From sequence record PZ172995.1: 64,000 bases of DNA; one strand, 5' to 3'. The notes below the pieces were generated by a model. The model worked only from the letters and a program-made list of their open reading frames with translations, ran no database searches and was not told the DNA's origin. Of this stretch, positions 1 through 64,000 are shown one piece after another. Each line of letters starts with the position of its first letter. Positions within the stretch are counted from its first letter, which is position 1. Position numbers and translations under genes: made by a program. This DNA comes from a phage.

Positions 1-12
1 GCCCCCTTAACA

Positions 13-980
13 TTTTCTTAACAATTTCTTAACAATCCCTACATAGTTATGCTTTTAAGGTACTTGTTAGCAACTTGTTAGCCCCTTGTTAAATCTCTGT
101 TAAAACCACGTAAAAGCCTTGTAAGAGCCTTTGACATAGCCTATAAAGCCTCTGTAAAGCCCTATAAATAGCTTTCTGTATAGTTGGGGTGTAATTACTA
201 GGAAGAGACTAAAAAGAGCTTATAAGGAGCTATAAAGGGCTTTTAAGAGGGCTATTTAAAGGGTCACTAAGAGAGAAAGGGAACGATAAGAAAAGAGATA
301 GTGACCATGTTAATAGCTTGTTAAAAAGATTAAACACTTGTTAGAAACTTGTTAATTATCTTAACAAAATAACTCTTTAAAATTAACTTGTTAGCTCTTG
401 TTAGTCATCTGTTAAGACACTGTAAAGCCTATGTATCAACTGTTAAGAAACTGTTAAGTTCTTGTTAAAACTGTTAAGAATCTGTTAAGACCTCTGAAGA
501 GATGTTAAGAGGTTGTAAGAACTGTTAAGAGATTGTTAATGATATTTTAAAATTCTGCAAAGGGGATGTTACAGGGCTGTTAAGGGCTACCAAGCAGATA
601 TACATCTTTTACAGATATTTTTGAGTTCCTTCAAAGACCCTAAAAAATGACTTGATAGTCCTATTTTATAAAAATTTTAAAATTCTGAATAATTACCTAG
701 ACAGTCTTTTAAAAATACAGGCATAAACAGGCTTATAAGATACCTTGTTAATACCGTGTTAGACCTTGTGAGATAAGGTCTGTAAAGATATTCCTGTTAA
801 GTTTGTTAAAACAGTCTATATAGAGGCTTAGTAATACCTAGTGAACACCTATAGAGGGTAACATAGCTGACATAGAGATTAAGAGGTGTATAGGGGCTTC
901 TAAGAGGCTATAGAGAGATGGTTAAGGTGATTGTATAGGTTGTTAAGAAGGCTTGTTAGAAGGCTTGTTAGAGGGCTATT
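13..980. repeat. Dense array of about 30 degenerate short repeats (core YTGTTAR, e.g. CTTGTTAG, CTGTTAAG) in a non-coding region of about 1.2 kb
   Basis: Read directly: clusters at 13-40 (opposite orientation), 61-110, 305-545, 741-830, 931-975; no convincing ORF with RBS in 1-1190. Confidence 0.75.
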
Positions 981-1191
981 TAGAAGGTTTATACAGAGTG
1001 GCTATTAAGACCACTAGATAGATACTAAGATACTATATAGTACTATATAACTATATAGAGAGTAAGCTTAAGAAGGATGTTAAGAAGGGTAGATATTTTA
1101 TTCACATATGATGGTGACCCAGAGGTTGGAACAACCGATAAAATTTTATAAAAATTAAAAAGCCCCCAATTAAGGAGGCTCTTAAGATATT

Positions 1192-1740
1192 TTAAACCAG
1201 TGTTTCCAGAACTGTCTTCAGTGATGACTTGGTTGTCTGATAAAAATGAGTAAATCCATTGTTGTTATCAAATACCTGCATCATGATATCATCTCCCTTA
1301 ATTGGGTACACTCGGATATCATAGTGAAAACCATTAAAGACACAAGAACCACTACAGAATGCTCTAAAGTCATCTACTGAGATATACTCTTCATGACCTG
1401 TGATTTTTATACAAACACCTTTACTCGGTCTCTTAGGGTTGATATCTTCCATTACAGACATACTCTGTCCACCAAGAGATACCATAGTGACCACTTTACG
1501 GTTCTTCTGTTTAAAGTACATCTTAACTTTCTGCAAAGTGTCTTCATAGAACGGATAAGATTTCTCTACAAAGACTCCTTCAAGTGGGTCTTTACCATTT
1601 TTAACTTCTCTGTAACCCCGTACTGCAAAAACAATCTGTTTTAATCTGTCAAGACTTTCTTCAGAGAGTGCTTCTTGAGCATCACTCCAGTCAAGGACTA
1701 GATAGTTACCTTCAACATCTTTTAAGTTATCTTTTTCCAT
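1192..1740 (-). CDS. hypothetical protein
   Basis: ORF track 1192..1785 begins at a TTG; first ATG at 1740 avoids overlap with the upstream gene. Confidence 0.55.
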   Translation of the reverse strand: MEKDNLKDVEGNYLVLDWSDAQEALSEESLDRLKQIVFAVRGYREVKNGKDPLEGVFVEKSYPFYEDTLQKVKMYFKQKNRKVVTMVSLGGQSMSVMEDINPKRPSKGVCIKITGHEEYISVDDFRAFCSGSCVFNGFHYDIRVYPIKGDDIMMQVFDNNNGFTHFYQTTKSSLKTVLETLV

Positions 1741-1753
1741 ATCTATCACACCA

Positions 1754-2218
1754 TTATCGTAAAACTTGGTAATCTGGGACTGCAAACTTGTTGTCTTTGT
1801 TTTTAATGAGGTCTTCTTTTGTTACAAAGAATGTAAGCCCACACAAGTGTGTATAGTGGCTATCATACTCAAATACTTTAAGTAAGTATTCTCCATCATC
1901 ATAAACATGCTCTACTACACCTTTTGCAACAATCTTTCCAGTCTTGAAGTCTTTAAGGTGGTATACATTACCAACTTTAGGAACTGTTTTCATCTCAGGT
2001 TCTTTTAGCTTCTCACCAACTTCTACATCACCTAGTAAGTGAGAACTTTCAAAAGCTACATATTGCATATAAGCCTCTGAGCATTCCCAGATAAAACAAT
2101 GTACAAGAACCTTAGCAGCATGTCTTGAGCAATTCAACTTATCACAAATTTCTTTGTACATTTCATCTTTAGTTGAGTTATCAAGCATTGCTTTTCGAAC
2201 TGTTTCTTTAATTTTCAT
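1754..2218 (-). CDS. hypothetical protein
   Basis: ORF with ATG and GGGAG RBS. Confidence 0.6.
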   Translation of the reverse strand: MKIKETVRKAMLDNSTKDEMYKEICDKLNCSRHAAKVLVHCFIWECSEAYMQYVAFESSHLLGDVEVGEKLKEPEMKTVPKVGNVYHLKDFKTGKIVAKGVVEHVYDDGEYLLKVFEYDSHYTHLCGLTFFVTKEDLIKNKDNKFAVPDYQVLR

Positions 2219-2636
2219 AAGCTCCCCGAATAACCCTATTAAGCATCTCTAAAGTCAGCTTTCCAGATTCTAAATGTGGCACAATAAGTTTTAAAGCTTC
2301 TTCAACATCATGCACAACATCTATTATACCTTCTGCATAGGCTTCTACAAGGATATCTTTTACATTTTGTGATTTACCTTTTTGTGGTATCACTAGACGC
2401 ATATCAAACTCATTTGCTTGAGGATGGTTCTTACCTTGCCAGTAACCATCTTTGTTAAAGCTGATGTAGTCACCGTGGTAAAAGTGTACACCATTAGCTT
2501 TAAACTTCTCCAGCACAAGGCATTGAATTGGGTATTCAGTATTCCACTCCCTGACTCCTATAACCTTCACTGTTGCGATGTACTCCTGTGTTTTTGCATC
2601 TATGATGTCAAGTTCTTGACCAGCTATGATTTGCAT
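2208..2636 (-). CDS. hypothetical protein
   Basis: ORF with ATG and AAGGTAG RBS; overlaps neighbour by a few nt. Confidence 0.6.
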   Translation of the reverse strand: MQIIAGQELDIIDAKTQEYIATVKVIGVREWNTEYPIQCLVLEKFKANGVHFYHGDYISFNKDGYWQGKNHPQANEFDMRLVIPQKGKSQNVKDILVEAYAEGIIDVVHDVEEALKLIVPHLESGKLTLEMLNRVIRGAYEN

Positions 2637-2690
2637 ATTCGCTACCTTCTAAGTTCCTACAAAGGGGCTATCAAGTAACCCCTCAAGTTG

Positions 2691-2915
2691 TTACTCAGAC
2701 TTTTCAGTCTTCTTATCAGATTTCTTACTAGTCTTCTTCTCAGCTTTCTGCTCAGGTTCCTTCTCAGAAGTTGCCTTGATAACCATATCAAGAAGCTCTG
2801 ATAAGTCACTCTTCAGCAAAGTAACAGGCTGCTCATTGTAGAAGTTTTTGTCAAGATAAACTTTGAACTCTTCAATAGAAGGAAATCCAAAAATTGGTAC
2901 AGGTGTCTTAGTCAT
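2691..2915 (-). CDS. hypothetical small lysine-rich protein
   Basis: ORF with GGAGA RBS; K/E-rich C-terminus. Confidence 0.5.
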   Translation of the reverse strand: MTKTPVPIFGFPSIEEFKVYLDKNFYNEQPVTLLKSDLSELLDMVIKATSEKEPEQKAEKKTSKKSDKKTEKSE

Positions 2916-2991
2916 TACTTAGTTTCTCCATAGGCATCTTTCAAGATTGCCTTGTTAATCATTTCAGCGATTGCAAAACGAACACATACAG

Positions 2992-3495
2992 CTATAATTG
3001 TAGGTTGCATTCTTTACTTACCTCTTCAAGTTTAACCTCAGAGTCCTTAAGTCGTTTCTTATGAACTCTAAATCTCATTAGTGCGATGATGATACCAACT
3101 AAAGGAACAGCATACAAGTACCAGACATCATATACCTTTGCAGTAATCTGTGTAATGGTCAAGTCTTGAGCTATGGAACTGATTGCTGATACTGCCAGTA
3201 ATGTTGCTAAGAAAAATGCCAGTACCATTACCGTACTTAAACAACCTCTGGCATGGTGTTCATGCTTAATGCACTTATTCTTTTCGTCAACAACCCTATT
3301 GTAGTCGTTTGTAAAGTCTCTGTAGAAAGCTTTCAAGTATTCTTTATTGTAGCCTTCAAAGCAACCTGTACCGTACCAATAATCACCACCAAAATGTGCT
3401 ATGATACCAGTATCCCCATTTGGTTTAGTTACTCTCAAAGATGTGTGATGACGAGTATCTTGATAGTCTATTTTGTATCTTTCTTCGTAAATCAT
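2992..3495 (-). CDS. hypothetical membrane protein (two predicted TM helices near C-terminus)
   Basis: Track start 3525 is GTG without RBS; ATG at 3495 has GAGAGGGA RBS and ATGA overlap with upstream stop; hydrophobic segments VMVLAFFLATLLAV and AVPLVGIIIALM. Confidence 0.6.
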   Translation of the reverse strand: MIYEERYKIDYQDTRHHTSLRVTKPNGDTGIIAHFGGDYWYGTGCFEGYNKEYLKAFYRDFTNDYNRVVDEKNKCIKHEHHARGCLSTVMVLAFFLATLLAVSAISSIAQDLTITQITAKVYDVWYLYAVPLVGIIIALMRFRVHKKRLKDSEVKLEEVSKECNLQL

Positions 3496-3710
3496 TTCCC
3501 AATCCCTCTCAATCGTTTGTTCCACTCAAGGTCAACAAGTCTTTGTAGGACTTTCCCTCTAGGTGTTACACCTTTTAAATCTGCATCATAACAATGGTAA
3601 AAGTCACCTTCAGCGTGTTTACCATAGCATTTTCTGATGTTCTGACTCCTACGATACTGCTCTAACAGGGACAGTTTGTAGTAATCTTCAACTGTAGTTA
3701 GTTTTTTCAT
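3492..3710 (-). CDS. hypothetical protein
   Basis: ORF, ATG start, coupled to neighbours. Confidence 0.5.
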   Translation of the reverse strand: MKKLTTVEDYYKLSLLEQYRRSQNIRKCYGKHAEGDFYHCYDADLKGVTPRGKVLQRLVDLEWNKRLRGIGK

Positions 3711-4252
3711 TCTTTCACCATAGCATTTCTGAACTGACGTTGAGTTTCTCTTGTAATTTCGTCTGGAGTAAACCCTGCTTTCAGCATATCTCTGAAAAGA
3801 ACTTCTAAGTGATTCTTTTCAATAATGTAAATTGCATTCTGCACAGATGTTTTAAGTTCCTTCAGGTCACTGCTAATTTCTTCACACTTGTTGATAATCT
3901 CTGTATCAACTTTCTTAAAGACTGGCATAGCATATCGACAACCACTATTAGCAGCATCCATGAAAAATTTAAAAGATTCCTCAGAGTCCTTTAAAGCAAT
4001 CCCGATAAAGTTCTTGTAAGCACCTGTGAAAGCTAAAGACTCAATCTCAGCAGTTGAGTACACAGTTCCTGCGCACAGTCTTGCAGAGGTACTAAATGTG
4101 TAGCTTTGTGTTATGTCAAAGTCTAAGTTCTTCAGTGGTCGAAAATAAACTGTGCCAGTATGCGAGACATGTGTTACAACAGCCTCCACACTCTTTGAAG
4201 GGTTCTGTTTAACATACAAAATAATTTTATCGTGTTCTTTCACTTTAGGCAT
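3707..4252 (-). CDS. hypothetical protein
   Basis: ORF with GGAGA RBS. Confidence 0.6.
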   Translation of the reverse strand: MPKVKEHDKIILYVKQNPSKSVEAVVTHVSHTGTVYFRPLKNLDFDITQSYTFSTSARLCAGTVYSTAEIESLAFTGAYKNFIGIALKDSEESFKFFMDAANSGCRYAMPVFKKVDTEIINKCEEISSDLKELKTSVQNAIYIIEKNHLEVLFRDMLKAGFTPDEITRETQRQFRNAMVKE

Positions 4253-4324
4253 ATCTATTCTCCAGAAACTAAAAAGGGAACTACCTCTCGATAGCTCCCA
4301 TCATAGTTAATATTGTATATTCGG

Positions 4325-4906
4325 TCAAGAGTATTTTTTAGGCAGTAATGCGCTACGCTTGTTACTCTCTTCACTCAATAGTGCAATAAATTCATCGCCT
4401 TTCCCTTTCCACGGACTGAATGTAGGGATATGCTCTCGGATAGCCTCAATCACTGTTTTCAGGGCGTTGTTCTTTAACCACCAATCAGACACTGCCGAAG
4501 CTACAATGTAGTAAGCACCATCATCTGTGAAGATTGGCTCAGAGATACATGGTGAAATCATAGTGGTAATGATAGAACCATTATTCATGTAGTATGTTCT
4601 TTTTTCAACCTTGTCAAGAAGTTTATGAAGGTCTGCAAAGAGACTTACCACCTCTTTATGGTCAATATCTTTTTCAAGATTTGCCCTGTATTTCAATAGT
4701 GCAGCATCAACCTCTTTATCATTGAATTTGAAGTATTGGACTTCTTCATTCACACATACACTAATGTTGTTGGTGTTTATCGTCAATTTGCACAGTTTGA
4801 CTGGAGAGTTGATGTTGGTCTGGAAAAGTGCTACACAGCCTTCTACATTCCCGAAATGTTTGACTAATGTAACTTCTGGTTGAATGTGTTCATGCTCTTC
4901 TGACAT
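4325..4906 (-). CDS. hypothetical protein
   Basis: ORF with GAGGA RBS. Confidence 0.6.
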   Translation of the reverse strand: MSEEHEHIQPEVTLVKHFGNVEGCVALFQTNINSPVKLCKLTINTNNISVCVNEEVQYFKFNDKEVDAALLKYRANLEKDIDHKEVVSLFADLHKLLDKVEKRTYYMNNGSIITTMISPCISEPIFTDDGAYYIVASAVSDWWLKNNALKTVIEAIREHIPTFSPWKGKGDEFIALLSEESNKRSALLPKKYS

Positions 4907-5250
4907 TATAGTTTCCTCATTAAATACTTTTTAAGTTGTGTGTTAGGTTTCTCAAAAACTTCTATAGAAGATATCTTGACAGATTCACCACGCATACCAG
5001 TGTGTTTGAAAATATAGTACTCCAACATACCTATGTATTTTGCTGGTAAGTCATACTTGACGTACACTGTTACAGAATCTTCAAATTCAACAACCTTTGT
5101 ACCATCTTTGTAGTTAAACTCTTTAGGATGGTTGTAATTGTCGATGTCGTACATTAAAAAGAGTCTTTTCCGTTGCATGTCAAGCTTATTGGTTAAAGAC
5201 TCTTTGATATCTGAGAAGTTTTTATAGACTATGACATGGAGCTTACTCAT
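4906..5250 (-). CDS. hypothetical protein
   Basis: ORF with GAGAG RBS; start overlaps upstream stop. Confidence 0.6.
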   Translation of the reverse strand: MSKLHVIVYKNFSDIKESLTNKLDMQRKRLFLMYDIDNYNHPKEFNYKDGTKVVEFEDSVTVYVKYDLPAKYIGMLEYYIFKHTGMRGESVKISSIEVFEKPNTQLKKYLMRKL

Positions 5251-5536
5251 CGTTAAACTCTCTGACGAAGAAATAGTTGACTTTGTTATTACCTACCATA
5301 AGGTCAAAGCAGGTGTTCTCAAAAGGTTTGTTGTAGGCATCATATGAAGTGTACGTATCAGCTACTTGTTTAGTATTGAGCTTTTTACTTGATGGATTTA
5401 AGAGGCCACCATACAGTTTCTTGATAGCCTCTTCTACAACAGACCAGATGATTTCGTCAGTAATTTCTTCGTACAGGTCAAGTTCACGCTCTAGTGAGAA
5501 GTCACAAATAGGGAAAATAACCTGTACTTTACTCAT
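5243..5536 (-). CDS. hypothetical protein
   Basis: ORF; weak RBS. Confidence 0.5.
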   Translation of the reverse strand: MSKVQVIFPICDFSLERELDLYEEITDEIIWSVVEEAIKKLYGGLLNPSSKKLNTKQVADTYTSYDAYNKPFENTCFDLMVGNNKVNYFFVREFNDE

Positions 5537-5931
5537 TAGCGAATAACCTGTGTGACTTGAATTGCTTCAGTTACGGACAAATCACCTACTTTCTCTTCTT
5601 TGATAAAAGTGAAGGTGAGTTCAACAGGTTCTTGCTCTTCTTGCTCAACTGGAATACCGTTAAGCTCATCAAAGATTGATTGGGTAGTCCAGTCTTCTCC
5701 ACCATCTGGATAGTGGATGGCATAAAGAGGAAACTCTAAATTATACCAAGCAAAAACAGGACAACCGTCTGCATCATCTCGGCATCTGTGGAGGTACGTA
5801 TTTGTACCTTCAAAATGCAAATGAAGATTGCCATTCTTCTCAAATAGAAGAGCATCTCGCAGGTCTAGTTCCTCATTTTCGCTGTAACGACTGACATCAA
5901 CTTTAACGTGGATATGACTGTTATTATTCAT
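5536..5931 (-). CDS. hypothetical protein
   Basis: ORF with GAGAGAGG RBS. Confidence 0.6.
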   Translation of the reverse strand: MNNNSHIHVKVDVSRYSENEELDLRDALLFEKNGNLHLHFEGTNTYLHRCRDDADGCPVFAWYNLEFPLYAIHYPDGGEDWTTQSIFDELNGIPVEQEEQEPVELTFTFIKEEKVGDLSVTEAIQVTQVIR

Positions 5932-6322
5932 AAAAACCTCTCTCTGCTTGTTCGATTTTTGCTCTTAAAGTTTCGCAATGCTGTAAATGGTAGTTAGCTT
6001 CTTGTTCATGTGTTGCTAACTGCCTTTCAAGAACAGTTTTATAGTAACCTGCAAGTTGCTCTTTTGTCAATGGGTGCTCTGAAATAATATCAAGTCCACT
6101 TTCACCAAGAGGATTGAATTGTCCATGCTCATTGACATTGTAAGTCTCAAACTTGAACATACCATTGTTCACAGACTCAATAGGTGACAGTTCAACAAGC
6201 TCTACAGTAAACCGTGTATACACCTTGTCGCCTCTTGAAACTACATTGTTTCCAATGATGCGTACAAGCGAACCATTACGAGTGTACTTAAAAGTCCCAA
6301 AGTCACTAGCCCAAAGCTTCAT
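5924..6322 (-). CDS. hypothetical protein
   Basis: ORF with AAGGAGA RBS. Confidence 0.6.
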   Translation of the reverse strand: MKLWASDFGTFKYTRNGSLVRIIGNNVVSRGDKVYTRFTVELVELSPIESVNNGMFKFETYNVNEHGQFNPLGESGLDIISEHPLTKEQLAGYYKTVLERQLATHEQEANYHLQHCETLRAKIEQAERGFYE

Positions 6323-6327
6323 AGTTT

Positions 6328-6362
6328 TCTCCTTAGAAAATAAAAAAGGCTCCCGAAGGAGC
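6328..6362 (-). terminator. Rho-independent terminator downstream of endolysin gene
   Basis: Minus-strand hairpin GGCTCC-TTCG-GGAGCC followed by a T-run. Confidence 0.7.
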
Positions 6363-6373
6363 CTATGAAGATA

Positions 6374-6838
6374 TTACTTTGGGTATACACTGTCAAGATA
6401 AATGTCAGCTTCCATTCTACGTCTGTTTTTCAGACCGTTTGAAGTGACCTTCTTACCTTTGACTGTAACCTTGTTCCACCACTGCATAGCTTCTGCACAA
6501 CCTACCTTATTACCAGCATTGTGACGCTTGATAAATGTAGAATCCTGCATAGCTGTGATACCGATGTTGTATGTTTCACTTACAAGTGCATCAAACTCAT
6601 TCTGAGAAGTTGGAACATTGATAGCTTTGTTCACTGCTGCAACGAATTTCTCAACATCTGCGAGAAGATACTGTTCAGCTTGTTCAGCAGTAATTTTCAT
6701 ACCCATCTTAACAGGTTTTTCGTCAATACTGATTGTACCATACCCGATTGTTGGGATTCCGGCAGAGTCTTCGTAAGCCTCTAACTTCAGACCTTCAAAG
6801 AACTTAATAGCTTCTAAACCTTTTCTTGAGAGTTGCAT
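6374..6838 (-). CDS. endolysin, T4-lysozyme-like (glycoside hydrolase family 24)
   Basis: N-terminal LEAYxDxAGIPTIGYG signature and overall T4 lysozyme-like layout in the 154-aa translation. Confidence 0.85.
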   Translation of the reverse strand: MQLSRKGLEAIKFFEGLKLEAYEDSAGIPTIGYGTISIDEKPVKMGMKITAEQAEQYLLADVEKFVAAVNKAINVPTSQNEFDALVSETYNIGITAMQDSTFIKRHNAGNKVGCAEAMQWWNKVTVKGKKVTSNGLKNRRRMEADIYLDSVYPK

Positions 6839-7722
6839 TATACCTCCCCTGTTGGGTTAACTGTAACTGTTGCTGCATTAGATGTCACAGAGCCACCTGC
6901 ACCAGTAACTACACAGGTGTAGCTTCCTGCGTCAGCAGTGGTTGCACCTTCTTTGGTGTAAGTTGCAGCAGTTGCGTCTGGGATGACTTCCTCACCTTTC
7001 TTCCACTGGTAACCTGTTGCACCAGTAGCTACAACACTTAGTGTCAAGGCAGAACCTTCAGTGATTTCTTGATTGGCTGGTTGTTGAGTGATAACTGGCA
7101 AAGCATTCACGGTTACTGTTGCTGCATCTGAGGTGACACTTGTCCCGCCCTCTCCAGATACAACGCAAGTGTATGAACCAGCATCAGAAGGAGCTACCGA
7201 CTGTTTTGTGTAAGTTGCAGAAGTGGCACTGGAGATATCCTCACCATCTTTCTTCCACTGATAACCAGTGGCATTAGATGCAACAACACTCAGAGTAAGC
7301 GTTCCACCTTCATTGACTGTTTGGTTTGTTGGTTGCTGAGTGATTGATGGTGGTGTGATGGCATCTTTCAACTTAGCGTTCAGCATTGAAAAAGGTTTAA
7401 CCCTTGCCAGCCATTCACAGTAAATTGTGTCAACATCTTTACCGTTGATGATTGCATACTGTAAATCCATGAAGAAATCAGCAGTCCTCATCTGTGCACC
7501 AACACTGTAAAGGAGTTCATCACTAAAAGGAACTTTGTAGTCTGGTTTGTAGTCAAACTTCTTAACCTCTGCGATATCAGCTTCAGGCCAATATGAGCTA
7601 TAGGTGAGTGGTAAAATAGCTTCTTGATATGTTCTAAAATCATATCTCTTACCAGCCTTTACATTTGCGATGAAACCCTTCACAAATTCTTTGAAGTCTG
7701 GGTAAGTCTTTGCTTTAATCAT
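6838..7722 (-). CDS. protein with two tandem Ig-like domains and an N-terminal domain paralogous to the upstream gene
   Basis: Two repeats of about 85 aa, each with YQWKK...DAGSYTCVV; N-terminus aligns with 7719..8090 product (FFMDLQYAI vs FLMDIQYVI); start overlaps upstream stop. Confidence 0.7.
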   Translation of the reverse strand: MIKAKTYPDFKEFVKGFIANVKAGKRYDFRTYQEAILPLTYSSYWPEADIAEVKKFDYKPDYKVPFSDELLYSVGAQMRTADFFMDLQYAIINGKDVDTIYCEWLARVKPFSMLNAKLKDAITPPSITQQPTNQTVNEGGTLTLSVVASNATGYQWKKDGEDISSATSATYTKQSVAPSDAGSYTCVVSGEGGTSVTSDAATVTVNALPVITQQPANQEITEGSALTLSVVATGATGYQWKKGEEVIPDATAATYTKEGATTADAGSYTCVVTGAGGSVTSNAATVTVNPTGEV

Positions 7723-8090
7723 TTCTTTTTAGCCTCTAAACGTGCGTTTAATCTAAAATAGCCTTTATGTTGTGGAGACACGTCACCAACAACGATACCT
7801 TCAACTTTATAACCTTTACCGATTACATACTGGATATCCATAAGAAATGTACCAAGTCCTACAATGTGGAACATTGGATATAATAACTTATCTGAATCTG
7901 GGAGATTAATGTCTGGGTTGTAGGTAGGTTGTTTACTAGTAGGTGTAATATCTTCTTCAGGCCATTTACTTAGTCTCCATGTCAAAGGTGTTGGGATAAC
8001 ATCATTAAGATTATATCTCTCACCTCTCTCCACGGAATTGATATAGGATTGTAGGAAGCAATAAAAGTCTTTTGCACTCTTAGCCTTCAT
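7719..8090 (-). CDS. hypothetical protein, paralog of N-terminal domain of the Ig-like protein
   Basis: Visible similarity to residues 1-110 of the 6838..7722 product; AAGGA RBS. Confidence 0.65.
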   Translation of the reverse strand: MKAKSAKDFYCFLQSYINSVERGERYNLNDVIPTPLTWRLSKWPEEDITPTSKQPTYNPDINLPDSDKLLYPMFHIVGLGTFLMDIQYVIGKGYKVEGIVVGDVSPQHKGYFRLNARLEAKKK

Positions 8091-8100
8091 TAAATATCCT

Positions 8101-8130
8101 TATAAATAGATAAAGGGGCATTAGCCCCTA
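8101..8130 (-). terminator. putative Rho-independent terminator
   Basis: Hairpin AGGGGC-ATTA-GCCCCT with T-rich tail on the minus strand. Confidence 0.45.
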
Positions 8131-8137
8131 TTTATAC

Positions 8138-8728
8138 TTAAGCTTTGGTCTTAAGTAGGTTCTTAAGTTTTTTGAGATTCATGCTCTCGTCAAACTTAAA
8201 ACCAAATCCATTGACATAATCAATGAACTCGGATTTCTTACTAAGTGATAGCGCGTAACTCATATCAAAGTTATTACTTGTTTCTGCGTCTGGGCTAGAG
8301 TTCACATCAAATGAAATTTCTGTAGGCTCTTGCTTGCTACTTCTCATATTATCAATCAATAGGCATGTATAGTTCGCTGGATAGAAGTTTGCACTACCAT
8401 CAACATACCCATACTTATTGTTGTGAATAAGGTTTGAAAATACCTTAAGAAATGTTTCTGAGTCGTGGCATACAAGTTTGAATTGACTGCACTCTCCAAG
8501 AGCCACTAGAGAGTAAGGGCTTTCACTATCAATGTCATAGTTTGGATTTAATGCTGTAACCGTCACACGCATCAAGTTATTAGCAATAGTCTTCTGTTTA
8601 AAAGAATTTGGGACATAGTGAAGACCTCTATCACACTGATTAACTAACTCTTTAAGTAGGTCATTTGCATAGGGTGAATTAATTGATACAGAGCCGTCAC
8701 TATTGTAATTAAAACTTACTGTTAACAT
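8138..8728 (-). CDS. hypothetical protein
   Basis: ORF with AGGAGA RBS. Confidence 0.65.
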   Translation of the reverse strand: MLTVSFNYNSDGSVSINSPYANDLLKELVNQCDRGLHYVPNSFKQKTIANNLMRVTVTALNPNYDIDSESPYSLVALGECSQFKLVCHDSETFLKVFSNLIHNNKYGYVDGSANFYPANYTCLLIDNMRSSKQEPTEISFDVNSSPDAETSNNFDMSYALSLSKKSEFIDYVNGFGFKFDESMNLKKLKNLLKTKA

Positions 8729-8955
8729 TTTTCAGTTCTCCTGCGATTTATGATTTTGCTGCAATAGAGAAACGAAGTAAACTCACTGGAAGAAACCATC
8801 AAGTGCTGTTCACTAGATTGAGCCATTGCCCTGAAATACATTCCAGTCAAAGCATCGTAGTGACTATTCTTTCCAATTGAGGTTATATAGCCATGACTCT
8901 TTGCAGTTTGATATAAATCTATAATATCTGCGATTTCTAATTGGGAACTACACAT
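8722..8955 (-). CDS. hypothetical protein
   Basis: ORF with AGAGGA RBS. Confidence 0.55.
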   Translation of the reverse strand: MCSSQLEIADIIDLYQTAKSHGYITSIGKNSHYDALTGMYFRAMAQSSEQHLMVSSSEFTSFLYCSKIINRRRTEKC

Positions 8956-9098
8956 AGATAATCCTCTTGTCTTCTGTAATTTTGAAAGAACAGGTACAGA
9001 CCAATTTCAGAGGATGAATAGTAGAGTAACTCTACCCTTTTTGATTCCTTACAGTGATTGGTATTTTTACCTTTCTTCGGGTTGTTTGATTTTCTCAT
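8937..9098 (-). CDS. hypothetical small basic protein
   Basis: Track start 9119 not supported; ATG at 9098 has AAGGAG RBS. Confidence 0.5.
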   Translation of the reverse strand: MRKSNNPKKGKNTNHCKESKRVELLYYSSSEIGLYLFFQNYRRQEDYLCVVPN

Positions 9099-9192
9099 TA
9101 AGTCTCCTTTGTAGAACAAGGCAGACCTACAGCTTTAAGTAAGATGGTACAGTAATCCATACAACAAGTCAAGAACTATTGCAAGTTAAAAA

Positions 9193-9220
9193 AGTTGTTG
9201 ACAAAGTACTTGACAAGGTG
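9193..9220 (+). promoter_or_regulatory. conserved 24-nt element with tandem TTGACAA (GTTGACAAAGTACTTGACAAGGTGT) in the divergent switch region
   Basis: Near-identical copy at 51326-51353 in the other divergent switch region; contains two -35-like hexamers. Confidence 0.55.
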
Positions 9221-9347
9221 TAGGCTTATAAATACTTAGAAGATAACTTAAAAGGTTCCTCTAAAAAGGCTATTTAAACAGATATCTTTCTGGATATCTA
9301 TCTTTTATCTTAAAAGCCTTTTAAGAGGTCTTATAAGAGGCATACCA

Positions 9348-9719
9348 ATGAAAAACAGAACAAACAAAGGCCAGTTTAAAAAAGGCCAGTCTGGAAACCC
9401 ATCTGGAAGACCAAAAGGCTCTCGTAACAAAAGCTCACTCGTAAAAGCTCAACTGACCATTGACAATTCTGCTGAGTTTGCTGCAAAGTTGTTTGAAGCA
9501 ATTGTTACAAGGGACGCTGCTAAGCTTGCAGAGTTCGGGTTAAACACAGATGACGTAACCATCAAGAGCATGATTGAGGTCGGTAAAACTATCTTTACTC
9601 ACTCAGCAGGTGAGATGAAAGCACTTGCAGCAGACACTAAGAAGACTTCTGATAATGGTGGTCAGTCACAGACAGATAACAAACCAACGTTCTCTGCTGT
9701 AGCGACTCTCAAAAAATAA
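9348..9719 (+). CDS. hypothetical protein with basic Gly/Pro-rich N-terminus (KKGQSGNPSGRPKG)
   Basis: ORF with AGAGG RBS; first gene of the rightward block. Confidence 0.65.
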   Translation: MKNRTNKGQFKKGQSGNPSGRPKGSRNKSSLVKAQLTIDNSAEFAAKLFEAIVTRDAAKLAEFGLNTDDVTIKSMIEVGKTIFTHSAGEMKALAADTKKTSDNGGQSQTDNKPTFSAVATLKK

Positions 9720-9731
9720 TTTTAAAAGGTG

Positions 9732-9767
9732 TTGACAGACTCTACAAAGTTGCTCTAAAGTCTGTCA
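9732..9767 (+). promoter_or_regulatory. sigma70-like promoter (TTGACA, 18-nt spacer, TAAAGT) overlapped by a 9-bp inverted repeat
   Basis: TTGACA at 9732-9737; TGACAGACT at 9733-9741 and AGTCTGTCA at 9759-9767. Confidence 0.5.
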
Positions 9768-9800
9768 CATCAAACAACAAATGAGAGAAGAGAGTAAAAT

Positions 9801-11216
9801 ATGAGCGAATTATTTAAACATGCGCACCTTCATGCAGGTCGAACTGAAAATGGTGCTGTAAACCATACTTCATCAATGTCTGCTCTGGTGGACTTTTACA
9901 AAGCCGCTGGCTCAAGCCGTAGCAATGTAGAAATCTTACCAGACCTGTTCTACAAAGCTTTGCGTGAGGATGTTGATGTTGCAGTTCGTATTTTACTGCA
10001 TATGCGAGATGTACGAGAAGGTATGGGTGAGCGTAAAGCTTTCCGAACTGTTTTACTTCAAGCGATTGAAGATAAGGTTTTAGAACCTACACAGGTTCTT
10101 CGCATTATGGATAAGATTGCAGAACTTGGTCGTTTTGATGACTTCAAAATCTTCGTAGGCACTCGTTTTGAGACAGATGCCTTCAAACATTTAGAAGCAG
10201 CATTACTAGACCCTGCAACAGCAGGTTTAGCAGCTAAGTGGTTACCACGAGTAAAACCACGCCACAAACAGTTTGTAAAACGTTTCTGTAAGTTTGCAAA
10301 CTTAAGCGAGAAGGAGTATCGCACACTGTTATCTGCACTGTCTGATACGGTTGAGCAAAAAATCTCTGCTAATGAGTTTGGTAAGATTGACTACAGCAAG
10401 GTTCCTTCACTCGCTGCTGCACGTTACCAAAAACTCTTTAACCGTAAAGATGGGGAACGTTACAAAGCTTACGTTGAGTCACTCTCAAAGGGTGAGGCTA
10501 AGATTAACGCTGGTGCTGTTTACCCATACGATGTGATTAAATCTATCAAGTATGGTAATGCAGATGTGGCTAATGAGCAGTGGAAAGCACTACCAAACTG
10601 GATGGCAGAAGGTGAGAACATCTTGTGTATGACTGATGTTTCAAGTTCAATGTCTTGGGTGAGTCTTGGTTCAATCACTGCCCTTGATGTTGGTGTATCC
10701 CTTGCCTTGTATGTAGCAGAACGCAACACAGGTTGCTTTAAAGATGAGTTAATGGTCTATTCAACAAACCCTCATTTCATTGAACTGAGTGGTGATTTAC
10801 GAAACCGTCATCGTCAGGTAATGCGTCATGTTGAATATGGTTCAACTAACTTACAAGCAGCTTTTGACCGCATTCTTGAAATAGGTAAGAGAAACAACTT
10901 GACTCAGAAAGATATGCCAAGTAAGCTTATTATCTTCTCTGATATGGAGTTTAATCAGGTTGATGGTGCAAATGGTCGTACAAACTTTGAAGCAATTCAG
11001 AGTAAGTACAAAAAAGCTGGATACGAAATGCCACAACTAGTATTCTGGTACTTAGCAAACCGTAATGGTACTTGCGAAGTATCTGTTAAGGATAATGGTG
11101 TAGCAATGGTATCAGGGTTCTCTCCAGCCACTTTAAAAGCTCTGCTTGGTGGTGAGAAGTTTGACCCAATCAGCGTAATGCTCAAAGCAGTAATGATTGA
11201 CCGTTACATCTGGTAA
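9801..11216 (+). CDS. DUF2828-like protein with C-terminal vWA/MIDAS-like motif (possible TROVE/Ro60-like fold)
   Basis: N-terminal RTENGAVNHTSSMSAL motif and DVSSSMS (DxSxS) motif in the 471-aa translation; strong RBS; family assignment from recalled signatures, not a search. Confidence 0.6.
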   Translation: MSELFKHAHLHAGRTENGAVNHTSSMSALVDFYKAAGSSRSNVEILPDLFYKALREDVDVAVRILLHMRDVREGMGERKAFRTVLLQAIEDKVLEPTQVLRIMDKIAELGRFDDFKIFVGTRFETDAFKHLEAALLDPATAGLAAKWLPRVKPRHKQFVKRFCKFANLSEKEYRTLLSALSDTVEQKISANEFGKIDYSKVPSLAAARYQKLFNRKDGERYKAYVESLSKGEAKINAGAVYPYDVIKSIKYGNADVANEQWKALPNWMAEGENILCMTDVSSSMSWVSLGSITALDVGVSLALYVAERNTGCFKDELMVYSTNPHFIELSGDLRNRHRQVMRHVEYGSTNLQAAFDRILEIGKRNNLTQKDMPSKLIIFSDMEFNQVDGANGRTNFEAIQSKYKKAGYEMPQLVFWYLANRNGTCEVSVKDNGVAMVSGFSPATLKALLGGEKFDPISVMLKAVMIDRYIW

Positions 11217-11228
11217 AAAGTTTTAAAA

Positions 11229-11263
11229 AGGGTATTGACAATGTGTTTGATACCCTTTAATAT
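11229..11263 (+). promoter_or_regulatory. sigma70-like promoter (TTGACA, 17 nt, TAATAT) with flanking palindrome, upstream of tRNA array
   Basis: TTGACA 11235-11240, TAATAT 11258-11263; AAGGGTAT / ATACCCTT inverted repeat around the -35. Confidence 0.6.
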
Positions 11264-11324
11264 GTTCTACATAGAAACGAAATGAGAGCTTTTCTAAGAT
11301 ACTGAAAAATATTTTAAAAAGTTC

Positions 11325-11353
11325 TTGACAACCACTAAAAAATAATGTTAAAG
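11325..11353 (+). promoter_or_regulatory. second sigma70-like promoter (TTGACA, 18 nt, TAAAGT) upstream of tRNA array
   Basis: Same -35, spacer and -10 pattern as the promoter at 9732. Confidence 0.5.
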
Positions 11354-11380
11354 TGGTTACATAGAGTTTGAAAAGTTTAT

Positions 11381-11457
11381 CTCTGTTTAGCTCAGCTTGG
11401 TAGAGCGTTCCGTTTGGGGCGGTAAGGCCGGAGGTTCAAGTCCTCCAACAGAGACCA
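11381..11457 (+). tRNA. tRNA-Pro (TGG)
   Basis: Hand-folded cloverleaf: acceptor CTCTGTT/AACAGAG, anticodon loop TTTGGGG, T-arm GGAGG-TTCAAGT-CCTCC, CCA encoded. Confidence 0.75.
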
Positions 11458-11464
11458 AATTAAT

Positions 11465-11542
11465 GTTCCAGTAGACAAAACGGTAAAGTCACCACTCTTT
11501 CAAAGTGGATATTTGAGGGTTCAAATCCCTTCTGGAACGCCA
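11465..11542 (+). tRNA. tRNA-Glu (TTC)
   Basis: Acceptor GTTCCAG/CTGGAAC, anticodon stem CCACT/AGTGG with loop CTTTCAA, T-loop TTCAAAT, CCA encoded. Confidence 0.75.
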
Positions 11543-11547
11543 GTTTT

Positions 11548-11623
11548 GACAGAAGACCAATTACAGCAAACTTAATCTACTCATCTGACACGAAATCGGA
11601 CAAAGAAGATATTTGGTCTGGTC
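11548..11623 (+). ncRNA. conserved hairpin element, copy 1 (basal stem CAGAAGACC / GGTCTGG, loop with CAGCAA)
   Basis: GACAGAAGACCA pairs with TGGTCTGGTC around a loop of about 50 nt; same stem in three further copies. Confidence 0.5.
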
Positions 11624-11632
11624 ATTAAGAAT

Positions 11633-11709
11633 TGCGGGTATAGAGAAAGGGCGTCTCACATGTCTCATTAGCATGGTATCGGCAGGTTCGACTCCTGCAC
11701 CCGCCTCCA
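11633..11709 (+). tRNA. tRNA-Met (CAT), irregular acceptor stem
   Basis: D-stem GAGA/TCTC, anticodon stem CATGT/GCATG with loop CTCATTA, T-arm GCAGG-TTCGACT-CCTGC; acceptor pairing imperfect. Confidence 0.55.
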
Positions 11710-11714
11710 ATTTT

Positions 11715-11778
11715 GCAGAAGACCGTATGCAGCAACAAACTACTTTTTTTGCGGATAAAAGAAAAAACACGGTCTGGC
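11715..11778 (+). ncRNA. conserved hairpin element, copy 2
   Basis: GCAGAAGACCG ... CAGCAA ... CGGTCTGGC. Confidence 0.5.
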
Positions 11779-11788
11779 AATATATTAA

Positions 11789-11865
11789 GGTTAGGAAGCA
11801 CATAAGGTATGTGCGGTCGCCTGTTAAGCGAATGGCACAGGGTTCGAATCCCTGACTAACCGCCA
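11789..11865 (+). tRNA. tRNA-Asn (GTT)
   Basis: D-stem GCAC/GTGC, anticodon loop CTGTTAA, T-arm CAGGG-TTCGAAT-CCCTG, CCA encoded. Confidence 0.7.
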
Positions 11866-11874
11866 AATTTAAAT

Positions 11875-11962
11875 GTGTCGTTATCCCGTAGATGGTAGCG
11901 GTGGGGACTGTAAATCCCTTGTCATTGAGACTCGGTAGGTTCGACTCCTACACGGCACACCA
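11875..11962 (+). tRNA. tRNA-Tyr (GTA), long variable arm
   Basis: Acceptor GTGTCGT/ACGGCAC, anticodon loop CTGTAAA, long variable arm, T-arm GTAGG-TTCGACT-CCTAC, CCA encoded. Confidence 0.7.
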
Positions 11963-11968
11963 AATAAA

Positions 11969-12046
11969 GGTTATGTAGTTTAATCTGGTTAAAATACTCC
12001 CCTGTCACGGGAGATGATGAGGGTTCAAATCCCTTCGTAACCGCCA
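11969..12046 (+). tRNA. tRNA-Asp (GTC)
   Basis: Anticodon stem CTCCC/GGGAG with loop CTGTCAC, T-arm GAGGG-TTCAAAT-CCCTT, CCA encoded. Confidence 0.8.
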
Positions 12047-12129
12047 AATTATAATAAGTATTTCAAAATGATGTTTGAGAGGGCTATTTAGCCCCTCCCT
12101 TAAAGAGTTCTTACGAGTATTCTTTAAAG

Positions 12130-12212
12130 GAGCAGAAGACCAAATTCAGCAAGTACGTATGATATTTTCAAGCCAATTTAATTTTGAAAAAATTTAAAAC
12201 TTGGTCTGGCTC
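12130..12212 (+). ncRNA. conserved hairpin element, copy 3
   Basis: GAGCAGAAGACCAA pairs with TTGGTCTGGCTC; loop contains CAGCAA. Confidence 0.5.
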
Positions 12213-12221
12213 AACAAATTT

Positions 12222-12357
12222 ACAGAAGACCGTTTACAGCAAAACTTAAACAATCTATTTCTCCGGTAAAGAAAAGGCGAAGGTTCGATTCCTTCACTCG
12301 GCAGATGTCGAGTTGGTGTAATGGTAGCACTTAAGATGACAAACAACGGTCTGGTAA
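12222..12357 (+). ncRNA. conserved hairpin element, copy 4, enclosing a tRNA-like module (T-arm hairpin, acceptor-like hairpin, D-arm-like hairpin); candidate Y-RNA-like RNA
   Basis: Basal stem ACAGAAGACCGTT / AACGGTCTGGTA; inside: GAAGG-TTCGATT-CCTTC (12279-12295), ACTCGGC-AGAT-GTCGAGT (12296-12313), GTGT-AATGGTA-GCAC (12316-12330). Confidence 0.45.
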
Positions 12358-12503
12358 TTATCTTTGTAGGTGAGCTATTAAGCTTACTTGTGAGTATGCG
12401 ACCACAAAGGGTGAAAGGGCAAATTCTAGATTTAAACCCAACAAGGCACATCGCTACAGACCTTAAGCAAGTCTGGGTAGCTTATCTACAAAGATAATTT
12501 AAT

Positions 12504-12579
12504 GGAAGTGTAGCAGAATGGTGATGCGGCAGACTTTTAATCTGACAGGCGATGGGTTCGAATCCCTCCACTTCTACCA
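12504..12579 (+). tRNA. tRNA-Lys (TTT)
   Basis: Acceptor GGAAGTG/CACTTCT, anticodon loop CTTTTAA, T-loop TTCGAAT, CCA encoded; paralogous to the Lys(CTT) tRNA at 13820. Confidence 0.7.
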
Positions 12580-12583
12580 ATAT

Positions 12584-12660
12584 GGTTCAGTCGCAGATAA
12601 GGTAATGCAGGGGTCTCATAAGCCCTATGAATGTGGGTTCGATTCCCATCTGAACCTCCA
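12584..12660 (+). tRNA. tRNA with CAT anticodon (Met or lysidine-Ile)
   Basis: Acceptor GGTTCAG/CTGAACC, anticodon loop CTCATAA, T-arm GTGGG-TTCGATT-CCCAT, CCA encoded. Confidence 0.7.
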
Positions 12661-12661
12661 A

Positions 12662-12737
12662 GCTGGTATAGTTAAGAAGGTTATAACACTCCCCTGATAA
12701 GGGAATATCGGTGGTTCGATTCCACCTACCAGTACCA
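12662..12737 (+). tRNA. tRNA-Ile (GAT)
   Basis: D-stem GTTA/TAAC, anticodon loop CTGATAA, T-arm GGTGG-TTCGATT-CCACC, CCA encoded. Confidence 0.75.
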
Positions 12738-12752
12738 ATTTCAATAAAGTTG

Positions 12753-12781
12753 TTGACATTGATATGTGACTATTTTATAGT
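12753..12781 (+). promoter_or_regulatory. sigma70-like promoter (TTGACA, 17 nt, TATAGT) inside the tRNA array
   Basis: TTGACA 12753-12758, TATAGT 12776-12781; downstream about 300 nt has no tRNA or ORF. Confidence 0.55.
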
Positions 12782-12832
12782 AACTGAAAATGATTCAGCA
12801 TATGTATAATTCAAACACCAATACATGAGCGT

Positions 12833-12904
12833 TAGACGTAACACAATGTGGGGAAATTTGTTGTACATATTCTGAATAGTTTTCGTTGCGTAGCGTCTAT
12901 TTTG
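12833..12904 (+). terminator. putative structured element ending in a T-run (possible sRNA 3' end)
   Basis: TAGACG ... CGTCTA stem enclosing about 55 nt, followed by TTTTGC. Confidence 0.3.
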
Positions 12905-13074
12905 CAAATTTAAAATAAATGCAAACGACAATGTTTTTCTGGCAGTAGCTTGATAGGCTAAACACCAGTGAGGTCTTCCAATCCCTCATCAAAGAATTTG
13001 GCGTACTAGCCCACGGTATGATTAATAAGGTGGGCATCTTTAAGGGCTTTCTAAGAGAGTCTTTAAAGATTAAT

Positions 13075-13151
13075 GCACCCTTAGTTCAATTGGATAGAGC
13101 AACGGTCTTCTAAATCGTTAGTTACAGGTTCGAATCCTGTAGGGTGTGCCA
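13075..13151 (+). tRNA. tRNA-Arg (TCT)
   Basis: Acceptor GCACCCT/AGGGTGT, anticodon loop CTTCTAA, T-arm ACAGG-TTCGAAT-CCTGT, CCA encoded. Confidence 0.75.
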
Positions 13152-13293
13152 AATAGTTAGCAGATTGCTTAGACGACCTTATCGGGTCTCCGCGTAAGGA
13201 GGTGGTCTGTATCTCATGTTTTCCAGAACATGTAAATAATCTGAGAAGGGGCTTTACAGTGTTGCGAAAATACGGTAAGCTTCGAATTATAGT

Positions 13294-13376
13294 GTGGGAC
13301 GATGTTAAGACTCTAAGGCATGAGCAACGGCCTCCAAAACCGTTTCAAAGGGGTTCAACTCCTCCGTCCCATGCCA
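13294..13376 (+). tRNA. tRNA-Trp (CCA)-like, atypical length and D-region
   Basis: Acceptor GTGGGAC/GTCCCAT, anticodon loop CTCCAAA, T-loop TTCAACT, CCA encoded; about 7 nt longer than canonical. Confidence 0.45.
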
Positions 13377-13389
13377 AAGTCTTATTAGG

Positions 13390-13477
13390 GGTAGGTAGCG
13401 GCTAATGGCAGCCAAACAGTCTTGAAAACTGTTGCAACTGTAGAGATACGGTGAGGGTTCGACTCCTTTACTTACCA
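13390..13477 (+). tRNA. tRNA-Ser (TGA), long variable arm
   Basis: Acceptor GGTAGGT/ACTTACC, anticodon stem ACAGT/ACTGT with loop CTTGAAA, variable arm about 20 nt, T-loop TTCGACT. Confidence 0.7.
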
Positions 13478-13634
13478 CCTAATAAGATTTTACACCGTCC
13501 ATGCTTGCTCGCATTTTCGGTTTATCCCTCGTGTATTGTCGTACACACTGATAAAGCACCTAGTAGGTGTCACGGAGAAGAGATAATATCAAGCTCTCCA
13601 AAGGTTCTAGTCACCGGATTAAACAAGACTATGC

Positions 13635-13656
13635 AAAGACCAATTTAGGTCTTTTT
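13635..13656 (+). terminator. putative Rho-independent terminator
   Basis: AAAGACC-AATTTA-GGTCTTT followed by TTT. Confidence 0.45.
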
Positions 13657-13735
13657 AGAGGGCTTCTAAGGTTATTACAGCTTGTTGTGGAACCTTGTTG
13701 CTTAGGTTCTTAGAAGTTCTCTAAAAAGATTTAAT

Positions 13736-13812
13736 GCACCTATAGCCCAACTGGTAGAGGCAGCAGACTTAGAATCTGCTCAGTGTGAGTTCGAATCTCT
13801 CTAGGTGTACCA
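13736..13812 (+). tRNA. tRNA with TAG anticodon (Leu by anticodon), short variable arm
   Basis: Acceptor GCACCTA/TAGGTGT, anticodon stem GCAGA/TCTGC with loop CTTAGAA, T-loop TTCGAAT, A73, CCA encoded. Confidence 0.65.
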
Positions 13813-13819
13813 AATTAAT

Positions 13820-13895
13820 GCAGGTGTAGCAAAATGGTTATGCGGCTGACTCTTAATCAGTAAGACGATGGGTTCAATTCCCTCCACCTGTACCA
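13820..13895 (+). tRNA. tRNA-Lys (CTT)
   Basis: Acceptor GCAGGTG/CACCTGT, anticodon loop CTCTTAA, T-loop TTCAATT, CCA encoded. Confidence 0.7.
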
Positions 13896-13901
13896 AACAT
13901 T

Positions 13902-13977
13902 GGGGTCATAGTTTATATGGTTAAAATTCGAGTTTTGCAAACTTGGGAACTGAGTTCAATTCTCAGTGACTCCACCA
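13902..13977 (+). tRNA. tRNA-Ala (TGC)
   Basis: Acceptor GGGGTCA/TGACTCC, anticodon loop TTTGCAA, T-arm CTGAG-TTCAATT-CTCAG, CCA encoded. Confidence 0.7.
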
Positions 13978-13983
13978 ATTAGT

Positions 13984-14058
13984 GCATCCATAGTTTAAAC
14001 GGGAAAATTACAGTCTTCCAAACTGAGGTTGAGGGTTCGATTCCCTCTGGATGCTCCA
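13984..14058 (+). tRNA. tRNA-Gly (TCC)
   Basis: Acceptor GCATCCA/TGGATGC, anticodon loop CTTCCAA, T-loop TTCGATT, CCA encoded. Confidence 0.75.
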
Positions 14059-14065
14059 AATTAAT

Positions 14066-14141
14066 GCTCCTATCGTATAATTGGCTATTACGGTTGCCTT
14101 GTAAGTAACTTATCAGGGTTCGAATCCTTGTGGGAGCACCA
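14066..14141 (+). tRNA. tRNA-Thr (TGT)
   Basis: Acceptor GCTCCTA/TGGGAGC, anticodon loop CTTGTAA, T-arm CAGGG-TTCGAAT-CCTTG, CCA encoded. Confidence 0.7.
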
Positions 14142-14238
14142 ATTTAGAGGTCAAGTGAAAGACCGCTTTGAGTCAACTGAAGACCGTAACAAATCCCACG
14201 GAGTTGAGTTAGCGGCACAACTTCAGACCTCTTTCCAC

Positions 14239-14313
14239 ACTCGCTTAGTTTATATGGTAAAACATCACCCTTACAAGATGAAGAAAAAGGTTCAAGTCCT
14301 TTAGTGAGTACCA
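14239..14313 (+). tRNA. tRNA-Val (TAC)
   Basis: D-stem GTTT/AAAC, anticodon loop CTTACAA, T-arm AAAGG-TTCAAGT-CCTTT, CCA encoded. Confidence 0.7.
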
Positions 14314-14314
14314 T

Positions 14315-14392
14315 GTTCCAGTATCCCAATTGGCAGAGGATGCAAGCTCAAACCTTGCACTAGTGACGGTTCGAATCCGTCTTGGAACACCA
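14315..14392 (+). tRNA. tRNA with CAA anticodon (Leu by anticodon), short variable arm
   Basis: Acceptor GTTCCAG/TTGGAAC, anticodon stem GCAAG/CTTGC with loop CTCAAAC, T-arm GACGG-TTCGAAT-CCGTC, A73, CCA encoded. Confidence 0.65.
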
Positions 14393-14397
14393 ATTTT

Positions 14398-14473
14398 GCA
14401 GGATTAGTTCAAATGGATAGAGCAACAGTCTACGAAGCTGTTAATAGGGGTTCGAGTCCCTTATCCTGCGCCA
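14398..14473 (+). tRNA. tRNA-Arg (ACG)
   Basis: Acceptor GCAGGAT/ATCCTGC, anticodon loop CTACGAA, T-loop TTCGAGT, CCA encoded. Confidence 0.75.
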
Positions 14474-14491
14474 GATAAGTAAGAGTGATTT

Positions 14492-14734
14492 ATGCAAACA
14501 TTAATCGTCGTTGAACATGAAAATTCCAATAGCATTGAGTTTGTAAGGGTTCCCACTATAGATACCCACATTTTCTTGAAAGTAGGCTGGGAATGTGACC
14601 CAATAAGAGTAGAAAAATTTATTGGTCATTACTTTGGTGGAAGACAACTTAAAAGTGTTAATTTTGAGACAATGTTACCAGAAAACTCAGAAACAAATAA
14701 TAATGTTTACCTCCTTACAAGGATTAGACAATGA
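14492..14734 (+). CDS. hypothetical protein encoded inside the tRNA array
   Basis: ORF with RBS; ATGA overlap with the next gene. Confidence 0.5.
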   Translation: MQTLIVVEHENSNSIEFVRVPTIDTHIFLKVGWECDPIRVEKFIGHYFGGRQLKSVNFETMLPENSETNNNVYLLTRIRQ

Positions 14735-15288
14735 GATATTTGAAGTATGTTTCATGGATTTTCTTAGCTTTGCTAGAGCCATTTGCAGCAATCTTAGCAG
14801 TCATCTTAGCACCTTTTGTAGTTCTATTCTACAGTGAGAAGAGAGGACACTTACCTTTCGGCTTCAGATGGATGGAAACATATGATAACCCAATTGATGG
14901 TGATAAAGGTCATGTCGAACGATGGGCTAAGATTAGAAAGATTGGTAAGCTTGGTATCTATATGCAGAGAGTTGGTTGGCTCTGGAGAAACAAAGCTTAT
15001 AACTTCTCTTACCATGTGTTAGGAAGAGATGTAAAAGATGTTACTAAGTGGAAAGGTAATATCAATGTAAGTTCTAACCCTGAAGATAATCAGACAGGTT
15101 ATCTCCTAATGTGGAACAGTAATGCTTGGGGATTATTCGCTTTTATCCCATCAATTAAACTCTTTGGTAAGCAATTCTACTGGAGAATTTATGTTGGATG
15201 GAAACTTAAAAGTGTTGTTCCAAAAGAAAGAGCATTCTCAAGGGAAAGAGTTATGTTGGCATTCTTTATTCATCCACTGAGAAAGTAA
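14731..15288 (+). CDS. hypothetical Trp-rich membrane protein encoded inside the tRNA array
   Basis: N-terminal hydrophobic helix WIFLALLEPFAAILAVILAPFVVLF in the 185-aa translation. Confidence 0.6.
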   Translation: MRYLKYVSWIFLALLEPFAAILAVILAPFVVLFYSEKRGHLPFGFRWMETYDNPIDGDKGHVERWAKIRKIGKLGIYMQRVGWLWRNKAYNFSYHVLGRDVKDVTKWKGNINVSSNPEDNQTGYLLMWNSNAWGLFAFIPSIKLFGKQFYWRIYVGWKLKSVVPKERAFSRERVMLAFFIHPLRK

Positions 15289-15296
15289 AGATTTAA

Positions 15297-15372
15297 AGGG
15301 GATTAGTTTACAAGGTTAAAACCTCGGTCTTTGAAATCGAAGAAGTTGGTTCAATTCCAACATCCCCCGCCA
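15297..15372 (+). tRNA. tRNA-Gln (TTG)
   Basis: Anticodon stem TCGGT/ATCGA with loop CTTTGAA, T-arm GTTGG-TTCAATT-CCAAC, CCA encoded. Confidence 0.7.
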
Positions 15373-15374
15373 AT

Positions 15375-15453
15375 GCTCCATTACTCCAATTGGCAGAGAG
15401 GCCAGACTTAAAATCTGTGTTATGTATCGGTTCGAATCCGATATGGAGTACCA
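15375..15453 (+). tRNA. tRNA with TAA anticodon (Leu by anticodon), short variable arm
   Basis: Acceptor GCTCCAT/ATGGAGT, anticodon loop CTTAAAA, T-arm ATCGG-TTCGAAT-CCGAT, A73, CCA encoded. Confidence 0.65.
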
Positions 15454-15458
15454 AATTT

Positions 15459-15534
15459 AGCGGTATAGCATAACTGGCAATGCAGCAGTCTCTGAAGCTG
15501 TCTTATTAAGGTTCAAATCCTTATGCCGCTGCCA
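15459..15534 (+). tRNA. tRNA-Gln (CTG)
   Basis: D-stem GCAT/ATGC, anticodon loop CTCTGAA, T-arm TAAGG-TTCAAAT-CCTTA, CCA encoded. Confidence 0.7.
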
Positions 15535-15565
15535 CTTCTAAGGATTCTTACGAGAGTCCTTAAAT

Positions 15566-15641
15566 GTGGCCTTATCATAAATGGTAATGACCCATGCTGT
15601 GAACATGGTCTATACGGGTTCAAATCCCGTAGGTCACCCCA
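15566..15641 (+). tRNA. tRNA-His (GTG)
   Basis: D-stem TCAT/ATGA, anticodon stem CCATG/CATGG with loop CTGTGAA, T-arm ACGGG-TTCAAAT-CCCGT, CCA encoded. Confidence 0.75.
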
Positions 15642-15646
15642 ATTTA

Positions 15647-15723
15647 TAGTCCAAGTAGCTTATATGGTTAAAGCGCGTGTCTGAAAAACATGAGAAGAGG
15701 GTTCAAATCCCACTGGACTACCA
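15647..15723 (+). tRNA. tRNA-Phe (GAA)
   Basis: Acceptor TAGTCCA/TGGACTA, anticodon stem CGTGT/ACATG with loop CTGAAAA, T-loop TTCAAAT; linker lengths slightly irregular. Confidence 0.65.
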
Positions 15724-15739
15724 ATTTCAAAGGTGCTTA

Positions 15740-16474
15740 ATGAAAGAGATGACAGGACAAGGTAAGGAGATTTTTAATCTCTTAAAAACCGGTAGAGGGT
15801 TTTCTAATCCCCTTATTACTGGTGCAGCAGTTCTCGGTGGAACCGTAGCTGCCTCTACATCACTTGTAAGCTCTATTAGCTCTGTAACAGACCCTACAAT
15901 AAAGGATAAACTTGTTGCCGCTGGACTTACAACAGTTCTGCTTAACAGCTTTACAACGAGTCTGACAAGCACTACATCCACCACTAAGACATTGACAGAT
16001 TACGGTCAAAAATCAATTGATGAGTTTTCATCACGTATGCAGGTAGCAAAAGGATATTCCAATGTTATGGGTGCAGCAGGAGAGCAAGTTGGTTGTACAC
16101 CATTTAGTGGTATTATGGGTGTTGCTACAGAATATGGTCAAAAAGCTATTGACACGATTAACAACACGTTAGACAGTGTTAACGGCGTGTTAAGTGACTT
16201 ACAGGATGCTATTGATAAAGGTCTTGATACTGTTTCTGATTTAGCTAACCAAGCTGTTAGCAAGATTAATGAAGGTATCTCGAAGATTACAGCTTATGCA
16301 GATGAAGTTGTGCAGATGATTGAAGAAGAAGCTGCCCTTATTGCAGAGTACCTTAAAACGAATATCAATGGGTTCTTAGCAGGTATTTTACCAGACTGGT
16401 TTGATGATGCTTGTAAAACTGGTGTGATTGACACTATTGCAACACCAGAAATGAAGAACGCATTACAGAAATAA
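15740..16474 (+). CDS. hypothetical Ser/Thr-rich protein encoded inside the tRNA array
   Basis: Track start 15677 lies inside tRNA-Phe; ATG at 15740 has AAAGGTG RBS; low-complexity S/T region then a helical C-terminal half. Confidence 0.6.
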   Translation: MKEMTGQGKEIFNLLKTGRGFSNPLITGAAVLGGTVAASTSLVSSISSVTDPTIKDKLVAAGLTTVLLNSFTTSLTSTTSTTKTLTDYGQKSIDEFSSRMQVAKGYSNVMGAAGEQVGCTPFSGIMGVATEYGQKAIDTINNTLDSVNGVLSDLQDAIDKGLDTVSDLANQAVSKINEGISKITAYADEVVQMIEEEAALIAEYLKTNINGFLAGILPDWFDDACKTGVIDTIATPEMKNALQK

Positions 16475-16475
16475 T

Positions 16476-16568
16476 GGAAGATTAACCCTAAAAGGTAAGG
16501 GAGCAGTTTGCTAAACTGCCAGTAGCTGAGAAATCGGTGTACCAGTTCAAGTCTGGTATCTTCCCCCA
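16476..16568 (+). tRNA. tRNA-Ser (GCT), long variable arm
   Basis: Acceptor GGAAGAT/ATCTTCC, anticodon stem GCAGT/ACTGC with loop TTGCTAA, variable arm about 21 nt, T-arm ACCAG-TTCAAGT-CTGGT, CCA encoded. Confidence 0.75.
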
Positions 16569-16572
16569 ATTT

Positions 16573-16648
16573 GAATCCGTGACAGAAATGGCTATGTGCC
16601 TGTCTGCAAAACAGGTTTATAAGGGTTCGAGTCCCTTCGGATTCTCCA
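16573..16648 (+). tRNA. tRNA-Cys (GCA)
   Basis: Acceptor GAATCCG/CGGATTC, anticodon stem CCTGT/ACAGG with loop CTGCAAA, T-arm AAGGG-TTCGAGT-CCCTT, CCA encoded. Confidence 0.8.
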
Positions 16649-16685
16649 AGTTATTTTACTCTCTCTCAATTAAAATAATAATAAT

Positions 16686-16746
16686 GCCCTGCTATAAGTA
16701 TTCTTCCTTTCGCTACCGAAGAGTATTTTTAGACAGGGCTTTTTTA
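16686..16746 (+). terminator. putative terminator (long imperfect hairpin plus T-run) after the tRNA array
   Basis: GCCCTG ... CAGGGC followed by TTTTTT. Confidence 0.45.
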
Positions 16747-16810
16747 CAGAGTTATACTTTATAAGAAGGCTTATACAGTATGTCTCTGACGTACATTGTG
16801 GTTTCTCCTT

Positions 16811-16834
16811 GACGGTCTCTGTACCGTCTTTTTT
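16811..16834 (+). terminator. Rho-independent terminator after the tRNA array
   Basis: GACGGT-CTCTGT-ACCGTC followed by TTTTTT. Confidence 0.75.
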
Positions 16835-16870
16835 AAGGGGAAACATGGTTAATTATTTGGAGAAAACATA

Positions 16871-17071
16871 ATGAGTGAGACCGTTTATAAAGAACTTTAT
16901 GAAGCTAACAAAAAGCTAGAATTTATGCAGAACACTATCATGGCAATTGCAGATAGATTGTCTGTAGCAACAGGTATTGATATCAAAGAAGCCTCTATGG
17001 ATACACTTCTTGATGCTGTTGATGCAAAGTTCGAAGTTAAGAAAGAAGAGACTGCTACAGACTCTGAATAA
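16871..17071 (+). CDS. hypothetical small acidic protein immediately upstream of the large terminase
   Basis: ORF with GGAGAAA RBS; position would fit a small terminase partner but sequence is uninformative. Confidence 0.5.
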   Translation: MSETVYKELYEANKKLEFMQNTIMAIADRLSVATGIDIKEASMDTLLDAVDAKFEVKKEETATDSE

Positions 17072-17092
17072 TTCTATTTGCGGAGGTGCTTA

Positions 17093-18694
17093 ATGGACTT
17101 AAATGCTGTTAAGCAGAAGCGAGTGGAAGATGTTAGGAAAGTCCTAGCTGGAGAGTTGGGGCTTTCTGATGAAGTAAAAGAAATTATCAAATCATTCGGT
17201 AAAGACCCCTCTAAATTCCTTCCAACTCAAATTCTGACTTTATTAAGATACACACCAGACCAAGTTAGACTTATCTTCAAATTGATGACTGATAAGAACT
17301 ATGTAGCCCCTCAGCCGGGTTCTCAAGAGGTGTTTTTAAATACTAATGCTGACTTGGTTTTATATGGTGGTGCTGCTGGTGCTGGTAAAACTGCTGCATT
17401 GTTAATGGACTCTTTAAGGTTTATTGAAGACCCTAACTATAATGCTGTATATTTCCGTCGAAATACAACACAGTTACAAGGTGGTTTATGGCCTGCTGCA
17501 AAGAAACTATTTGGTAAGTTTGGTGGGGTTCCGCACGAGCAGAAGATGACTATCACATTCCCTTCTGGGGCAACTATCAAGTTCACCTACCTAGAACTTG
17601 AAAAGCACGCTGAAGGTCATCAGGGTATTGAATACTCAGCTATCTATTTTGACGAAGGTACACACTTCTCTGCTTCACAGATTTCATACCTACAGACCCG
17701 TCTACGTTCTGGTGCTGAAGGTGACTCATACATGAAGATTTCTATGAACCCAGATAGAGACCACTTCATTTATGATTGGGTAGAACCATTCTTAGATGAA
17801 GAAGGTTACCCAGACCCTGAGAAGTGCGGTCGTATTCGTTGGTATGTTATGAATGATGGTGTGATGGTTTCTGATTGGGAGAGAGACAAGATTCTTGAAA
17901 TGTTCCCTCTTGAGATTCCTCAGACATACACCTTCATCTCTGGTACGATTGATGATAACCCAATTCTTGACTTCTTAGAACCTAAATATCGTGGTAAGTT
18001 GGAAAACAACACACCTGTAAACGTTGCAAGACTTCGTTTCGGTAACTGGAAGGCTCGTGCAGAAGGTTCAAACTATTGGCAAAGACAATGGTGTGAGATT
18101 GTTGATTCACTCCCAGAAGATGTGTTTGATGTCAGAGCATGGGACTTAGCAGCAACTTTACCATCTGAGATTAACCCTAATCCAGACTGGACAGCAGGTG
18201 TTAAGATGGGTAAATCTAAAAAAGACGGTTGCTATTATATCATTGATGTAGTAAGATTTAGAGATAGACCCTCTGGAGTCGAAACACAAATTAATTTGAC
18301 TGCTGAAAGTGACGGTAAGCGAACTGGTATTTTTATCCCTCAAGACCCAGGCGCTGCTGGTAAATCCTATGCAACATCCCTCATCAGGAAACTTGCCGAG
18401 AAAGGTTATCGCGCAAGAGCTAAACCAACAAATAAAGATAAAGTTACCCGCTTTGCGGGATTTTCTGCTGCTTCTGAAGCTGGACTTGTAAAAGTCTTGA
18501 GAGGAAGTTGGAACGAAGCTTATTTCCAAGAACTTGAAGGTTTTTGTGGTGATGGCAAAACTAAAGATGACCAAGTGGATGCTACCAGTGATGCTTTCAA
18601 CAGTCTTAACGAAGTTAAATTATTCAAGCCACCATCAATGGGTGCTCACACAGACTTAGTGAGAGGAAACCCATACGAGGGGCTTAGACGTTGA
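17093..18694 (+). CDS. terminase large subunit
   Basis: Walker A GGAAGAGKT and Walker B IYFDEGTH in the translation; C-terminal nuclease-like domain; ATG at 17093 with GGAGGTG RBS (track start 17078 is TTG). Confidence 0.9.
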   Translation: MDLNAVKQKRVEDVRKVLAGELGLSDEVKEIIKSFGKDPSKFLPTQILTLLRYTPDQVRLIFKLMTDKNYVAPQPGSQEVFLNTNADLVLYGGAAGAGKTAALLMDSLRFIEDPNYNAVYFRRNTTQLQGGLWPAAKKLFGKFGGVPHEQKMTITFPSGATIKFTYLELEKHAEGHQGIEYSAIYFDEGTHFSASQISYLQTRLRSGAEGDSYMKISMNPDRDHFIYDWVEPFLDEEGYPDPEKCGRIRWYVMNDGVMVSDWERDKILEMFPLEIPQTYTFISGTIDDNPILDFLEPKYRGKLENNTPVNVARLRFGNWKARAEGSNYWQRQWCEIVDSLPEDVFDVRAWDLAATLPSEINPNPDWTAGVKMGKSKKDGCYYIIDVVRFRDRPSGVETQINLTAESDGKRTGIFIPQDPGAAGKSYATSLIRKLAEKGYRARAKPTNKDKVTRFAGFSAASEAGLVKVLRGSWNEAYFQELEGFCGDGKTKDDQVDATSDAFNSLNEVKLFKPPSMGAHTDLVRGNPYEGLRR

Positions 18695-18710
18695 TAGCTA
18701 GGTGAGAAGA

Positions 18711-20177
18711 ATGGCAGAAATTACAGAAACACAAGAAAGCTTACCACCATTTAGAATGGGTGAAGTAGGTTCTTTGGGTCTGAAGGTTAAGAATGGTAGA
18801 ATCTATGAAGAACCTCGTCAGGCACTAAGGTTCCCTGAAAGTATTAAAACTTTCCAATTAATGATGCGTGACCCTGCTGTAGCAGCATCTGTAAATATTA
18901 TTAAGATGTTTGTCAGAAAAGTCAACTGGAGATTCGTACCTCCAAAGGGAAAAGAGCAAGACCCTAAAATGCTTGAAAGAGCAGACTTCTTTAATTCTTT
19001 AATGGATGACATGGAGCATGATTGGGCAGATTTTATTAACTCTGTAATGTCATTCTGCACTTATGGGTTCTGTGTTAACGAAAAGGTTTATAAGAAACGT
19101 CAGGGTAAAAAAGGAAAGTATCAGTCGAAATTTGATGATGGTCTAATTGGGTGGGCTAAATTACCAATCAGAAACCAGTCAACGCTTGATAAGTGGTATT
19201 TTGACGAAGACTTTAGAAAAGTTACTGGTGTCAGACAAAATCTAAGAAATGTTTCACATATTGCTGGAGCAATTAATCTTGGAGAAAGACCACTAACAAG
19301 AAAACTTCCACGAGCTAAATTCATGCTGTTTAAGTATGATGATGAGTATGGTAACCCAGAAGGTCGTTCACCATTACTTAATGCTTATGTACCGTGGAAG
19401 TATAAAGTACAGATTGAAGAGTATGAAGCTGTTGGTGTTTCAAGAGACTTAGTAGGTATGCCAAAGATTGGTTTACCACCAGATTATCTGGATGAAAATG
19501 CAGAACCTGAAAAGAAAGCTTTCGTACAATACTGCAAAACTGTTGTTAATGATATGATTGCTAATGACAGAGCAGGTTTAATCTGGCCTAGATATATCGA
19601 CCCAGATACTAAAGAGGATATTTTTGAGTTCTCATTAGTTTCTAGACAGGGTGCTAAAGCATACGATACAGGTTCTATTATTGACAGATATTCCAAGCAA
19701 ATTATGATGGCATTTATGTCAGATGTTCTTGCTATGGGTCAGTCAAAATACGGTTCATTCTCTCTTGCAGATTCTAAGACAAGCTTATTAGCAATGTCAG
19801 TAGATATTCTGCTGAAGCAAATTAAGAACGTAATTAACCGTGACTTAGTTGCACAGACTTATGCTCTTAATATGTGGGATGATGAAGAACATGTGCAAAT
19901 CACATATGATGATATCGAAACTCCAGACCTTGAAGCAATTGGTTCTTATATTCAGAAGACTGTTGCAGTAGGTGCTTTGGAAGTTGACAAAGAGCTATCT
20001 AACAAACTTAGAGAGCATATTGGTCTTCCTCCTGCTGATGAGTCTCAGCCAGTATCTGAAAAGCTTTCTCCGAATAGTCAAAGCCGTTCAGGAGATGGTT
20101 ATAAGACCGCTGGGGAAGGTACTGCAAAGACACCTTCAGCGAAAGACCCAAGCACAGCAAATAAGGCAAATAAATAA
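18711..20177 (+). CDS. portal protein
   Basis: About 490-aa protein directly after the terminase with acidic C-terminus; ATG at 18711 with RBS (track start is GTG). Confidence 0.7.
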   Translation: MAEITETQESLPPFRMGEVGSLGLKVKNGRIYEEPRQALRFPESIKTFQLMMRDPAVAASVNIIKMFVRKVNWRFVPPKGKEQDPKMLERADFFNSLMDDMEHDWADFINSVMSFCTYGFCVNEKVYKKRQGKKGKYQSKFDDGLIGWAKLPIRNQSTLDKWYFDEDFRKVTGVRQNLRNVSHIAGAINLGERPLTRKLPRAKFMLFKYDDEYGNPEGRSPLLNAYVPWKYKVQIEEYEAVGVSRDLVGMPKIGLPPDYLDENAEPEKKAFVQYCKTVVNDMIANDRAGLIWPRYIDPDTKEDIFEFSLVSRQGAKAYDTGSIIDRYSKQIMMAFMSDVLAMGQSKYGSFSLADSKTSLLAMSVDILLKQIKNVINRDLVAQTYALNMWDDEEHVQITYDDIETPDLEAIGSYIQKTVAVGALEVDKELSNKLREHIGLPPADESQPVSEKLSPNSQSRSGDGYKTAGEGTAKTPSAKDPSTANKANK

Positions 20178-20677
20178 TGGCTGAAGTTATCTCTATTTCA
20201 AATGCTACACGAGTGCATTCGTATAGAGGTGTCCTTATCATTACTGATAAGTTATCTGTAGAGGCTGGCTCAAGGGTCAGCCTTTCAGGTTATGTTAGTG
20301 ATGGTGGAATCTCTGACGTTTTCACTATTTGTAGGTTACTTGATGCACCAATGAGTGGAAAACCGTTTATTTCAGGAAATTGTAGTGAAATTGTTAAAAT
20401 TCCATTTGACAGTTCATGCCTTTTGGGTGTAAAGTTATATAACTGCGAGAATAAACGTATCAATGTTAATAGCATTGAAGCCGCTTTCATTACCCTCGAC
20501 ACTGCATTTCAATCTCCAATGACAGTTAATAAAGAAACAAACAGACTTGAATACATTTTTTCACAAAATGATTACAAAGTACTTGTCAAAGGTAAAGTAT
20601 ATGATATGATTGTAAATGTGGTAGATGAATCTGGTAACCATTCAACAGTCCTTAAACAAAAAGTAAGGTTTAATTAA
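20177..20677 (+). CDS. hypothetical head-associated protein
   Basis: ORF coupled to portal (TAATG overlap). Confidence 0.55.
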   Translation: MAEVISISNATRVHSYRGVLIITDKLSVEAGSRVSLSGYVSDGGISDVFTICRLLDAPMSGKPFISGNCSEIVKIPFDSSCLLGVKLYNCENKRINVNSIEAAFITLDTAFQSPMTVNKETNRLEYIFSQNDYKVLVKGKVYDMIVNVVDESGNHSTVLKQKVRFN

Positions 20678-21009
20678 TGGGAACATTAACTATTGATGGT
20701 AAGAATAAAATCCTCGCCACGCTAACCCCAACGACTATTATTTTACACAATGTAGACCCAACGGCAGACCCTACAGCAAATAAGGTTACTCAGCCAGTGG
20801 CTATTTATTTTTCTGAACCGGATAATGGCTTAATTGCCTCAGAAGACACAGTTAATATTACTGTCCCAGCTTCTGCAACGGTCTCACACTATAGCTTGTG
20901 GGATGCTAACGATAAATGCGTGGCAACTGGTGCTCTTAGCAAACCTCAATTCTTTGCTGAAGAAGGTATCTATGTTATCTCTTCAGTCTCTGTAGATTTA
21001 AACAAATAG
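20677..21009 (+). CDS. hypothetical protein
   Basis: ORF with AAGGT RBS, coupled. Confidence 0.55.
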   Translation: MGTLTIDGKNKILATLTPTTIILHNVDPTADPTANKVTQPVAIYFSEPDNGLIASEDTVNITVPASATVSHYSLWDANDKCVATGALSKPQFFAEEGIYVISSVSVDLNK

Positions 21010-21020
21010 GGTGAGTAAAA

Positions 21021-22367
21021 ATGAGTTCGAATATCTTCAGACTTGCTGATAGATTATTCAACCAACCTTTACTAGCCACTGAATCATTAGCTCACTCAGC
21101 AGCAACTTATGTGAATAACAGATTGCTGGGTGATGTCCAAGCAGCAGTAAACTTTGATAAACCTAAAGGTGAAGCAAGAAGTCTTTTAAAAGTAAAAGAC
21201 GATATTGCTATTATCCCTATTATGGGTGGTTTAACTCATCGTATGACATTCATTGATGCAATGTGTACAGGTGGTTTAAGCTCTTATGAAGGTTTACGCA
21301 GAGGCTTTGACGAAGCTCTAGCAGATGAGTCAATCAAGACTATTGTTCTGCACATTGATTCTGGTGGTGGTGAAGCTTCAGGTTGCTTTGAATTAGCACG
21401 TCACATCATGGCTTCAAGAGGCCAAAAGAAAATTATTGCTTATGTAGATGAGTTCGCTTGTTCCGCTGCATATGCTCTTGCATCTTCTGCTGAAGAAATT
21501 ATTGCATCACCAGATGCAGATGTTGGTTCTATTGGTGTAATCATGGTTCATCAGGAATTAACTAAGGCATTTGAAAAGAATGGCGTAACAATTAACGTCA
21601 TCAAAGCTGGTGAGTTTAAAGGTATGGGTTCACCATTCCAAGCACTTTCAGAAGAAAGCAAAGAAAGACTTCAAAAGAGAATTAATGATACCTACGCAAC
21701 CTTTACAGGTTTTGTAGCTGAATCTCGTAATCTCTCTGAAGAAGCTGTAAAGAATACTGAGGCGAATGTTTATTCTGCTCAGGAAGCTCTTGAACTTGGT
21801 TTAATTAACTCAATCATGTCTCAAGATGATTTCTTAAATTACTTACAAGGTTCTGAAGAGGCTCCTGTAAGTTTAAACGTTAACAATTCAGGTGAAGAAA
21901 TGACTGAACAAGAAAAGCAAGAACTAGAAGCTTTGCGTCTTCAGGTTGCTCAAATGAAAGCTAAAGAACAGGAAGCTGCTTTGTCAGATTTGACTAATAA
22001 GATTTCTGCTTCTGCTGAAGCTTTTGGATTTGATGCAAAAGAAGCTGCAACGACTATTTTAGGTGCTGGTCTTGATAACCCTCTGAGTGTTCTGTTTATG
22101 AATGCTATGGAAGGTGCTAACCAGAAACTTAATGAAACTATCGCATCCCATGCTTCTGCAATGGAAGAAAAAGAATCAGAAATTACCAAGCTGAAAGAAA
22201 CTGCTGGTGCTGTTCTTGAACATTCCAACGCTATGGAAGAAGTGGGTAATGACGGCGAAGCTGATTTGGTTGAAGAAGAAAAAGAACCAGCTAAGAATGC
22301 TTCCGAAGACACCGCTGAACAACGCAAACTGGCTCTCCAGAATGCTCTAAAATCTCTTATCAAATAA
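21021..22367 (+). CDS. prohead protease (S49/ClpP-like) fused to an acidic coiled-coil scaffold-like C-terminal region
   Basis: IDSGGGEASG and FACSAAYALASSA protease-like motifs in N-terminal half; E/K/A-rich repetitive C-terminal half. Confidence 0.8.
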   Translation: MSSNIFRLADRLFNQPLLATESLAHSAATYVNNRLLGDVQAAVNFDKPKGEARSLLKVKDDIAIIPIMGGLTHRMTFIDAMCTGGLSSYEGLRRGFDEALADESIKTIVLHIDSGGGEASGCFELARHIMASRGQKKIIAYVDEFACSAAYALASSAEEIIASPDADVGSIGVIMVHQELTKAFEKNGVTINVIKAGEFKGMGSPFQALSEESKERLQKRINDTYATFTGFVAESRNLSEEAVKNTEANVYSAQEALELGLINSIMSQDDFLNYLQGSEEAPVSLNVNNSGEEMTEQEKQELEALRLQVAQMKAKEQEAALSDLTNKISASAEAFGFDAKEAATTILGAGLDNPLSVLFMNAMEGANQKLNETIASHASAMEEKESEITKLKETAGAVLEHSNAMEEVGNDGEADLVEEEKEPAKNASEDTAEQRKLALQNALKSLIK

Positions 22368-22378
22368 GGAACACAACA

Positions 22379-22756
22379 ATGGCATATCAAGGTTTTACTA
22401 AGTTAGGTAAAAGAGAACCTCTGAATGATATCATTCTTTGGGAACAGGTTACCCCAACAGGCCACTCTCGTAAAGAGTACACTCCACAGGCGTCTACAGA
22501 ATATCGTGTAGGTGAGGTTCTGAAGGCAGACGGTACTAAAGTTACAGCAGGACAAGAAGCTCAGGCTGATTCGGTATGTATCGTTAACTTCTATGCAGAC
22601 CTGCAACTGTCTTACCACGGTCAGTTGAAAGTTGTTGGCATTTACCGCGACGCAGAACTAAAAGACCTGCTTACTCTTGAGTCTGGTGTTGATGCTGCCG
22701 CAGTCAAGACAGCTCTGGCTGCTAAAGGTATTGATTTCGTACCAACTGGCCTGTAA
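22379..22756 (+). CDS. hypothetical head protein
   Basis: ORF between protease and capsid genes. Confidence 0.5.
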   Translation: MAYQGFTKLGKREPLNDIILWEQVTPTGHSRKEYTPQASTEYRVGEVLKADGTKVTAGQEAQADSVCIVNFYADLQLSYHGQLKVVGIYRDAELKDLLTLESGVDAAAVKTALAAKGIDFVPTGL

Positions 22757-22789
22757 TAACAATAATAAGACATTCTGGAGAATTTTACA

Positions 22790-23896
22790 ATGTTGACTAA
22801 TTCTGAAAAAAGCAGATTTTTCCTTGCTGACCTGACTGGTGAAGTCCAGTCTATCCCAAATACTTATGGGTATATTTCCAACTTAGGTCTGTTCCGTTCA
22901 GCACCAATCACCCAAACTACTTTCCTTATGGACTTGACTGATTGGGATGTTAGCTTGCTTGATGCGGTAGACCGTGATAGCCGTAAAGCAGAGACTAGCG
23001 CACCTGAGCGTGTTCGCCAAATCAGCTTCCCAATGATGTACTTCAAAGAAGTTGAAAGCATCACTCCTGATGAGATTCAGGGTGTACGTCAGCCAGGCAC
23101 TGCAAACGAACTGACTACTGAAGCTGTAGTACGTGCTAAGAAGCTGATGAAGATTCGTACCAAGTTCGATATTACTCGTGAGTTCCTGTTTATGCAAGCT
23201 CTGAAGGGTAAAGTTGTCGATGCTCGTGGTACTCTGTACGCTGACCTGTACAAGCAGTTCGACGTTGAGAAGAAGACTATTTACTTCGACCTTGACAATC
23301 CTAATGCTGACATTGACGCTGCTATTGAAGAACTGCGTATGCACATGGAAGACGAAGCTAAGACTGGCACTGTAATCAACGGTGAAGAAATTCACGTAGT
23401 TGTTGACCGCTTATTCTTCAGCAAACTGGTTAAACACCCTAAGATTCGTGACGCTTATCTTGCACAGCAGACTCCGCTGGCTTGGCAACAGATTACTGGT
23501 TCTCTGAGAACTGGTGGTACTGACGGCGTTCAGGCTCACATGAACACCTTCTACTACGGTGGTGTTAAGTTTGTCCAGTACAACGGTAAGTTCAAAGACA
23601 AGCGTGGCAAGGTTCACACTCTGGTGAGCATTGATAGTGTAGCAGCAACTGTTGGTGTAGGTCATGCTTTCCCTAACGTTTCTATGCTGGGTGAAGCAAA
23701 CAACATCTTCGAAGTGGCATATGGTCCATGTCCTAAGATGGGTTATGCAAATACACTTGGTCAGGAACTGTATGTATTCGAATACGAAAAAGACCGTGAC
23801 GAAGGTATTGACTTTGAAGCTCACTCTTACATGCTGCCATACTGCACACGTCCTCAGTTGCTGGTAGACGTTCGTTCTGACGCTAAACCAGACTAA
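22790..23896 (+). CDS. major capsid protein (by synteny and size)
   Basis: 368-aa ORF with GGAGA RBS directly after the protease/scaffold and small head gene. Confidence 0.65.
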   Translation: MLTNSEKSRFFLADLTGEVQSIPNTYGYISNLGLFRSAPITQTTFLMDLTDWDVSLLDAVDRDSRKAETSAPERVRQISFPMMYFKEVESITPDEIQGVRQPGTANELTTEAVVRAKKLMKIRTKFDITREFLFMQALKGKVVDARGTLYADLYKQFDVEKKTIYFDLDNPNADIDAAIEELRMHMEDEAKTGTVINGEEIHVVVDRLFFSKLVKHPKIRDAYLAQQTPLAWQQITGSLRTGGTDGVQAHMNTFYYGGVKFVQYNGKFKDKRGKVHTLVSIDSVAATVGVGHAFPNVSMLGEANNIFEVAYGPCPKMGYANTLGQELYVFEYEKDRDEGIDFEAHSYMLPYCTRPQLLVDVRSDAKPD

Positions 23897-23917
23897 TATT
23901 CTTAAGGGGGGTTATGA

Positions 23918-24367
23918 ATGTGCTATACAGGCGACCCAGCCAATAACCCTCTTGATAGAGTAAGAATCCTCTGCACAGACACCAATAATGATGAAATTCT
24001 TATTGAACAGTCTGTGCTAGAGTGGTTCTATCTAGAATCTGGAAAGGATGAAAAGAAAGCAGCCATCAAAGCTCTTAAATATTTACTCTTTCAAGTAGCC
24101 AAGATGGGAGATGAGAAGGTTGGTGGTGTTTATTTACGTAACTCTTCCAGATTCAAATCTCTGAAAGCTGTTTATGACGACCTTGTTAAAAGCTCTGTTT
24201 CAGGACTACCCTATGCAGGTGGTATTAACCAGTGTGACATTGACATGCGTCGTCAGAATCCTTGCTCTGTCAAGAAATACACAGAATATGGTGATGCTGC
24301 CAGATACGAAGGCAGAGATTACTGCAACCGTGTTAATGGCGTATTTATTATCGAGCGAGATGAATAA
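23918..24367 (+). CDS. putative head-tail connector/adaptor protein
   Basis: Synteny only. Confidence 0.4.
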   Translation: MCYTGDPANNPLDRVRILCTDTNNDEILIEQSVLEWFYLESGKDEKKAAIKALKYLLFQVAKMGDEKVGGVYLRNSSRFKSLKAVYDDLVKSSVSGLPYAGGINQCDIDMRRQNPCSVKKYTEYGDAARYEGRDYCNRVNGVFIIERDE

Positions 24368-24849
24368 TGGTTAAAAGGGTTATTCACCCCGCTAGAGCAA
24401 AATTAGTCGGGGCTATGAAGAACTTGCAAACGGCTAATGCTCAAGTTGGGTATTTTCAAGAACAAGGTCAACATAGCTCTGGTTTTTCTTATCCTGCTTT
24501 AATGTATTTACAAGAAGTTATTGGGGTTCCTTCAGCTTCTGGTAAAGTATATCGTAGGTTGTTTGAAATCACTATGATGCTAAACAGACAGACCTTGTTA
24601 GAGCAGACTAAGAAGAATCTATATAAGCAACTTAGCAGTCTCAACACAGACCCTTCAAATACCTTAGAAGCATTTGCAAAGAATGCTCAGAAGGCAATTA
24701 AAAGAGGTTTTGGTAATTCTGCTATCCTCCCTCCTAACGCACCTTCCACAGTCAAGAAAAAAGGCTTTAATGCACCTCTTGTTGAGACAGGTGACTTAAG
24801 GGATAACCTTGCTTATAAAATTTCTACTAAGAAGGGTATTAAAAAATGA
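24367..24849 (+). CDS. putative head completion or neck protein
   Basis: Synteny; overlapping start/stop. Confidence 0.4.
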   Translation: MVKRVIHPARAKLVGAMKNLQTANAQVGYFQEQGQHSSGFSYPALMYLQEVIGVPSASGKVYRRLFEITMMLNRQTLLEQTKKNLYKQLSSLNTDPSNTLEAFAKNAQKAIKRGFGNSAILPPNAPSTVKKKGFNAPLVETGDLRDNLAYKISTKKGIKK

Positions 24850-25247
24850 GACTCTTAAACAGACACAGCTTTGTAGTAAAGCGTAAAGTCTCTGAAGACG
24901 GTTATTATAATGATGATGGTGATTGGGTAGCTTCACAAGATATTGTAGAGGTTAACTGTAAAGGTAATATCCAACCATACATCAAAGGTTCTGTAAAGAA
25001 TGGTACGCAGATTGCTTTACCGGAAGGTATTAGGCTCACTGATACAAGAATCCTGTATACAACATATAAACTTAGAACTTCAGATGATGTAGAGTGGAAT
25101 GAGTCTGATATTGTTATGATTGATGGTCATGAGTATGAAGTATTTATGACTATGGATTGGTCACAGCAATTAGCCCATACGTCCCATTATGAATATATCA
25201 TTATTAGAAGGGATAAAATGAATGCAGTTAGAAACAGCAGAACTTGA
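24846..25247 (+). CDS. putative neck or tail-completion protein
   Basis: Synteny; ATGA overlap. Confidence 0.4.
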   Translation: MRLLNRHSFVVKRKVSEDGYYNDDGDWVASQDIVEVNCKGNIQPYIKGSVKNGTQIALPEGIRLTDTRILYTTYKLRTSDDVEWNESDIVMIDGHEYEVFMTMDWSQQLAHTSHYEYIIIRRDKMNAVRNSRT

Positions 25248-25821
25248 AAAAGGTCTAGTTAGAACCTTAGTGGATGTTATTGGTCACAGACTAGCTCGTG
25301 ATAAAAATAATAGACCAAATGTAATTAGAGCTTACCCTTCTGATAACTCAAATGACAAAGGTTTAAAACCTGACCAGCCATTTATTACCGTATATTGTCA
25401 AGATGCTGCAACACCTTATGGTTGGGTTCTTGATAAATTTGTTGAAGATGATGTAGTTTGTTACAGAATTGCTTTTCAGATTCCTGTACTGATTACGGTA
25501 AATGGTAAAGGTGCTCACAGCATCATGCTTGAGCTTAAACAACGATTAGAGATGAGTTCAGTCAGAGATTTAATCCTTGAAGAAACAGGGGCTACAGTAC
25601 TAGACACTGGAGCAATCCCAAATGATTATACTTATCTCAATACAGATTTCGAAAATTCTGCACCTCTTGTTGTAACTCTTGTAAAAAATTCAGTCCTGAA
25701 AGATGAACGTGGGGGTATTATTGAACGTGTCATTGTCGATGGTGAATTGGTTTACGAAGAAGGACAAGAGCCACCAGAATATACTATCCATCTAGATGTA
25801 GACTCCAAAGGGGTAAAATAA
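25222..25821 (+). CDS. putative tail terminator or completion protein
   Basis: Synteny. Confidence 0.4.
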   Translation: MQLETAELEKGLVRTLVDVIGHRLARDKNNRPNVIRAYPSDNSNDKGLKPDQPFITVYCQDAATPYGWVLDKFVEDDVVCYRIAFQIPVLITVNGKGAHSIMLELKQRLEMSSVRDLILEETGATVLDTGAIPNDYTYLNTDFENSAPLVVTLVKNSVLKDERGGIIERVIVDGELVYEEGQEPPEYTIHLDVDSKGVK

Positions 25822-27174
25822 ATGTGGAATCCAATTGTTAATGTAGATATTACATTGAACACCGCAGGAACTACAAGAGAAGGTTTTGGGCTACCACTAT
25901 TTTTAGCTTCAACAGATAACTTTGAAGAAAGAGTCCGTGGTTACACTTCCTTAACTGAAGTTGCTGAAGATTTCGATGAAAATTCTGCTGCATATAAGGC
26001 TGCTAAACAACTTTGGAGTCAGACTCCTAAAGTAACTCAGCTTTATATTGGTAGACGTGCTATGCAGTACACTGTGTCAATTCCTGACTCTGTTACTGAA
26101 AGTACCGATTATTCTTTAACTGTAGCTGTTAGAGGTGGAGTTTCTCAACCATTCCAGTACACTTCACAGTCAGAAGATACTGCTGAGAAGGTGTTACAGC
26201 AGCTTAAAACACAGATTGAAGCAGAACCTTCTGTAAAAGACCTTGTTACTGTCAATGTAACTGGTACTGGTGGTTCAGCAACAATGGTAATCACCAAAGC
26301 TGGTGACAACGACTTCGTGAAGGTTACTACTACAGCACAAACAGTGTCAATTGCAAGTACAACTGCTGACACGGCATCGACTGCTCTGGCAGCTATTGAA
26401 GCTTATTCAACTGACTGGTATTTCATTGCAGCAGAAGACAGAACTCAACAGTTTGTCTTAGCAATGGCTTCTGAGATTCAAGCTCGCAAGAAGATTTTCT
26501 TTACAGCTAACTCCGATGTAGCAGCACTGCAAGGTACAGAATTAGCTAGTGCAAATGATGTTCCAGCACAACTTGCTAAGAATAAATACACTCGTACAGT
26601 TTGCTTGTGGCATCACACAGCAGCAGAAGACTATCCAGAAATGGCATACATTGCTTATGGTGCTCCATATGATGCAGGTTCAATTGCTTGGGGTAACGCA
26701 CAGTTAACTGGCGTAGCTGCTTCTCTACAGCCATCTAATCAGAGACCTCTGACAAGTATTCAGAAGTCAGCTTTAGATGCACGTCACTGTAACTTCATTG
26801 ACCTTGATGGTGGTGTTCCAGTGGTTCGTAGAGGGATTACTTCTGGTGGGGAATGGATTGATATCATTCGTGGTGTTGACTGGTTAGAATCAGACCTGAA
26901 AACTTCTCTGAGAGACTTGCTAATTAACCAGAAGGGTGGTAAGATTACTTATGATGATACTGGTATTACCCGTATTCGTCAAGTCATTGAAACCTCTCTA
27001 CAAAGAGCAGTCAACAGAAACTTCCTGTCATCTTACACAGTTAATGTTCCTAAAGCCTCTCAAGTTGCTTTAGCAGACAAGAAAGCTCGTATCCTGAAAG
27101 ATGTTACCTTCGCAGGTATCTTAGCAGGGGCTATCTTGGATGTTGACTTGAAAGGTACAGTGGCTTACGAATAA
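25822..27174 (+). CDS. tail sheath protein (putative)
   Basis: 450-aa protein directly followed by a 148-aa tube-like protein, a terminator, a chaperone pair and tape measure: canonical contractile-tail gene order. Confidence 0.6.
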   Translation: MWNPIVNVDITLNTAGTTREGFGLPLFLASTDNFEERVRGYTSLTEVAEDFDENSAAYKAAKQLWSQTPKVTQLYIGRRAMQYTVSIPDSVTESTDYSLTVAVRGGVSQPFQYTSQSEDTAEKVLQQLKTQIEAEPSVKDLVTVNVTGTGGSATMVITKAGDNDFVKVTTTAQTVSIASTTADTASTALAAIEAYSTDWYFIAAEDRTQQFVLAMASEIQARKKIFFTANSDVAALQGTELASANDVPAQLAKNKYTRTVCLWHHTAAEDYPEMAYIAYGAPYDAGSIAWGNAQLTGVAASLQPSNQRPLTSIQKSALDARHCNFIDLDGGVPVVRRGITSGGEWIDIIRGVDWLESDLKTSLRDLLINQKGGKITYDDTGITRIRQVIETSLQRAVNRNFLSSYTVNVPKASQVALADKKARILKDVTFAGILAGAILDVDLKGTVAYE

Positions 27175-27189
27175 TAGAGGTAAATTGGA

Positions 27190-27636
27190 ATGGCTATGTA
27201 TCAGCAATATTCCCCTAAAGACGTTGTGTGTAGCTGGAATGGTATTGCCATTGAAGGCTTTGCCCCAGACTCATTTTTACGTCTACAGAGAACATCACCA
27301 CTTGTGACACCAGTTGTAGGTGCAGGTGGTCAAGTTGCTCTGACAAGAAATGCAGACAAGACAGGTACTATTGAGATTGAGCTAATGCAGACTTCTCTCT
27401 CTAATCAGATGCTTTCTGCAATTCAAGCTAAACAAGACAATATGGAACTTGAAGAAGATATCTCTTCTAACTTCGTAATCTACGACCCATCAGGCTCTGT
27501 TCTGGCAACTGGTATTAATGCTTGGTTGCAGGAACTACCACAGATTGAACTTGGTCGTGACCAGAACTCTAAAACTTGGATTTTTGGTTGTGAGAAGCTA
27601 GACTACACTTCTACAATTCCAGCGTCAAGTGTTTAA
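27190..27636 (+). CDS. tail tube protein (putative)
   Basis: 148-aa protein after sheath; synteny. Confidence 0.6.
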   Translation: MAMYQQYSPKDVVCSWNGIAIEGFAPDSFLRLQRTSPLVTPVVGAGGQVALTRNADKTGTIEIELMQTSLSNQMLSAIQAKQDNMELEEDISSNFVIYDPSGSVLATGINAWLQELPQIELGRDQNSKTWIFGCEKLDYTSTIPASSV

Positions 27637-27648
27637 TAAATCCTATAA

Positions 27649-27680
27649 GGGGGAGACTTTAAAAGGTCTTCCCCTTTTTT
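27649..27680 (+). terminator. Rho-independent terminator after sheath/tube genes
   Basis: GGGGGAGAC-loop-GTCTTCCCC followed by TTTTTT. Confidence 0.75.
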
Positions 27681-27709
27681 GTTTCTTTTAAAAGTATTAA
27701 GGAATCACA

Positions 27710-28108
27710 ATGAAAACAGAAGCTAGAGTAATTAATGGTAAGAAAGTAAATATCGTTCTGCTTGGGGCAAGAGATGGTATTAAGATGTCTATGAAGCTGG
27801 GTAAAATTGTTGTTCCAACCTTTGCACAGATGCTGTCAAGCCTGACTGATAAAGATAAGAAAGAAGCTCCAATGGTTCCATTTAAAGAACTTGTTGAAGC
27901 TTGTTTTGACAGAATTGAAGAAATTAACCTTGAAGAAATGGCTACCCTGTTATTTCAAGGGGCAACTGTTGATGACTTCCCACTTAATATTGATACATAC
28001 TTCCAAGCAAACTATGGTGAATTTATTGATTACTTAGCATTTGCGCTGGAGGCAAACTTCGGAAGTTTTTTCGAAGCAAGCATTTTCAAAAGCCTAACTT
28101 CTCAGTAA
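27710..28108 (+). CDS. tail assembly chaperone (G-like)
   Basis: Position between tube and tape measure; slippery TTTTTTC near 3' end. Confidence 0.6.
   Translation: MKTEARVINGKKVNIVLLGARDGIKMSMKLGKIVVPTFAQMLSSLTDKDKKEAPMVPFKELVEACFDRIEEINLEEMATLLFQGATVDDFPLNIDTYFQANYGEFIDYLAFALEANFGSFFEASIFKSLTSQ
28066..28072 (+). other. candidate -1 programmed ribosomal frameshift site (T_TTT_TTC)
   Basis: Heptamer in the zero frame of 27710..28108; the -1 frame runs open from here into 28111..28350. Confidence 0.55.
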
Positions 28109-28110
28109 AC

Positions 28111-28349
28111 ATGGGTAACACTCTACAGACACCACTAACTGATGCTGCTGTAGAGGCAACCTATGAAGAAGCAGACGAGATGAAATTTGTGCTTGCTATT
28201 TATGGTATGGAAGGGTGTAAAGAAACACTTGACCAACTCTTTGCTATGACATTCTCTGATTTATTATCATTGAGACAATTTCTTGAAATTCAGAGGTCGT
28301 ATAAAGAGGAAATTGCTTACAACGAACTTAGAAGAGCAGGAAAAATGTA

Positions 28350-28350
<1 letters not shown>
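28111..28350 (+). CDS. tail assembly chaperone extension (T-like; probably expressed as G-T fusion by -1 frameshift)
   Basis: -1 frame relative to upstream gene; no stop between slippery site and this ORF. Confidence 0.55.
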
Positions 28351-33737
<5,387 letters not shown>

Positions 33738-33738
<1 letters not shown>

Positions 33739-35207
33739 TGGCAGGACTAACTACAACAGGATTACAAACTCTAAGATATCAGGAGATTTTTGATAATATC
33801 AAATCAAGACTTCTTAGAGATATTTCACCAAACCTTGACGTTTCTGAAGATAGTCAATTAGGACTCTTCCTAGCTTCAATTGCAAGGTCTTTAGCAGATA
33901 CCCATGAGATTCTATCAGAAGTCTATGACGGTGGAACAATTGACAAGGCCGAAGGCTTTAACCTTGATGATATTACAGCTTTAAATGCTGTATATAGATA
34001 TGTTGCTCAGGCAACAAGAGGTCAGGTAGAGTTTACTGGAACGACTGGTGCTACCATTCCTTCAACAACAAGATTAAGAAGTACTGCCGGAAATATCTTT
34101 TATCCAGTTAACAACATTACCCTAACCCCATCATATTGTGTTGAAGCTGTCCTTGAAGTTAACTCTTTACGAACTGATGCAGATTATGTTATTATTATTG
34201 ATAACGTCATTTTCTCATATAAACCAACCTCATCAGACACAATCACCACACTTCTAACAAAATTAGCAGAAGCTATTAATGGTGGTATTGTAGCAAAGGC
34301 AGAAGTCATTAATGATGGAGCATCATTGAGAGTCTATAAAGATGAGGGTGATATCATTGCCAGAACAAACCCTATGGTTGTCACTGCGACAACATTTCTG
34401 ACCTTTACAAAAATTACAACTATTTCAGATGTAGTAGCTGAAGAGGTGGGTGCTACCCCTGCTTTGGCTGGTACGCTTATTGAGATTGAGACAACTGTTG
34501 ATGGTCTTGACAGTATTTATAACAGATATGACTTAACAACTGGTAGAAACGAAGAAACTGACACAGAACTGAGACAGAGATATTTAGAATCCTTAGCAGT
34601 TACTGGTGTGGGGACTTTAGATGCAATTGTAGCTGCTGTTAAAAGAGTTCAAGGTGTCTCAGATGCTTCAGGTGTTGAAAATGATACTGAAGAGACAAAC
34701 TCAGAAGGTCTTCCACCAAAATCTTTTAAGATTGTCGTAGTTGGTGGTCAAAATGATAATGTAGCTCAGGCAATCTGGGATACAAAACCTGCTGGTATTA
34801 GAGCTTATGGTTCAATTTTTGGTACAGCCTATGATTTAGGTGGTTTAGCACATAATATCTATTTTAGCAGACCAACACCAAAATACGCATTTGTTAAAGT
34901 CTCTTACTCTTTATATGATGAAGAAAGCTTGACAATCCCTGAAGAAGATATCAGAGACAGTATTGTACAAGGTATTAATGCCTACGGAAGAACTCTTAAG
35001 GTTGGTAATGACGTTATCCCTAACAGAATCTATGGATATATCTATGACGTAATTAAAGGTATTGAGATTAATGAAGTTAAAGTAGCATTATCAAACAGTC
35101 AATCAGTTCCACCTAGTGACGGACAGTATACTACAGCAAGAATTACTGTTGACGGTGACCAATATACTGTTTGGGAAAGCAGCCAGTATACCATCACTAA
35201 GGAGTAA
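33738..35207 (+). CDS. putative baseplate protein (gpJ-like, by position)
   Basis: 489 aa; synteny. Confidence 0.4.
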
Positions 35208-35209
35208 TA

Positions 35210-36064
35210 ATGTTTGAAAAGATTGATAGTGTTTATTACAAAACACTTGATGAACGAACTGTAACACAGTTTAAAGATAAGTTTATCTACACAAGCATCT
35301 TGAAAGCAATCACTGATGAGTTACAAACACTAGAGGATGTTTGCTGGCAGATGCACACAGAGAGAAATATCAGGACATCAGTAGGTCAACAACTTGATAA
35401 TATTGGCTCACTGATTAAAGTTCCTAGACCTTTAGGTGCTGATGATGAAACATATAGAGCTATGCTTTATATCCAAATCTTCCTAAGACGCTCTGACACT
35501 ACTCCAACATTCTTGCAAAAAGCAATTATGACACTGTATGGTGCAACTTTCTCTCAGATTTTTGAGCATATTACTCCTAAGACTGGTGGTATCGTTATCC
35601 GTATCAACACTAGGAAAAGCGTTCTAGATGCTGCATATACACTGTCAAAGATTTCTGCAACAACTACTGGTTCTGCTGTTATCTTAAGAGATGTTACTTT
35701 AAAAGGAACTGCTTGGACACCTGTAGAGGTTGCTGATTCAGCACTTGCCATTGTTGATGATAAAGAGAACTGGTTTGTAACTGATGCTAACAGAGGTCTT
35801 GTCACAAATAACACTGGTGGCTCTCTGGAGTCCAACCTAGTAGGAAGTCTTGCAGATGCTGGTGTTATTGATGGTTACTTTAAGGTTGACAGAACAGCAA
35901 ACTCACAGAGTGATGATTACATGACTGTAGATAGGTCTAATAATAGTGGATATTTCATCGTTGGTAAAGAAGCTGTTGCAGGTGGTGCATACGGAATCAT
36001 GGCTGAGGTTGCACAAATTGTCAAAGGCAGAAAAGATAAATCACAACAAGAAGGAAATTCTTAA
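35210..36064 (+). CDS. putative baseplate or tail-fibre attachment protein
   Basis: 284 aa; synteny. Confidence 0.4.
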
Positions 36065-36366
36065 TGGCAGTTTTAAATTGGTCTACAAATGAAGTGGATA
36101 CTGATGGTAATCAGTTAAAAGTTTTACCACCACCGGAAATTCAAGAGACAGGTCTTTTAAAGGGTGAGCCTATGGGTAGACAGTGGTTCAACTATATTAT
36201 CAACTACCTGCTGAATAAAGTAAACGGCACTGTTGGTGAAGTTCGCTCATATGCAACTGAGCAACCAGATTTAGTGGCTAATGGCTGGAATCTAATTAAG
36301 TCTGAGACAGGGACTGCATCAACAAGCACAAGAAACCTTTACACATATGAATATGTAGGAGCTTAA
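36064..36366 (+). CDS. hypothetical tail protein
   Basis: ORF, overlapping start/stop. Confidence 0.45.
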
Positions 36367-36368
36367 TA

Positions 36369-37544
36369 ATGGCAGTAGGTGAAATTCAAATTAGTGCCTT
36401 GCCACAAGCGGCCTTACCAATTGATTTGAGTGATATCTTCCATCTTAAGCAAGGTGTTGAGGATAAAAGATGTACGCTTGAACAGTTGTTAGCACCTCAC
36501 GCATCTTTGAGGAATAATCCTCATGGTGTAACTAAATCACAAGTAGGTCTTGATAATGTTATTAACTCTCTTCAATTAGTTGCAGCTAATAACTTGTCAG
36601 ATATTGTAAATGTTGCTGAGGCAAGAGCAAATCTACAAATTATGTCGTCAGAGGAAGTGAATAACTTAATTCAGCAACATATTGACGACAAAAGTAACCC
36701 ACACAACACAACGAAAGCACAGGTTGGTTTAAGTAATGTTCAGAACTGGACAACATCCAACCTGTACAATGAAGATGCTGATAAATATGCTACCGCGAGA
36801 GCAGTGAATAATCTATACAAAGCTATCCAAGCATCATATCCAGTGGGGACTATTCATCTGTCTGTTAACTCTGCTAACCCATCCACTTACTTGCTTTGTG
36901 GAGGTACTTGGGAGTTGGTTTCTAAAGGTAGGGCGCTTGTTGGTTATGATACAGAAGCTAGACCTGTTGGTTCAACGTTCGGTTCTCAGACTGTAGCATT
37001 AACAAATAATAATTTACCAGCACACACCCACTCTATCTATTTAACAGGTGGTGGTCACACACACTCTGCAAGCGTATCTATCTCTAGTTTTGATTATGGT
37101 TCAAAAAGTACATCAACTTTTGATTACGGTACAAAAACGACTAATAGTGCTGGTGCTCACACTCACACGTTTAGCGGCACGACAAGTAATGATGGTAACC
37201 ATAACCATAGAGTACCACTGAGAGGTAATGATAGAAGTGGGGGGGATGCTATTACTGCATCTGCTTATGCTGGGGTTAATAATAATACGTATACTGATTT
37301 AGCAGGTGCTCACACCCATAGCTTCTCAGGCACAACTGCATCATCTGGTGCTCATAACCATACTGTTGCAATTGGTGCTCATAGCCACACTGTTAATATT
37401 GGTTCACACAGTCATACGGGCACTGTTACTGTCTCTAGCTCTGAACATACACACTCAGGAACATCTGGTTCTGTTGGTGGTGGTCAAGCTTTCAGTGTTG
37501 AGCAGCCATCTTTTGTCGTGTATGTATGGCAGAGAACAGCTTAA
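36369..37544 (+). CDS. tail fibre protein with His-rich HxH repeat tip
   Basis: C-terminal AHTHS, GHTHS, AHTHTF, NHNH, AHSHTV, SHSHTG repeats; terminal motif shared with the next gene. Confidence 0.7.
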   Translation: MAVGEIQISALPQAALPIDLSDIFHLKQGVEDKRCTLEQLLAPHASLRNNPHGVTKSQVGLDNVINSLQLVAANNLSDIVNVAEARANLQIMSSEEVNNLIQQHIDDKSNPHNTTKAQVGLSNVQNWTTSNLYNEDADKYATARAVNNLYKAIQASYPVGTIHLSVNSANPSTYLLCGGTWELVSKGRALVGYDTEARPVGSTFGSQTVALTNNNLPAHTHSIYLTGGGHTHSASVSISSFDYGSKSTSTFDYGTKTTNSAGAHTHTFSGTTSNDGNHNHRVPLRGNDRSGGDAITASAYAGVNNNTYTDLAGAHTHSFSGTTASSGAHNHTVAIGAHSHTVNIGSHSHTGTVTVSSSEHTHSGTSGSVGGGQAFSVEQPSFVVYVWQRTA

Positions 37545-37590
37545 TTTCTTTACAGGGGCTTTGTAGCCCCTTTTAAGAGGAAAATTCATA

Positions 37591-39957
37591 ATGGCAGATT
37601 ACAAATTGAGTCAGTTAAACTCAATCGACACAATTCGTTCAGAAGACCTATTGCATATCAGAGTTAAGAAAAGACCTGAAATGTTGGGTGACGAAGACCG
37701 TAGAATGACCTATCAAGACTTCTTAGCTTCCTTCAAACTAGAAAGGTTTGTTCAGATTGCTGGGAGTAATATGACTGGGGATTTAGGTATTGTCAAGCTA
37801 CTTTACGGTGGAAAGATTGTATTTGACCCTACAGGCTCTTCTGAGATTACTATTGGGGATGTTTTAAAGACTTTTAAACTTAATGCAAGTGGCCTTAAAC
37901 TCACTATTGCAGACTCTTCAAGGTCAGCAACTGTTTATCACACTCTGAATAAGCCAAGCCCTAATGAGCTTGGTATGAGAACTAATGAAGAGAATGATGC
38001 AAGATATGCAAGGCTTGCTGCAAATAACATCTTTACATCCCAACAGACTATCCAAGCAAATGGTGAAGGTATTAGGTTAAAAAACTCTTCTGAGAACTCA
38101 CCGTTGTATATCAGAGGTCAGGATAGTGCTGGTGAGAATAGATGGTATATCGGTAATGGTTCAGGGGGTGATAATGTTACTATCCGCAACCACAAGACAG
38201 ACTGTGAAGTTATTCTATCTAGTGTCGTGGCTATCAATAAAACATTAAGCATCACTGGTCAAGTCAAACCTTCAGATTTCTCTAACTTAGATGCTAGATA
38301 CTTCACTCAGACAGTTGCTAATCAGAGATTTGCACAGTTAGCTGGTAATAACACTTTTACAGGTGCTAATACATTTAGGACTATGAGTATTATCTCAAAT
38401 GCTGCTGCTATCACACTACAATGTGCATCAGCAAATGAATCCCTGTATCTACTTGCAAAAGATTATCAAGGTGGTAACTTATGGTATGTTGGTAAAGGTA
38501 GCTCAGGTGATGGTGTAACTATCTACAACTATACCACTAACACCTCTTTGGTCTTAGATGCTGCTGGAGTATCAGCAAATAAAAATGTCAGAATCACTGG
38601 TCAAGTTCAACCTTCTGATTGGGCTAATATTGACTCTAGATACATTCCAGCAGGAACTTTGAGTAACCTTGCTAAACTGAGTGATGTGAATACTTTTAGG
38701 TCTGCGCAAGTTATTAAACAGAATGGTCCAGTGTTGCAGCTAAGGAATACTATTCAGGACAGGGAGCTATATATCTCTGCTCATAATGCTGATGATGTTA
38801 GAAAGTGGTACATCGGTAACGGGGATGCTAACCCAGCAAGGCTTATTATCCACAACGACAGAACTGCAACTACGATTTATATGCAAGACGATTTCTTGCT
38901 GAATAAAACAGTTAGAATCACTGGTCAAGTCCAACCTTCAGATTTCTCTAACTTAGATGCTAGATATTATACGCAATCTGTAGCAAACTCTAGGTACATG
39001 CTTGCTGTCTCTACTGGTTCTGGTACAGAGGCTGGTGATGGTGATGGTATTGCTTGGAATGCTAGGACTGGTCTGTATAATGTTACAGGGAAATCTGGTT
39101 GTTCAACACAGCTAGTTTATCAAATGTTTATCGGTGGTGGCTCAACACCAACTGCACAGTTGAAGTTTAGCTACAGGAATGGTGGTGTCTGGTATAGGAC
39201 AGCAAGAGATGGCTATGGATTTGAGAATAGCTGGGCTAAAATCTATACAGACCAAGATAAGCCAACCCCTTCAGATATCGGTGCATACACTAAAGCTGAA
39301 ACTGACCAGAAGATTGCAGAAGCAATTAGTGACTCTACAGACCTGAATAAAATCTATCCAGTAGGTATTGTAACGTGGTTTAACAGTAATGTTAACCCTA
39401 ATACAGCACTTCCTGGTCTAACTTGGACGTACCTGAATAATGGTGTTGGCAGAACTATTAGGATTGCAGCAGCAAATGGTTCAGATGTTGCTACAACTGG
39501 TGGTTCAGACTCTGTAACGTTATCTGTTGGTAACTTACCTTCACACACACATAGTTTCTCTGCTACCACTTCATCATTTGATTATGGTACTAAGACTTCT
39601 AGCACAACTGGTAACCATAACCACAACAGAGGTAACATGGAAATTTCTGGTGTGGTTGGTTGGTTCAGAAGTGATAACAGTGCATTCTACACTGCGAGCG
39701 GTGCGTTTCAGATGGGTAGTTCTCAGGCTTCACATGGCTTCACAGGCTCTAACTTCACTTACGGTGCTGCTGCTGATTTCCACGCGTCAAGAACTTGGAC
39801 AGGTGTAACCAACACAACTGGCAACCACGCGCACACTGTTGGTATTGGTGCTCACAGCCACACAGTTAGCGGTAACACAGGTGGTACTGGTTCTGGTTCA
39901 GCATTTAGCGTCACTAACCAGTTCTACAAGTTAATGGCTTGGGTAAGGACTGCTTAA
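37591..39957 (+). CDS. long tail fibre protein with internal repeats and His-rich HxH repeat tip
   Basis: 788 aa; repeated ITGQVxPSD(F/W)SNLD(A/S)RY modules; C-terminal SHTHSF, NHNHN, NHAHTV, AHSHTV motifs. Confidence 0.75.
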   Translation: MADYKLSQLNSIDTIRSEDLLHIRVKKRPEMLGDEDRRMTYQDFLASFKLERFVQIAGSNMTGDLGIVKLLYGGKIVFDPTGSSEITIGDVLKTFKLNASGLKLTIADSSRSATVYHTLNKPSPNELGMRTNEENDARYARLAANNIFTSQQTIQANGEGIRLKNSSENSPLYIRGQDSAGENRWYIGNGSGGDNVTIRNHKTDCEVILSSVVAINKTLSITGQVKPSDFSNLDARYFTQTVANQRFAQLAGNNTFTGANTFRTMSIISNAAAITLQCASANESLYLLAKDYQGGNLWYVGKGSSGDGVTIYNYTTNTSLVLDAAGVSANKNVRITGQVQPSDWANIDSRYIPAGTLSNLAKLSDVNTFRSAQVIKQNGPVLQLRNTIQDRELYISAHNADDVRKWYIGNGDANPARLIIHNDRTATTIYMQDDFLLNKTVRITGQVQPSDFSNLDARYYTQSVANSRYMLAVSTGSGTEAGDGDGIAWNARTGLYNVTGKSGCSTQLVYQMFIGGGSTPTAQLKFSYRNGGVWYRTARDGYGFENSWAKIYTDQDKPTPSDIGAYTKAETDQKIAEAISDSTDLNKIYPVGIVTWFNSNVNPNTALPGLTWTYLNNGVGRTIRIAAANGSDVATTGGSDSVTLSVGNLPSHTHSFSATTSSFDYGTKTSSTTGNHNHNRGNMEISGVVGWFRSDNSAFYTASGAFQMGSSQASHGFTGSNFTYGAAADFHASRTWTGVTNTTGNHAHTVGIGAHSHTVSGNTGGTGSGSAFSVTNQFYKLMAWVRTA

Positions 39958-40036
39958 TCCCTTGTTGACTGATTGTTAAGATGGTGTTAATATTCTTTAT
40001 GGGTATTCTCACCATCTTGGCTGATGAGGTGATTAA

Positions 40037-40234
40037 ATGCCTACAATCCTAGCAATTCTTCTAAAAAATCTAGGTAGCTTCTTCTGGAAACTCATTTTAT
40101 CCCTTCTAAGTGAATACATGATTGAGAAAGTGTTCTTTAAGCTTGCAAGATATCTTGCTAGTAAGACAGACACACCTATTGATGATGAGTTCGTAGATAA
40201 CTTAGAAAAAGCTTTTAAGGGGGAGAATAAATGA
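40037..40234 (+). CDS. hypothetical small protein with hydrophobic N-terminus
   Basis: 65 aa, ILAILLKNLGSFFWKLILSLL segment. Confidence 0.45.
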   Translation: MPTILAILLKNLGSFFWKLILSLLSEYMIEKVFFKLARYLASKTDTPIDDEFVDNLEKAFKGENK

Positions 40235-40602
40235 AGTGGCTAGAGGAAGCTTTTAAAAATAATATTGGTGCAATTGTAGTTGGTATTTTTAGTGTTATTG
40301 GGATGTATACCACGATGCAAGTTTCAAGTGGTAAACAAGAAGTGTCTATCACAACAAAATTACAGCAGCTAGATAATTATTCCAAAAGTAATTATTCAGC
40401 TATTCGTGATTTACAGTCTGATATGAGGCTGCTTCAGCTAGGGATGGAGAACCAGAAAGTCCAGTTAGAGAATGTTAAGGGTGAGAACGCAAAACTTACT
40501 AAGACTCTTGATAAATTCTCTGATAGTGTGAACAATCTGGCTCAATCAGTATCAGCCCTCCAAGCTATTACTGAAAAGAACACAAAGAATACTGAAAAGT
40601 AA
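40231..40602 (+). CDS. hypothetical membrane-anchored coiled-coil protein
   Basis: N-terminal TM IGAIVVGIFSVIGMY then heptad-like region. Confidence 0.5.
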   Translation: MKWLEEAFKNNIGAIVVGIFSVIGMYTTMQVSSGKQEVSITTKLQQLDNYSKSNYSAIRDLQSDMRLLQLGMENQKVQLENVKGENAKLTKTLDKFSDSVNNLAQSVSALQAITEKNTKNTEK

Positions 40603-40607
40603 AGTTT

Positions 40608-40637
40608 AAGGCTCCTTTTTACGGGAGCCTTTTTTGT
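40608..40637. terminator. bidirectional Rho-independent terminator between convergent late and replication blocks
   Basis: AGGCTCC-loop-GGAGCCT with T-runs on both strands. Confidence 0.75.
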
Positions 40638-40638
40638 T

Positions 40639-41538
40639 TTATTTACCTACTGATAAAGGTGCTTCAATCTTTCCTGCATGTTGGTAGTTGTTAATTCCAC
40701 CGATAAAGTCACTTGCAGTGAGATGTTTTAGGTCACTTAAAGTATTAAGTTGTAAACCAATCTCAAAAGTAGGTGCATGAAACTCTTCATTGTTCATCAG
40801 TTCATAAACCTGCTTCATATGATTCTGATAAATCTGAGTATCTCCAAAGACACCTATCAAGTACCGTGGAGTGTATCCAGTCATCTTACAAAGAACTTCC
40901 AGAATAAAACCGTAAGATGCAATATTGAATGGAAGTCCTAAAAAGGTGTCTACTGAACGCTGATACCATTGTAAGTCAACTTCACCCTCGTTAGTAATAT
41001 AAATCTGAAACAGAACATGACAAGGTGCTAGAGCCATTGAGTTTGCTGCAATATCTGCTGCATTCCAAGCATTAACAAGCATGTAACGGTCTGTGATATC
41101 ACCCTTCATCTTTGTTACTAAGGTCTCTAACTGGTCTACAACACAACCGTTATGACCTTCAAAGTTTCTCCACTGAACTCCGTAGATTCTTCCACCTGCA
41201 TCCTCTAACCAATCTTGTTCAGAAGAATAATTAGAGCTTAACCAGCGTTTAAAATCATCTGACCAGATAGTCCAACGTTCCCCATCATTTTCACCCCAAG
41301 TGCGGTAACGGAGTTCACCAAGCTTATTCTCACCGTTCAGGAACCATAAAGCTTCCCCAATAACTTGCCGTGTAAACACCTGTTTAGATGTTAAGAGCGG
41401 GAAACCAGTTCGCATATCAAAACGAAACTGAGGTGGAGCAAATGCAGAGATAACATCTCCAGTTCGTGTAGTACGCAGTTCGCCAACTGATAAAACATGG
41501 TTCAGGATATTTTTGTAACTTGAATCTGCTTGTGACAT
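40639..41538 (-). CDS. thyA: thymidylate synthase
   Basis: LAPCHVLFQ active-site region and QRSVD motif in the 299-aa translation; adjacent DHFR. Confidence 0.85.
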   Translation of the reverse strand: MSQADSSYKNILNHVLSVGELRTTRTGDVISAFAPPQFRFDMRTGFPLLTSKQVFTRQVIGEALWFLNGENKLGELRYRTWGENDGERWTIWSDDFKRWLSSNYSSEQDWLEDAGGRIYGVQWRNFEGHNGCVVDQLETLVTKMKGDITDRYMLVNAWNAADIAANSMALAPCHVLFQIYITNEGEVDLQWYQRSVDTFLGLPFNIASYGFILEVLCKMTGYTPRYLIGVFGDTQIYQNHMKQVYELMNNEEFHAPTFEIGLQLNTLSDLKHLTASDFIGGINNYQHAGKIEAPLSVGK

Positions 41539-41539
41539 A

Positions 41540-42085
41540 TCAAAAGTGTCCTTTTACTTGTGGAACATAAATTTCAAAGGTTGCTTTACCATCATCTGAT
41601 GGTTTTGACTGTACCTTTGTAAATACACGACCATCATACAACTTCTCGAAGAAGTTTTCAAAAGGTAAATGCACAGTGACCTCTTCAGTAACCTTATGGA
41701 AAACTGTATGGAACACTACATCAGCATACGGTAAAGCATTGATAAGGACACCTGCACCACCAATTACAAAGACATCTTCATCAATAGAGCTATCAAGATA
41801 CTTCAAAAATGCTCCAAACGACTCTTTACTGGCTTTAGCATACATTACCTCATCTTTGCCAAAGTCTATGCCTAAGTATGGTACAGAGTTTGTTAAGATG
41901 AGGTTTGCACGTTCTGGTAAAGGTTTACTACCCAGAGTCTTAAAAGTCTCATTCCCCATCACTACTAAGTTATTTTTAGTGAGTCTCTTAAACTCTTGCA
42001 TGTCCTGTTTATGTCGAGGCCACGGCATACCAGTTGGAGTACCAAACTCACCATTTTCACCACTTGCAAAGATTAGTTTAATCAT
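41540..42085 (-). CDS. folA: dihydrofolate reductase
   Basis: GMPWP and VVMGNETF motifs; 181 aa. Confidence 0.85.
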   Translation of the reverse strand: MIKLIFASGENGEFGTPTGMPWPRHKQDMQEFKRLTKNNLVVMGNETFKTLGSKPLPERANLILTNSVPYLGIDFGKDEVMYAKASKESFGAFLKYLDSSIDEDVFVIGGAGVLINALPYADVVFHTVFHKVTEEVTVHLPFENFFEKLYDGRVFTKVQSKPSDDGKATFEIYVPQVKGHF

Positions 42086-42342
42086 TTTATAAATCCTTTC
42101 TTAATGAACCAGTTGATAACATTCTTCACAGCTTTATTGCTATGGTAGATTAAGTGTGGTGTAGGCTGGTATGAACCATAGGCCCAGAATGATAGATGCT
42201 CACCACAACCAACACATGTAGTACTTTCTTCAGCTATATGACCATTAACAATCACATGAACTTCACCTTGCAAGTCTGTACACCCACAATGTGGGCAACG
42301 GATAGGTGTTCCATCAGACTCATAGCAGTGTTCAATTTTCAT
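42082..42342 (-). CDS. hypothetical zinc-ribbon protein
   Basis: CPHCGC ... CVGCGEH cysteine pairs. Confidence 0.5.
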   Translation of the reverse strand: MKIEHCYESDGTPIRCPHCGCTDLQGEVHVIVNGHIAEESTTCVGCGEHLSFWAYGSYQPTPHLIYHSNKAVKNVINWFIKKGFIK

Positions 42343-42858
42343 TTATTTAACCTCAAAAACTGGTTCAAGAACCAATATAAAGTCTACACAGTCATCTTCT
42401 TCATCCAGAATACCATCAAAGTTCTTAGGAACGAAGTCGAATAGACTCATAACAAAACAGTCAGAAGTAACCCTAATAGTGCCTCCCATATTCTCTACAG
42501 TCAACACTGTACGACTTTCTTTTACCTCTCGCAGAAGATTGCTCACAAAGTCATCTAAGAAGTACTTCATCAGTGACTTAAAACCTTTAGGGTAATCTGT
42601 ACCAGAGTATGTTTCAATCTGGGGCGCAAGCTTAACATTTATACTAGTCTTTGCTAAGAACGTGCTAGAGAACATACTATCAGGTAACTTACAAACAGTC
42701 TTTCCAGTACCTTCATGTTCAATCTCAACAAAACCAGCTTCGTCGCCACATGTGACTATTTTAAAAGATGCTTCATTATCATGCTGTGAAGCCATAAACT
42801 TTTTAAGCATCACTTTAAGGAAGTCTGCATGAGCATCTTGTAAGTAGATATCAATCAT
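42343..42858 (-). CDS. hypothetical protein
   Basis: ORF in operon. Confidence 0.55.
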   Translation of the reverse strand: MIDIYLQDAHADFLKVMLKKFMASQHDNEASFKIVTCGDEAGFVEIEHEGTGKTVCKLPDSMFSSTFLAKTSINVKLAPQIETYSGTDYPKGFKSLMKYFLDDFVSNLLREVKESRTVLTVENMGGTIRVTSDCFVMSLFDFVPKNFDGILDEEDDCVDFILVLEPVFEVK

Positions 42859-42871
42859 AGTTAATCACCTA

Positions 42872-43231
42872 TTATGGGAACAGACACTTGATGTCATCAT
42901 TTTTGAAAACGAAACTTGTGTAGTTGTGACCATCAACATCCAGCCAAACAGCCTGAACATCGACACCATCAAGATTGTGGTAAAGCTCTTTGATGAAGTG
43001 GTCTTTCACAATCTGGCTGCTAGTGGTTTCCAGCTTAATGTTTGAGATTGCTGAACCTACAGCCATATAACCCATTACACGTTTCTTCTCAGTATGCTTA
43101 ATCTTACCATCTTTGTAAGCCATAATGAGATTGGAAAGAATCTTCACACCATAATACTTTTCAAGGTGAGTAGGTACACCATAAAAGCCTAATGCGAAGT
43201 TTTCAGAGTGGATAATGTTTTCACGTTTCAT
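42872..43231 (-). CDS. hypothetical protein
   Basis: ORF in operon. Confidence 0.55.
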   Translation of the reverse strand: MKRENIIHSENFALGFYGVPTHLEKYYGVKILSNLIMAYKDGKIKHTEKKRVMGYMAVGSAISNIKLETTSSQIVKDHFIKELYHNLDGVDVQAVWLDVDGHNYTSFVFKNDDIKCLFP

Positions 43232-43232
43232 A

Positions 43233-43562
43233 TTAATCTGCCAACCTTAAGTTAAAATTAACACCAAATTTTTCGCATACTTCCAACATAAACTCAAGCG
43301 AGACATTACCAGTGAGATTGATTATGTTGGATACACGAGCCTGAGAGATACCACAAATTTTAGCAACTTGCTCTTGAGAAAGACCTCTGGATTTAATCTC
43401 TCTCTTAAAACGATGTGCAACGAAATCTCTCATTTCGTCTACATCCATTGGACAAATATAACTCTCCATTTCAGCTTCTCTGTCAGCCTCCCAATCATCT
43501 TGTGGAGCATAAGGGTCAAAAACCTCATTCATCTTTCTTCTTCCGTTTGCGTGAAGTGTCAA
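43233..43562 (-). CDS. helix-turn-helix DNA-binding protein
   Basis: LSQEQVAKICGISQARVSNIINL HTH-like segment; start may lie at a downstream ATG. Confidence 0.6.
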   Translation of the reverse strand: MTLHANGRRKMNEVFDPYAPQDDWEADREAEMESYICPMDVDEMRDFVAHRFKREIKSRGLSQEQVAKICGISQARVSNIINLTGNVSLEFMLEVCEKFGVNFNLRLAD

Positions 43563-43737
43563 TCAATGAATCTATGCTTGTAGCCCTAACCTTTTCACGT
43601 TCATCGTTAAGATAATCATCAAGAGCCTTTTCAATCTGTGAATCATCTTGACAGATAACTGTAAAGACTGTAAAGCCATCTGTATCATCAATTATCTTAC
43701 CATAACCGCTTCTTGGATGTAACTTTTTAAGAGCCAT
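43525..43737 (-). CDS. hypothetical protein
   Basis: ORF; overlaps downstream gene by about 38 nt. Confidence 0.45.
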   Translation of the reverse strand: MALKKLHPRSGYGKIIDDTDGFTVFTVICQDDSQIEKALDDYLNDEREKVRATSIDSLIDTSRKRKKKDE

Positions 43738-43738
43738 A

Positions 43739-44122
43739 TCAAATACCTGTGCAGCTTCTGTTTTCTAAGAAATACTCAACACCATACATAGCTTTTTGCA
43801 TCAAATCTTCTTTAAACTGAATACGATGATTGAGCATAGCCTGTACATCAATATCATCATGGTGCTTCTCTTTAATATTTGCAGATTGCAGGAAATACTC
43901 TGCAAGAACACGATACTGATAGTCAGTTACCTTGTCAGTCATCTCTGTTAAAGACTCTTCAGAGATTGGTTTAAGTAACTCACCATTAGCCAGAGCAACA
44001 CCTTTAACAATCTGGCAAGTGTCTTCTGGAACACCTGATAAGTCCACGTTTGGGAGTTCTGTTGCATTGACTGGTAAATTCATTGCCATAACCATTGCAG
44101 CAGCTAATAAAATCTTTTTCAT
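43739..44122 (-). CDS. secreted or periplasmic protein (signal peptide)
   Basis: MKKILLAAAMVMAMNLPVNA N-terminus in translation. Confidence 0.6.
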   Translation of the reverse strand: MKKILLAAAMVMAMNLPVNATELPNVDLSGVPEDTCQIVKGVALANGELLKPISEESLTEMTDKVTDYQYRVLAEYFLQSANIKEKHHDDIDVQAMLNHRIQFKEDLMQKAMYGVEYFLENRSCTGI

Positions 44123-44301
44123 AATGACCTCAAAGTTATATTAAATTTTGTATTACATTGAGTATAAAAATAAGCTATAACACCTGACTTGTCAACAGAT
44201 TTTATAGCTTATTTGGCAGATTTTTTATAAGGCTACTGCCATCCTTCCATACATTACCTAACCAAGCCGAACATCACACAACCAGACCGAGCCGCACCCC
44301 G

Positions 44302-44385
44302 CCTTATTAAAAGACCCTGTTTAAAGACCTTTTAAAAAGGTAAGTCTCATTTTAATGTAGCTGAGACTAACTACCCATACCTCAC
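44302..44385. repeat. about 83-bp intergenic repeat, copy A, with internal hairpin AGTCTCA ... TGAGACT
   Basis: Near-identical to 45696-45779; partial third copy at 44440-44477; flanked by C/A-rich tracts. Confidence 0.7.
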
Positions 44386-44476
44386 CTTACCACGCCGAAC
44401 AGTACCGGACTATACCAGACCATGCCGAACATTGCCGAGCCTTATTAAAAGACCCTCTTAAAGACCTTTTAAAAAG

Positions 44477-44494
44477 GAGCCTCCGAAGAGGCTA
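44477..44494 (-). terminator. putative terminator hairpin downstream of 44505..44945
   Basis: AGCCTC-TTCG-GAGGCT followed by CCTTTTT on the minus strand. Confidence 0.5.
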
Positions 44495-44504
44495 CCTAGT
44501 CAAC

Positions 44505-44945
44505 TTAGAAAGGTTTTCTACGTTGCTTGTTAATGTTAGCTTTCATAGCAGCTAAATGGTTTTGCTGTTCAATCAGTCGTGAACGTTCTTGATGACTAAG
44601 TGCCATAGTGTTCACATTCTCAATTGCTTGAGTGGCTTGCTTTAAAGCACGACCAATCTTACCAGACATTTTACGTTTTGCAATAGTTGCTTGATGTTTA
44701 GGTTCAACCACACGATAACCAACACCCATTGAAGCAACCAGATAAATCTTCTCTTCTTTAAGAAGCTTCTCAATAAACTTCTCAAGTCGGTTTAGACGTG
44801 TAAGTGCATAAGCCTTCATTTCATCTTCGTACTTAACAATGTCACCTTGATAAGTTGGCTTCGCAATACCTAAGAAGGTATCCATCTCAGAATGTGATAC
44901 AGTGTCACCGTAACTAAACTTTGCTGCTAATGCTTTTGTATTCAT
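44505..44945 (-). CDS. hypothetical protein
   Basis: ORF with ATG. Confidence 0.55.
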   Translation of the reverse strand: MNTKALAAKFSYGDTVSHSEMDTFLGIAKPTYQGDIVKYEDEMKAYALTRLNRLEKFIEKLLKEEKIYLVASMGVGYRVVEPKHQATIAKRKMSGKIGRALKQATQAIENVNTMALSHQERSRLIEQQNHLAAMKANINKQRRKPF

Positions 44946-44947
44946 AA

Positions 44948-45553
<606 letters not shown>

Positions 45554-45695
45554 TTAGTTGATTGTTAAGTTGTTTGTAAAGAACCCTCAACAGAAGACTC
45601 TTTAGAAACTTGGTAGATTTTTAACGTGGCTACTACCATCCACCCTTACCGCGACACACCGAACCAGACCTTACACCACCTTACACCACCCCACC

Positions 45696-45779
45696 TCATT
45701 AAAAGACCCTCTTAAAAGGCCTTTTAAAAAGGTAAGTCTCATTTTAATGTAGCTGAGACTAACTACCCATACCTCACAT
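45696..45779. repeat. about 83-bp intergenic repeat, copy B
   Basis: See copy A; flanked by C/A-rich tracts with repeated TTACACCACC. Confidence 0.7.
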
Positions 45780-45945
45780 CACCGCACCATACTACACCTG
45801 ACACCACCTTACACCACCGCACCATACCTGACCGAGCTACACATCACTTAAAAACCCTCTTAGAAAGACTCTTAAGTGATGCTGGTGAGTACCTGTTGGT
45901 TTATGCTGCTCAGTATACTCACCAAATTTTCTATGTCAACAACTT

Positions 45946-47046
45946 TTATTCATAATCTCGTATAACGAGACCAACAGGGAACTGTAAAGACCCCTTACGA
46001 GTCATCTTCTGGAACTGAACAGTTAAAGGTTTCCCGATAAACTCTTCAGGATGTTCAGCAAGATACTGTTTCTTCTCGTGTGTAGTTTTCCATGAGACAT
46101 CTACAAAGACGTTAGGAAGAGTCTCTACAACGAACTTGCCATGACCACGCTTATCAGTCTTTACACCAGTCACTTTAAACTCTTCAGTGTGCATCTTCTT
46201 GTGCTTAATCAAGAAGTATGAACGGTGACAACACTCATAGAAGGAGTCTTCAGAGATTGAACGGTACATTGCACCTTCAAACTTAGCTTCAACCCACTTA
46301 TCATGAGCTTCATCAAACTCTTCCCAAGAATTTACACGACGAGACTTAACAGGAACAACTTTACAGCCATCTCTAAAGTCATTCAATGGTGAAGTCTCAA
46401 TAATATCTCTACGCTCAGGCCACGTCTTAGTGCTGTCACAGATATCGTACCAGTAGAACTGGAGTAGATGTCGGTCTGGATTGTCAGCATTCTTAATCAT
46501 AGACACAATATCTTCTAAGTCCCAACCGTGAGCATAAATCTCACCATCAAAGTCTTCTACTTGTGGATGCAATTTAAGCAACAAAAGCAAATCTGGGATT
46601 AGTTCTTCTGGGACGTTGTAAATAGTATTCTCACGAGAATAAGCCGTGAAGCTAACTAAATCAGCATCTCTTGAAATCCTACAACGGACACCATCAAGTT
46701 TCGGTTGAGCATCAGCAGGGAACTTCAGATACTTTGCATGGCTAACCTTTGCAGCATCATGAGCAAGCTGTACACCTACCTTCTCAGTATTCTGTGCAGA
46801 CTCTTTTGTGTAAGCATAACCTTTGCGGTCAACCTGCTTTTTATACTTTGCAGCAACTTCAAAGAGAGCTTGCTGTTCAGCGTTACGCTCATTCTTTTTA
46901 CCGATGTTTTTAGGTTCTGCTGTATACTCTTCAAACATCATCTTGCCATTTTCTTTACCGTAGGTTGTAATAACTTTGTCACCTACAGCAACGCATGACC
47001 AGACGTTGAAAGAGCCATCTTTATTTTGTTTGTACAGTATTGTCAT
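45946..47046 (-). CDS. ATP-dependent DNA ligase
   Basis: KLDGVRC adenylation motif I; ATG at 47046 with AGAGG RBS (track start is upstream non-ATG). Confidence 0.8.
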   Translation of the reverse strand: MTILYKQNKDGSFNVWSCVAVGDKVITTYGKENGKMMFEEYTAEPKNIGKKNERNAEQQALFEVAAKYKKQVDRKGYAYTKESAQNTEKVGVQLAHDAAKVSHAKYLKFPADAQPKLDGVRCRISRDADLVSFTAYSRENTIYNVPEELIPDLLLLLKLHPQVEDFDGEIYAHGWDLEDIVSMIKNADNPDRHLLQFYWYDICDSTKTWPERRDIIETSPLNDFRDGCKVVPVKSRRVNSWEEFDEAHDKWVEAKFEGAMYRSISEDSFYECCHRSYFLIKHKKMHTEEFKVTGVKTDKRGHGKFVVETLPNVFVDVSWKTTHEKKQYLAEHPEEFIGKPLTVQFQKMTRKGSLQFPVGLVIRDYE

Positions 47047-47239
47047 TTTTAACCTCTGAGTGATACCAAGTGTAACAAGCATTACATGCGTAAAGCTCTA
47101 AGTCATTTTTATCTGGTTTATGGAAACAGTTTGACCCACAACGACACCGAAATAGTTTACCATCAACACGAAGAATGAATGTTTCAAGCTCACCATCTTC
47201 TGTAAGAACTGCGTTCTTAAATTTATCTGCTACAGTCAT
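47021..47239 (-). CDS. hypothetical zinc-ribbon protein
   Basis: CRCGSNC ... CNACYTW motifs. Confidence 0.5.
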   Translation of the reverse strand: MTVADKFKNAVLTEDGELETFILRVDGKLFRCRCGSNCFHKPDKNDLELYACNACYTWYHSEVKNDNTVQTK

Positions 47240-47442
47240 TTTCTCTTACCGCCAATCTCTACGTCGATAACTTGAACATCACCAGCAACATCAAACTTAT
47301 GGATGATGCTTTCCACAGTGTAAGTCCAACCCCCAATGCGAACCAACTCACCTTCTCGTGGGACGATTGGATTACGTTGAGCTACGGTTGTAGTGGAGTG
47401 AACAACATCATAACAGTAGATATAGTTTACTAGGACTTCCAT
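47236..47442 (-). CDS. hypothetical protein
   Basis: ATG at 47442 with GAGTGAGG RBS; track start 47541 would overlap the upstream gene. Confidence 0.45.
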   Translation of the reverse strand: MEVLVNYIYCYDVVHSTTTVAQRNPIVPREGELVRIGGWTYTVESIIHKFDVAGDVQVIDVEIGGKRK

Positions 47443-47452
47443 CGTAAAAACC

Positions 47453-47689
47453 TCACTCAATAACCGTGGTATGTGATTGACTATTTTTACCATATCTATA
47501 AGATGTTGTTGTTTGAGAGTTTGGACATCTGACAACAACAATATCTGTGCTTATTGCATCACCATTTAACTTATAGACTTTGCAATCTTGCATCTCTGGC
47601 GGGAGACTATAAGAAGCATTCTTGTCCTCGTAAGAGGGGTTACAGCCAGATAGAAAGATAATACTAAGCACAATTACTGCTTTCCACAT
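47453..47689 (-). CDS. lipoprotein (signal peptide with lipobox LSGC)
   Basis: MWKAVIVLSIIFLSGC N-terminus; ATG at 47689 with AGGAGA RBS. Confidence 0.65.
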   Translation of the reverse strand: MWKAVIVLSIIFLSGCNPSYEDKNASYSLPPEMQDCKVYKLNGDAISTDIVVVRCPNSQTTTSYRYGKNSQSHTTVIE

Positions 47690-47702
47690 AATACTTCTCC
47701 TA

Positions 47703-47858
47703 TTACTGTTCACGATGTTCTACTTCTCTGTACGTTCGTCGATAGTTTATAATAAGCTGTGCTAATTCGTTGCTTTTAACATCTGAACGTAGCAGTTGCC
47801 AATCAAAACCTTTACCGACCCTTCCATATAAACTAAAGAGTTTTACTTTGCGTTTCAT
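47703..47858 (-). CDS. hypothetical small basic protein (51 aa; not in ORF track)
   Basis: Hand translation MKRKVKLFSLYGRVGKGF...; GGAGA RBS. Confidence 0.4.
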   Translation of the reverse strand: MKRKVKLFSLYGRVGKGFDWQLLRSDVKSNELAQLIINYRRTYREVEHREQ

Positions 47859-47875
47859 TTTGGTATCTCCAATAC

Positions 47876-48088
47876 TCAGATGTCAATGCTAATACGTTCA
47901 CCCTTAAGGACTCCTGTACGGTCCCTTGCAATCTTACCGTCAACAATAAGGATATGCGCAGACTTTAAAGATTCACTATTAAAACCTTTTACGAACTTAC
48001 TAGGCATCACTACAATAAGCATCTCCTGAATCAACTCTGGAGTATAGCAATTGTCGTGAAGTTGCTGAATAACGTCTGAAAGTGTCAT
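47876..48088 (-). CDS. small protein, paralog A of a duplicated pair
   Basis: DGKIARDRTGVLKGERISID aligns with GGKIAKDKTGYLKGERVNIE of 48291..48509; ATGA coupling to the gene between. Confidence 0.6.
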   Translation of the reverse strand: MTLSDVIQQLHDNCYTPELIQEMLIVVMPSKFVKGFNSESLKSAHILIVDGKIARDRTGVLKGERISIDI

Positions 48089-48294
48089 TTTTGATGTCTC
48101 CAATACTCAATATCAATAAGTTCTTGTGCAATGCTTTTCAGATTACCTTTCAAGAAAACCTTCTCAGAACCTGAAAGAGATGAATTGTCAATTAACCTGT
48201 TCATTCTCTCAAACAACTTCTGCTTACGGTTCTTGATAGTTTCCTTTGAAGCATCTTTCATCATTGCTGCATGGGTTCTTCCACGGTGGCTCAT
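48085..48294 (-). CDS. small basic helical protein between the paralog pair
   Basis: ORF with ATG; ATGA overlaps at both ends. Confidence 0.55.
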   Translation of the reverse strand: MSHRGRTHAAMMKDASKETIKNRKQKLFERMNRLIDNSSLSGSEKVFLKGNLKSIAQELIDIEYWRHQK

Positions 48295-48509
48295 AGTAAA
48301 CTCTCAATATTTACACGCTCACCTTTTAAGTAGCCTGTCTTATCTTTTGCGATTTTACCTCCAGCAATAAAGATATCTACTCTACGTAGAACTTCAGGGT
48401 TTACCTTCAAATTCCTACAGCTACTGCAAAGAACAATAAACATCCCTTCAATCTCTTTTTGAGAATAACCTGCACATTGCAACTGAACTTCAATCTCTGA
48501 AAGTGTCAT
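48291..48509 (-). CDS. small protein, paralog B of a duplicated pair
   Basis: See paralog A. Confidence 0.6.
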   Translation of the reverse strand: MTLSEIEVQLQCAGYSQKEIEGMFIVLCSSCRNLKVNPEVLRRVDIFIAGGKIAKDKTGYLKGERVNIESLL

Positions 48510-48570
48510 GTGACCTCCTATACAAGATATAGTATAAGGTACTCTTCCATGAGCACCTTGTCAATACTAA

Positions 48571-51270
48571 TTAGTGTACTTCAAGCCAGCTTTTACCAAC
48601 CTTACCAGTACCTGTAACAAGTGTTTCTTTCTTAAGACCTAAGTTTTTAGAAGCTTGTCCATAATACCAGTCAGTAACTGCTTTCACATCTGCCGTCATA
48701 CTTTCTGGACATTCCCAGCTTGTTTCATCGTGATATGCGCAGAGCAAACGAGCACCAATAGCTGGTTGACGACCATTCAACTTCATCAAGCCTTCGTCAA
48801 TCATACGGCGACAAGCAAGGTTAATTGCCTCATTTTGAATCTGAGCCTCCGAACCCATTAGCAAATAATTCAATAACTTATGTGGAGATTTACACCACAA
48901 CCAAGCTCCAGCAACCTTTACAAAACCTCCTTTAGAGATTGCAGCAGTCTTACCAAACACCTCTTCAAGTGCCTTTTTAGTCGCTTTGTAGTCAGCTTCC
49001 AAGTCATCTAGCAGCTTCTTAATTTTAGGCAAACGAATAAAGTAAGTCTGTTTAGTCAGTGCACCTTCCTGAGTAGTTGCAGCTTTAATCGTCTTAGCAA
49101 ACTTCTCATCACCTGCACCGAACAGCAGTGCATAGATACCATTCTTAGCTTTCTTACGACCCTTACTAATCTCATGAAGGAGATTCTCATCTTGAGTAGC
49201 TCGGCAAGTCAAGATATCCTGCTCATCATTCAAGCTAAAGTAAATACTGTTCAGTGTGTGTGCATCAGTCCCTGAATAGACAACGTAAAGGTCATTCTCA
49301 GAGTCATAGCGAAGGTACTTATCAATCTCTGGATTGAGGTACTCATCAAAATGTTTGCAGTAATAGCGTCCATCTTCTTGACGAATAAACTCAATTTCTT
49401 CTTTACCTTGCGTTACCGCTTTGGTGAAGTCTTTGTCACCCATAAAGTTACAAAGAAGAACTAGCTGGGCTGAGTTCATGTCTACAGAGACAACGTTAGT
49501 ACCTTCTTCACAAATCCACACTGCCCTCATTGGTTCCCCATAGACAGCAGCACCAGACGGTACGTTTACAATACCATACTGTGTCATACGTCCAGTTGAA
49601 GTACCAAATACCATTGCACCAGCACTAAGGCGACCATCTGGACGAATCTGGTTCAACCAACCTTTTTCATCATCCTTTGAGTTCTCAATAGTTCTGCGTC
49701 GGTGCATCAAAGTATAGTACTTAGCAATCTTCTGTCCAAGCTCACCTTCAATCGTATCATAAGATGATTCAGTAAGTTTTGGTGAAGTACGGATTAAGCA
49801 AGGCTCAAGCAAATCTGTGTACTTCTTCACAGACCAGTTATGCTCAATGTATTGGACACCTTCATGTTCAACATAACTCAAACCACACCGTTCAACCATC
49901 TCCTGCCACTTAGGATGCTTGGTAATCATCTTTTTGTTGTCTTTGAAACGACAAACCTTAACAGGACGACCATCTGAGTCTTTCTTGTAGTTCCAGTCAT
50001 CTGGAATCCAACCAACTGATTTCAAGTAGTCTTTAACAACTGCTACCTGAGTCATACGAGAAACTTCGAACTCAATTGGTGTATATGGTGCATCAATCAA
50101 ACCTGTGTAGCGACTTGACTCAAGTTCAAAGTGGTTAACAACATGACTGTTATAGTACTTCACAGTCTTAACTGTTTTTACTGGCTTCCAGTCTTTGCAC
50201 TTCTTACCAATCTTTGCATTCAACTCATTGCAAATTGCACGAGCATCCTTCATTGCTACAAAACCTTCCTTGTACTCTTCACCAGTTACAGAGTTGGTTG
50301 GGGTATAGCAATTCCGCTTTTCAATGTTAAAAATCTTGGTAGTTGGTTTACCAAATGGCTTGATTTCATATGTCTGCATCTCACCGTTACGTACCTGTTG
50401 ACGATACTTTGTCTTAGGGTACTTGGTAATTCTTTTCAGTCCATCTGCATGACCAAACGCTTCAACATACTCATTCCAAGCTTTTGCAAACTCTTCTCCA
50501 GTAACTTTACCTTTGGTTTTAATAGTTGGAGGAAGATGTGGTTCAACTTCTGAAGCAAGCTCATTAGTCAACTTATCAAGTTCCTTTACATGGAACTCCA
50601 TAAGCTCTTTATCAGCTTTCCAACCATTGATAGCCTGTTGACTCATCCAGAAAGATGTTTCTTTAGCTCGCATGTAGGTTTCATAAGTATCTACGCCACA
50701 CTTCTTCAGCTTGAGATATTCATTATCCAGTGCACGTTTAGTTTTGGCGTTAATACGGATATCCTCTACGACACGAGTGAAGATTTCTGCATTCCACACA
50801 CCCCAATGTTCAATCTCTGGTTTACGTACACCAACACGAGCACCCCATGCTGCCAAGCCATGAGCACCTTTATAGCCCTTTGGAGTTGGTCTATCCATCC
50901 ACTGAACACGAGACTGGATAAGAGAATCCTGAAAGAAATTACTCCACGGCTTACACTTTGGATTATCAAAGTTCCATAAATCAGGTGCAATGTGATTGAA
51001 AACCCACCAGTCATAACCCAAACCATTATGGATGCAAAGTCGTTTTGCCTTTAACGCAAACTCAATACCTTCACGCAAACCACCCTTGATGTACTTGGTG
51101 TATTTGTGACCGAGGATAGGCTCATCTGTAAAGACCCATACAGGTGGCTCTTCATCGTCAGATTTATAGTCTGCGAAAGCCATTACGTGCACTTTAGTGA
51201 ACTCAAGGAGTAAACCATCAGTTTCTGTATCACCAACTAAATGTAAGTTTTTAAAATCTACGTTTTCCAT
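48571..51270 (-). CDS. DNA polymerase, family A, with 3'-5' exonuclease domain
   Basis: N-terminal DTETDG exo motif; pol motifs DMNSAQLVLL, KNGIYALLFGAG and YHDE; ATG at 51270 with GAGGGAG RBS. Confidence 0.9.
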   Translation of the reverse strand: MENVDFKNLHLVGDTETDGLLLEFTKVHVMAFADYKSDDEEPPVWVFTDEPILGHKYTKYIKGGLREGIEFALKAKRLCIHNGLGYDWWVFNHIAPDLWNFDNPKCKPWSNFFQDSLIQSRVQWMDRPTPKGYKGAHGLAAWGARVGVRKPEIEHWGVWNAEIFTRVVEDIRINAKTKRALDNEYLKLKKCGVDTYETYMRAKETSFWMSQQAINGWKADKELMEFHVKELDKLTNELASEVEPHLPPTIKTKGKVTGEEFAKAWNEYVEAFGHADGLKRITKYPKTKYRQQVRNGEMQTYEIKPFGKPTTKIFNIEKRNCYTPTNSVTGEEYKEGFVAMKDARAICNELNAKIGKKCKDWKPVKTVKTVKYYNSHVVNHFELESSRYTGLIDAPYTPIEFEVSRMTQVAVVKDYLKSVGWIPDDWNYKKDSDGRPVKVCRFKDNKKMITKHPKWQEMVERCGLSYVEHEGVQYIEHNWSVKKYTDLLEPCLIRTSPKLTESSYDTIEGELGQKIAKYYTLMHRRRTIENSKDDEKGWLNQIRPDGRLSAGAMVFGTSTGRMTQYGIVNVPSGAAVYGEPMRAVWICEEGTNVVSVDMNSAQLVLLCNFMGDKDFTKAVTQGKEEIEFIRQEDGRYYCKHFDEYLNPEIDKYLRYDSENDLYVVYSGTDAHTLNSIYFSLNDEQDILTCRATQDENLLHEISKGRKKAKNGIYALLFGAGDEKFAKTIKAATTQEGALTKQTYFIRLPKIKKLLDDLEADYKATKKALEEVFGKTAAISKGGFVKVAGAWLWCKSPHKLLNYLLMGSEAQIQNEAINLACRRMIDEGLMKLNGRQPAIGARLLCAYHDETSWECPESMTADVKAVTDWYYGQASKNLGLKKETLVTGTGKVGKSWLEVH

Positions 51271-51325
51271 TTTTACTCCCTCTAAAATCATTAACCTCAT
51301 ACATTACTGCAAAAAATTATAAAAA

Positions 51326-51353
51326 GCAAGTTGACAATGTACTTGACAAGGTG
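51326..51353 (+). promoter_or_regulatory. second copy of the conserved tandem-TTGACAA 24-nt element
   Basis: GTTGACAATGTACTTGACAAGGTGT; one mismatch to the copy at 9193-9220. Confidence 0.55.
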
Positions 51354-51527
51354 TTAATCTTTGCGAAGTGGGTTTTTACTTAAAAGGTTACTTAACAGTT
51401 TAACTATACAGATACTTTAAAACTCTTAAAAGATTATTTAATAGCTTTTAAAAAGCTTTAAAGTATAACGTATAGAATACGTTAAGATAAAAGATTAAAA
51501 CTTAATAGTTACTTAAAAGAGGCTTAC

Positions 51528-51950
51528 ATGCAGAAAATGTTTGTTCACCCAGACATAGCTGACTTTGTTAGAGCTTTGCAGAAGTTGGAAGAACTTGACA
51601 TTGCTGCTCAACGGGAATATGCTCACCATCACAGGAGAATGGTTGATATACAACATGAAATAGAGTTGTCTGAAAACTATGAAGATGACTTAAAATGCTC
51701 TGTGTTTGAGCATATGAAAGATGTTGCTACAGCGAGACGTAAAGCTAAAGACACAGTTGCTTTACTAGATTCTCTTAAAAAGAGGTTGCAAAGTGGTACA
51801 GACCTGTGTAATCTAGCGTCACTGATTAATGATGTTGAAACTTCTTGGGATAGACATTACTATCCACGTTCTGAAAAGACACTTGACTTTTCTTCATCAG
51901 AAAACTTAAAATGTTCTAGAAAGAAACTTAACCAACTGAGAGAGAAATAA
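51528..51950 (+). CDS. hypothetical protein
   Basis: ORF with AAGAGG RBS; first gene of rightward replication block. Confidence 0.6.
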   Translation: MQKMFVHPDIADFVRALQKLEELDIAAQREYAHHHRRMVDIQHEIELSENYEDDLKCSVFEHMKDVATARRKAKDTVALLDSLKKRLQSGTDLCNLASLINDVETSWDRHYYPRSEKTLDFSSSENLKCSRKKLNQLREK

Positions 51951-51951
51951 T

Positions 51952-52764
51952 ATGAATACTACTGTAGACCAGATGCTTGAAGAAAAAGGTATTGACGAAG
52001 CATTCTTAATCAATGCCGTAGAAAGCATGGCTATGATTCTTCGTGGAAACAACTACACAGAACAGTTTATGCCTGCAAGCTATAACTTGCCTAAAGACAA
52101 GTCTGATAACGGTGCTTTTGCAGAACAGGTTAATATGATGCTGTGCGACAAAAAACTTGCCTTAGCATCTATCGTTGTAGGTGTTGATGCTCTTGCAGAG
52201 TTCATTTTTTATGAGATGCAGAAAAATGACTATATTGCCATGACCTCTGAAGAAAAAGACTCGCTACTGCTCTTAGATAATAATGAGCTAGTTGACCTGT
52301 TAATTTCGTCAACGAGTGCTGTTATGGCTGCTCTTGAGAAGCGCATGGAAGAGAAGCTGTCACGATATGAAAAACTTGATTGGGGTGTAGAAGAGTTAAA
52401 CCCACGAATCAAAGAGATTATCCAGCAAACTAAAGACTCTTTAGCAGAAGCTGTGAAAGATGATTCTGTAGCTGATGTAGAACCACTACAGGTGAAGGTT
52501 GCTCTGATGATTCCAGCTATTTCTACAATGATGAATATCGTTGCACTAATCCAACTTTCTCAGATGTTGGGTGTGACCATTGAGTTCGTTGAGGAGATGA
52601 CTGGTGGTGTCAGTATGCAAGCAATCAATGATGTTTTGGTAAACATTGGTGCTTCAATCATTGAAGAGAAGCTACGTATCAACTTCGGTGATGATTTTGT
52701 GAAGCAAATCTCAGCTATGGCTGAAAAAGAGCACTCACAAATTACTAGTGACCAACTGCACTAA
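51952..52764 (+). CDS. hypothetical protein
   Basis: ORF with RBS. Confidence 0.6.
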   Translation: MNTTVDQMLEEKGIDEAFLINAVESMAMILRGNNYTEQFMPASYNLPKDKSDNGAFAEQVNMMLCDKKLALASIVVGVDALAEFIFYEMQKNDYIAMTSEEKDSLLLLDNNELVDLLISSTSAVMAALEKRMEEKLSRYEKLDWGVEELNPRIKEIIQQTKDSLAEAVKDDSVADVEPLQVKVALMIPAISTMMNIVALIQLSQMLGVTIEFVEEMTGGVSMQAINDVLVNIGASIIEEKLRINFGDDFVKQISAMAEKEHSQITSDQLH

Positions 52765-52782
52765 GTCTTTATGAATCTTATA

Positions 52783-52806
52783 AGCCTCCTTAGTTGGGGG
52801 CTTTTT
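52783..52806 (+). terminator. Rho-independent terminator
   Basis: AGCCTCC-loop-GGGGGCT followed by TTTTT. Confidence 0.6.
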
Positions 52807-52825
52807 AGTAATTAAGGGAGATAAA

Positions 52826-53569
52826 ATGAGTAGTATTATTGCATTTACTGGAAAAGCACGTTCTGGAAAGGACACCTCATGTTCTATTGTCAAGAATATC
52901 TTAGAAGATGAGTATGGCTACAATGTTGCAGTAATGGCCTATGCAGACAATCTTAAGCTATCTGCATCAAAGATATTTGACTTGACGTGGAATGACCTGT
53001 ACGGTGAAACTAAAGAGACTCCACAGGTCTTTGATTTATCATACTCTGAACTTATGAGTAAAGTTACAGAAGCTATGGAGTTCACCTTCAGAGATGAACG
53101 TTACCATATGGACTTTAAGCTTATGTCAGAGTTAACCGGACGATTAATCATGGAACTTAAGAAGGTTGCTAAGCCAACTCTATTGACACGTCTGGGATTT
53201 AGCAAGAAGTATAAATTCTCATCAAGACAAATTCAACAGATTTGGGGTACTGAAGTTATCCGTAAAGTTATGGGTGACAAGTTCTGGGCTAAAGACCTTG
53301 AAAAAAGAATGGTAAACTTCTTTGACGTTTGCTCACTTAGAAATCAAGAAGGTGTTGTTTTAATCAGTGACTTAAGGTTTGACTCTGAAGCTGAGTGGCT
53401 GAGCAGATTTGCACACCAAATTATTGAAGTAAAAAGAGACAATGTGGACAAGGTTTCATCACATGTTTCAGAAAATGGAATTTCTACCAAATATGCGCGT
53501 GACATTATTCATAATAATGGTACTCTTGAAGACCTTGAAAGCAAGCTAAGAGCTATCCTGAAAATTTAA
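52826..53569 (+). CDS. deoxynucleoside monophosphate kinase
   Basis: N-terminal P-loop FTGKARSGKDT in the 247-aa translation. Confidence 0.75.
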   Translation: MSSIIAFTGKARSGKDTSCSIVKNILEDEYGYNVAVMAYADNLKLSASKIFDLTWNDLYGETKETPQVFDLSYSELMSKVTEAMEFTFRDERYHMDFKLMSELTGRLIMELKKVAKPTLLTRLGFSKKYKFSSRQIQQIWGTEVIRKVMGDKFWAKDLEKRMVNFFDVCSLRNQEGVVLISDLRFDSEAEWLSRFAHQIIEVKRDNVDKVSSHVSENGISTKYARDIIHNNGTLEDLESKLRAILKI

Positions 53570-53577
53570 AAGAGAGA

Positions 53578-53778
53578 ATGAAGATGAGAGTAAAAGATAA
53601 TTTTAAAGTTATTGACCATCGTTTAGTGGAACTCTCATCTCTTTCCAATGAGGTAATGATTGAACGTCTTAAGAGAGTTGAATCACGAAGGAAAGAGATT
53701 GCAGATGAAATTCATGAACTGGACAAGATTGAAAATGGATTGAAGGCAGAACTACAACGAAGAGGTGCTAATGTCTAA
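53578..53778 (+). CDS. hypothetical small coiled-coil protein
   Basis: ORF; start 53578 or 53584. Confidence 0.45.
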   Translation: MKMRVKDNFKVIDHRLVELSSLSNEVMIERLKRVESRRKEIADEIHELDKIENGLKAELQRRGANV

Positions 53779-55756
53779 AGGTCGTAAATTGAAAGAGGCT
53801 GGTCAGTTTATTGGTCATTGTGCATGTCCACGTTGTGGTTCATCAGATGCTGGTTCAATCTACCATCATGACGATGATTCTTATTCGATGACTTGCTTTA
53901 GCTGTAACAAAGGTTTCCCAGAGTGGGATTTTGATAAAGGACAAATCGTGAGCACTTATTCTACTGGTTCAGATAATAAAAACCGTACTTTCCGTGGAAT
54001 GGATTTAGACGATGTAAAAGAAAACCTAGAAGCAATGGACTTGAAAGACAGGAAGATTCCTGCAAAAGTCCTCGAACGCTTAGGTATCAAGGTTGACATT
54101 GATAGTGACGGTGAAATTGATGCACATTTCTATCCAACTTACAAACGTAATGAAGATGGCAAGCTAGAACATGTTGGTTATCGTGTTCGTCACCGTTACC
54201 CAGAAGACCATCCAAAAGAACACCTACGTGGTAAGTTAAAAGACTTTTCAGGTGGTGTTGGAGATATTAAAGGTGAACTGGCAATGTTCGGTTCATGGAT
54301 TGCTCCAGAAGGTGGGAACCGACTGTTCATCTGGGAAGGTGAGATGGAATGTGCGACAGCTATCTACATGACTTCTTTGGCGATTAAAGATAAGTCTCGT
54401 CGTAAGAATTACTGTCACGTATCTGTTCCATCAGGTGCAAACATTAAGTCTATCAAAGACAACTATCAGTACATCACATCATTTGATGAGATTTACTTGT
54501 GCTTTGATAACGATGAAGCAGGTGCTAAAGCTACCAAAGAGGCTGCTGGTATCCTACCTATTGAGAAGGTTCGTTTGTTCCAGTATCCAGAGGGTGTAAA
54601 AGACCTTAATGAATGGTGGACAAAGTTCTACAAAGAGAAAGACACAGTTCTGGAAGGATTTAAACAGCGTATCTACAACGCACCTCGTTACTGTCCTGCT
54701 GGTATCAAGAACTTCGCAGATGGTTTTGAGGCAATGAAGAATCGTGGTCAGATTCCATTGATTCCTTTCCCAGAATCTTTCGGGGATTTGAACAGGTTGA
54801 CTTATGGTGGTTACGGTTTAGGTGAGATTACAACTCTGGCAGCACCATCTTCAGTAGGTAAATCAGCATACACCCGTGAAATGATTTACACTGCTTGGAA
54901 GGAAACCGATTACAATATTGGTGTAATTCCAGTTGAAGATACCTATGAAGAGTTGATGGAGATGCTCTGTGCAATCCACTTAAGCAAGCAGATTTCTGAG
55001 ATTCCTTATGACGAACGTGATTGGGATGAATTAAAGGAAGCACACGCAGAACTATCTAAAGGTCGTCGTATCCACATCGTAGACCATCAAGGGGCAATTG
55101 ACCAAGATAACCTGCTGGAATTTGTTGACTATCTTGTTAACAGTTTAGACTGTAAGATTATTATTCTTGACCCTATTACGTTGGCTCTGTCACGTTCAGA
55201 TACGGATGAAGAGGAAGTTTTGTCTGAACTATTGCGTCGTTGCAAACGCTACCAGTATGCACAGGTTAACGTCTGCCACGTTCGTAAGAGTGCAGGTGGT
55301 CAGAAAGCTAACTCTGAAGGTGGAGATATCTCTGAAGAGGATATTAAGGGTTCTGGTGCATACTTCCAGATTTCCATGAACAACATTCTGTTAATGCGTA
55401 ACAAGGTTGACCCAGACCCTGTTAAGAAAAACTTGACAAAAATCAAGTTAACTAAGTGTCGTCGTCATGGTAAGTCAACAGGTATTGCTGGTCACACTTG
55501 GTACAATCCAGATACAGGACGGCTTATCAAAGCTTCTGGGTGTGGTGTTGATATTGATGGTGCAGCAGAAAATATTCGTCAACAGTTTGGTATTGGTGAA
55601 GCTGAAGACCATTACGATGACTCTTTACCTCATTATGAGGATGAAGTGTTTGACCGTGAGACTGGTGAAGTCTATACTGAAGAACAGCGCCAAAGCTCAA
55701 CGATTCCACCTGTATTAAGTGAGGATGCAGATGACTGCCCGTTTGAAACTGAGTGA
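53771..55756 (+). CDS. DNA primase-helicase (zinc ribbon, TOPRIM, DnaB-like helicase fusion)
   Basis: CPRCGS...CFSCNKG zinc ribbon; TOPRIM-like EGEMECATAI and DNDEAG; Walker A APSSVGKSAYT, Walker B IIILDP; ATG at 53771. Confidence 0.9.
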   Translation: MSKGRKLKEAGQFIGHCACPRCGSSDAGSIYHHDDDSYSMTCFSCNKGFPEWDFDKGQIVSTYSTGSDNKNRTFRGMDLDDVKENLEAMDLKDRKIPAKVLERLGIKVDIDSDGEIDAHFYPTYKRNEDGKLEHVGYRVRHRYPEDHPKEHLRGKLKDFSGGVGDIKGELAMFGSWIAPEGGNRLFIWEGEMECATAIYMTSLAIKDKSRRKNYCHVSVPSGANIKSIKDNYQYITSFDEIYLCFDNDEAGAKATKEAAGILPIEKVRLFQYPEGVKDLNEWWTKFYKEKDTVLEGFKQRIYNAPRYCPAGIKNFADGFEAMKNRGQIPLIPFPESFGDLNRLTYGGYGLGEITTLAAPSSVGKSAYTREMIYTAWKETDYNIGVIPVEDTYEELMEMLCAIHLSKQISEIPYDERDWDELKEAHAELSKGRRIHIVDHQGAIDQDNLLEFVDYLVNSLDCKIIILDPITLALSRSDTDEEEVLSELLRRCKRYQYAQVNVCHVRKSAGGQKANSEGGDISEEDIKGSGAYFQISMNNILLMRNKVDPDPVKKNLTKIKLTKCRRHGKSTGIAGHTWYNPDTGRLIKASGCGVDIDGAAENIRQQFGIGEAEDHYDDSLPHYEDEVFDRETGEVYTEEQRQSSTIPPVLSEDADDCPFETE

Positions 55757-56012
55757 TAGTTATAAAAGAGAGGGGTTCATACCCTTCTTTGAAGAAAAAA
55801 GTTTAAACGAATTTCAGGAAGAGTGTTTGACAAAGGTTGATAGGTTCTATAGAATGCTCTACATGAAATGTGATGGAGGCGTTGAGGTAGAAGAAAAGTT
55901 CCATCACAGTATGATAACAGTCACTATTACTATACCTCGACATAATATTGGTTGGCTGTTTATAATTAAAGAAAATGTGTTTGAATATCAAGTATATCGG
56001 AGAATATCATGA
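55731..56012 (+). CDS. hypothetical protein
   Basis: ATG at 55731 has GAGGAT RBS; track start is GTG inside the primase gene. Confidence 0.45.
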   Translation: MTARLKLSDSYKREGFIPFFEEKSLNEFQEECLTKVDRFYRMLYMKCDGGVEVEEKFHHSMITVTITIPRHNIGWLFIIKENVFEYQVYRRIS

Positions 56013-56158
56013 AACACTCTAAAGCATTTGAACAAGTTTTTGGGGATTCCTTAAAAGCCACTGCTGGTAAACCAGCAAAATACTACGAAGAGAAGCGTGT
56101 AAGAACTGGAAAAACTGCACGTAAAGCAGCTTCTAAAGATAAGCACAACTTCCAGTAA
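56009..56158 (+). CDS. hypothetical small basic protein (49 aa; not in ORF track)
   Basis: Hand translation MKHSKAFEQVFGDSLKATAGKPAKYYEEKRVRTGKTARKAASKDKHNFQ; GGAGA RBS; ATGA overlap. Confidence 0.45.
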   Translation: MKHSKAFEQVFGDSLKATAGKPAKYYEEKRVRTGKTARKAASKDKHNFQ

Positions 56159-56165
56159 TTAATGT

Positions 56166-56194
56166 TTGACAATAGAGTATCAACAAATTAGAAT
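56166..56194 (+). promoter_or_regulatory. sigma70-like promoter (TTGACA, 17 nt, TAGAAT)
   Basis: Read directly upstream of 56231. Confidence 0.5.
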
Positions 56195-56230
56195 TGGTAC
56201 TCTTCATAAATTGAGATAGAGGTTTAAATA

Positions 56231-57088
56231 ATGTCTAAAGTTGTTAAAATGAAAGCTCCGGTAGAGAAGTACAATGGTACTGAACGTCAAACTCTGCGTT
56301 ACCTTCTGAAAGATGTCTGGTTTTATTACCTGAACACTTCACCACGTCCGGGAAAAGGTAAATCCATTGATAAGAAGTTCCCAGGAAAAGACTGCAACTA
56401 CAGTGTTTCAATTCTGGCAGAAGATGGTAACAAGCTGTTTAAAGAGTTCACTAAGTCTAAGAAAAACCCAGAAGGTTGGGATAAAGTTACTACTGAAGCT
56501 GTTGATGCAGATGACTTCGAAGAGAAGTTTGGTTGCAAACCACCATTTGAAGCAGACACTTACTACATCTTGAAAGTAAGTCGTGCAGCAGCTTATAAAG
56601 ATGGTGCTGTGTGGACAGCTAAACAGTCATTCCCTGTAATGCTGATTGAAGAAGTAAACGGTAAGCGTGTAGCTGTTAAGCAGCCGATGAAGAAAATCAA
56701 AGCTCAAGCATCTGACAAACATGAAGATGACAAGAACTATGATGTAATTCATCCAGATATTGCAGTTGGTAACGGTTCTTTTGGTAGCGTGATTCTTTCT
56801 ACTCACTTCTACACTTTTGAGAACAATGTTCTGACAAAACCTATTCAGGAACAGTTTATCATTGATACTCTTGTACCTTACACTGGTGGTAACGGTGGTA
56901 ACGGTGAACCTGAACTGGATGAAGACGAACTGGCTATGCTTGGTCTTGATGGTGTTGAAGATAACGGTGAAATCACTGAAGAAGACGCAAAAGACCACAA
57001 ACCTTCGAATCACTCTGATGATGGTGATGATGAAGACTTGCCAGACCCAGATGACGAAGAAGATGAAGACTTCGATACAGAAGACTAA
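56231..57088 (+). CDS. single-stranded DNA-binding protein (putative; acidic C-terminal tail)
   Basis: 285 aa with very acidic C-terminus ...DDEEDEDFDTED; position inside replication module. Confidence 0.5.
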   Translation: MSKVVKMKAPVEKYNGTERQTLRYLLKDVWFYYLNTSPRPGKGKSIDKKFPGKDCNYSVSILAEDGNKLFKEFTKSKKNPEGWDKVTTEAVDADDFEEKFGCKPPFEADTYYILKVSRAAAYKDGAVWTAKQSFPVMLIEEVNGKRVAVKQPMKKIKAQASDKHEDDKNYDVIHPDIAVGNGSFGSVILSTHFYTFENNVLTKPIQEQFIIDTLVPYTGGNGGNGEPELDEDELAMLGLDGVEDNGEITEEDAKDHKPSNHSDDGDDEDLPDPDDEEDEDFDTED

Positions 57089-57106
57089 TCTCTAAAAGTT
57101 ACTTTA

Positions 57107-57134
57107 AAGCCCTGTACTTAGTATGGGGCTTTTT
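57107..57134 (+). terminator. Rho-independent terminator
   Basis: AAGCCC-loop-GGGCTT followed by TTTT. Confidence 0.55.
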
Positions 57135-57150
57135 CATATGGAGAGTCACA

Positions 57151-58191
57151 ATGGAGAAGTATACGCTAACAAAACTTCCCGATTCAGTTACACATGTCTT
57201 TATTGACTCTGACAGTATTGCCTATAAAGGTGCTTGTGTAGTTGAGAAAGCAAAATATAAATACGTCAATAAACTCACAGCAGAAGAATCTGAATCATTT
57301 GATAATGCAAAAGATGCTGCAAGATGGTTAGCAGACCAGAGAATCCTTGTAGAAGAGCTTGGCCTAGCATTTGATGAAGATGAATGGGAAAGACAGACTT
57401 GGAAAGAAGCTAAGAGTGAAAAAGAAGCTATCATGGCTACTCAGCAGGTTCTTCAGGAATGGCTTAAGGTTGTTGGTAAAGAAAGAACTTGGGTAGGTTA
57501 CTTAACAGAGAAAGGTGTGCATAAGCATAAAGACGTTAAAGGTCTTGAGCACCAATATCAAGGTAACCGTAAAGATGCTGTCACACCAACACACTTAGTT
57601 GCTTGTCGTGAATATCTCCTGTCAAGACCAGAGTTCAAACTCTTAAAGGGTGGCTTCGAAGCCGACTCAATCGTTATTGCTAAAGCTGAAAAGATGGGTA
57701 AGAAAGCTGCTCTTATGAGTATTGACAAAGACCTTCGACAAGCTGAAGGGACTTATTGTATTGATATGACTTATGAAAAGTCACCACTAATTTTTATTGC
57801 TGACAATAATGTTGGTGATATCTGGGATTGCCCTATCAAATCAAAACCAAAAGCTGCAAAAACAGTTGGTGTAGGTTTTAAATTCTTGTGTTATCAGGCT
57901 GTTGCTGGAGATAATGCAGACAACTACTTCGGCCTTAAAGGTGCTGGTAAAGTAGCTGTGATGAATGCTTTAGAGGGTAAAGAGACCTACAAAGAGTGTC
58001 TTGATGCTATCTATGAACTTTATGCTAAAAAAGATTCTTATACCTATGTATCATGGGATGGACAGACTGTTACCAAAACACCATTAGAGTTAATGGAACA
58101 GCATTTCTGGATAGCATATCAAGAGAGAAATCCAAAAGATAATTTCTCTTTTAAGAAATATAATTGGGAGCCGTGTATGAATGAAGATTAA
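57151..58191 (+). CDS. 5'-3' exonuclease / flap endonuclease (FEN-like)
   Basis: N-terminal VFIDSDSIAYKG and later AGDNADNYFGLKGAGKVA (GDxSDN...G.G.KTA-like) in the translation. Confidence 0.6.
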   Translation: MEKYTLTKLPDSVTHVFIDSDSIAYKGACVVEKAKYKYVNKLTAEESESFDNAKDAARWLADQRILVEELGLAFDEDEWERQTWKEAKSEKEAIMATQQVLQEWLKVVGKERTWVGYLTEKGVHKHKDVKGLEHQYQGNRKDAVTPTHLVACREYLLSRPEFKLLKGGFEADSIVIAKAEKMGKKAALMSIDKDLRQAEGTYCIDMTYEKSPLIFIADNNVGDIWDCPIKSKPKAAKTVGVGFKFLCYQAVAGDNADNYFGLKGAGKVAVMNALEGKETYKECLDAIYELYAKKDSYTYVSWDGQTVTKTPLELMEQHFWIAYQERNPKDNFSFKKYNWEPCMNED

Positions 58192-58678
58192 AGGATTTGG
58201 CAATTGTCCTACCTATGGTCATTGGGTATCTTTATGTGGGGAAGTTGACCCCACTAAACATTTTGGTTTTGTCTATTTAGTACACTGTAAGAAGACCGGA
58301 CAATATTATATCGGAAAGAAACAGCTTAATAGTGTGACCAAAAGAAAAGTTGCTGGCAAGACTCGGAAGAAGGTAGTCACTAAGGAGAGTGATTGGATGA
58401 CTTATGAGACTTCTTCTGAGTATATTAAAAAAGATATTGAGAGCTTTGGGAAAGAATTTTTTGACTTTTACATTATCCAAACCTACTACACGAAAGGTGG
58501 TCTAGTTTATGGTGAAGCAAACCTCCAACATAAATTCGATGTAATGACAAAAAGGATTGACTCTAAGCTCAGACTCTTCTACAATGCCAATATTGCAGCA
58601 ATTAAGTTTATCACTAAAGAAACTTATGAAGATGCTGAAAAAAGAATCCATAAGGTAATGAAAGCAAATTGTGCTTGA
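58181..58678 (+). CDS. GIY-YIG family nuclease (putative)
   Basis: FVYLVHCKKTGQYYIGKK resembles the GIY-(9-11)-YIG motif; 165 aa. Confidence 0.5.
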   Translation: MKIKGFGNCPTYGHWVSLCGEVDPTKHFGFVYLVHCKKTGQYYIGKKQLNSVTKRKVAGKTRKKVVTKESDWMTYETSSEYIKKDIESFGKEFFDFYIIQTYYTKGGLVYGEANLQHKFDVMTKRIDSKLRLFYNANIAAIKFITKETYEDAEKRIHKVMKANCA

Positions 58679-58699
58679 TAACTATTGAGAGAGAATAAA

Positions 58700-58930
58700 A
58701 TGTTTAACAAAAGTAAAGCTGTGAGTCATGTAGCAAAGGTTGACAGCAAGATTGAAGAACTTGAGCGCATTCTTGCAAATGCCAGAGAGTCAATAATTAA
58801 AGAGGTTGAAGCTGTTGAATCTCAAATGCAGCACCTAATGCTTAAACGTCAAGAGTTACGTGAGCATCTGGAATATATTGAAACACGAGAGCTAAAAGTT
58901 AACAGATTTTTAAGGAGTCCGAATGTTTAA
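58700..58930 (+). CDS. hypothetical small coiled-coil protein
   Basis: ATG at 58700 with GAGAGAG RBS (track start is TTG). Confidence 0.5.
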   Translation: MFNKSKAVSHVAKVDSKIEELERILANARESIIKEVEAVESQMQHLMLKRQELREHLEYIETRELKVNRFLRSPNV

Positions 58931-59678
58931 CTCAAGAGAATCAGTAAAAAACTGGAATCTTCGTTGCGGAAACACCCAAAAGCAACCTTACAGTGATGAG
59001 TATTGGGAATCTTTGAAATCCCAGTCTCTGTGTATGCTTGAAGAAGCAAAAGAGCTTGTAAAAGCAATTGAAGAGAAAGACCCCATTGAGACATTGGATG
59101 CTCAGGCAGATTTGCAATATGTTCTTGACGGTCTAATTTATCTGTCACAACATGACCACAATGGCGCTATGGAAGCTGTTTGCCATAATAATGACCTGAA
59201 GTACACAGACGACTATGAAGAAGCTTTAAAACGTCTTGCAGATATTGAGAAGCGTACTGGTCAAGAGTGTATTATCAGAATGTCAGTGGTTGATGGTAAA
59301 GAGTGGTATGCGATTGTCCGTGCAGCCGATGGGAAGATTATGAAGCAATCAAATCTCCCTAAAGTACAACTTGGTGAATACATTGTAGAACTTGAAAGCC
59401 AAGAACTTTTTGTGGTAGTATCTGAGACATGCGTTATCTGCAAAGGTATTGTATGTAGCTTAAAGGATTTGGGTGTAGATGGTTTTGTAGAAGTTAATCC
59501 AATTACCTCTAAAGCAGATAAAGATTTCTGTAAAGAGAATGGATTATGGATTGCAGATATTGTCTACTACGATGGTGAGCAGTTCCATGTAACCTCATAC
59601 CCGAAACTGAATTATGATGCTAATAACCTAAAGTGCTGGTTAAAAGGGGTTGGTTATAATGGATTCACAGAACATTAA
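58923..59678 (+). CDS. hypothetical protein
   Basis: ORF with AGGAG RBS. Confidence 0.6.
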   Translation: MFNSRESVKNWNLRCGNTQKQPYSDEYWESLKSQSLCMLEEAKELVKAIEEKDPIETLDAQADLQYVLDGLIYLSQHDHNGAMEAVCHNNDLKYTDDYEEALKRLADIEKRTGQECIIRMSVVDGKEWYAIVRAADGKIMKQSNLPKVQLGEYIVELESQELFVVVSETCVICKGIVCSLKDLGVDGFVEVNPITSKADKDFCKENGLWIADIVYYDGEQFHVTSYPKLNYDANNLKCWLKGVGYNGFTEH

Positions 59679-59982
59679 TAAAGAAGGTGTGGCTCAGAAG
59701 AGCCACTTCTCAAACTACAATATTTCTATGACGGTGTTTATGAATGACCCGTTACTTGAGAAGTATGGTGAGACTCCAGATACACTTCTGGATAATGAAC
59801 AAGTTTTAAAAGCAGTCCTGTACAAATATGGGATTGATATTGAGAAAGAGTATTCCTTTGAAATCTGCCAACACAGAAATACTTTTGGTAAAGTTGTGAT
59901 GGCTCCGCTCTTTATGGGTGTAGAAAGGACTGACTACGGTTGGTTATATCTAAAAAGAAACTTGGAGAAATACCGTGTCTAA
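59659..59982 (+). CDS. hypothetical protein
   Basis: ATG at 59659 (track start is TTG). Confidence 0.5.
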   Translation: MDSQNINKEGVAQKSHFSNYNISMTVFMNDPLLEKYGETPDTLLDNEQVLKAVLYKYGIDIEKEYSFEICQHRNTFGKVVMAPLFMGVERTDYGWLYLKRNLEKYRV

Positions 59983-60316
59983 AGCAAAAAAGTTATCTTA
60001 TGATGACATTATCTCAGGTGCTAAGTTAGGTGTTGACAGTATCGGACAAGATGTTAAGCACGGAGACACAGTTATGTACTGTGATGACCGAAGAGGGAGA
60101 AGTGCAATCTTGTTTGGAAGAATTGTTTGCAAGATGCGAGGTAATTACGTTGTTGCAGACATGGATGTGAACGTTACACAAAAACTTGAAACACTTATGG
60201 ATGATAATACATCATCATCATGGTTCTTCCTGAATTGTATGCACACTTCTTCAGTCACAAAAGTAAGTGATAAGTTTTACGATATGTGGCAGAATGAGCA
60301 AATTTTCAAGATTTAA
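59975..60316 (+). CDS. hypothetical protein
   Basis: GTG start with GGAGAAA RBS. Confidence 0.5.
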   Translation: MSKAKKLSYDDIISGAKLGVDSIGQDVKHGDTVMYCDDRRGRSAILFGRIVCKMRGNYVVADMDVNVTQKLETLMDDNTSSSWFFLNCMHTSSVTKVSDKFYDMWQNEQIFKI

Positions 60317-60320
60317 ACTA

Positions 60321-60344
60321 GGGAGCCTCTTCGGAGGCTCTTTT
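60321..60344 (+). terminator. Rho-independent terminator upstream of nrdA
   Basis: GAGCCTC-TTCG-GAGGCTC followed by TTTT. Confidence 0.8.
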
Positions 60345-60362
60345 CACCTGTAGGATTCAAAA

Positions 60363-62597
60363 ATGATTAAGACAATTAAAAAATCAAACGGTACAGTAGT
60401 AAACTTTGACCCAGAAAGACTGAATAAGTGGGCATCATGGGCAGATAAGCGTGGTATTATCTGGTCAGAAGTCACTATGGAAGCTATGAAACGTGTCTAT
60501 GAAGGTTGCACCACAAAAGAGATGCACCAAGCCATGATTGATGTTTGTGTTGATAAACAAACTCAAGAGTACTCAGATATGGCTGGACGGCTACTTCTGG
60601 GAATTATCTACAAAGAAGCCTTTGGAGGCTTTACTAAGGTTCCTACGCTGGTTACCTTCGTTAAAAATATGGAGAGAGCAGGACTTTGGGAGAAGATGGA
60701 TTATTCTCAGGAAGAGCTTGAATATCTGCAAGGGTACATTGTGCACTCAAAAGATATCTCTTACGGTTATGCAGTCCTGAAACAGTTCAGAGACAAGTAT
60801 GGTATCCGTGATATTAAAACGGGAAGACTTTTTGAGTCACCACAATTTATGTTTATGGGTATGGCTATGAAAGCCTTTGAGAAGCAACCAAAGCACCGTA
60901 GACTGCAAGATGTTATCAAGCTGTACACTTACCTATCTGACCTGAAGATTAACGCTCCTACGCCTTATCTGAATGGTTTAAGAGCTACTAAATCAGGTTA
61001 TGCGTCATGCTGTTTGATTAAGGCGAATGATACTGCTGAGTCTCTAGGTATTGCTGCAAAGGTTGCCTATGACATGACCACAAAGCAAGCTGGTATTGGT
61101 ATGCTGATGGAGACTCGCACTATTGGTGATGGTATCCGTCAAAATACTATTGAGCATATGGGTAAGCTGCCTTATTACAAGCTTGTACGTTCATCTGTAG
61201 AGGCAAACAAACAAAAGAGCCGTGGTGGTTCAGCTAACAACTTCTACACTGCTCTAGACCCGCAGATTGAAGATTTACTGCGTTTGAAGCACCCTACAAC
61301 GGTTCCTTCGAAACGTATTAATGAGATGGACTACTCATTCGGCACAAATGATTATTTCTGGCAGTGTGTTCAATATGATACCGATTGGTTGCTATTCTCT
61401 TACAAGGATGCACCAAAACTCTATGACATGTTCTACACAGCATCTGCTGATGAGTTTGCTATGGCAGTTGGTCACGCAGTACATTCAGGTGTTAAGCACA
61501 GACGGGTGAAGGCTCGTGAAATTGCTAAACTGTTTATCCAGCAGCGTTATGCAACAGGCCGTGTGTACCCATTCTTCACGAATAATGCAAACACACATAC
61601 ACCATTTAAAGAACCTTTGAAGATGTCAAATCTTTGTATGGAAATTGTGTTGCCAGTGTATGGGTTTGAGAAAGAGACAGACCTTTACAGAGATGATGCT
61701 GTGAAAGAGGATGGTGAGGTAGCTCTTTGCTTCCTAGCTAGTTTGGTTGCAGGGAGAATTTCAGAAGATGAATACGCTGACGTTGCTTATTATGCTCTTG
61801 CAATGGTTGACTCCGTTATTGACCTTATGGATTATCCGTATCCGTCGATGCGCAACCATGTTCAGAAGCGTCGTTCTGTTGGTATTGGCCTTACAAATGT
61901 GGCTCATTACCTTGCGAAAAACTACGTGAACTACTCTTCAAGAGCAGGTAAGACGAAGCTTCATGAGCTTGCTGAAATGCACTCTTACTACTTACACGAA
62001 GCTTCTTTAAGACTTGCTAAAGAACGTGGTGTACCTGAGTATATGCAGTTCACTAAGTATCCTGAAGGTTGGGTTCCTCCGAAGACAGCTAACAGGAAGA
62101 TTGATGAGAAGCATGATGCAAAACTTCGTTATGATTGGGATGACTTAGCACAACGTATTAAAGAAAATGGTGGAATCCGCAACTCTGTATTAGAAGCTTA
62201 CATGCCTAATGAAAGTTCTTCACTGGCAACTAATACGACAAATGGCTTGTATCCAATTCGTGACTTTATTTTAACTAAAAAGTCTGCAACTGGTAACGTA
62301 CTGTTTATTGTTCCAGATTACGAAGAGTTGAAGTATGTCTATGAAATTGCTTGGGATATTGACACCTTTGACCTGATTGATTGTTATGCAATTGTTCAAA
62401 AGTTCACTGGTCAAGCTATCTCTTCAGATTTCTATGTTGACTATGCAAAGTCTAAGAAGGTATCATTGGCTCAAGCTTTGAAGTACATGATTTATGCCAA
62501 CTCAGTAGGTATGAAAACCATGTACTACCTTAACAGTCGCATTGGTGTAGGTAAATCTGCACTGCAAGATGCTTATTGCGAGGGTTGTGGTGTTTAG
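60363..62597 (+). CDS. nrdA: ribonucleoside-diphosphate reductase large subunit (class I)
   Basis: NLCMEIVLP active-site motif and C-terminal CEGCGV in the 744-aa translation; followed by nrdB. Confidence 0.9.
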   Translation: MIKTIKKSNGTVVNFDPERLNKWASWADKRGIIWSEVTMEAMKRVYEGCTTKEMHQAMIDVCVDKQTQEYSDMAGRLLLGIIYKEAFGGFTKVPTLVTFVKNMERAGLWEKMDYSQEELEYLQGYIVHSKDISYGYAVLKQFRDKYGIRDIKTGRLFESPQFMFMGMAMKAFEKQPKHRRLQDVIKLYTYLSDLKINAPTPYLNGLRATKSGYASCCLIKANDTAESLGIAAKVAYDMTTKQAGIGMLMETRTIGDGIRQNTIEHMGKLPYYKLVRSSVEANKQKSRGGSANNFYTALDPQIEDLLRLKHPTTVPSKRINEMDYSFGTNDYFWQCVQYDTDWLLFSYKDAPKLYDMFYTASADEFAMAVGHAVHSGVKHRRVKAREIAKLFIQQRYATGRVYPFFTNNANTHTPFKEPLKMSNLCMEIVLPVYGFEKETDLYRDDAVKEDGEVALCFLASLVAGRISEDEYADVAYYALAMVDSVIDLMDYPYPSMRNHVQKRRSVGIGLTNVAHYLAKNYVNYSSRAGKTKLHELAEMHSYYLHEASLRLAKERGVPEYMQFTKYPEGWVPPKTANRKIDEKHDAKLRYDWDDLAQRIKENGGIRNSVLEAYMPNESSSLATNTTNGLYPIRDFILTKKSATGNVLFIVPDYEELKYVYEIAWDIDTFDLIDCYAIVQKFTGQAISSDFYVDYAKSKKVSLAQALKYMIYANSVGMKTMYYLNSRIGVGKSALQDAYCEGCGV

Positions 62598-62610
62598 TTT
62601 TAATAACTAT

Positions 62611-62630
62611 GAGGGTCGTAAAAGACCCTC
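62611..62630 (+). terminator. hairpin between nrdA and the downstream small ORF (possible attenuator)
   Basis: GAGGGTC-GTAAAA-GACCCTC with weak T-tail. Confidence 0.35.
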
Positions 62631-62652
62631 TAAAATTAACTTTGGAGAAACT

Positions 62653-62910
62653 ATGAAAGACTTAATAGCAAATCACGAGTGGCCCATATACTTGCTCCAC
62701 AAACCTCGGAAAACGATGTACTATGTGAGTAGCACAGACATGATGATAAAACAAAATGATGACTCATGGGTCGCTGGTGTCTCTTACATCTCTACAGCAG
62801 ATGGTAAAATCTATGCAAGACCTTATGACATGTTTAACAAAGAAAATTGGGAAGTTTTAGACAGAAAACAAGCCTTAGAGATGATAAAGAAAGGAGAAAT
62901 CACACTATGA
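62653..62910 (+). CDS. hypothetical small protein between nrdA and nrdB
   Basis: ATG at 62653 with GGAGAAA RBS; stop overlaps nrdB start (ATGA). Confidence 0.5.
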   Translation: MKDLIANHEWPIYLLHKPRKTMYYVSSTDMMIKQNDDSWVAGVSYISTADGKIYARPYDMFNKENWEVLDRKQALEMIKKGEITL

Positions 62911-63980
62911 TTAACCAACACCCAATCTTTTTAGGTGGTGAGAGAAAAACTTTTGACTCACTTAATAAACACTACCCAAAAATCTTTGAACTTTATAAAC
63001 AACAAAAAGCACAAGACTGGTCAGAAGATGAGTTCCCTTTTGAACAATCACGTCTTGATTTTGAGAGTGTTCCAGCATCTATGTCAGGTGTAATGCTTGA
63101 GATTCTTAAGTGGCAATGGGAAGCAGATACCCAAGTTGCTAAGAGCTTGGCATTTGCCTTTGCACCATTTATCTCTGATGACATCTATGCAACTGCAATT
63201 ATGAAGCAGTCGGAGATTGAAAACCTACATGCTCTTACTTACTCGGAGATTGTAAGGCAATGTATTAAAAATCCTGAAACAATCTTAGATGAGATTAACC
63301 AGAATGTTGCTGTACAAGACCGATTAAAAACTGTGAATCGTGTTCTTGAAGAATTACTAGATGAAGGCATAAACTATCGTCTGAGTTATGTCCGTGACTC
63401 GCTTCTGGACAAAGACCCTTTACACTTTCATAAAGTGATTCTAAAAGGTCTATTTGCAGTGACTGCACTTGAAGGTATCTCTTTTATGGCATCCTTTGCA
63501 TGTACTTTTGCACTTGATGCTCAAGATAAATTTCAAGGTATTGCTCAAGCTGTCCAGAAAATTATGCTTGACGAAATCCTTCACACTAAAATTGATATTG
63601 AAGTTTTAAAAGAAACTTTAAGAGATGATGAGTGGCAAAAAGCTTTCCAACAAATTCTCCCAGAGATTAAAGTAATCTTAGATGAAGTAGTTGAAAGCGA
63701 AGAGAAATGGTCGTATTATATCTTCTCCGAAGGACGCGCTGTAGTTGGGTTAAATACAAAACTTCTTCATGAGTGGGTTTACTATAATGCTGCCCCACTG
63801 TATGATATGTTTGGCATTCCCAGAGATTTTGTAGCTCCTAAAGAACCACCTTTGAAGTATATGATTAAGAAGATGGAAATTGATAAAGAGCAGAATGCTA
63901 ATCAGGAGCAACAGAACGGTGCGTATTTATTGAATACTGTTGTAGATGATTTGAATAGTGGATTTTTAGAGGTTCCTTAA
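62907..63980 (+). CDS. nrdB: ribonucleoside-diphosphate reductase small subunit
   Basis: Diiron-ligand regions EIENLHALTYSEIV and MLDEILHTK; ATG at 62907 with AAGGAG RBS (track start 62847 is upstream non-ATG). Confidence 0.85.
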   Translation: MINQHPIFLGGERKTFDSLNKHYPKIFELYKQQKAQDWSEDEFPFEQSRLDFESVPASMSGVMLEILKWQWEADTQVAKSLAFAFAPFISDDIYATAIMKQSEIENLHALTYSEIVRQCIKNPETILDEINQNVAVQDRLKTVNRVLEELLDEGINYRLSYVRDSLLDKDPLHFHKVILKGLFAVTALEGISFMASFACTFALDAQDKFQGIAQAVQKIMLDEILHTKIDIEVLKETLRDDEWQKAFQQILPEIKVILDEVVESEEKWSYYIFSEGRAVVGLNTKLLHEWVYYNAAPLYDMFGIPRDFVAPKEPPLKYMIKKMEIDKEQNANQEQQNGAYLLNTVVDDLNSGFLEVP

Positions 63981-64000
63981 TGACTTATGTAATTTACTCC

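What the first reader, a model, noticed from the sequence alone, without database searches (positions are those of the whole stretch)
9801..12357. Candidate phage Ro60/Y-RNA-like module: DUF2828-like vWA protein next to tRNA-like structured RNAs
The 471-aa product of 9801..11216 has an N-terminal TENGA-type motif and a DxSxS MIDAS-like motif (DVSSSMS), the domain layout I associate with the DUF2828 family and with Ro60 (TROVE plus vWA). It sits directly upstream of a roughly 27-gene tRNA array, separated from it by two promoters. About 1 kb downstream is a 136-nt element (12222-12357) closed by a long basal stem and enclosing a T-arm hairpin, an acceptor-like hairpin and a D-arm-like hairpin. 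A basal stem plus a tRNA-like module is the architecture described for bacterial Y RNAs that bind Ro60 orthologs. This would be a phage-encoded RNP that could act in RNA quality control or tRNA surveillance during infection.
Basis: partly seen in the sequence, partly recalled or inferred. Interest (0 to 1): 0.85.

Follow-up and report, generated by a model that had tools for sequence, protein, structure and literature searches.

The report
Phage Ro60-like protein with Y-like RNAs
A Felix O1-type phage encodes a distant structural relative of the RNA-binding protein Ro60 next to four small structured RNAs, one of them a rearranged tRNA, and the same protein–RNA pairing recurs in very different phages, so the RNAs are probably the protein's unrecognised partners.

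Summary

It is 97% identical to Bas63 gp130. A 2024 preprint showed that gp130 counters the Ppl defence and noted its Ro60 fold.

The tRNA operon downstream holds four unannotated RNAs: E1 11547-11624, E2 11713-11780, E3 12130-12212 and E4 12220-12357. They share a "handle": a 4-bp stem, a 3x1 internal loop, a 7-8-bp stem, then an invariant CAGCAA.

E4 also carries a complete circularly permuted tRNA with a capped acceptor stem, the layout of bacterial YrlA Y RNAs. Covariation is strong: 11 of 12 handle pairs and 26 of 30 E4 pairs show compensatory changes.

The same RNA lies beside DUF2828 genes, on the same strand, in phages of Enterobacteria, Bacillus, Listeria, Campylobacter and Mycobacterium. 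In 62 distant loci it is 22-fold enriched within 500 nt of the gene.

Protein–RNA binding is inferred, not shown. gp130 alone suffices against Ppl. I file it as a new variant of the Ro60/Y-RNA kind.

The parts
9732..9761 (+). sigma70-like promoter in front of the Ro60-like gene
   Evidence: TTGACA-18-TAAAGT, 10/12 matches. The same site is annotated as a promoter in phage AYO145A. This is a consensus match only.
9801..11216 (+). Gene for a 471-aa Ro60-like protein (DUF2828 helical ring plus DUF7788/vWA with a MIDAS motif); ortholog of Bas63 gp130
11235..11354 (+). Two tandem sigma70-like promoters (11235-11263, 11325-11354) that start the tRNA/small-RNA operon
   Evidence: 10/12 matches each. 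No terminator-like site on the + strand between here and tRNA-Ile at 12737.
11547..11624 (+). E1: handle-only RNA (UGAC/AGA/AGACCAA..CAGCAA...UUGGUCU/G/GUCA), lying between tRNA-Glu and tRNA-Met
   Evidence: Motif searches. Fold. Descriptor scans. R1 34.4 bits. Present at the same position in all Ounavirinae loci examined.
11713..11780 (+). E2: handle-only RNA (UUGC/AGA/AGACCGU..CAGCAA...ACGGUCU/G/GCAA), lying between tRNA-Met and tRNA-Asn
   Evidence: R1 47 bits, R2 41.5 bits.
12130..12212 (+). E3: handle-only RNA (GAGC/AGA/AGACCAA..CAGCAA...UUGGUCU/G/GCUC)
   Evidence: Not reported by the tRNA-weighted models R1 and R2 at the thresholds used (E<=1; E<=0.001).
12220..12357 (+). E4: handle plus a complete circularly permuted tRNA (YrlA-like Y RNA candidate)
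   Evidence: R1 118.7 bits, R2 105.5 bits. RNAalifold gives 19 of 26 pairs compensatory. 26 of 30 pairs compensatory on 28 sequences. The un-permuted sequence is called tRNA-Thr(GGU) by ARAGORN.
12220..12242 (+). E4 handle, 5' side: outer stem 12220-12223, AGA bulge 12224-12226, inner stem 12227-12234, invariant CAGCAA 12237-12242
   Evidence: Sequence. Handle alignment A2: 11 of 12 pairs with compensatory change; CAGCA invariant and the final A in 31 of 32 elements.
12258..12274 (+). E4 anticodon-arm-like hairpin UUUCU-CCGGUAA-AGAAA (5-bp stem, 7-nt loop; relatives have a CU-NNN-AA loop)
   Evidence: Accepted by ARAGORN as the anticodon arm.
12279..12295 (+). E4 T arm GAAGG-UUCGAUU-CCUUC
   Evidence: 5 pairs, 100% paired, 4 of them with compensatory changes.
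12296..12313 (+). E4 acceptor-like 7-bp stem closed by the loop AGAU (3' strand ACUCGGC, 5' strand GUCGAGU)
   Evidence: All 7 pairs covary. In relatives the loop reads discriminator + CCA + spacer.
12316..12330 (+). E4 D arm GUGU-AAUGGUA-GCAC, preceded by a U8-like U at 12314
12345..12357 (+). E4 handle, 3' side: inner stem 12345-12352, bulged G 12353, outer stem 12354-12357

Best explanation
This is a phage version of the Ro60/Y-RNA module.

Protein. The 471-aa protein is a very divergent Ro60: a helical TROVE-like ring plus a vWA domain with a MIDAS motif.

RNAs. E1-E4 are small non-coding RNAs transcribed with the first tRNAs of the array from the promoters at 11235 and 11325. Because they sit 3-8 nt from the neighbouring tRNAs, tRNA end-processing would release them as discrete RNAs of roughly 70-140 nt (inferred).

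Handle. All four carry the same handle: a 4-bp stem, a 5' AGA / 3' G internal loop, a 7-8-bp stem and a single-stranded CAGCAA. I infer this is the docking site for the Ro60-like protein, as the bulged stem is in Y RNAs.

Variable parts. The apical part differs between copies. E1-E3 carry short A/U-rich loops, like YrlB-type Y RNAs. E4 carries a whole tRNA body with a capped acceptor stem, like YrlA. I infer that these parts connect the protein to other factors, such as host exoribonucleases or tRNA-binding proteins, or gate its RNA-binding cavity.

What is shown and what is inferred. Shown here: the fold, the RNA structures, their covariation, and their recurrent same-strand adjacency to the gene. 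Taken from the literature: the orthologous protein gp130 of Bas63 counters the Ppl defence system. Inferred: protein-RNA binding, biogenesis by tRNA processing, and any tethering or gating role.
For: Protein fold.
- AF2 model pLDDT 90.3.
- Foldseek: the 12 best PDB hits are all Ro60/TROVE over the full length, E 2e-8 to 5e-7, TM up to 0.67.
- The MIDAS residues are invariant.

RNA family.
- Four copies share exact 5' and 3' motifs in the window.
- Handle: 11 of 12 pairs show compensatory change, covariation 0.785 against 0.216 in shuffles.
- E4 type: 94% of cells paired, 26 of 30 pairs compensatory, covariation 0.846 against 0.218, slid controls at most 0.14.
- Five hand-joined (un-permuted) modules are all called as cloverleaf tRNAs.

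Association with the gene.
- Model R1 found full-length, same-strand hits in untrained loci whose protein is only 40-46% identical: L062, L025, L021, L083, L032, L075, L043 and L041.
- It also hit mycobacteriophages LeBron and Wilder, and R2 hit Bacillus phage PJN02.
- 8 of 14 best hits lie within 200 nt of the gene, P = 4e-9 under a uniform model.
- The handle descriptor gives 59 plus-strand hits within 500 nt of the gene in 39 of 62 distant loci, 0.97 per kb against 0.043 per kb farther away, and only 6 on the minus strand.
- Handles also sit next to the gene in Listeria List-36 and Campylobacter F365.
- L021 has four copies and no tRNA genes, so the link is to the gene, not to tRNA arrays.

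Link to known Y RNAs.
- Rfam YrlA hits the LeBron element at 39.8 bits, E 1e-5.
- YrlA has the same T arm, capped acceptor stem, D arm order and lies within 4 kb of Ro60 on the same strand (PMC4201824).
- Thermus phage Ro60 binds two adjacent Y-like RNAs (PMC12135203).
- The Bas63 authors noted the Ro60 fold of gp130 and guessed that Y RNAs hide among the tRNAs.
- Listeria phage context: RtcB and an RNA ligase lie next to the gene. From my own knowledge, this echoes the bacterial rsr-yrlBA-rtcBA arrangement.
Against: - There is no binding or expression data for E1-E4.
- gp130 expressed alone, from a plasmid or from the T7 genome, restores T7 growth on a ppl strain. Its one known activity therefore needs no phage RNA.
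- The handle lacks the GNCGAAN0-1G / GGUCCGA motif of YrlA and animal Y RNAs. The GGCGAAGG at 12276-12283 lies in the T-stem region and is not conserved in relatives.
- Rfam YrlA does not detect anything in the window at E <= 1.
- Pfam TROVE does not hit the protein.
- 23 of 62 distant loci, including KVP40-like Vibrio phages, show no handle near the gene.
- Single-sequence folding z-scores are weak.
- The handle alignment was assembled by requiring pairing, which inflates 'percent paired', though not the diversity of pair types.
Confidence: 0.68

Rival explanations
1. E1-E4 are real structured RNAs that work independently of the Ro60-like protein. They could be tRNA-like decoys or sponges for host tRNA-targeting defence nucleases (E4). 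They could instead be processing or stability elements of the tRNA operon, with the handle serving another factor such as a host RNase or a different phage protein.
For: - The elements are embedded in a tRNA operon and spaced like tRNA genes.
- E4-type modules keep canonical anticodon loops (CU-NNN-AA) whose anticodon differs between phages: Thr, Ser, Arg, Glu, Met.
- gp130 acts against Ppl without these RNAs.
- Phage tRNAs are thought to counter tRNA nucleases, as cited in the Bas63 preprint.
Against: - The handle tracks the DUF2828 gene rather than tRNA arrays. It is 22-fold enriched within 500 nt of the gene and on the same strand.
- It is present in loci without tRNA genes: L021 has none, and Wilder's only annotated tRNA is part of the element itself.
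- Many tRNA-rich stretches in the loci have no handle.
- A processing signal would not need an invariant single-stranded CAGCAA conserved from enterobacterial phages to phages of Bacillus and Mycobacterium.
Confidence: 0.2
2. E4 is a permuted tRNA gene whose transcript is matured into a functional decoding tRNA-Thr(GGU). Maturation would cut out the handle, join the ends, and open the acceptor loop.
For: - The 3' part of a tRNA precedes the 5' part, and the rejoined sequence is a canonical cloverleaf.
- The acceptor stem has 7 bp, the RNase P determinant named in PMC4201824.
- Several relatives keep discriminator + CCA in the loop.
- One GenBank record annotates a 131-nt tRNA-Thr(GGT) here.
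Against: - The window's copy has no CCA (its loop is AGAU), whereas the phage's tRNA genes inspected (Pro, Glu, Met, Asn) encode CCA.
- Its loop reads CCGGUAA, so U33 is lost.
- The anticodon identity is not conserved among orthologous elements, and one relative (L015) has a 5-nt loop.
- The handle is a 3x1 internal loop, not a bulge-helix-bulge.
- From my own knowledge, no bacterial tRNA-splicing endonuclease pathway is known.
- E1-E3 carry the same handle with no tRNA inside it.
Confidence: 0.03
3. The region holds decaying tRNA pseudogenes, or small minus-strand protein genes as annotated in some genomes, with no RNA function.
For: - A minus-strand ORF 12194..12451 (85 aa) exists.
- The equivalent is annotated as a hypothetical protein in AYO145A and Bas63.
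- Some tRNA finders see only fragments here.
Against: - Compensatory base changes occur in nearly every helix across phages of several bacterial phyla.
- CAGCAA is invariant.
- The minus-strand ORF is not conserved in length: 85 aa here, split into 50-aa and 36-aa ORFs in Bas63.
- The elements occur in positions where no ORF is annotated in other genomes.
Confidence: 0.02

Closest known systems
Bacterial Rsr (Ro60) with YrlA/YrlB Y RNAs (Salmonella Typhimurium, Mycobacterium smegmatis; Rfam RF02553; Chen et al. 2014, PMC4201824)
   Same: - A Ro60-fold protein, with the RNAs encoded within a few kb on the same strand.
- At least two RNAs per locus. One has a tRNA-like domain in the order T arm, capped acceptor stem, D arm, closed by a long stem. 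The others are simple hairpins.
- A 7-bp acceptor stem, as in M. smegmatis YrlA, which RNase P cleaves.
- A relative of the RNA (LeBron) is weakly hit by the YrlA model.
   Different: - The protein is not detectable as TROVE by sequence; it belongs to DUF2828.
- The RNA lacks GNCGAAN0-1G. It has a 3x1 loop and an invariant CAGCAA instead.
- The tRNA-like part is a complete tRNA that includes an anticodon-type arm.
- The window's E4 does not reach any Rfam YrlA score.
- The RNAs lie inside a lytic phage's tRNA operon.
Thermus phage phiLo phiRo60 with Yrl1/Yrl2 (NAR 2025, PMC12135203)
   Same: - A proposed role against host functions through recruitment of host PNPase.
   Different: - phiRo60 is a canonical TROVE protein.
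- Its RNAs were picked by the CGAA motif and have no reported tRNA body.
- Binding is experimentally shown there and not here.
Bas63 (phage JohannRWettstein) gp130, counter of the Ppl defence system (bioRxiv 10.1101/2024.10.10.617714)
   Same: - It is the same protein: 97% identical, in the same position upstream of tRNA-Pro.
   Different: - They did not identify any RNA, and suggested that annotated tRNAs might be the Y RNAs.
- The candidates found here are unannotated gaps, or stretches mis-annotated as minus-strand ORFs bas63_0137/0138.
- Their data show the protein works against Ppl without phage RNAs.
Animal Ro60 with Y RNAs (Xenopus structure 1YVP)
   Same: - Several paralogous small RNAs that share a conserved bulged stem and differ in the apical part.
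   Different: - No sequence similarity in either partner.
- Animal Y RNAs have no tRNA body.
- The conserved stem sequence differs: GGUCCGA-type against AGAC..CAGCAA.
Circularly permuted tRNA genes of the red alga Cyanidioschyzon merolae (from my own knowledge)
   Same: The 3' half of a tRNA is encoded upstream of the 5' half, joined through the acceptor ends by a short spacer.
   Different: - Those genes yield functional tRNAs through a bulge-helix-bulge motif and a circular intermediate.
- Here the break is at 26/27 and is occupied by a conserved non-BHB handle.
- CCA and anticodon identity are not conserved.
- The same handle also occurs without any tRNA inside it.

Membership tests
Pfam DUF2828 + DUF7788 | Scores above the gathering thresholds of PF11443 and PF25043 | tested here: met
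   103.1 bits (cut-off 29) and 149.4 bits (cut-off 27.1).
Ro60 / TROVE family | Sequence match to the TROVE domain (PF05731) or to solved Ro60 proteins | tested here: not met
   No TROVE hit at E <= 0.1. phmmer and a 58-sequence profile against all PDB sequences found no Ro60. No NCBIfam hit.
Ro60 / TROVE family | Helical-repeat TROVE ring followed by a vWA domain (overall fold) | tested here: met
   [not shown]
Ro60 / TROVE family | MIDAS motif (DxSxS ... T ... D) in the vWA domain | tested here: met
   D279, S281, S283, T349 and D381 are invariant in 58 homologues.
Ro60 / TROVE family | Binds Y RNAs on the outer surface and misfolded RNA ends in the central hole | not testable with these tools
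   Needs RIP/CLIP, EMSA or a solved structure.
YrlA (Rfam RF02553) | Score at or above the Rfam gathering threshold (69 bits) | tested here: not met
   No YrlA match in window 9000-18000 even at E <= 1. The related LeBron element scores 39.8 bits, E 1e-5.
YrlA (Rfam RF02553) | tRNA-like domain in the order T arm, capped acceptor stem, D arm, enclosed by a long 5'-3' stem | tested here: met
   The same topology appears in the Rfam YrlA consensus line.
YrlA (Rfam RF02553) | GNCGAAN0-1G motif near the 5' end (the proposed Rsr contact) | tested here: not met
   The conserved 5' motif is C-AGA-AGAC...CAGCAA. GGCGAAGG at 12276-12283 lies in the T-stem region and is absent from orthologues such as L013 and L086.
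YrlA (Rfam RF02553) | Encoded within about 4 kb of the Ro60 gene on the same strand | tested here: met
   E1-E4 start 0.33-1.0 kb downstream of the stop codon, on the + strand. The same holds in other phages.
YrlA (Rfam RF02553) | Co-purifies with the Ro60 orthologue and depends on it for accumulation | not testable with these tools
   An experiment is needed.
Functional permuted tRNA gene | A complete cloverleaf after rejoining the halves | tested here: met
   ARAGORN calls all 5 hand-rejoined modules as tRNAs. The joins were chosen by me.
Functional permuted tRNA gene | A 3' CCA, or the means to expose it, and a conserved anticodon identity and loop | tested here: not met
   The window's loop is AGAU with no CCA, and its anticodon loop reads CCGGUAA. 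Anticodons differ among orthologues.
Functional permuted tRNA gene | A bulge-helix-bulge processing motif at the transcript ends | tested here: not met
   The handle is a 4-bp stem, a 3x1 internal loop and a 7-8-bp stem.

The most novel reading that the evidence does not exclude
The E4-type RNAs may be more than passive tRNA look-alikes. RNase P would open the capped 7-bp acceptor stem, as it does in M. smegmatis YrlA. That would leave a two-piece tRNA held together by the handle on the Ro60-like protein, with a free CCA-type end and a canonical anticodon loop.

The RNP would then present a bait tRNA. Its anticodon has been swapped repeatedly between phages (Thr, Ser, Arg, Glu, Met). The bait would absorb or sense host tRNA-targeting defence nucleases, or be aminoacylated. 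On this reading the module is a programmable tRNA decoy or sensor that is widespread in lytic phages.
Probability: 0.12. Interest if true: 0.85.

Novelty: new variant of a known kind. Interest (0 to 1): 0.62.

Why it matters
DUF2828 proteins are common in phages. tblastn found 710 of about 50,700 GenBank phage records, from phages of Escherichia, Salmonella, Vibrio, Listeria, Staphylococcus, Campylobacter, Bacillus and Mycobacterium. One member has a demonstrated and transferable counter-defence activity.

If the handle RNAs are its partners, three things follow:
- A large, unannotated class of phage non-coding RNAs gains a name and a testable role.
- The Ro60/Y-RNA paradigm extends to a protein family that sequence methods do not link to Ro60.
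- A concrete reagent set becomes available: four RNAs, one invariant hexamer and a covarying stem. With it one can ask how a Ro60-type RNP helps a lytic phage, and whether the RNA regulates the anti-Ppl activity.

The result also corrects existing annotation, namely spurious minus-strand ORFs, a '131-nt tRNA-Thr', and a 'tRNA-Asn' in phage Wilder.

Tried and rejected
- Exact Felix-type motifs (AGAAGACC ... GGTCTGG) in 65 distant loci gave only terminator-like chance pairs. I replaced them with structure-based descriptors and covariance models.
- A loose descriptor had a high background, about 45 hits in shuffled loci against 140 observed. It was far too noisy once one mismatch was allowed, so I did not use it for counting.
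- Sequence searches linking the protein to Ro60 all failed: phmmer and a profile against PDB, Pfam TROVE, NCBIfam and PADLOC. Only fold comparison worked.
- Rfam found no Y-RNA family in the window.
- ARAGORN on doubled interiors did not recognise the permuted tRNA, because the linkers to the handle remain. Clean hand-made joins were recognised.
- A second-generation model, R2, added Bacillus phage PJN02 but no further IMG/VR loci. The simple handle descriptor was more sensitive for handle-only elements.
- Tandem tRNA genes give false model hits of up to about 49 bits (L059). I therefore checked hits below about 50 bits by eye, or did not count them.
- The supplementary tables of Chen et al. 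2014 and two Y-RNA reviews were not available. I could not check whether LeBron-type phages were among their 22 phages.
- Single-sequence MFE z-scores for E1-E4 are not significant, and I do not use them as evidence.

Full report
**Where the window comes from.** The region 9300-12800 is 96-98% identical to many Felix O1-like phages (Felixounavirus, Ounavirinae) of Escherichia and Salmonella. The gene order is conserved even in relatives whose protein is only 52-63% identical. It runs DUF5681 gene, DUF2828 gene, a 3-5 kb stretch with few or no called genes that holds the tRNA array, DUF7217 gene, terminase.

**The protein.**
- ORF 9801-11216 encodes 471 aa.
- It belongs to Pfam DUF2828 + DUF7788, with a weak VWA_2 hit, and to PHROG 850 'RNA-binding protein'.
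- Sequence methods do not connect it to Ro60. There is no TROVE hit, no Ro60 among PDB sequences with either the single sequence or a 58-member profile, and no NCBIfam or PADLOC hit.
- An AlphaFold2 model built on 58 homologues is confident: pLDDT 90.3, pTM 0.90.
- Foldseek against the PDB returns only Ro60/TROVE proteins as its 12 best hits. These are Xenopus Ro60, Thermus phage phiLo Ro60 and Deinococcus Rsr. They align over the full length with E 2e-8 to 5e-7 and TM up to 0.67. Isolated vWA domains follow at E > 1e-3.
- The MIDAS residues D279, S281, S283, T349 and D381 are invariant, as are T15/N17/G18 of the N-terminal TENGA motif.
- The family is common. tblastn finds it in 710 GenBank phage records, and the mycobacteriophage members are already annotated 'Ro-like RNA binding protein'.

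**What is known experimentally.**
- The protein is 97% identical to bas63_0130 of phage JohannRWettstein (Bas63), which has the same position upstream of tRNA-Pro.
- A 2024 preprint (10.1101/2024.10.10.617714) identified gp130 as a counter of the Ppl defence system.
- The preprint showed that gp130 alone, from a plasmid or inserted in T7, rescues T7 on a ppl strain.
- It named no RNA.

**The RNAs in the window.**
- Four plus-strand elements share an exact 5' motif, AGAAGACC-N5-CAGCAA, at 11551, 11717, 12134 and 12224. They share an exact 3' motif, GGTCTGG, at 11615, 11771, 12203 and 12348.
- Each folds into the same handle: an outer 4-bp stem, a 5' AGA / 3' G internal loop, and an inner stem AGACCNN/NNGGUCU.
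- The outer stem differs between the paralogues in a compensatory way: UGAC/GUCA, UUGC/GCAA, GAGC/GCUC, UUAC/GUAA.
- The elements are E1 11547-11624, E2 11713-11780, E3 12130-12212 and E4 12220-12357.
- E1 and E2 lie 3-8 nt from their flanking tRNA genes, and E3 ends 7 nt before E4. E3 itself starts 83 nt after tRNA-Asp, and E4 is followed directly by E5.
- They sit downstream of two promoter-like sites (11235 and 11325), with no terminator-like site before tRNA-Ile. Release by tRNA end-processing is therefore a reasonable inference.
- Single-sequence folding energies are unremarkable, z -1.3 to -1.8.

**E4 is a permuted tRNA.** Between the two handle strands E4 holds, in this order:
- an anticodon-arm-like hairpin (12258-12274);
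- a 4-nt variable region;
- a T arm (12279-12295);
- the 3' acceptor strand, a 4-nt loop and the 5' acceptor strand (12296-12313);
- U-G, then a canonical D arm (12316-12330).

When I moved the acceptor 5' strand and D arm in front of the rest and removed the handle and linkers, ARAGORN called a normal cloverleaf. It gave tRNA-Thr(GGU) for the window and Ser(GCU), Arg(UCU), Met(CAU) and Ser(GCU) for four relatives. I chose the joins by hand.

In several relatives the acceptor loop reads discriminator + CCA + a short spacer, for example CGCUCCC-A-CCA-ACUAU-GGGAGUG in L086. This points to an origin from two tandem tRNA genes.

The layout is that of YrlA: closing stem, then T arm, capped acceptor stem, D arm (PMC4201824). 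It matches the structure line of Rfam YrlA.

**Conservation and covariation.**
- All Ounavirinae loci examined carry the same four elements in the same order, with variable interior lengths.
- More distant relatives keep the architecture but change the stems. These are Yersinia phage P778 and metagenomic contigs L085-L093, including phages of about 145 kb. Inner stems include AGACU/AGUCU, AGUAUC/GAUACU, AGCUUC/GAAGCU, GGACUGU/ACAGUCC and AGAAGCU/AGCUUCU. CAGCAA stays 10 nt after the start of the stem.
- On 32 distinct handles, 11 of 12 pairs show changes on both sides. Covariation is 0.785 against 0.216 in shuffles (0 of 500) and at most 0.24 for slid partners. These elements were collected by requiring pairing, so the percentage paired is partly circular. 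The diversity of pair types is not.
- For the E4 type, RNAalifold recovers the handle, T arm, acceptor stem and D arm, with 19 of 26 pairs compensatory.
- On 28 model-aligned sequences, 94% of cells pair and 26 of 30 pairs show compensatory change. Covariation is 0.846 against 0.218, with slid controls at most 0.14.

**Association with the gene.**
- A covariance model built from 12 E4-type sequences (R1) found full-length, same-strand hits in loci it had not seen, where the protein is only 40-46% identical. Scores were L062 91 bits, L025 73, L021 four copies at 40-67, L083 three copies, L032 62, L075 59, L043 two copies, and L041 56.
- It also hit mycobacteriophages Wilder (68 bits) and LeBron (53 bits), just downstream of their 'Ro-like' genes.
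- A second model, R2, added Bacillus phage PJN02.
- The printed alignments of the eight best distant hits show the handle with CAGCAA or a one-base variant: CCGCAA in L025 and CAGCAC in L043.
- Eight of the 14 best hits lie within 200 nt of the gene, P about 4e-9 under a uniform model, and all are on the gene's strand.
- A simple handle descriptor requires a stem of at least 6 bp with G second, CNGCAA 9-11 nt after the stem start, and C-N then G at the 3' end.
- Applied to 62 distant loci, this descriptor gives 59 plus-strand hits within 500 nt of the gene in 39 loci. It gives 26 hits in the tenfold larger remainder, 0.97 against 0.043 per kb, and only 6 hits on the minus strand.
- The same descriptor finds three tandem handles directly upstream of the gene in Listeria phage List-36. 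It finds one directly upstream in Campylobacter phage F365, and three directly downstream in LeBron and in Wilder.
- L021 has four elements and no tRNA genes. The association is therefore with the gene rather than with tRNA arrays.
- No handle was found near the gene in 23 of the 62 distant loci. KVP40-like Vibrio phages are among those without one.

**Relation to known Y RNAs.**
- Rfam contains YrlA (RF02553). It hits the LeBron element at 39.8 bits, below the gathering score of 69, with E 1e-5.
- It hits nothing in the window at E <= 1.
- The YrlA signature GNCGAAN0-1G is absent from the handle.
- The RNA is therefore best described as a divergent relative or analogue of YrlA with its own conserved motif. 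It is not a member of the curated family.
- Known precedents are YrlA/YrlB next to Rsr in bacteria and in 22 phages with annotated TROVE proteins (PMC4201824), and phiRo60 with Yrl1/Yrl2 in a Thermus phage, which also engages host PNPase (PMC12135203).
- M. smegmatis YrlA has a 7-bp acceptor stem. It is cut by RNase P and receives CCA, and both halves remain bound to Rsr. E4 has the same 7-bp stem.

**Interpretation.** The most economical reading is a Ro60/Y-RNA-type module. The handle is the protein-docking element. E1-E3 are short Y RNAs and E4 is a tRNA-mimicking one.

Binding, biogenesis and downstream partners are inferences. The main caution is that the one measured activity of the protein, anti-Ppl, does not need the phage RNAs. 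The RNAs may therefore regulate or redirect the protein rather than be required for it, or they may serve another function. I put 0.68 on the partnership, about 0.2 on RNAs that act independently of the protein, and little on functional permuted tRNAs or on junk.

**Novelty.** The kind is known: Ro60 with Y RNAs, including in phages. The Ro60-like fold of this particular protein was noted in 2024. I found three things in none of the papers or annotations I could search:
- the identification of the actual RNA candidates;
- their distinctive handle with CAGCAA and the complete permuted tRNA;
- their recurrence beside DUF2828 genes in phages of Proteobacteria, Firmicutes, Campylobacterota and Actinobacteria.

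Noticed in passing
window 12358-12500 (+): A fifth structured element ('E5') lies directly after E4 and before tRNA-Lys. It is 143 nt and closed by a stem of about 22 bp. MFE is -46.7 kcal/mol, z -5.6, with 0 of 200 shuffles folding as well. It has no handle, but it contains a small hairpin CAGAC-CUUAAGCAA-GUCUG. It is present in only some Ounavirinae (coverage patterns). It could be an RNase III-type processing site or another ncRNA.
   Followed up: partly
window 12194-12451 (-); L094 3749-4023 (bas63_0137/0138); L002 3396-3653: Minus-strand 'hypothetical protein' ORFs annotated in several genomes overlie E3/E4/E5. Their length is not conserved: 85 aa here, 50 and 36 aa in Bas63. They are probably spurious calls over RNA genes.
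   Followed up: partly
L003 399-529 (phage REP7); L096 6510-6580 (phage Wilder): Public records annotate a 131-nt 'tRNA-Thr GGT' across E3/E4 and a 'tRNA-Asn' inside the Wilder element. Both are tool artefacts caused by the permuted tRNA.
   Followed up: yes
L097 (Listeria phage List-36) 4265-11455: Here the DUF2828 gene sits with a tRNA array, a 'tRNA splicing ligase' (RtcB-type annotation), an RNA ligase and an HD phosphohydrolase. From my own knowledge, this RNA-repair neighbourhood resembles the bacterial rsr-yrlBA-rtcBA operon. Three handle elements lie just upstream of the gene.
   Followed up: partly
L019-L093, many loci: DUF2828 genes are very often next to same-strand tRNA arrays, and in four loci within about 6 kb of a phage tmRNA gene. 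KVP40-like Vibrio phages (L019, L020) have the gene and tRNAs, but no handle was detected near the gene.
   Followed up: partly
L084 (Yersinia phage P778) 9965-10665: Two orphan T-arm-containing segments (...GACGAGGGTTCGATTCCCTCC... and ...GTTGGGTTCGATTCCCTACAGG...) lie in a 690-nt gap that ARAGORN does not call as tRNA. They may be further tRNA-derived RNAs or interrupted tRNA genes.
   Followed up: no
window 12786-13074 (+): Weak, sub-threshold Rfam matches to permuted tmRNA (22 bits, E 0.26) and tmRNA (15 bits) fall in another gene-free gap of the tRNA region. They are probably chance or reflect tRNA-like fragments.
   Followed up: no
L090 12393-13652: An IS605 OrfB/TnpB-type gene lies inside the tRNA region of a phage contig of about 143 kb that also carries the DUF2828 gene and several handle RNAs.
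   Followed up: no
window 9348-9719 (+): A DUF5681 gene (123 aa) immediately precedes the Ro60-like gene. It stays there in relatives down to 52% protein identity. Whether it belongs to the same functional module is unknown.
   Followed up: no

What the first reader, a model, noticed from the sequence alone, without database searches (positions are those of the whole stretch)
11381..16648. Large tRNA array of about 27 genes covering all 20 amino acids
Hand folding identifies tRNAs for Pro, Glu, Met, Asn, Tyr, Asp, Lys (TTT and CTT), a second CAT tRNA, Ile, Arg (TCT and ACG), Trp, Ser (TGA and GCT), Leu-type (TAG, CAA, TAA), Ala, Gly, Thr, Val, Gln (TTG and CTG), His, Phe and Cys, nearly all with encoded CCA. 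A near-complete set is unusual and fits a phage that buffers itself against host tRNA limitation or tRNA-cleaving defences (anticodon nucleases), particularly since it also encodes its own dNTP synthesis and replication machinery.
Basis: partly seen in the sequence, partly recalled or inferred. Interest (0 to 1): 0.55.

Follow-up and report, generated by a model that had tools for sequence, protein, structure and literature searches.

The report
Felix-O1-type phage tRNA array, with Y-RNAs
This is the well-known block of about 27 transfer-RNA genes carried by Felix-O1-like phages of E. coli and Salmonella; it is ordinary as a tRNA array, but it also hides four unannotated small RNAs that look like partners of a Ro60-like protein encoded just upstream.

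Summary
None lie elsewhere in the 64 kb.

The 27th gene (Trp, 13294-13376) is missed by ARAGORN and Rfam. It is nevertheless a conserved, covarying cloverleaf with loop CUCCAAA, G73 and an encoded CCA. An invariant 10-nt insert lies before its D stem.

The region is 93-98% identical to more than 200 Felixounavirus genomes with annotated tRNAs. The same array in a sister genus has a published analysis. The array is therefore already known, and "unusual" overstates it.

Codon compensation is supported: AGA makes up 43% of Arg codons against 2% in E. coli. Evasion of anticodon nucleases is not supported.

Only 40% of the block is tRNA. Four spacer RNAs (E1-E4, 11547-12357) share a covarying bulged helix and a UNCAGCAA motif. 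E4 is a permuted tRNA mimic (T arm, closed acceptor hairpin, D arm). Covariance models built only from RNAs beside distant homologues of the upstream gene recover exactly these four elements. That gene (9801-11216) is predicted to adopt a Ro60 fold. Together they form a phage Ro60-like/Y-RNA-like module, a new member of a known kind.

A tmRNA-like tag frame (ANDNVFLAVA**) in another spacer remains unexplained.

The parts
9801..11216 (+). Gene for a 471-aa Ro60-like protein (Pfam DUF2828 + DUF7788/vWA with a DVSSS MIDAS motif; PHROG 850 'RNA-binding protein')
   Evidence: Pfam and PHROGs. AF2 with a 40-sequence alignment gives pLDDT 86.7. The top 12 Foldseek PDB hits are all Ro60/TROVE over the full length, E 2e-8 to 2e-6. 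Homologues in mycobacteriophages are annotated 'Ro-like RNA binding protein'.
11235..11263 (+). Sigma-70-like promoter ahead of the array (TTGACA-17-TAATAT)
   Evidence: 10/12 matches. A consensus match only.
11325..11354 (+). Second sigma-70-like promoter ahead of the array (TTGACA-18-TAAAGT, TG extended)
11381..11457 (+). tRNA-Pro (TGG)
   Evidence: ARAGORN; Rfam 57.7 bits
11465..11542 (+). tRNA-Glu (TTC)
   Evidence: Rfam 60.6 bits
11547..11624 (+). E1, short Y-RNA-like element: stem UGAC/GUCA, AGA/G bulge, stem AGACCAA/UUGGUCU, motif UUACAGCAA
   Evidence: Model R1, built only from distant loci, scores 29.6 bits, E 3e-4. Helix covariation.
11633..11709 (+). tRNA with CAT anticodon (Met-type; U1.C72 mismatch, G2-C71, C3-G70, U37). 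Atypical.
   Evidence: ARAGORN; below the Rfam gathering score; sequence
11713..11780 (+). E2, short Y-RNA-like element (UUGC/GCAA; AGACCGU/ACGGUCU; AUGCAGCAA)
   Evidence: R1 22.4 bits, E 0.015
11789..11865 (+). tRNA-Asn (GTT)
   Evidence: Rfam 48.0 bits
11875..11962 (+). tRNA-Tyr (GTA), long variable arm
   Evidence: only a sub-threshold Rfam match
11969..12046 (+). tRNA-Asp (GTC)
   Evidence: Rfam 65.2 bits
12130..12212 (+). E3, short Y-RNA-like element (GAGC/GCUC; AGACCAA/UUGGUCU; AUUCAGCAA)
   Evidence: R1 16.8 bits, E 0.28, the third and last hit in the 64 kb. Orthologues in Mooglevirus score 25.9-31.5 bits.
12220..12357 (+). E4, long Y-RNA-like element. The same handle encloses a hairpin (UUUCU CCGGUAA AGAAA), a T arm (GAAGG UUCGAUU CCUUC), a closed acceptor-like hairpin (ACUCGGC agau GUCGAGU) and a D arm (GUGU AAUGGUA GCAC). 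It is a permuted tRNA mimic of YrlA type.
   Evidence: R2, built only from 10 distant RNAs, scores 56.9 bits, E 5.6e-9; the next best hit anywhere is <=25.8 bits. 27 pairs are 100% paired in 12 orthologues, with 3 compensatory pairs in the acceptor-like hairpin.
12356..12499 (+). Long conserved hairpin RNA of unknown role (22-bp closing stem, 100-nt interior)
   Evidence: MFE -48.6, z -5.6, 0/200 shuffles. GUAG/CUAC becomes GCAG/CUGC in Mooglevirus.
12504..12579 (+). tRNA-Lys (TTT)
   Evidence: Rfam 54.4 bits
12584..12660 (+). Second CAT tRNA (Met, or Ile2 if lysidine-modified; identity unresolved)
   Evidence: Rfam 54.3 bits
12662..12737 (+). tRNA-Ile (GAT)
   Evidence: Rfam 63.4 bits
12753..12781 (+). 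Internal sigma-70-like promoter (TTGACA-17-TATAGT, 11/12)
12877..13074 (+). Conserved structured spacer RNA carrying a tmRNA-like tag frame at 12921-12956 (GCA AAC GAC ... = ANDNVFLAVA, then two stops). No tRNA-like domain was found.
   Evidence: Weak Rfam tmRNA-family matches.
13075..13151 (+). tRNA-Arg (TCT)
   Evidence: Rfam 62.8 bits
13294..13376 (+). Non-canonical tRNA-Trp-like gene (CCA anticodon, G73, encoded CCA, C31.A39, 10-nt linker before a 3-bp D stem)
   Evidence: Missed by ARAGORN; 23-bit tRNA-Sec-model match.
13390..13479 (+). tRNA-Ser (TGA), 3' end CCT rather than CCA
   Evidence: Rfam 32.5 bits
13736..13812 (+). tRNA-Leu (TAG), 77 nt, no long variable arm
   Evidence: Rfam 57.3 bits
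13820..13895 (+). tRNA-Lys (CTT)
   Evidence: Rfam 56.9 bits
13902..13977 (+). tRNA-Ala (TGC)
   Evidence: Rfam 56.9 bits
13984..14058 (+). tRNA-Gly (TCC)
   Evidence: Rfam 59.6 bits
14066..14141 (+). tRNA-Thr (TGT)
   Evidence: Rfam 55.1 bits
14239..14313 (+). tRNA-Val (TAC)
   Evidence: Rfam 60.0 bits
14315..14392 (+). tRNA-Leu (CAA), 78 nt, no long variable arm
   Evidence: Rfam 43.7 bits
14398..14473 (+). tRNA-Arg (ACG)
   Evidence: Rfam 58.5 bits
14492..14734 (+). 80-aa ORF inside the array (PHROG 14202, unknown function)
14731..15288 (+). 185-aa ORF inside the array (Pfam DUF7338; called 'holin' in some records)
15297..15372 (+). tRNA-Gln (TTG)
   Evidence: Rfam 56.6 bits
15375..15453 (+). 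tRNA-Leu (TAA), 79 nt, no long variable arm
   Evidence: Rfam 47.5 bits
15459..15534 (+). tRNA-Gln (CTG)
   Evidence: Rfam 58.7 bits
15566..15641 (+). tRNA-His (GTG)
   Evidence: Rfam 53.3 bits
15648..15723 (+). tRNA-Phe (GAA)
   Evidence: Rfam 45.0 bits
15740..16474 (+). 244-aa ORF inside the array (Pfam DUF7217, PHROG 2114, unknown function)
16476..16568 (+). tRNA-Ser (GCT)
   Evidence: Rfam 45.1 bits
16573..16648 (+). tRNA-Cys (GCA)
   Evidence: Rfam 56.4 bits
16811..16828 (+). First + strand terminator-like hairpin with a T-run after the array
   Evidence: There is none on the + strand inside the array.

Best explanation
The block is the conserved tRNA gene array of a Felix-O1-like myovirus (Felixounavirus). 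It sits between a Ro60-like gene and the terminase/late structural genes, and is read in the same direction as both.

What it contains:
- 26 canonical tRNA genes and one non-canonical Trp-type gene.
- For every four-codon box, the single U34 tRNA. For two-codon boxes, G34 or U34/C34 tRNAs. Also Arg-ACG and two CAT tRNAs.
- This is close to a minimal self-sufficient decoding set.

How it most likely works (inferred):
- The array is transcribed from sigma-70-type promoters as long precursors that host RNase P and 3'-end enzymes cut up.
- It supplies tRNAs matched to the phage's AT-rich codon usage (AGA, NNA codons), so that phage proteins, especially late ones, can be made when host tRNAs are limiting or declining.

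Interleaved with the first tRNAs are four Y-RNA-like RNAs (E1-E4).
- Each is closed by a conserved bulged helix followed by a single-stranded UNCAGCAA motif.
- E4 displays a circularly permuted tRNA-like domain.
- They would be released as by-products of tRNA processing and bound by the Ro60-like protein encoded just upstream.
- The resulting phage Ro/Y-RNA particle would act on structured RNA. By analogy with Rsr/YrlA/PNPase and with phage phiLo Ro60/Yrl, the role would be quality control of the phage's own numerous, weakly folded tRNAs, or capture of a host exoribonuclease.

Shown here: the genes, the RNA structures, the family memberships and the gene-RNA linkage. Inferred: expression, processing, protein-RNA binding and physiological role.
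For: tRNAs:
- 26 by ARAGORN and 24 by Rfam, at the stated coordinates.
- The Trp-type cloverleaf has 6 compensatory pairs.

Identity of the array:
- 93-98% identity to Felixounavirus; 219 records cover at least 80% of the region.
- Records annotate the same 26 tRNAs.
- The array lies directly upstream of terminase, portal and head genes.

Codon match:
- AGA is 20-fold enriched; ACA, CCA, TCA, TTA and CTA are 2.6-3.6-fold enriched.
- Codons Watson-Crick cognate to the phage tRNAs are enriched over others (Mann-Whitney p=0.035).
- Published agreement for the same array in Sf14 (PMC12482277).

Transcription:
- Three strong promoter matches and no + strand terminator inside the array.

E elements:
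- 64 instances in 16 genomes of three genera.
- The closing helix is 100% paired in 209 cells. 5 of 11 pairs have double changes. Slid controls give 19-47% paired.
- E4: 27 pairs, 100% paired.

Link to the protein:
- The protein has a Ro60 fold.
- RNAs with the same handle lie within 700 nt of distant homologues, on the gene's strand: 82 hits against 21 on the other strand; 55 of 75 loci.
- R1, built only from those distant RNAs, finds exactly E1-E3 in the 64 kb. R2 finds E4 at 56.9 bits.
- Neither model finds anything comparable in Kolesnikvirus loci, which have the syntenic array but no Ro-like gene at that position, or in 50 kb of E. coli.
- In mycobacteriophage Lumos, the gene annotated 'Ro-like RNA binding protein' is followed by a short, a long and a short element in that order: R1 18.9 bits, R2 79.8 bits (also Rfam YrlA 39.3 bits), R1 16.6 bits.

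Precedent:
- Chen et al. 2014 (PMC4201824) describe the YrlA order T arm, acceptor-like stem-loop, D arm, encoded next to Ro60.
- phiLo Ro60 binds two adjacent Y-like RNAs and host PNPase (PMC12135203).
Against: - There are no expression, processing, aminoacylation or binding data. All function is inferred.
- The codon test is only modestly significant, and its E. coli reference is 40 genes from one 50-kb segment.
- Rfam's YrlA model does not hit the window at all. It stays below its gathering score even in the distant loci: 24.7-39.3 bits against 69.
- The conserved motif (UNCAGCAA; CAGAAG at the bulge) is not the published Ro-binding motif (GNCGAAN0-1G / CGAA).
- The protein is not recognised as TROVE by Pfam, nor by HMMER against PDB sequences.
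- The Trp-type gene has a core geometry not seen in working tRNAs and shows a few pair-breaking changes in close relatives.
- No RNA ligase or polynucleotide kinase is annotated in a close relative, so a link to tRNA repair is not supported.
Confidence: 0.75

Rival explanations
1. The array is kept mainly as a counter-defence. The phage tRNAs replace host tRNAs cut by anticodon nucleases or other tRNA-targeting immune systems (PrrC, PARIS, retron Eco7-type effectors, Schlafen-like nucleases), and they resist cleavage because their sequences differ.
For: - Such rescue is documented for T5 and mycobacteriophage tRNAs (titles and abstracts of PMC10264068, PMC11555353 and PMC11464382).
- The set includes the usual targets: Lys-UUU, Tyr, Asn, Asp, His and Arg.
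- It also includes a Lys-CUU species that the Sf14 paper says the host lacks.
- A complete set would be robust to any single nuclease.
- A few loops are atypical: Pro UUUGGGG, Met-1 CUCAUUA, Leu-CAA CUCAAAC.
Against: - Nearly all anticodon loops have the ordinary CU-NNN-AA form.
- The dedicated study of the same array in Sf14 found loop differences in about half of the tRNAs, but judged them unlikely to confer resistance and rejected the hypothesis.
- The choice of isoacceptors tracks codon usage closely. Defence evasion alone does not predict this.
- No cleavage data exist for these tRNAs.
Confidence: 0.25
2. E1-E4 are not partners of the Ro60-like protein. They are spacer hairpins that merely guide precursor processing (RNase III/E sites), or decayed remnants of tRNA genes and of mobile-element ends. 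Their position next to the Ro-like gene is a coincidence of synteny.
For: - They sit exactly between tRNA genes.
- E4 contains tRNA parts and has been mis-annotated as a 131-nt 'tRNA-Thr GGT' in one record.
- Homing-endonuclease genes come and go in these spacers.
- Rfam YrlA does not recognise them.
Against: - The same handle and motif occur beside distant homologues of the protein in phages where no tRNA gene lies within 3 kb. About 51 of 75 loci have no tRNA gene, yet 55 of 75 have the RNA.
- Models built only from those distant RNAs pick out E1-E4, and nothing else, in 64 kb.
- Kolesnikvirus keeps the tRNA array but lacks both the gene (at the syntenic position) and the elements.
- The acceptor-like hairpin of E4 is closed by a loop and covaries fully. 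That is not how a decayed gene behaves.
Confidence: 0.12
3. The array is mostly evolutionary baggage or a host-range device. The tRNAs were picked up from hosts and are retained without much selective value in E. coli or Salmonella.
For: - Gene content varies between relatives: Felix O1 is credited with fewer tRNAs, HNH insertions occur, and the Trp gene is replaced in typing phage 8.
- The Sf14 study reports that the phage tRNAs are predicted to be less stable than the host's.
Against: - Gene order and sequence are conserved across four genera.
- Compensatory changes maintain the stems.
- The isoacceptor choice is systematic, with one U34 tRNA per four-codon box, and matches phage codon usage.
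- The Sf14 study excluded host-range expansion.
Confidence: 0.08

Closest known systems
tRNA arrays of Ounavirinae phages (Felix O1 / Felixounavirus; Mooglevirus Sf14 with '26 tRNAs for 19 amino acids', PMC12482277; Kolesnikvirus)
   Same: - Same genes in the same order, at 93-98% nucleotide identity for Felixounavirus.
- Same position, upstream of the DUF7217 ORF and terminase.
- Same short Leu tRNAs and Lys-CUU.
   Different: Nothing material for the 26 canonical genes.

The published counts omit the non-canonical Trp-type gene. None of the records or papers I could search annotate E1-E4, the long hairpin or the tag-like element ('none' under the match in most records).
Large tRNA clusters of other virulent phages (T4 with 8 tRNAs, T5 with about 24; from general knowledge)
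   Same: - Clustered, co-oriented tRNA genes.
- Short spacers and small ORFs.
- Extra stable small RNAs of unknown role (the T4 species 1 and 2 RNAs).
- Codon-compensation and defence-evasion hypotheses.
   Different: No sequence relationship was tested. The present set is nearly complete and is tied to a Ro60-like gene.
Bacterial Ro60 (Rsr) with YrlA/YrlB Y RNAs (Chen et al. 2014, PMC4201824; Rfam RF02553)
   Same: - A ring-plus-vWA Ro60 fold for the protein.
- Several small RNAs encoded beside it on the same strand.
- One of them carries a tRNA-like domain in the order T arm, closed acceptor-like stem-loop, D arm, inside a 5'/3' closing helix with an asymmetric bulge.
   Different: - The protein belongs to Pfam DUF2828/DUF7788, not TROVE.
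- The conserved single-stranded motif is UNC(A/C)GCAA rather than GNCGAAN0-1G.
- Rfam YrlA gives no hit in the window and only sub-threshold hits in relatives.
- The RNAs are embedded in a tRNA array rather than in an rsr-rtcBA operon.
Phage Ro60/Y-like RNA modules: Thermus phage phiLo Ro60 with Yrl1/Yrl2 (PMC12135203); mycobacteriophage 'Ro-like RNA binding protein' loci
   Same: - A phage-encoded Ro60-like protein with two or more adjacent stem-bulge-stem RNAs.
- The mycobacteriophage protein is a sequence homologue: 34% identity, E 2e-70.
- Its flanking RNAs are hit by the same R1 and R2 models.
   Different: - In phiLo the RNAs lie upstream of the gene and carry a CGAA bulge motif. No tRNA array is involved.
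- Binding and PNPase recruitment are shown there. Nothing is shown here.
tmRNA (for the tag-like element at 12877-13074 only)
   Same: - An in-frame GCA AAC GAC... of ten codons ending in -LAVA.
- Two stop codons sitting in a hairpin loop.
- An A-rich stretch before the first codon and no start codon in Felixounavirus.
- Conservation at the peptide level, through synonymous changes, across four genera.
   Different: - No tRNA-like domain, no CCA end and no G3.U70 acceptor stem.
- ARAGORN and Rfam do not call it.

Membership tests
Bacterial-type tRNA genes | Cloverleaf recognised by dedicated tRNA detectors | tested here: met
   26 by ARAGORN; 24 above the Rfam RF00005 gathering score.
Bacterial-type tRNA genes | The 27th (Trp) gene recognised by the same detectors | tested here: not met
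   No ARAGORN call. Only 23 bits with the tRNA-Sec model. Its support comes instead from covariation.
Bacterial-type tRNA genes | Mature, modified, aminoacylated product | not testable with these tools
   Needs tRNA-seq, acid gels and charging assays from infected cells.
Felixounavirus tRNA array | Nucleotide identity and gene order shared with annotated Felixounavirus genomes | tested here: met
   93-98% identity over all 5.4 kb. 219 records cover at least 80%. The tRNA order in OQ743992 and PP948675 is identical.
tRNA-Trp | CCA anticodon in a 7-nt loop with U33 | tested here: met
   Loop CUCCAAA is conserved in 9 of 10 distinct orthologues.
tRNA-Trp | E. coli TrpRS identity elements G73 and A1-U72 (from established knowledge of E. 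coli tRNA-Trp identity) | tested here: met
   G73 is invariant. A1-U72 occurs in 8 of 10 orthologues; the window has G1.U72.
tRNA-Trp | Canonical core: 2 nt between the acceptor and D stems, and a 4-bp D stem | tested here: not met
   An invariant 10-nt linker GAUGUUAAGA and a 3-bp D stem. 31:39 is C.A.
Ro60 / TROVE proteins | Alpha-helical repeat ring followed by a vWA domain with a MIDAS motif | tested here: met
   AF2 pLDDT 86.7, pTM 0.87. The 12 best PDB matches are all Ro60, full length, TM 0.53-0.64. The DVSSS motif is invariant in alignment A1.
Ro60 / TROVE proteins | Sequence-level match to the TROVE family or to solved Ro60 chains | tested here: not met
   Pfam gives DUF2828, DUF7788 and a weak VWA_2 match, not TROVE. 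phmmer and hmmsearch against PDB sequences find nothing.
Ro60 / TROVE proteins | Binds Y RNA through the conserved helix, and misfolded RNA in the central hole | not testable with these tools
   Needs gel shifts, immunoprecipitation or a structure.
YrlA-type Y RNA (Rfam RF02553; Chen et al. 2014) | Score at or above the Rfam gathering threshold (69 bits) | tested here: not met
   No match on E1-E4 even at E<=10. Related RNAs in distant loci score 24.7-39.3 bits.
YrlA-type Y RNA (Rfam RF02553; Chen et al. 2014) | 5'/3' closing helix enclosing a T arm, a closed acceptor-like stem-loop and a D arm, in that order | tested here: met
   E4 structure. 100% of 324 cells are paired, with 3 compensatory pairs. 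The published order is quoted.
YrlA-type Y RNA (Rfam RF02553; Chen et al. 2014) | Encoded next to a Ro60-type gene on the same strand | tested here: met
   E1 begins 331 nt after the gene's stop codon. The same linkage holds in 55 of 75 distant loci and in phage Lumos.
YrlA-type Y RNA (Rfam RF02553; Chen et al. 2014) | GNCGAAN0-1G motif in the 5' strand of the Ro-binding module | tested here: not met
   The window has (G/A)CAGAAG at the bulge and UNCAGCAA after the helix.
YrlA-type Y RNA (Rfam RF02553; Chen et al. 2014) | tRNA-type modifications / RNase P and CCA-adding enzyme substrates | not testable with these tools
   Biochemistry is needed.
tmRNA | Tag reading frame starting at a resume codon without a start codon, ending in a hydrophobic tail and stop codon(s) | tested here: met
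   ANDNVFLAVA** in Felixouna-, Moogle- and Suspvirus, and ANDAQFLAVA** in Kolesnikvirus. Four changes are synonymous and one changes a stop to a stop. An in-frame TAG lies 10 codons upstream in the window.
tmRNA | tRNA-like domain (acceptor stem with G3.U70, T arm, CCA end) | tested here: not met
   None in 12738-13074. ARAGORN reports no tmRNA. Rfam tmRNA models reach only 15-35 bits, driven by the tag stretch.

The most novel reading that the evidence does not exclude
Felix-O1-like phages, together with hundreds of other phages that carry a DUF2828-type gene, encode a divergent Ro60-like protein and a modular family of small RNAs.

The RNAs share one protein-binding 'handle': a helix AG(G/A)NNNN/NNNN(U/C)CU, a single-stranded UNC(A/C)GCAA motif and a 3' G. 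The handle displays different tRNA-like cargos: permuted T/acceptor/D domains, acceptor-less tRNAs, or a second conserved module.

In Ounavirinae this particle is genetically and transcriptionally fused to the head of the tRNA array. It would act on the phage's own tRNA supply, through quality control, protection or processing, or it would redirect a host exoribonuclease.

Together with the hidden non-canonical tRNA-Trp and the tRNA-less tmRNA-like tag RNA, the 'tRNA array' would then be a broader phage toolkit for taking over translation and RNA surveillance.
Probability: 0.55. Interest if true: 0.65.

Novelty: new member of a known kind. Interest (0 to 1): 0.42.

Why it matters
As a tRNA array it adds nothing new. 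It is a near-duplicate of annotated Felixounavirus genomes, and its likely role (codon-matched tRNA supply for late genes) has been argued in print for a sister genus.

Three things are useful beyond that.

1. Standard tools undercount the set. A conserved, covarying Trp-type gene would complete the 20 amino acids, so the published '19 amino acids' may be an artefact of the detectors.

2. 60% of the block is not tRNA, and part of it is a Ro60-like/Y-RNA-like module that no searched record or paper annotates in these phages. Felix O1-type phages grow on E. coli K-12 and Salmonella. They would therefore be a far more tractable system than Deinococcus, mycobacteriophages or a Thermus phage for asking what Ro/Y-RNA particles do, and whether they are functionally tied to tRNA supply. 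In about a third of the distant loci the homologous gene also has tRNA genes within 3 kb, always on its own strand.

3. The two covariance models built here give a way to annotate this RNA family in the roughly 700 phage genomes that carry the protein.

Tried and rejected
1. E4 as a genuine permuted tRNA gene that must be circularised and recut, as in Cyanidioschyzon. Rejected. The acceptor-like stem is capped by a short loop (GNRA-type tetraloops in distant relatives). The loop of the anticodon-like hairpin varies freely: CCGGUAA, CUGGUAA, CUUAUAA, or a 5-nt loop in Moogle. The architecture is that of YrlA.

2. E elements as terminal inverted repeats of a mobile element. Rejected. The helix covaries between paralogues, and the same handle occurs in unrelated phages.

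3. Single-sequence AlphaFold of the 471-aa protein. Useless at pLDDT 45; it needed the alignment.

4. Sequence searches of the protein against PDB. No Ro60 hit; only fold comparison showed it.

5. Rfam YrlA on the window. No hit.

6. A complete tmRNA around the tag-like frame. I looked for a tRNA-like domain in the window, in Mooglevirus and in Kolesnikvirus with ARAGORN and Rfam. None was found. I also considered a conventional small ORF. An in-frame ATG exists only in Kolesnikvirus; it is a TAG in the window. The overlapping ATG frame is not conserved.

7. A tRNA-repair context (RNA ligase, polynucleotide kinase) that would tie the Ro-like module to nuclease damage. Nothing is annotated in a close relative's full genome.

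8. Assigning the two CAT tRNAs to initiator, elongator Met or Ile2. The features are mixed and I could not decide.

9. Literature searches for DUF2828, and for Felix O1 or Felixounavirus together with Ro60, Y RNA or TROVE. No paper links them. [quoted passage not shown]

Full report
**1. The observation**

ARAGORN on the whole 64-kb window finds 26 tRNA genes. All are on the + strand and all lie between 11381 and 16648, with none elsewhere.

Rfam's tRNA model exceeds its gathering score for 24 of them. Met-CAT at 11633 and Tyr fall below it.

25 of the 27 genes encode the 3' CCA. Ser-TGA ends in CCT.

The three Leu tRNAs are 77-79 nt and lack the long variable arm.

**2. The Trp gene**

Detectors do not call it. 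Rfam gives only a 23-bit match to the tRNA-Sec model at 13296-13370.

The sequence at 13294-13376 folds into:
- a 7-bp acceptor stem;
- a 3-bp D stem with a GG-containing loop;
- a 5-bp anticodon stem, extended by a C.A pair, around CUCCAAA;
- a T arm with UUCAACU;
- G73 and CCA.

Ten distinct orthologues from Felixouna-, Moogle- and Suspvirus keep 98.4% of 190 cells paired. Six of the 19 pairs change on both sides:
- D stem: U-A to A-U;
- anticodon stem: AACGG/CCGUU to GUAAG/CUUAC;
- T stem: G-C to U-A.

Versions slid by 1-3 columns give 30-51% paired and no double changes.

What makes the gene invisible to detectors is an invariant 10-nt linker (GAUGUUAAGA) between the acceptor and D stems, where tRNAs normally have two nucleotides.

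Two relatives support the assignment of this slot to Trp. In E. coli O157 typing phage 8 the same slot holds a different, ARAGORN-detectable 71-nt tRNA-Trp followed by an extra ORF. Kolesnikvirus has a canonical tRNA-Trp elsewhere in its array.

I conclude that this is a real, selected, Trp-type tRNA-like gene. Whether it is charged and used cannot be told from sequence.

**3. What the block is**

The 5.4 kb are 93-98% identical to Felixounavirus genomes. There are 346 matching records, and 219 of them cover at least 80% of the region. Well-annotated relatives list the same 26 tRNAs in the same order.

The array lies between a 471-aa gene and the terminase, portal and head genes. All of these are on one strand.

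Mooglevirus and Suspvirus share the arrangement. Kolesnikvirus has a syntenic but more compact array.

[quoted passage not shown] It concludes that the tRNAs serve late-gene translation, and it rejects host-range expansion and nuclease escape (PMC12482277).

As a tRNA array, this is already known.

**4. How the tRNAs most likely work**

The window is 39% GC, against 52% for a 50-kb E. coli K-12 segment. I compared 73 window ORFs (17,833 codons) with 40 annotated E. coli genes:
- AGA is 42.7% of Arg codons against 2.1%.
- ACA, CCA, TCA, TTA and CTA are 2.6-3.6-fold enriched.
- GCA, GGA and GTA are 1.8-1.9-fold enriched.

The phage carries exactly the U34 tRNA for each four-codon box, Arg-UCU, both Lys, both Gln and all three non-CUG Leu species. 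Codons that are Watson-Crick cognate to the phage set are enriched relative to the others (Mann-Whitney p=0.035).

With ordinary wobble, 76% of phage codons are readable by the set. If U34 reads all four codons of a box, only CGG remains uncovered, plus AUA unless one CAT tRNA is lysidine-modified. That last step is my inference.

Three strong sigma-70-type promoter matches precede or lie in the array (11235, 11325, 12753). No + strand terminator-like site occurs before 16811. This suggests long precursors cut by host RNase P and 3'-end enzymes (inference).

For the anticodon-nuclease idea I found no positive evidence. Anticodon loops are almost all of the ordinary CU-NNN-AA form. It remains a rival because such rescue is documented for other phages.

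**5. What else is in the block**

tRNAs occupy 2,116 of 5,268 nt. Three ORFs of unknown function take about 1.5 kb: an 80-aa ORF, DUF7338 and DUF7217. The remaining 1.6 kb or so are conserved non-coding spacers.

Four of these spacers caught my eye because they repeat the motif CAGAAGACCnnnUnCAGCAA ... nnnGGUCUGG. Folding gives one architecture for all four:
- a 4-bp lower stem;
- an asymmetric bulge (AGA opposite G);
- a 7-bp upper stem AGACCnn/nnGGUCU;
- the single-stranded motif;
- a variable interior.

Across 16 genomes of three genera there are 64 instances and 19 distinct helices. All 209 cells are paired. Five of the 11 pairs change on both sides, including three of the four pairs of the lower stem, which my extraction did not select for. 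Slid controls give 19-47% paired.

The fourth element, E4 (12220-12357), encloses in this order:
- a 5-bp/7-nt hairpin;
- a perfect T arm;
- a 7-bp stem closed by a 4-nt loop, whose two strands would be the 3' and 5' acceptor strands;
- a D arm.

In 12 orthologues all 324 cells of 27 pairs are paired. The acceptor-like hairpin is completely rewritten: ACUCGGC/GUCGAGU, ACACGUU/GGCGUGU and ACCCUUC/GAAGGGU.

**6. The link to the upstream gene**

T arm, closed acceptor-like stem-loop, D arm, inside a 5'/3' helix, is the published anatomy of bacterial YrlA Y RNAs. Those are encoded next to Ro60 genes (Chen et al. 2014, PMC4201824; Rfam consensus).

The gene ending 331 nt before E1 (9801-11216) is Pfam DUF2828 + DUF7788 with a weak vWA match and a DxSxS motif. 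It is called 'RNA-binding protein' by PHROGs and some records.

Sequence searches against PDB find nothing. An AlphaFold model built on 40 homologues has pLDDT 86.7 and pTM 0.87. Its 12 best Foldseek matches in the PDB are all Ro60 proteins, matched over their full length (E 2e-8 to 2e-6, TM 0.53-0.64): Thermus phage phiLo, Xenopus and Deinococcus. After these come isolated vWA domains at E>2e-3.

tblastn finds homologues in 710 of 50,697 phage records. These include 95 mycobacteriophages in which the homologue is annotated 'Ro-like RNA binding protein' (34% identity, E 2e-70).

**7. An independent test of the link**

I fetched 75 viral contigs encoding distant homologues (39-47% identity), each with 3 kb of flank.

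A simple structural scan found T-arm / closed-hairpin / D-arm modules beside several of these genes. There were 19 hits on the gene's strand and 3 on the other. Rfam YrlA gives significant but sub-threshold matches on the same elements, at 24.7-39.2 bits.

These RNAs share a handle with E1-E4: a helix AG(G/A)nnnn/nnnn(U/C)CU, then U(U/A)NC(A/C)GCAA, and a G after the 3' strand. Within 700 nt of the gene the pattern occurs 82 times on its strand against 21 on the other. It is present in 55 of the 75 loci.

I then built two covariance models using only RNAs from those distant loci.

R1 (24 short RNAs):
- In the whole window, on both strands, it gives exactly three hits at E<=10: E1 (29.6 bits, E 3e-4), E2 (22.4 bits, E 0.015) and E3 (16.8 bits, E 0.28).
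- In two Mooglevirus loci the same three elements score 25.9-43.8 bits.
- In a complete 87-kb Felixounavirus genome they are the top three hits.
- In two Kolesnikvirus loci and in 50 kb of E. coli there is no hit.

R2 (10 long RNAs):
- It scores E4 at 56.9 bits (E 5.6e-9). The Mooglevirus orthologues score 66.3 and 50.4 bits.
- The next best match in 155 kb is 25.8 bits.

Kolesnikvirus keeps the array but has no Ro-like gene at the syntenic position, and it has no E element.

In mycobacteriophage Lumos the 'Ro-like' gene is followed at once by an R1 hit, an R2 hit and another R1 hit. The R2 hit scores 79.8 bits (E 7e-15) and is also a 39.3-bit Rfam YrlA match.

E1-E4 therefore belong to an RNA family that travels with this protein family. 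It overlaps the phage Y-like RNAs reported in 2014.

**8. What the module probably does**

This part is entirely by analogy.
- In Deinococcus, Y RNA tethers Ro60 to PNPase.
- In phage phiLo, Ro60 binds two adjacent Y-like RNAs and host PNPase, and dampens its activity (PMC12135203).

Here the RNAs sit between tRNA genes. RNase P cleavage at the next tRNA, together with 3' trimming back to the helix, would release them (inference).

In 24 of the 75 distant loci tRNA genes also lie within 3 kb of the gene. Every one of those tRNA genes is on the gene's strand.

A role in surveillance or protection of the phage's many tRNAs, which the Sf14 study predicts to be less stable than the host's, or in capturing a host exonuclease, is the most economical reading. 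I found no RNA ligase or kinase annotation that would point to repair.

**9. Novelty and score**

- The tRNA array is already known.
- The hidden Trp-type gene is a small correction to the literature's count.
- The Ro60-like/Y-like module is a new member of a known kind. Phage Ro/Y RNPs are known from mycobacteriophages and phiLo. The variant features here are a DUF2828-type protein, a different conserved motif and embedding in a tRNA array.
- In the records and papers I could search, nothing annotates these RNAs in Felix-O1-like phages. My literature access is partial.
- I score overall interest at 0.42. It is low for the finding as written and moderate for what lies inside it.

Noticed in passing
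window 12877-13074 (tag frame 12921-12956); also L004 5856, L087 5339, L090 2028: Behind its own strong promoter (12753-12781) lies a conserved structured RNA. It carries GCA AAC GAC AAU GUU UUU CUG GCA GUA GCU UGA UAG = ANDNVFLAVA**. The first nine bases are the same as in E. coli ssrA (from memory of that sequence). The stop codons sit in a hairpin loop, an A-rich run precedes the frame, and there is no in-frame start codon.

Kolesnikvirus has ANDAQFLAVA**, reached through synonymous changes. Several Rfam tmRNA models hit weakly. No tRNA-like domain exists.

It could be a tmRNA mimic, a decoy or a two-piece system. Unexplained.
   Followed up: partly
window 12356-12499: A roughly 145-nt RNA with a 22-bp closing stem lies directly after E4 and before tRNA-Lys. 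MFE is -48.6 kcal/mol, z = -5.6, and 0 of 200 shuffles fold as well. A compensatory GUAG/CUAC to GCAG/CUGC change is seen in Mooglevirus. There is no Rfam match. Function unknown.
   Followed up: partly
window 13736-13812, 14315-14392, 15375-15453: All three Leu tRNAs (UAG, CAA, UAA) are class-I sized: 77-79 nt with 5-7-nt variable loops. They keep the Leu-type 3-bp D stem with an 11-nt loop, and A73. Bacterial Leu tRNAs normally have a long variable arm. The same is true in Kolesnikvirus (77-78 nt).
   Followed up: partly
window 11633-11709 and 12584-12660: There are two CAT-anticodon tRNAs, both with U73. The first has a U1.C72 mismatch with G2-C71 and C3-G70 (initiator-like acceptor end), but U37 and an AU-rich anticodon stem, and it fails the Rfam threshold. 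The second has G27.U43 and three G-C pairs in the anticodon stem. Which of them is Met, fMet or lysidine-Ile could not be decided.
   Followed up: partly
window 13820-13895: tRNA-Lys (CUU) is 82% identical to the neighbouring phage tRNA-Lys (UUU) (family D10). According to the Sf14 paper it has no host counterpart. AAG is 1.6-fold enriched in phage genes.
   Followed up: no
window 12098-12130, 13036-13070, 13645-13734, 15536-15565: A recurring hairpin with a (U)UCUUACGAG / UUCUAAGAG-type loop (for example CCUUAAAGAGUUCUUACGAGUAUUCUUUAAAGG) sits just upstream of E3 and of tRNAs Arg-TCT, Leu-TAG and His. It is also present in Kolesnikvirus. It may be a processing or regulatory signal.
   Followed up: no
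L002 1286-1714; L006 560-964; window 12782-12876 versus L003-L005: The spacers are hot spots for insertions. An HNH homing endonuclease lies between Tyr and Asp in SLAM_phiST56. In typing phage 8 an extra ORF comes together with a replaced tRNA-Trp. A segment of about 90 nt after the internal promoter is present in the window but absent in REP7 and Mooglevirus.
   Followed up: partly
L013 2276-2370, L014 2737-2836, L019 149-280, L022 1411-1517, L025 1265-1373, L039 2734-2828; L063 2734-2833, L068 2758-2853: In distant phages the same RNA handle carries other cargos. One is a conserved module CCUUUCUGGAGGGGAAAG(C/U)AAAAACUCGCCAA. Another is a normal-order D-arm / anticodon-arm / T-arm tRNA body whose acceptor stem is replaced by the handle. 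The handle looks like a portable display module.
   Followed up: partly
L005 6017-6145 (Moogle); L087 5083-5255 (Hena2); L087 3029-3099: Long tRNA-like genes have a proper acceptor stem, T arm and G73-CCA end, but 50-100 nt of extra sequence in the middle. Hena2 also has an ARAGORN 'tRNA-???' with a 2-nt anticodon upstream of tRNA-Pro. These were not analysed further.
   Followed up: no
window 14731-15288 and 15740-16474: Two conserved protein genes are nested in the array: DUF7338, annotated 'holin' in some records, and DUF7217, with weak tape-measure / GTP-binding-domain PHROG matches. DUF7217 keeps its place before Ser-GCT in all four genera.
   Followed up: no
window 13376-13389 and 13478-13491: A 14-nt inverted repeat (AAAGUCUUAUUAGG / CCUAAUAAGAUUUU) brackets tRNA-Ser (UGA), the one tRNA without an encoded CCA. 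It would extend the acceptor stem in the precursor.
   Followed up: no

What the first reader, a model, noticed from the sequence alone, without database searches (positions are those of the whole stretch)
11548..12476. Family of conserved hairpin elements (CAGAAGACC ... CAGCAA ... GGTCTGG) between tRNA genes
Four elements (11548-11623, 11715-11778, 12130-12212, 12222-12357) share the same basal stem halves and a CAGCAA motif in the loop while the loop sequence otherwise diverges. A miniature version, CAGACC-TTAAGCAA-GTCTGG, sits at 12457-12476 and a divergent copy with CTGAAGACCG at about 14160-14232. Stem conservation with loop divergence suggests a structured RNA family (processing signals, small RNAs or protein-binding sites) rather than chance.
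Basis: seen in the sequence. Interest (0 to 1): 0.65.

Follow-up and report, generated by a model that had tools for sequence, protein, structure and literature searches.

The report
Phage Y-RNA-like partners of Ro60-like protein
The four hairpins between the tRNA genes are a conserved family of small structured RNAs that travel with a neighbouring Ro60-like RNA-binding protein gene in many phages, and they share their stem, end sequences and loop motif with the unexplained "Class I" RNAs of the social amoeba Dictyostelium.

Summary
Four of the six reported copies are real members of one RNA family: E1 11547-11624, E2 11713-11780, E3 12130-12212 and E4 12220-12357. The "mini" copy (12457-12476) and the "divergent" copy (about 14160-14232) are parts of two other conserved hairpin RNAs.

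Each member has a 7-bp helix starting A-G and ending C-U-G. Three nucleotides and then CAGCAA follow the 5' arm, and the apical part varies. E4 carries a permuted tRNA-like domain (T arm, closed acceptor hairpin, D arm).

The gene just upstream (9801-11216, Pfam DUF2828 plus vWA) is predicted to fold like Ro60. The same RNA architecture lies next to homologues of this gene, always on the gene's strand, in 50 of 74 distant phage loci, with abundant compensatory changes.

The best reading is that these are Y-RNA-like ligands of a divergent Ro60-like protein. Binding is inferred and was not tested. Neither Rfam's YrlA model nor any other Rfam family reaches its threshold.

The architecture (AAG start, stem, UUACAGCAA, CUG end) also matches Dictyostelium Class I RNAs, which were reported as unique to dictyostelids. 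I could not establish whether Dictyostelium has a DUF2828 protein.

The parts
9801..11216 (+). Gene for a 471-aa Ro60-like protein (helical TROVE-like ring domain plus C-terminal vWA domain with a DxSxS MIDAS motif). It is the proposed protein partner of the RNAs.
   Evidence: Pfam DUF2828 (E 2e-29) plus DUF7788 (E 1e-43), with weak VWA_2. PHROG 850 'RNA-binding protein'. AF2 model with pLDDT 86. The top 12 Foldseek PDB hits are all Ro60/TROVE, full length, E 1e-8 to 1e-6, TM 0.5-0.66. D279, S281 and S283 are invariant. 30% identity to a plant DUF2828 protein, E 8e-46.
9732..9761 (+). Promoter-like site upstream of the Ro60-like gene.
   Evidence: TTGACA-18-TAAAGT, 10 of 12 matches. This is a consensus match only.
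11235..11354 (+). Two promoter-like sites (11235-11263 and 11325-11354) that would drive the tRNA and small-RNA cluster.
   Evidence: 10 of 12 matches each. No + strand terminator is predicted inside the cluster.
11547..11624 (+). Element E1 (short class). Outer helix 11547-11550/11621-11624, inner helix 11554-11560/11613-11619, CAGCAA at 11564-11569.
   Evidence: Fold. Model R1 50.3 bits (this element was in the seed). Conserved in Ounavirinae. Rfam Dicty_Class_I_RNA 17.5 bits, full-length alignment. Lies 4 nt after tRNA-Glu and 8 nt before tRNA-Met.
11713..11780 (+). Element E2 (short class). Outer helix 11713-11716/11777-11780, inner helix 11720-11726/11769-11775, CAGCAA at 11730-11735.
   Evidence: Fold. 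R1 49.8 bits (in the seed). In orthologues the outer helix switches UUGC/GCAA to UUAC/GUAA, a compensatory change. Rfam Dicty_Class_I_RNA 17.4 bits.
12130..12212 (+). Element E3 (short class). Outer helix 12130-12133/12209-12212, inner helix 12137-12143/12201-12207, CAGCAA at 12147-12152.
   Evidence: Fold. R1 39.9 bits (in the seed). Conserved in Ounavirinae.
12220..12357 (+). Element E4 (long class). Basal helices as in E1-E3, CAGCAA at 12237-12242. The apical part is a permuted tRNA-like domain: extra hairpin 12258-12274, T arm 12279-12295 (GAAGG-UUCGAUU-CCUUC), closed acceptor-like hairpin 12296-12313, D arm 12315-12331.
   Evidence: Fold. Consensus structure of 8 orthologues has 36 pairs, with compensatory changes in the acceptor-like stem. 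R1 25.0 bits, E about 9e-4, not in the seed. Partial Rfam tRNA hit of 22 bits over the T arm. The same layout occurs in 15 elements of other phages, where 11 of 12 T-arm and acceptor pairs show compensatory changes.

Best explanation
E1-E4 are Y-RNA-like small non-coding RNAs that serve as ligands of the Ro60-like DUF2828-vWA protein encoded just upstream (9801-11216).

Proposed course of events:
1. They are transcribed with the tRNAs from the promoter-like sites at 11235 and 11325.
2. They occupy 'tRNA slots' in the array, 3-9 nt from the neighbouring tRNAs, and are set free by the enzymes that process those tRNAs.
3. Each folds so that its two ends pair.
4. The base of the stem (A-G...C-U-G) and the single-stranded YUA-CAGCAA beside the 5' arm form the docking site for the ring-shaped protein.
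5. The variable apical module gives each RNA its own specificity. In E4 it mimics the elbow of a tRNA (T arm, D arm, closed acceptor stem). By analogy with YrlA/Ro60/PNPase particles it would recruit or occupy a host tRNA- or RNA-handling enzyme.
6. The resulting particle would help the phage against host defence.

Shown here: the RNA architecture and its covariation; its linkage, strand and proximity to the gene across distant phages; and the predicted Ro60-like fold of the protein.

Inferred: physical binding, processing into discrete RNAs, and every downstream function.
For: Protein:
- The AF2 model (pLDDT 86) matches only Ro60/TROVE structures over its full length. These include Thermus phage phiLo Ro60, Xenopus Ro60 bound to RNA, and D. 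radiodurans Rsr.
- Homologues in cluster-L mycobacteriophages are annotated 'Ro-like RNA binding protein'.
- UniRef names eukaryotic members 'TROVE domain-containing protein'.

Linkage:
- In 72 distant loci holding a 40-47%-identical homologue, CAGCAA on the gene's strand has an in-register 7-bp helix in 114 of 419 occurrences. Background is 7.5%, and the opposite strand gives 20 of 312.
- 87 of the 114 are followed by G.
- This is the top-ranked hexamer of all hexamers on both strands, z = 15 and 35.
- Model R1 finds 62 hits at E <= 0.01 in 854 kb. All are on the gene's strand, in 50 of 74 loci, and about 36 of them are not seed sequences.

Structure:
- In 34 distinct elements, 6 of 7 helix pairs show changes on both sides, 103 cells in all. 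Sliding the 3' partner by 1-3 columns drops pairing from 97.5% to 31-44%.
- Features that were not used for selection are conserved: 5' AA-AGR, spacer UUA, 3' YCU-G.

Y-RNA likeness:
- The order T arm, closed acceptor hairpin, D arm inside a stem formed by the two ends is the YrlA layout described by Chen 2014 (PMC4201824).
- Long elements of other phages hit Rfam YrlA below threshold at 39-43.5 bits, E 1e-5 to 2.5e-6: LeBron L081 4511-4619, L063 5494-5578, L015 5307-5407.

Protein recognition:
- In six loci a minimal copy of the hairpin sits in the 5' UTR of the protein gene with its 3' arm abutting the Shine-Dalgarno sequence, for example L020 1760-1799 ...TAATTCTGGAGGTAAACTATG. This is the layout of an autoregulatory operator.

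Literature:
- In the Felixounavirus Bas63, gp130 is Ro60-like and counters the ppl defence system. The authors only guessed that some downstream 'tRNA genes' might be Y RNAs (PMC11482910).
- Phage phiLo Ro60 binds two phage-encoded Y-like RNAs and host PNPase (PMC12135203).
Against: - No binding, expression or processing data were available. Everything about function is by analogy.
- The known Ro-binding motifs are absent (GNCGAAN0-1G in YrlA, GGUCCGA in metazoan Y RNAs).
- Rfam YrlA does not hit E4 even at E <= 10.
- The protein has no sequence-level match to solved Ro60 structures and no Pfam TROVE hit.
- Helix pairing in the family alignment is partly by construction, because elements were picked by having a helix.
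- Many loci are related to one another, so counts are not independent.
- About a third of the distant loci show no model hit. Some have short flanks, and the model penalises the long class.
- Linkage to the gene is also linkage to tRNA clusters, because the gene sits in tRNA clusters in most phages. LeBron, where the Rfam scan found no tRNA genes in the 7.4-kb stretch, and the 5'-UTR copies argue that the gene is the relevant neighbour.
Confidence: 0.7

Rival explanations
1. The hairpins are tRNA mimics or decoys that act on their own, for example by soaking up or misdirecting host tRNA-targeting defence nucleases or tRNA-modifying enzymes. They are only co-inherited with the DUF2828 gene as part of one anti-defence module and are not bound by it.
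For: E4 and at least 15 long elements in other phages mimic the tRNA elbow. In other phages, several short elements carry anticodon-stem-loop look-alikes. One is UUGACUUUUAAUCAA, which from my own knowledge is the E. coli tRNA-Lys(UUU) anticodon arm; it occurs in three unrelated loci. Loops of Cys-GCA and Thr-UGU type also occur. One element encloses a complete tRNA-Thr.
Against: This does not explain why the invariant part is the non-tRNA module (AG-stem, UUA-CAGCAA, CUG). It does not explain the minimal copies over the gene's own ribosome-binding site. It also does not explain why the module tracks the gene's strand in 62 of 62 model hits. The window's own E1-E3 have no anticodon-like loops.
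Confidence: 0.12
2. They are passive spacers or processing signals of the polycistronic tRNA precursor (RNase E, RNase III or RNase P guide hairpins) with no life of their own after cleavage.
For: They lie between tRNA genes at tRNA-like spacing, and the cluster has promoters but no internal terminators. The neighbouring region 12356-12503 has a helix of about 24 bp that does look like an RNase III-type substrate.
Against: The same motif occurs downstream of the gene in mycobacteriophage LeBron, where the Rfam scan found no tRNA genes in the 7.4-kb stretch, and in 5' UTRs of the gene in other phages. A single-stranded 9-nt motif kept from enterobacterial phages to mycobacteriophages is not expected of a host RNase site. 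E4's tRNA-like domain is maintained by compensatory changes.
Confidence: 0.1
3. They are decaying tRNA genes or remnants of tRNA-gene rearrangements, or a mobile repeat, kept only by recent common descent.
For: E4 contains T-arm and D-arm sequences. Some genome annotations call this spot 'putative tRNA pseudogene' or 'tRNA-OTHER'.
Against: E1-E3 have no tRNA features. In E4 the acceptor-like stem changes completely between genera yet stays paired: ACUCGGC/GUCGAGU, ACCCUUC/GAAGGGU and ACACG/CGUGU. The family spans phages whose partner proteins are only 31-47% identical. There are no target-site duplications or terminal repeats, and only one strand is used.
Confidence: 0.03

Closest known systems
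Bacterial and phage Y RNAs of the YrlA/YrlB type with Ro60 (Rsr): Rfam RF02553; Chen et al. 2014, PMC4201824; phage phiLo Yrl1/Yrl2, PMC12135203
   Same: - They are encoded next to, and on the strand of, a ring-plus-vWA Ro60-type protein gene.
- There are several RNAs per locus.
- The two ends pair into a stem that carries a conserved sequence beside the 5' arm.
- One RNA per locus (E4) carries a T arm, a closed acceptor hairpin and a D arm in the YrlA order. The others (E1-E3) are short, like YrlB.
- Long elements of other phages reach 39-43.5 bits on the YrlA model.
   Different: - The protein belongs to Pfam DUF2828/DUF7788, not TROVE, and resembles Ro60 only at the level of predicted fold.
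- The conserved RNA motif is YUA-CAGCAA with an AG...CUG stem base, instead of GNCGAAN0-1G or CGAA.
- No element reaches the Rfam YrlA threshold, and the window's E4 gets no YrlA hit at all.
- Here the RNAs are embedded in a tRNA gene array.
Class I RNAs of dictyostelid social amoebae: Rfam RF01414; Kjellin et al. 2021, PMC7919456
   Same: Point-by-point match of the features the authors use to define the class:
[quoted passage not shown]
- There are 6 bp counted from a conserved G:C pair.
- The start is conserved as AAG and the end as CUG(U).
- The motif (C)CUUACAGCAA lies directly after the 5' arm.
- The rest is variable and A-rich before the 3' arm.
- The size is about 45-80 nt.

The phage consensus, derived independently, is aA-AGRnUnn-UUA-CAGCAA...AAA-nnAnYCU-G. 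Rfam's Class I model aligns full-length exactly on E1, E2, E4 and L048 5802-5860.
   Different: - Scores are 14-25 bits against a threshold of 41.5.
- The unpaired spacer before CAGCAA is 3 nt in most phage copies and 4 nt in dictyostelids.
- Phage copies have an extra outer A:U pair, and in this window a further 4-bp helix.
- They are made from a tRNA operon, not from DUSE promoters.
- The only protein known to bind Class I RNA directly is an RRM protein, Rnp1A/CIBP.
- A DUF2828 protein in Dictyostelium was looked for and not seen, but the listings were top-N only.
Permuted and other tRNA-like RNAs (permuted tRNA genes, tmRNA)
   Same: E4 has the 3' half of a tRNA (T arm, 3' acceptor strand) upstream of the 5' half (5' acceptor strand, D arm).
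   Different: There is no anticodon arm and no free acceptor end: the acceptor stem is closed by a 4-nt loop. ARAGORN does not call a tRNA or tmRNA here, and the Rfam tRNA score is 22 against a threshold of 29. The basal stem is the family's CAGCAA module.

Membership tests
Y RNA / YrlA (Rfam RF02553) | Encoded within a few kb of, and on the same strand as, a Ro60-type (HEAT-ring plus vWA) protein gene | tested here: met
   E1-E4 start 331-1004 nt after the stop codon of ORF 9801-11216, on the same strand. The predicted fold matches Ro60. The same holds in 50 of 74 distant loci.
Y RNA / YrlA (Rfam RF02553) | 5' and 3' ends pair into a stem that carries the protein-binding site | tested here: met
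   Predicted folds and covariation. The true RNA ends are unknown.
Y RNA / YrlA (Rfam RF02553) | Conserved Ro-binding sequence GNCGAAN0-1G (YrlA/YrlB) or GGUCCGA bulged helix (metazoa) | tested here: not met
   The family consensus is AGRnUnn-UUA-CAGCAA. The window has CAGAAGACC, which resembles NCGAAG only with an inserted A, and that resemblance is absent in other phages.
Y RNA / YrlA (Rfam RF02553) | tRNA-like domain: T arm, closed acceptor stem, D arm | tested here: met
   Met in E4 and in 15 long elements of other phages. E1-E3 lack it, as YrlB does.
Y RNA / YrlA (Rfam RF02553) | Score at or above Rfam's gathering threshold (69 bits) | tested here: not met
   No YrlA hit on E4 at E <= 10. 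Related long elements score 29.6-43.5 bits. None passes at the gathering threshold in 10 loci.
Y RNA / YrlA (Rfam RF02553) | Physically bound by the Ro60-type protein | not testable with these tools
   This needs RIP/CLIP or EMSA.
Dictyostelid Class I RNA (Rfam RF01414) | Short stem joining the 5' and 3' ends, conserved in structure but not in sequence | tested here: met
   There are 6 bp from the conserved G:C pair in both groups.
Dictyostelid Class I RNA (Rfam RF01414) | 11-nt motif CCUUACAGCAA directly after the 5' arm | tested here: met
   In the window: UUACAGCAA in E1 and E4, AUGCAGCAA in E2, AUUCAGCAA in E3. Family frequencies are s2 U 85%, s3 A 48%, then CAGCAA, which was the selection criterion. 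The spacer is one nt shorter than in dictyostelids.
Dictyostelid Class I RNA (Rfam RF01414) | Conserved termini: start AAG, end CUGU, with G pairing to C | tested here: met
   Phage consensus: A 67%, A 65%, G 80% ... C 77%, U 67%, G 78%. These positions were not used for selection. The window has GAAGACC...GGUCUGG.
Dictyostelid Class I RNA (Rfam RF01414) | Score at or above Rfam's gathering threshold (41.5 bits) | tested here: not met
   17.5, 17.4 and 14.3 bits in the window, and 24.7 bits on L048.
Dictyostelid Class I RNA (Rfam RF01414) | DUSE promoter about 60 nt upstream; separate gene loci | tested here: not met
   The elements lie inside a bacterial-type tRNA operon with sigma-70-like promoters. 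A eukaryotic promoter element is not expected in a phage.
Ro60 / TROVE proteins (for ORF 9801-11216) | Ring of alpha-helical repeats followed by a vWA domain with a MIDAS motif | tested here: met
   AF2 model plus Foldseek. D279, S281, S283, T349 and D381 are invariant. This is a prediction, not a solved structure.
Ro60 / TROVE proteins (for ORF 9801-11216) | Sequence-level membership (Pfam TROVE PF05731, or a match to solved Ro60 sequences) | tested here: not met
   Pfam gives DUF2828 and DUF7788 only. There is no PDB sequence hit with either the single sequence or the profile.
tRNA | Cloverleaf with anticodon arm and free acceptor end, detectable by tRNA finders | tested here: not met
   ARAGORN calls nothing at 11547-11624, 11713-11780 or 12130-12357. 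The Rfam tRNA model gives a 22-bit partial hit on E4 only.

The most novel reading that the evidence does not exclude
The phage RNAs and the Class I RNAs of Dictyostelium are the same kind of RNA. The shared module would be a stem closed by AAG...CUG with UUACAGCAA beside its 5' arm, recognised by DUF2828/TROVE-like proteins.

That protein family extends from phages of Gram-negative and Gram-positive bacteria to a giant virus, plants, fungi, alveolates and heterolobosean amoebae.

If so, Class I RNAs are not a dictyostelid invention tied to multicellularity. They would be the local representatives of an ancient, widely spread branch of Ro/Y-RNA particles, possibly acquired from viruses. It would also follow that plants and other eukaryotes with DUF2828 genes have undiscovered RNAs of this type.
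Probability: 0.4. Interest if true: 0.9.

Novelty: new variant of a known kind. Interest (0 to 1): 0.78.

Why it matters
1. It supplies concrete candidate RNA partners, with coordinates and a testable binding motif, for a phage Ro60-like protein that a knockout screen in the Felixounavirus Bas63 identified as a counter to the ppl defence system. The authors of that screen could only guess that some 'tRNA genes' might be Y RNAs.

2. It defines an RNA family absent from Rfam. It occurs in most phage loci that carry this gene, from enterobacterial Felix-O1-like phages to metagenomic IMG/VR viral contigs and mycobacteriophages. This opens the DUF2828 branch of the Ro60 superfamily to study. That branch holds thousands of protein clusters, including plant genes of unknown function.

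3. The match to Dictyostelium Class I RNAs gives a specific hypothesis for RNAs whose molecular role has been open since 2004, and it questions the claim that they are unique to dictyostelids.

4. The modular design is a fixed docking stem plus exchangeable tRNA-elbow or anticodon-loop mimics. This suggests a general way for phages to present tRNA look-alikes to host enzymes.

Tried and rejected
- Rfam at gathering thresholds found only tRNAs in the window and in 10 distant loci.
- Sequence and profile searches of the protein against PDB sequences found nothing relevant. NCBIfam and PADLOC gave nothing.
- The exact motif pair AGAAGACC...GGTCTG occurs only in Felix-like loci. This forced a switch to k-mer enrichment, which revealed ACAGCAA.
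- A first helix criterion (at least 6 bp, any of three spacers) was too permissive: background 30-44% against 42-52% for CAGCAA. It was replaced by a fixed-register 7-bp test.
- RNAalifold on the MAFFT alignment of long elements recovered only the T arm and acceptor stems, because the 3' arms were misaligned by one column. The basal helix was therefore tested on the short-element alignment instead.
- The AlphaFold-database fold library was not available.
- Literature searches for DUF2828 or its accessions, and for the RNA motif, found nothing on function. Avesson 2011, which holds the Class I pull-down list, and Aspegren 2004 could not be read.
- I tried four routes to find a Dictyostelium DUF2828 protein:
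  - a plant-like query, typed from my own memory of plant DUF2828 sequences rather than taken from a retrieved record;
  - a 50%-clustered library search;
  - two cluster look-ups;
  - a Naegleria query.
  These showed many eukaryotic members but no dictyostelid. Because only top-ranked hits are listed, this is not evidence of absence.
- I considered a true permuted tRNA gene for E4 and rejected it. There is no anticodon arm, the acceptor end is closed, and the basal module is shared with non-tRNA elements.
Full report
**Context**

The window is a Felix-O1-like phage, about 98% identical to Escherichia phage HMD-P10 and other Felixounavirus genomes. The finding lies at the start of a cluster of 26 tRNA genes at 11381-16648. 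Rfam at its curated thresholds sees only tRNAs there.

**Observation**

Reading the sequence and counting the motifs confirms four elements with CAGAAGACC...CAGCAA...GGTCTGG at the stated places. AGAAGACC occurs 9 times against 2.6 expected, and four of these are clustered on the + strand and paired with GGTCTGG.

All four fold alike:
- an outer 4-bp helix that differs in sequence between copies but always pairs;
- an internal loop AGA/G;
- a helix AGACCNN/NNGGUCU;
- three nucleotides and then CAGCAA.

Folding energies alone are unimpressive (z -1.3 to -2.2).

The four elements are kept at the same positions in 14 other Ounavirinae genomes from three genera. Compensatory changes include E2's outer helix UUGC/GCAA becoming UUAC/GUAA.

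The 'miniature' hairpin at 12457-12476 and the stretch at 14160-14232 lack CAGCAA and are not found by the family model.
- The first is part of a separate ~148-nt RNA at 12356-12503, closed by a helix of about 24 bp with four compensatory positions.
- The second is part of another conserved long hairpin at 14142-14237.

**Element 4 is tRNA-like but permuted**

After CAGCAA come, in order:
- a small hairpin;
- a T arm (GAAGG-UUCGAUU-CCUUC, 12279-12295);
- a 7-bp hairpin in the place of the acceptor stem (ACUCGGC-AGAU-GUCGAGU);
- a D arm (12315-12331);
- the 3' strand of the basal helix.

Across genera the acceptor-like stem changes completely yet stays paired: ACCCUUC/GAAGGGU in Moogle, and ACACG/CGUGU in Sf17 and SUSP1. 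ARAGORN calls no tRNA here.

**The neighbouring gene**

ORF 9801-11216 ends 331 nt before E1.
- It matches Pfam DUF2828 and DUF7788, with weak VWA_2, and PHROG 850 'RNA-binding protein'.
- It has no sequence-level hit to solved structures.
- An AlphaFold model built on 32 homologues (pLDDT 86, pTM 0.87) matches Ro60/TROVE proteins and nothing else over its full length. These are phage phiLo Ro60 (9kop, 9l5y), Xenopus Ro60 with RNA (1yvp, 2i91), human complexes (9nfa) and Deinococcus Rsr (2nvo), with E 1e-8 to 1e-6 and TM 0.5-0.66. vWA-only matches follow far behind.
- The MIDAS residues of the vWA domain are invariant.

Homologues occur in 710 phage records. Hosts include enterobacteria, Vibrio, Aeromonas, Campylobacter, Listeria, Staphylococcus, Enterococcus, Bacillus and Mycobacterium. 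In the mycobacteriophages the homologues are annotated 'Ro-like RNA binding protein'.

**The RNA travels with the gene**

I fetched 80 viral loci encoding homologues. Eight are Felix-like and 72 are distant, at 40-47% identity.

- The exact window motif is confined to the Felix-like loci.
- Among 8-mers within 1.2 kb downstream of the gene, TACAGCAA/ACAGCAAA stood out, present in about 31 of the 72 distant loci.
- Inspection showed a common architecture: a 7-bp helix, three nucleotides, CAGCAA, an apical region of either 23-48 or about 85-135 nt, the 3' arm, then G.

A fixed-register test over all positions of the 72 loci gave these results:
- CAGCAA on the gene's strand has such a helix in 114 of 419 cases (27%).
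- Background is 7.5%, and the other strand gives 20 of 312.
- 87 of the 114 are followed by G.
- Among all hexamers on both strands this is the top-ranked one (z 15 and 35).

The consensus of 104 non-redundant elements is aA-AGRnUnn-UUA-CAGCAA-a...AAA-nnAnYCU-G. The interior helix positions use all four Watson-Crick pairs about equally.

On a MAFFT alignment of 34 distinct short elements:
- 6 of 7 pairs show double changes, 103 cells in all;
- the G:C pair at position 2 is invariant;
- sliding the partner by 1-3 columns drops pairing from 97.5% to 31-44%.

Pairing itself is partly by construction, because elements were chosen for having a helix. The conserved flanks and the enrichment test are independent of that choice.

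A covariance model from this alignment finds 62 hits at E <= 0.01 in 854 kb of 74 loci. All 62 are on the gene's strand, they fall in 50 loci, and about 36 are not seed sequences.

**Long class**

At least 15 non-redundant long elements from other phages carry the same permuted tRNA-like domain. RNAalifold on 16 sequences finds T-arm and acceptor-like helices in which 11 of 12 pairs have compensatory changes.

Rfam's YrlA model hits several of them below threshold, against a threshold of 69 bits:
- LeBron L081 4511-4619 at 39.8 bits;
- L063 5494-5578 at 43.5 bits;
- L015 5307-5407 at 39.1 bits;
- L040 5865-5927 at 39.2 bits.

In mycobacteriophage LeBron, three CAGCAA hairpins follow the 'Ro-like' gene gp53. 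The Rfam scan found no tRNA genes in that 7.4-kb stretch.

**Interpretation**

This is the anatomy of Ro60/Y-RNA systems as described for bacteria and some phages:
- several small RNAs sit beside the Ro60 gene;
- their ends pair into a stem bearing a conserved motif near the 5' arm;
- one of them carries a T/acceptor/D tRNA mimic (Chen 2014; phiLo).

Both the protein branch and the RNA motif differ from the described systems. Chen et al. searched only genomes annotated with a TROVE domain and found GNCGAAN0-1G. Here the protein is DUF2828 and the motif is UUACAGCAA with an AG...CUG base.

For the Felixounavirus Bas63, a knockout screen found the orthologous gp130 to be Ro60-like and to counter the ppl defence system. 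That work only speculated that some downstream tRNA genes might be Y RNAs.

Support for direct recognition comes from six loci where a minimal hairpin lies in the gene's own 5' UTR with its 3' arm touching the Shine-Dalgarno sequence. This is the usual design of an autoregulatory operator.

In the window, promoter-like sites at 11235 and 11325 and the lack of internal terminators fit co-transcription with the tRNAs. Spacing of 3-9 nt to the neighbouring tRNAs fits release by tRNA processing.

Binding, processing and function remain inferred.

**An unexpected relative**

When small stretches were scanned permissively, Rfam's model for Dictyostelium Class I RNAs (RF01414) aligned full-length on four elements:
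- E1 at 17.5 bits and E2 at 17.4 bits;
- E4 at 14.3 bits;
- L048 5802-5860 at 24.7 bits.

All are below the 41.5-bit threshold, and each alone is insignificant.

The published definition of Class I RNAs nevertheless matches the independently derived phage consensus point by point:
- a short stem joining the ends, with compensatory changes;
- a conserved start AAG and end CUGU, with the G pairing to the C;
- an 11-nt motif CCUUACAGCAA directly after the 5' arm;
- a variable remainder.

Sequences from the paper's supplement show 6 bp from the terminal G:C pair, four unpaired nucleotides (CUUA or AUCA), CAGCAA, and a 3' CUG. The phage RNAs show 6 bp from the G:C pair plus an outer A:U, three nucleotides (UUA), CAGCAA, and a 3' CUG. 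Both have an A-rich run before the 3' arm.

**The protein family beyond phages**

- The phage protein is 30% identical to a plant DUF2828 protein over 362 residues, E 8e-46.
- The family has more than 6000 clusters at 50% identity.
- Named members include many plants, Acetabularia, Chromera and Vitrella ('TROVE domain-containing protein'), zoopagomycete and other fungi, Naegleria and Willaertia, a mite, and Pacmanvirus. Some plant entries are named after mimivirus L728.
- I did not see a dictyostelid member, but only top-ranked hits are listed.

Whether Dictyostelium has such a protein is therefore open. The link is a hypothesis.

**Rivals**

- Free-standing tRNA decoys are plausible for the apical modules. 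Anticodon-loop look-alikes occur in other phages. This reading does not explain the invariant non-tRNA module or the operator-like copies.
- Passive processing hairpins do not explain LeBron or the 5'-UTR copies.
- tRNA decay does not explain the compensatory changes.

**Verdict**

The family is real and strongly linked to a Ro60-like gene. It is best described as a new variant of the Ro/Y-RNA theme that Rfam does not capture. It may be related to Dictyostelium Class I RNAs.

Noticed in passing
window 12356-12503: A separate ~148-nt structured RNA lies between E4 and tRNA-Lys. Its 5' and 3' ends form a helix of about 24 bp with four compensatory positions between Felixounavirus and the Moogle, Sf17 and SUSP1 genomes.
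   Followed up: partly
window 14142-14237: A conserved long hairpin lies between tRNA-Thr and tRNA-Val. The outer helix is AGAGGUC/GACCUCU, with nested helices inside. It has no CAGCAA and is not a member of the family.
   Followed up: partly
L010 9795-9862, L048 5797-5863, L063 5750-5821; also L015 4726-4787, L050 5638-5711 and 5839-5923, L077, L081 4424-4485: Several short elements of other phages carry an apical hairpin that looks like an anticodon stem-loop (7-nt loop, U at position 2, purine at position 6). Three unrelated loci have UUGACUUUUAAUCAA, which from my own knowledge is the anticodon arm of E. coli tRNA-Lys(UUU). Others mimic Cys-GCA, Thr-UGU/GGU and His-GUG loops. This suggests decoys or baits for anticodon-directed enzymes. 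The window's own E1-E3 do not show it.
   Followed up: partly
L076 5734-5833: A complete, non-permuted tRNA-Thr(UGU) (52.9 bits; ARAGORN 5753-5824) is enclosed in a CAGCAA hairpin (AGGUUAG-UUU-CAGCAA ... CUAACCU-G). The docking stem can therefore carry a whole tRNA.
   Followed up: partly
L012 5950-5990, L018 5946-5989, L020 1760-1799, L027 2855-2894, L046 about 5950-5985, L053 about 5903-5937: Minimal CAGCAA hairpins (loops of 7-14 nt) lie in the 5' UTR of the DUF2828 gene, with the 3' arm and its CUG directly abutting the Shine-Dalgarno sequence. This looks like translational autoregulation. No such copy lies upstream of the gene in the window.
   Followed up: partly
window 9735-9772: An 8-bp inverted repeat GACAGACU...AGUCUGUC overlaps the promoter-like site of the Ro60-like gene (TTGACA at 9732). 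It shares CAGAC/GUCUG with the 'mini' hairpin. It may be an operator or a 5' hairpin of the mRNA.
   Followed up: no
window 12786-13074 and 13296-13370: These are non-tRNA stretches inside the tRNA cluster with weak Rfam matches: permuted tmRNA 22 bits, tmRNA E 0.004, and a tRNA-Sec model at 23 bits for a tRNA-like sequence that ARAGORN does not call. They may be further small RNAs or odd tRNAs.
   Followed up: no
window 43010-43069 (- strand): A marginal hit of the family model (17.4 bits, E about 0.08) far from the cluster and on the other strand. It is probably chance.
   Followed up: no
L051 1353-1676; L040 11696-11922; L063 12103-12310: Other RNAs near DUF2828 genes in metagenomic phages: a permuted tmRNA (71.7 bits, above threshold), and two group I intron matches (L040 at 71.5 bits is above the 50-bit threshold; L063 at 36.7 bits is below it).
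   Followed up: no
L009-L080 in general: In most distant phages the DUF2828 gene sits inside or at the edge of a large tRNA gene cluster. The association of a Ro60-like gene with phage tRNA arrays seems general.
   Followed up: partly
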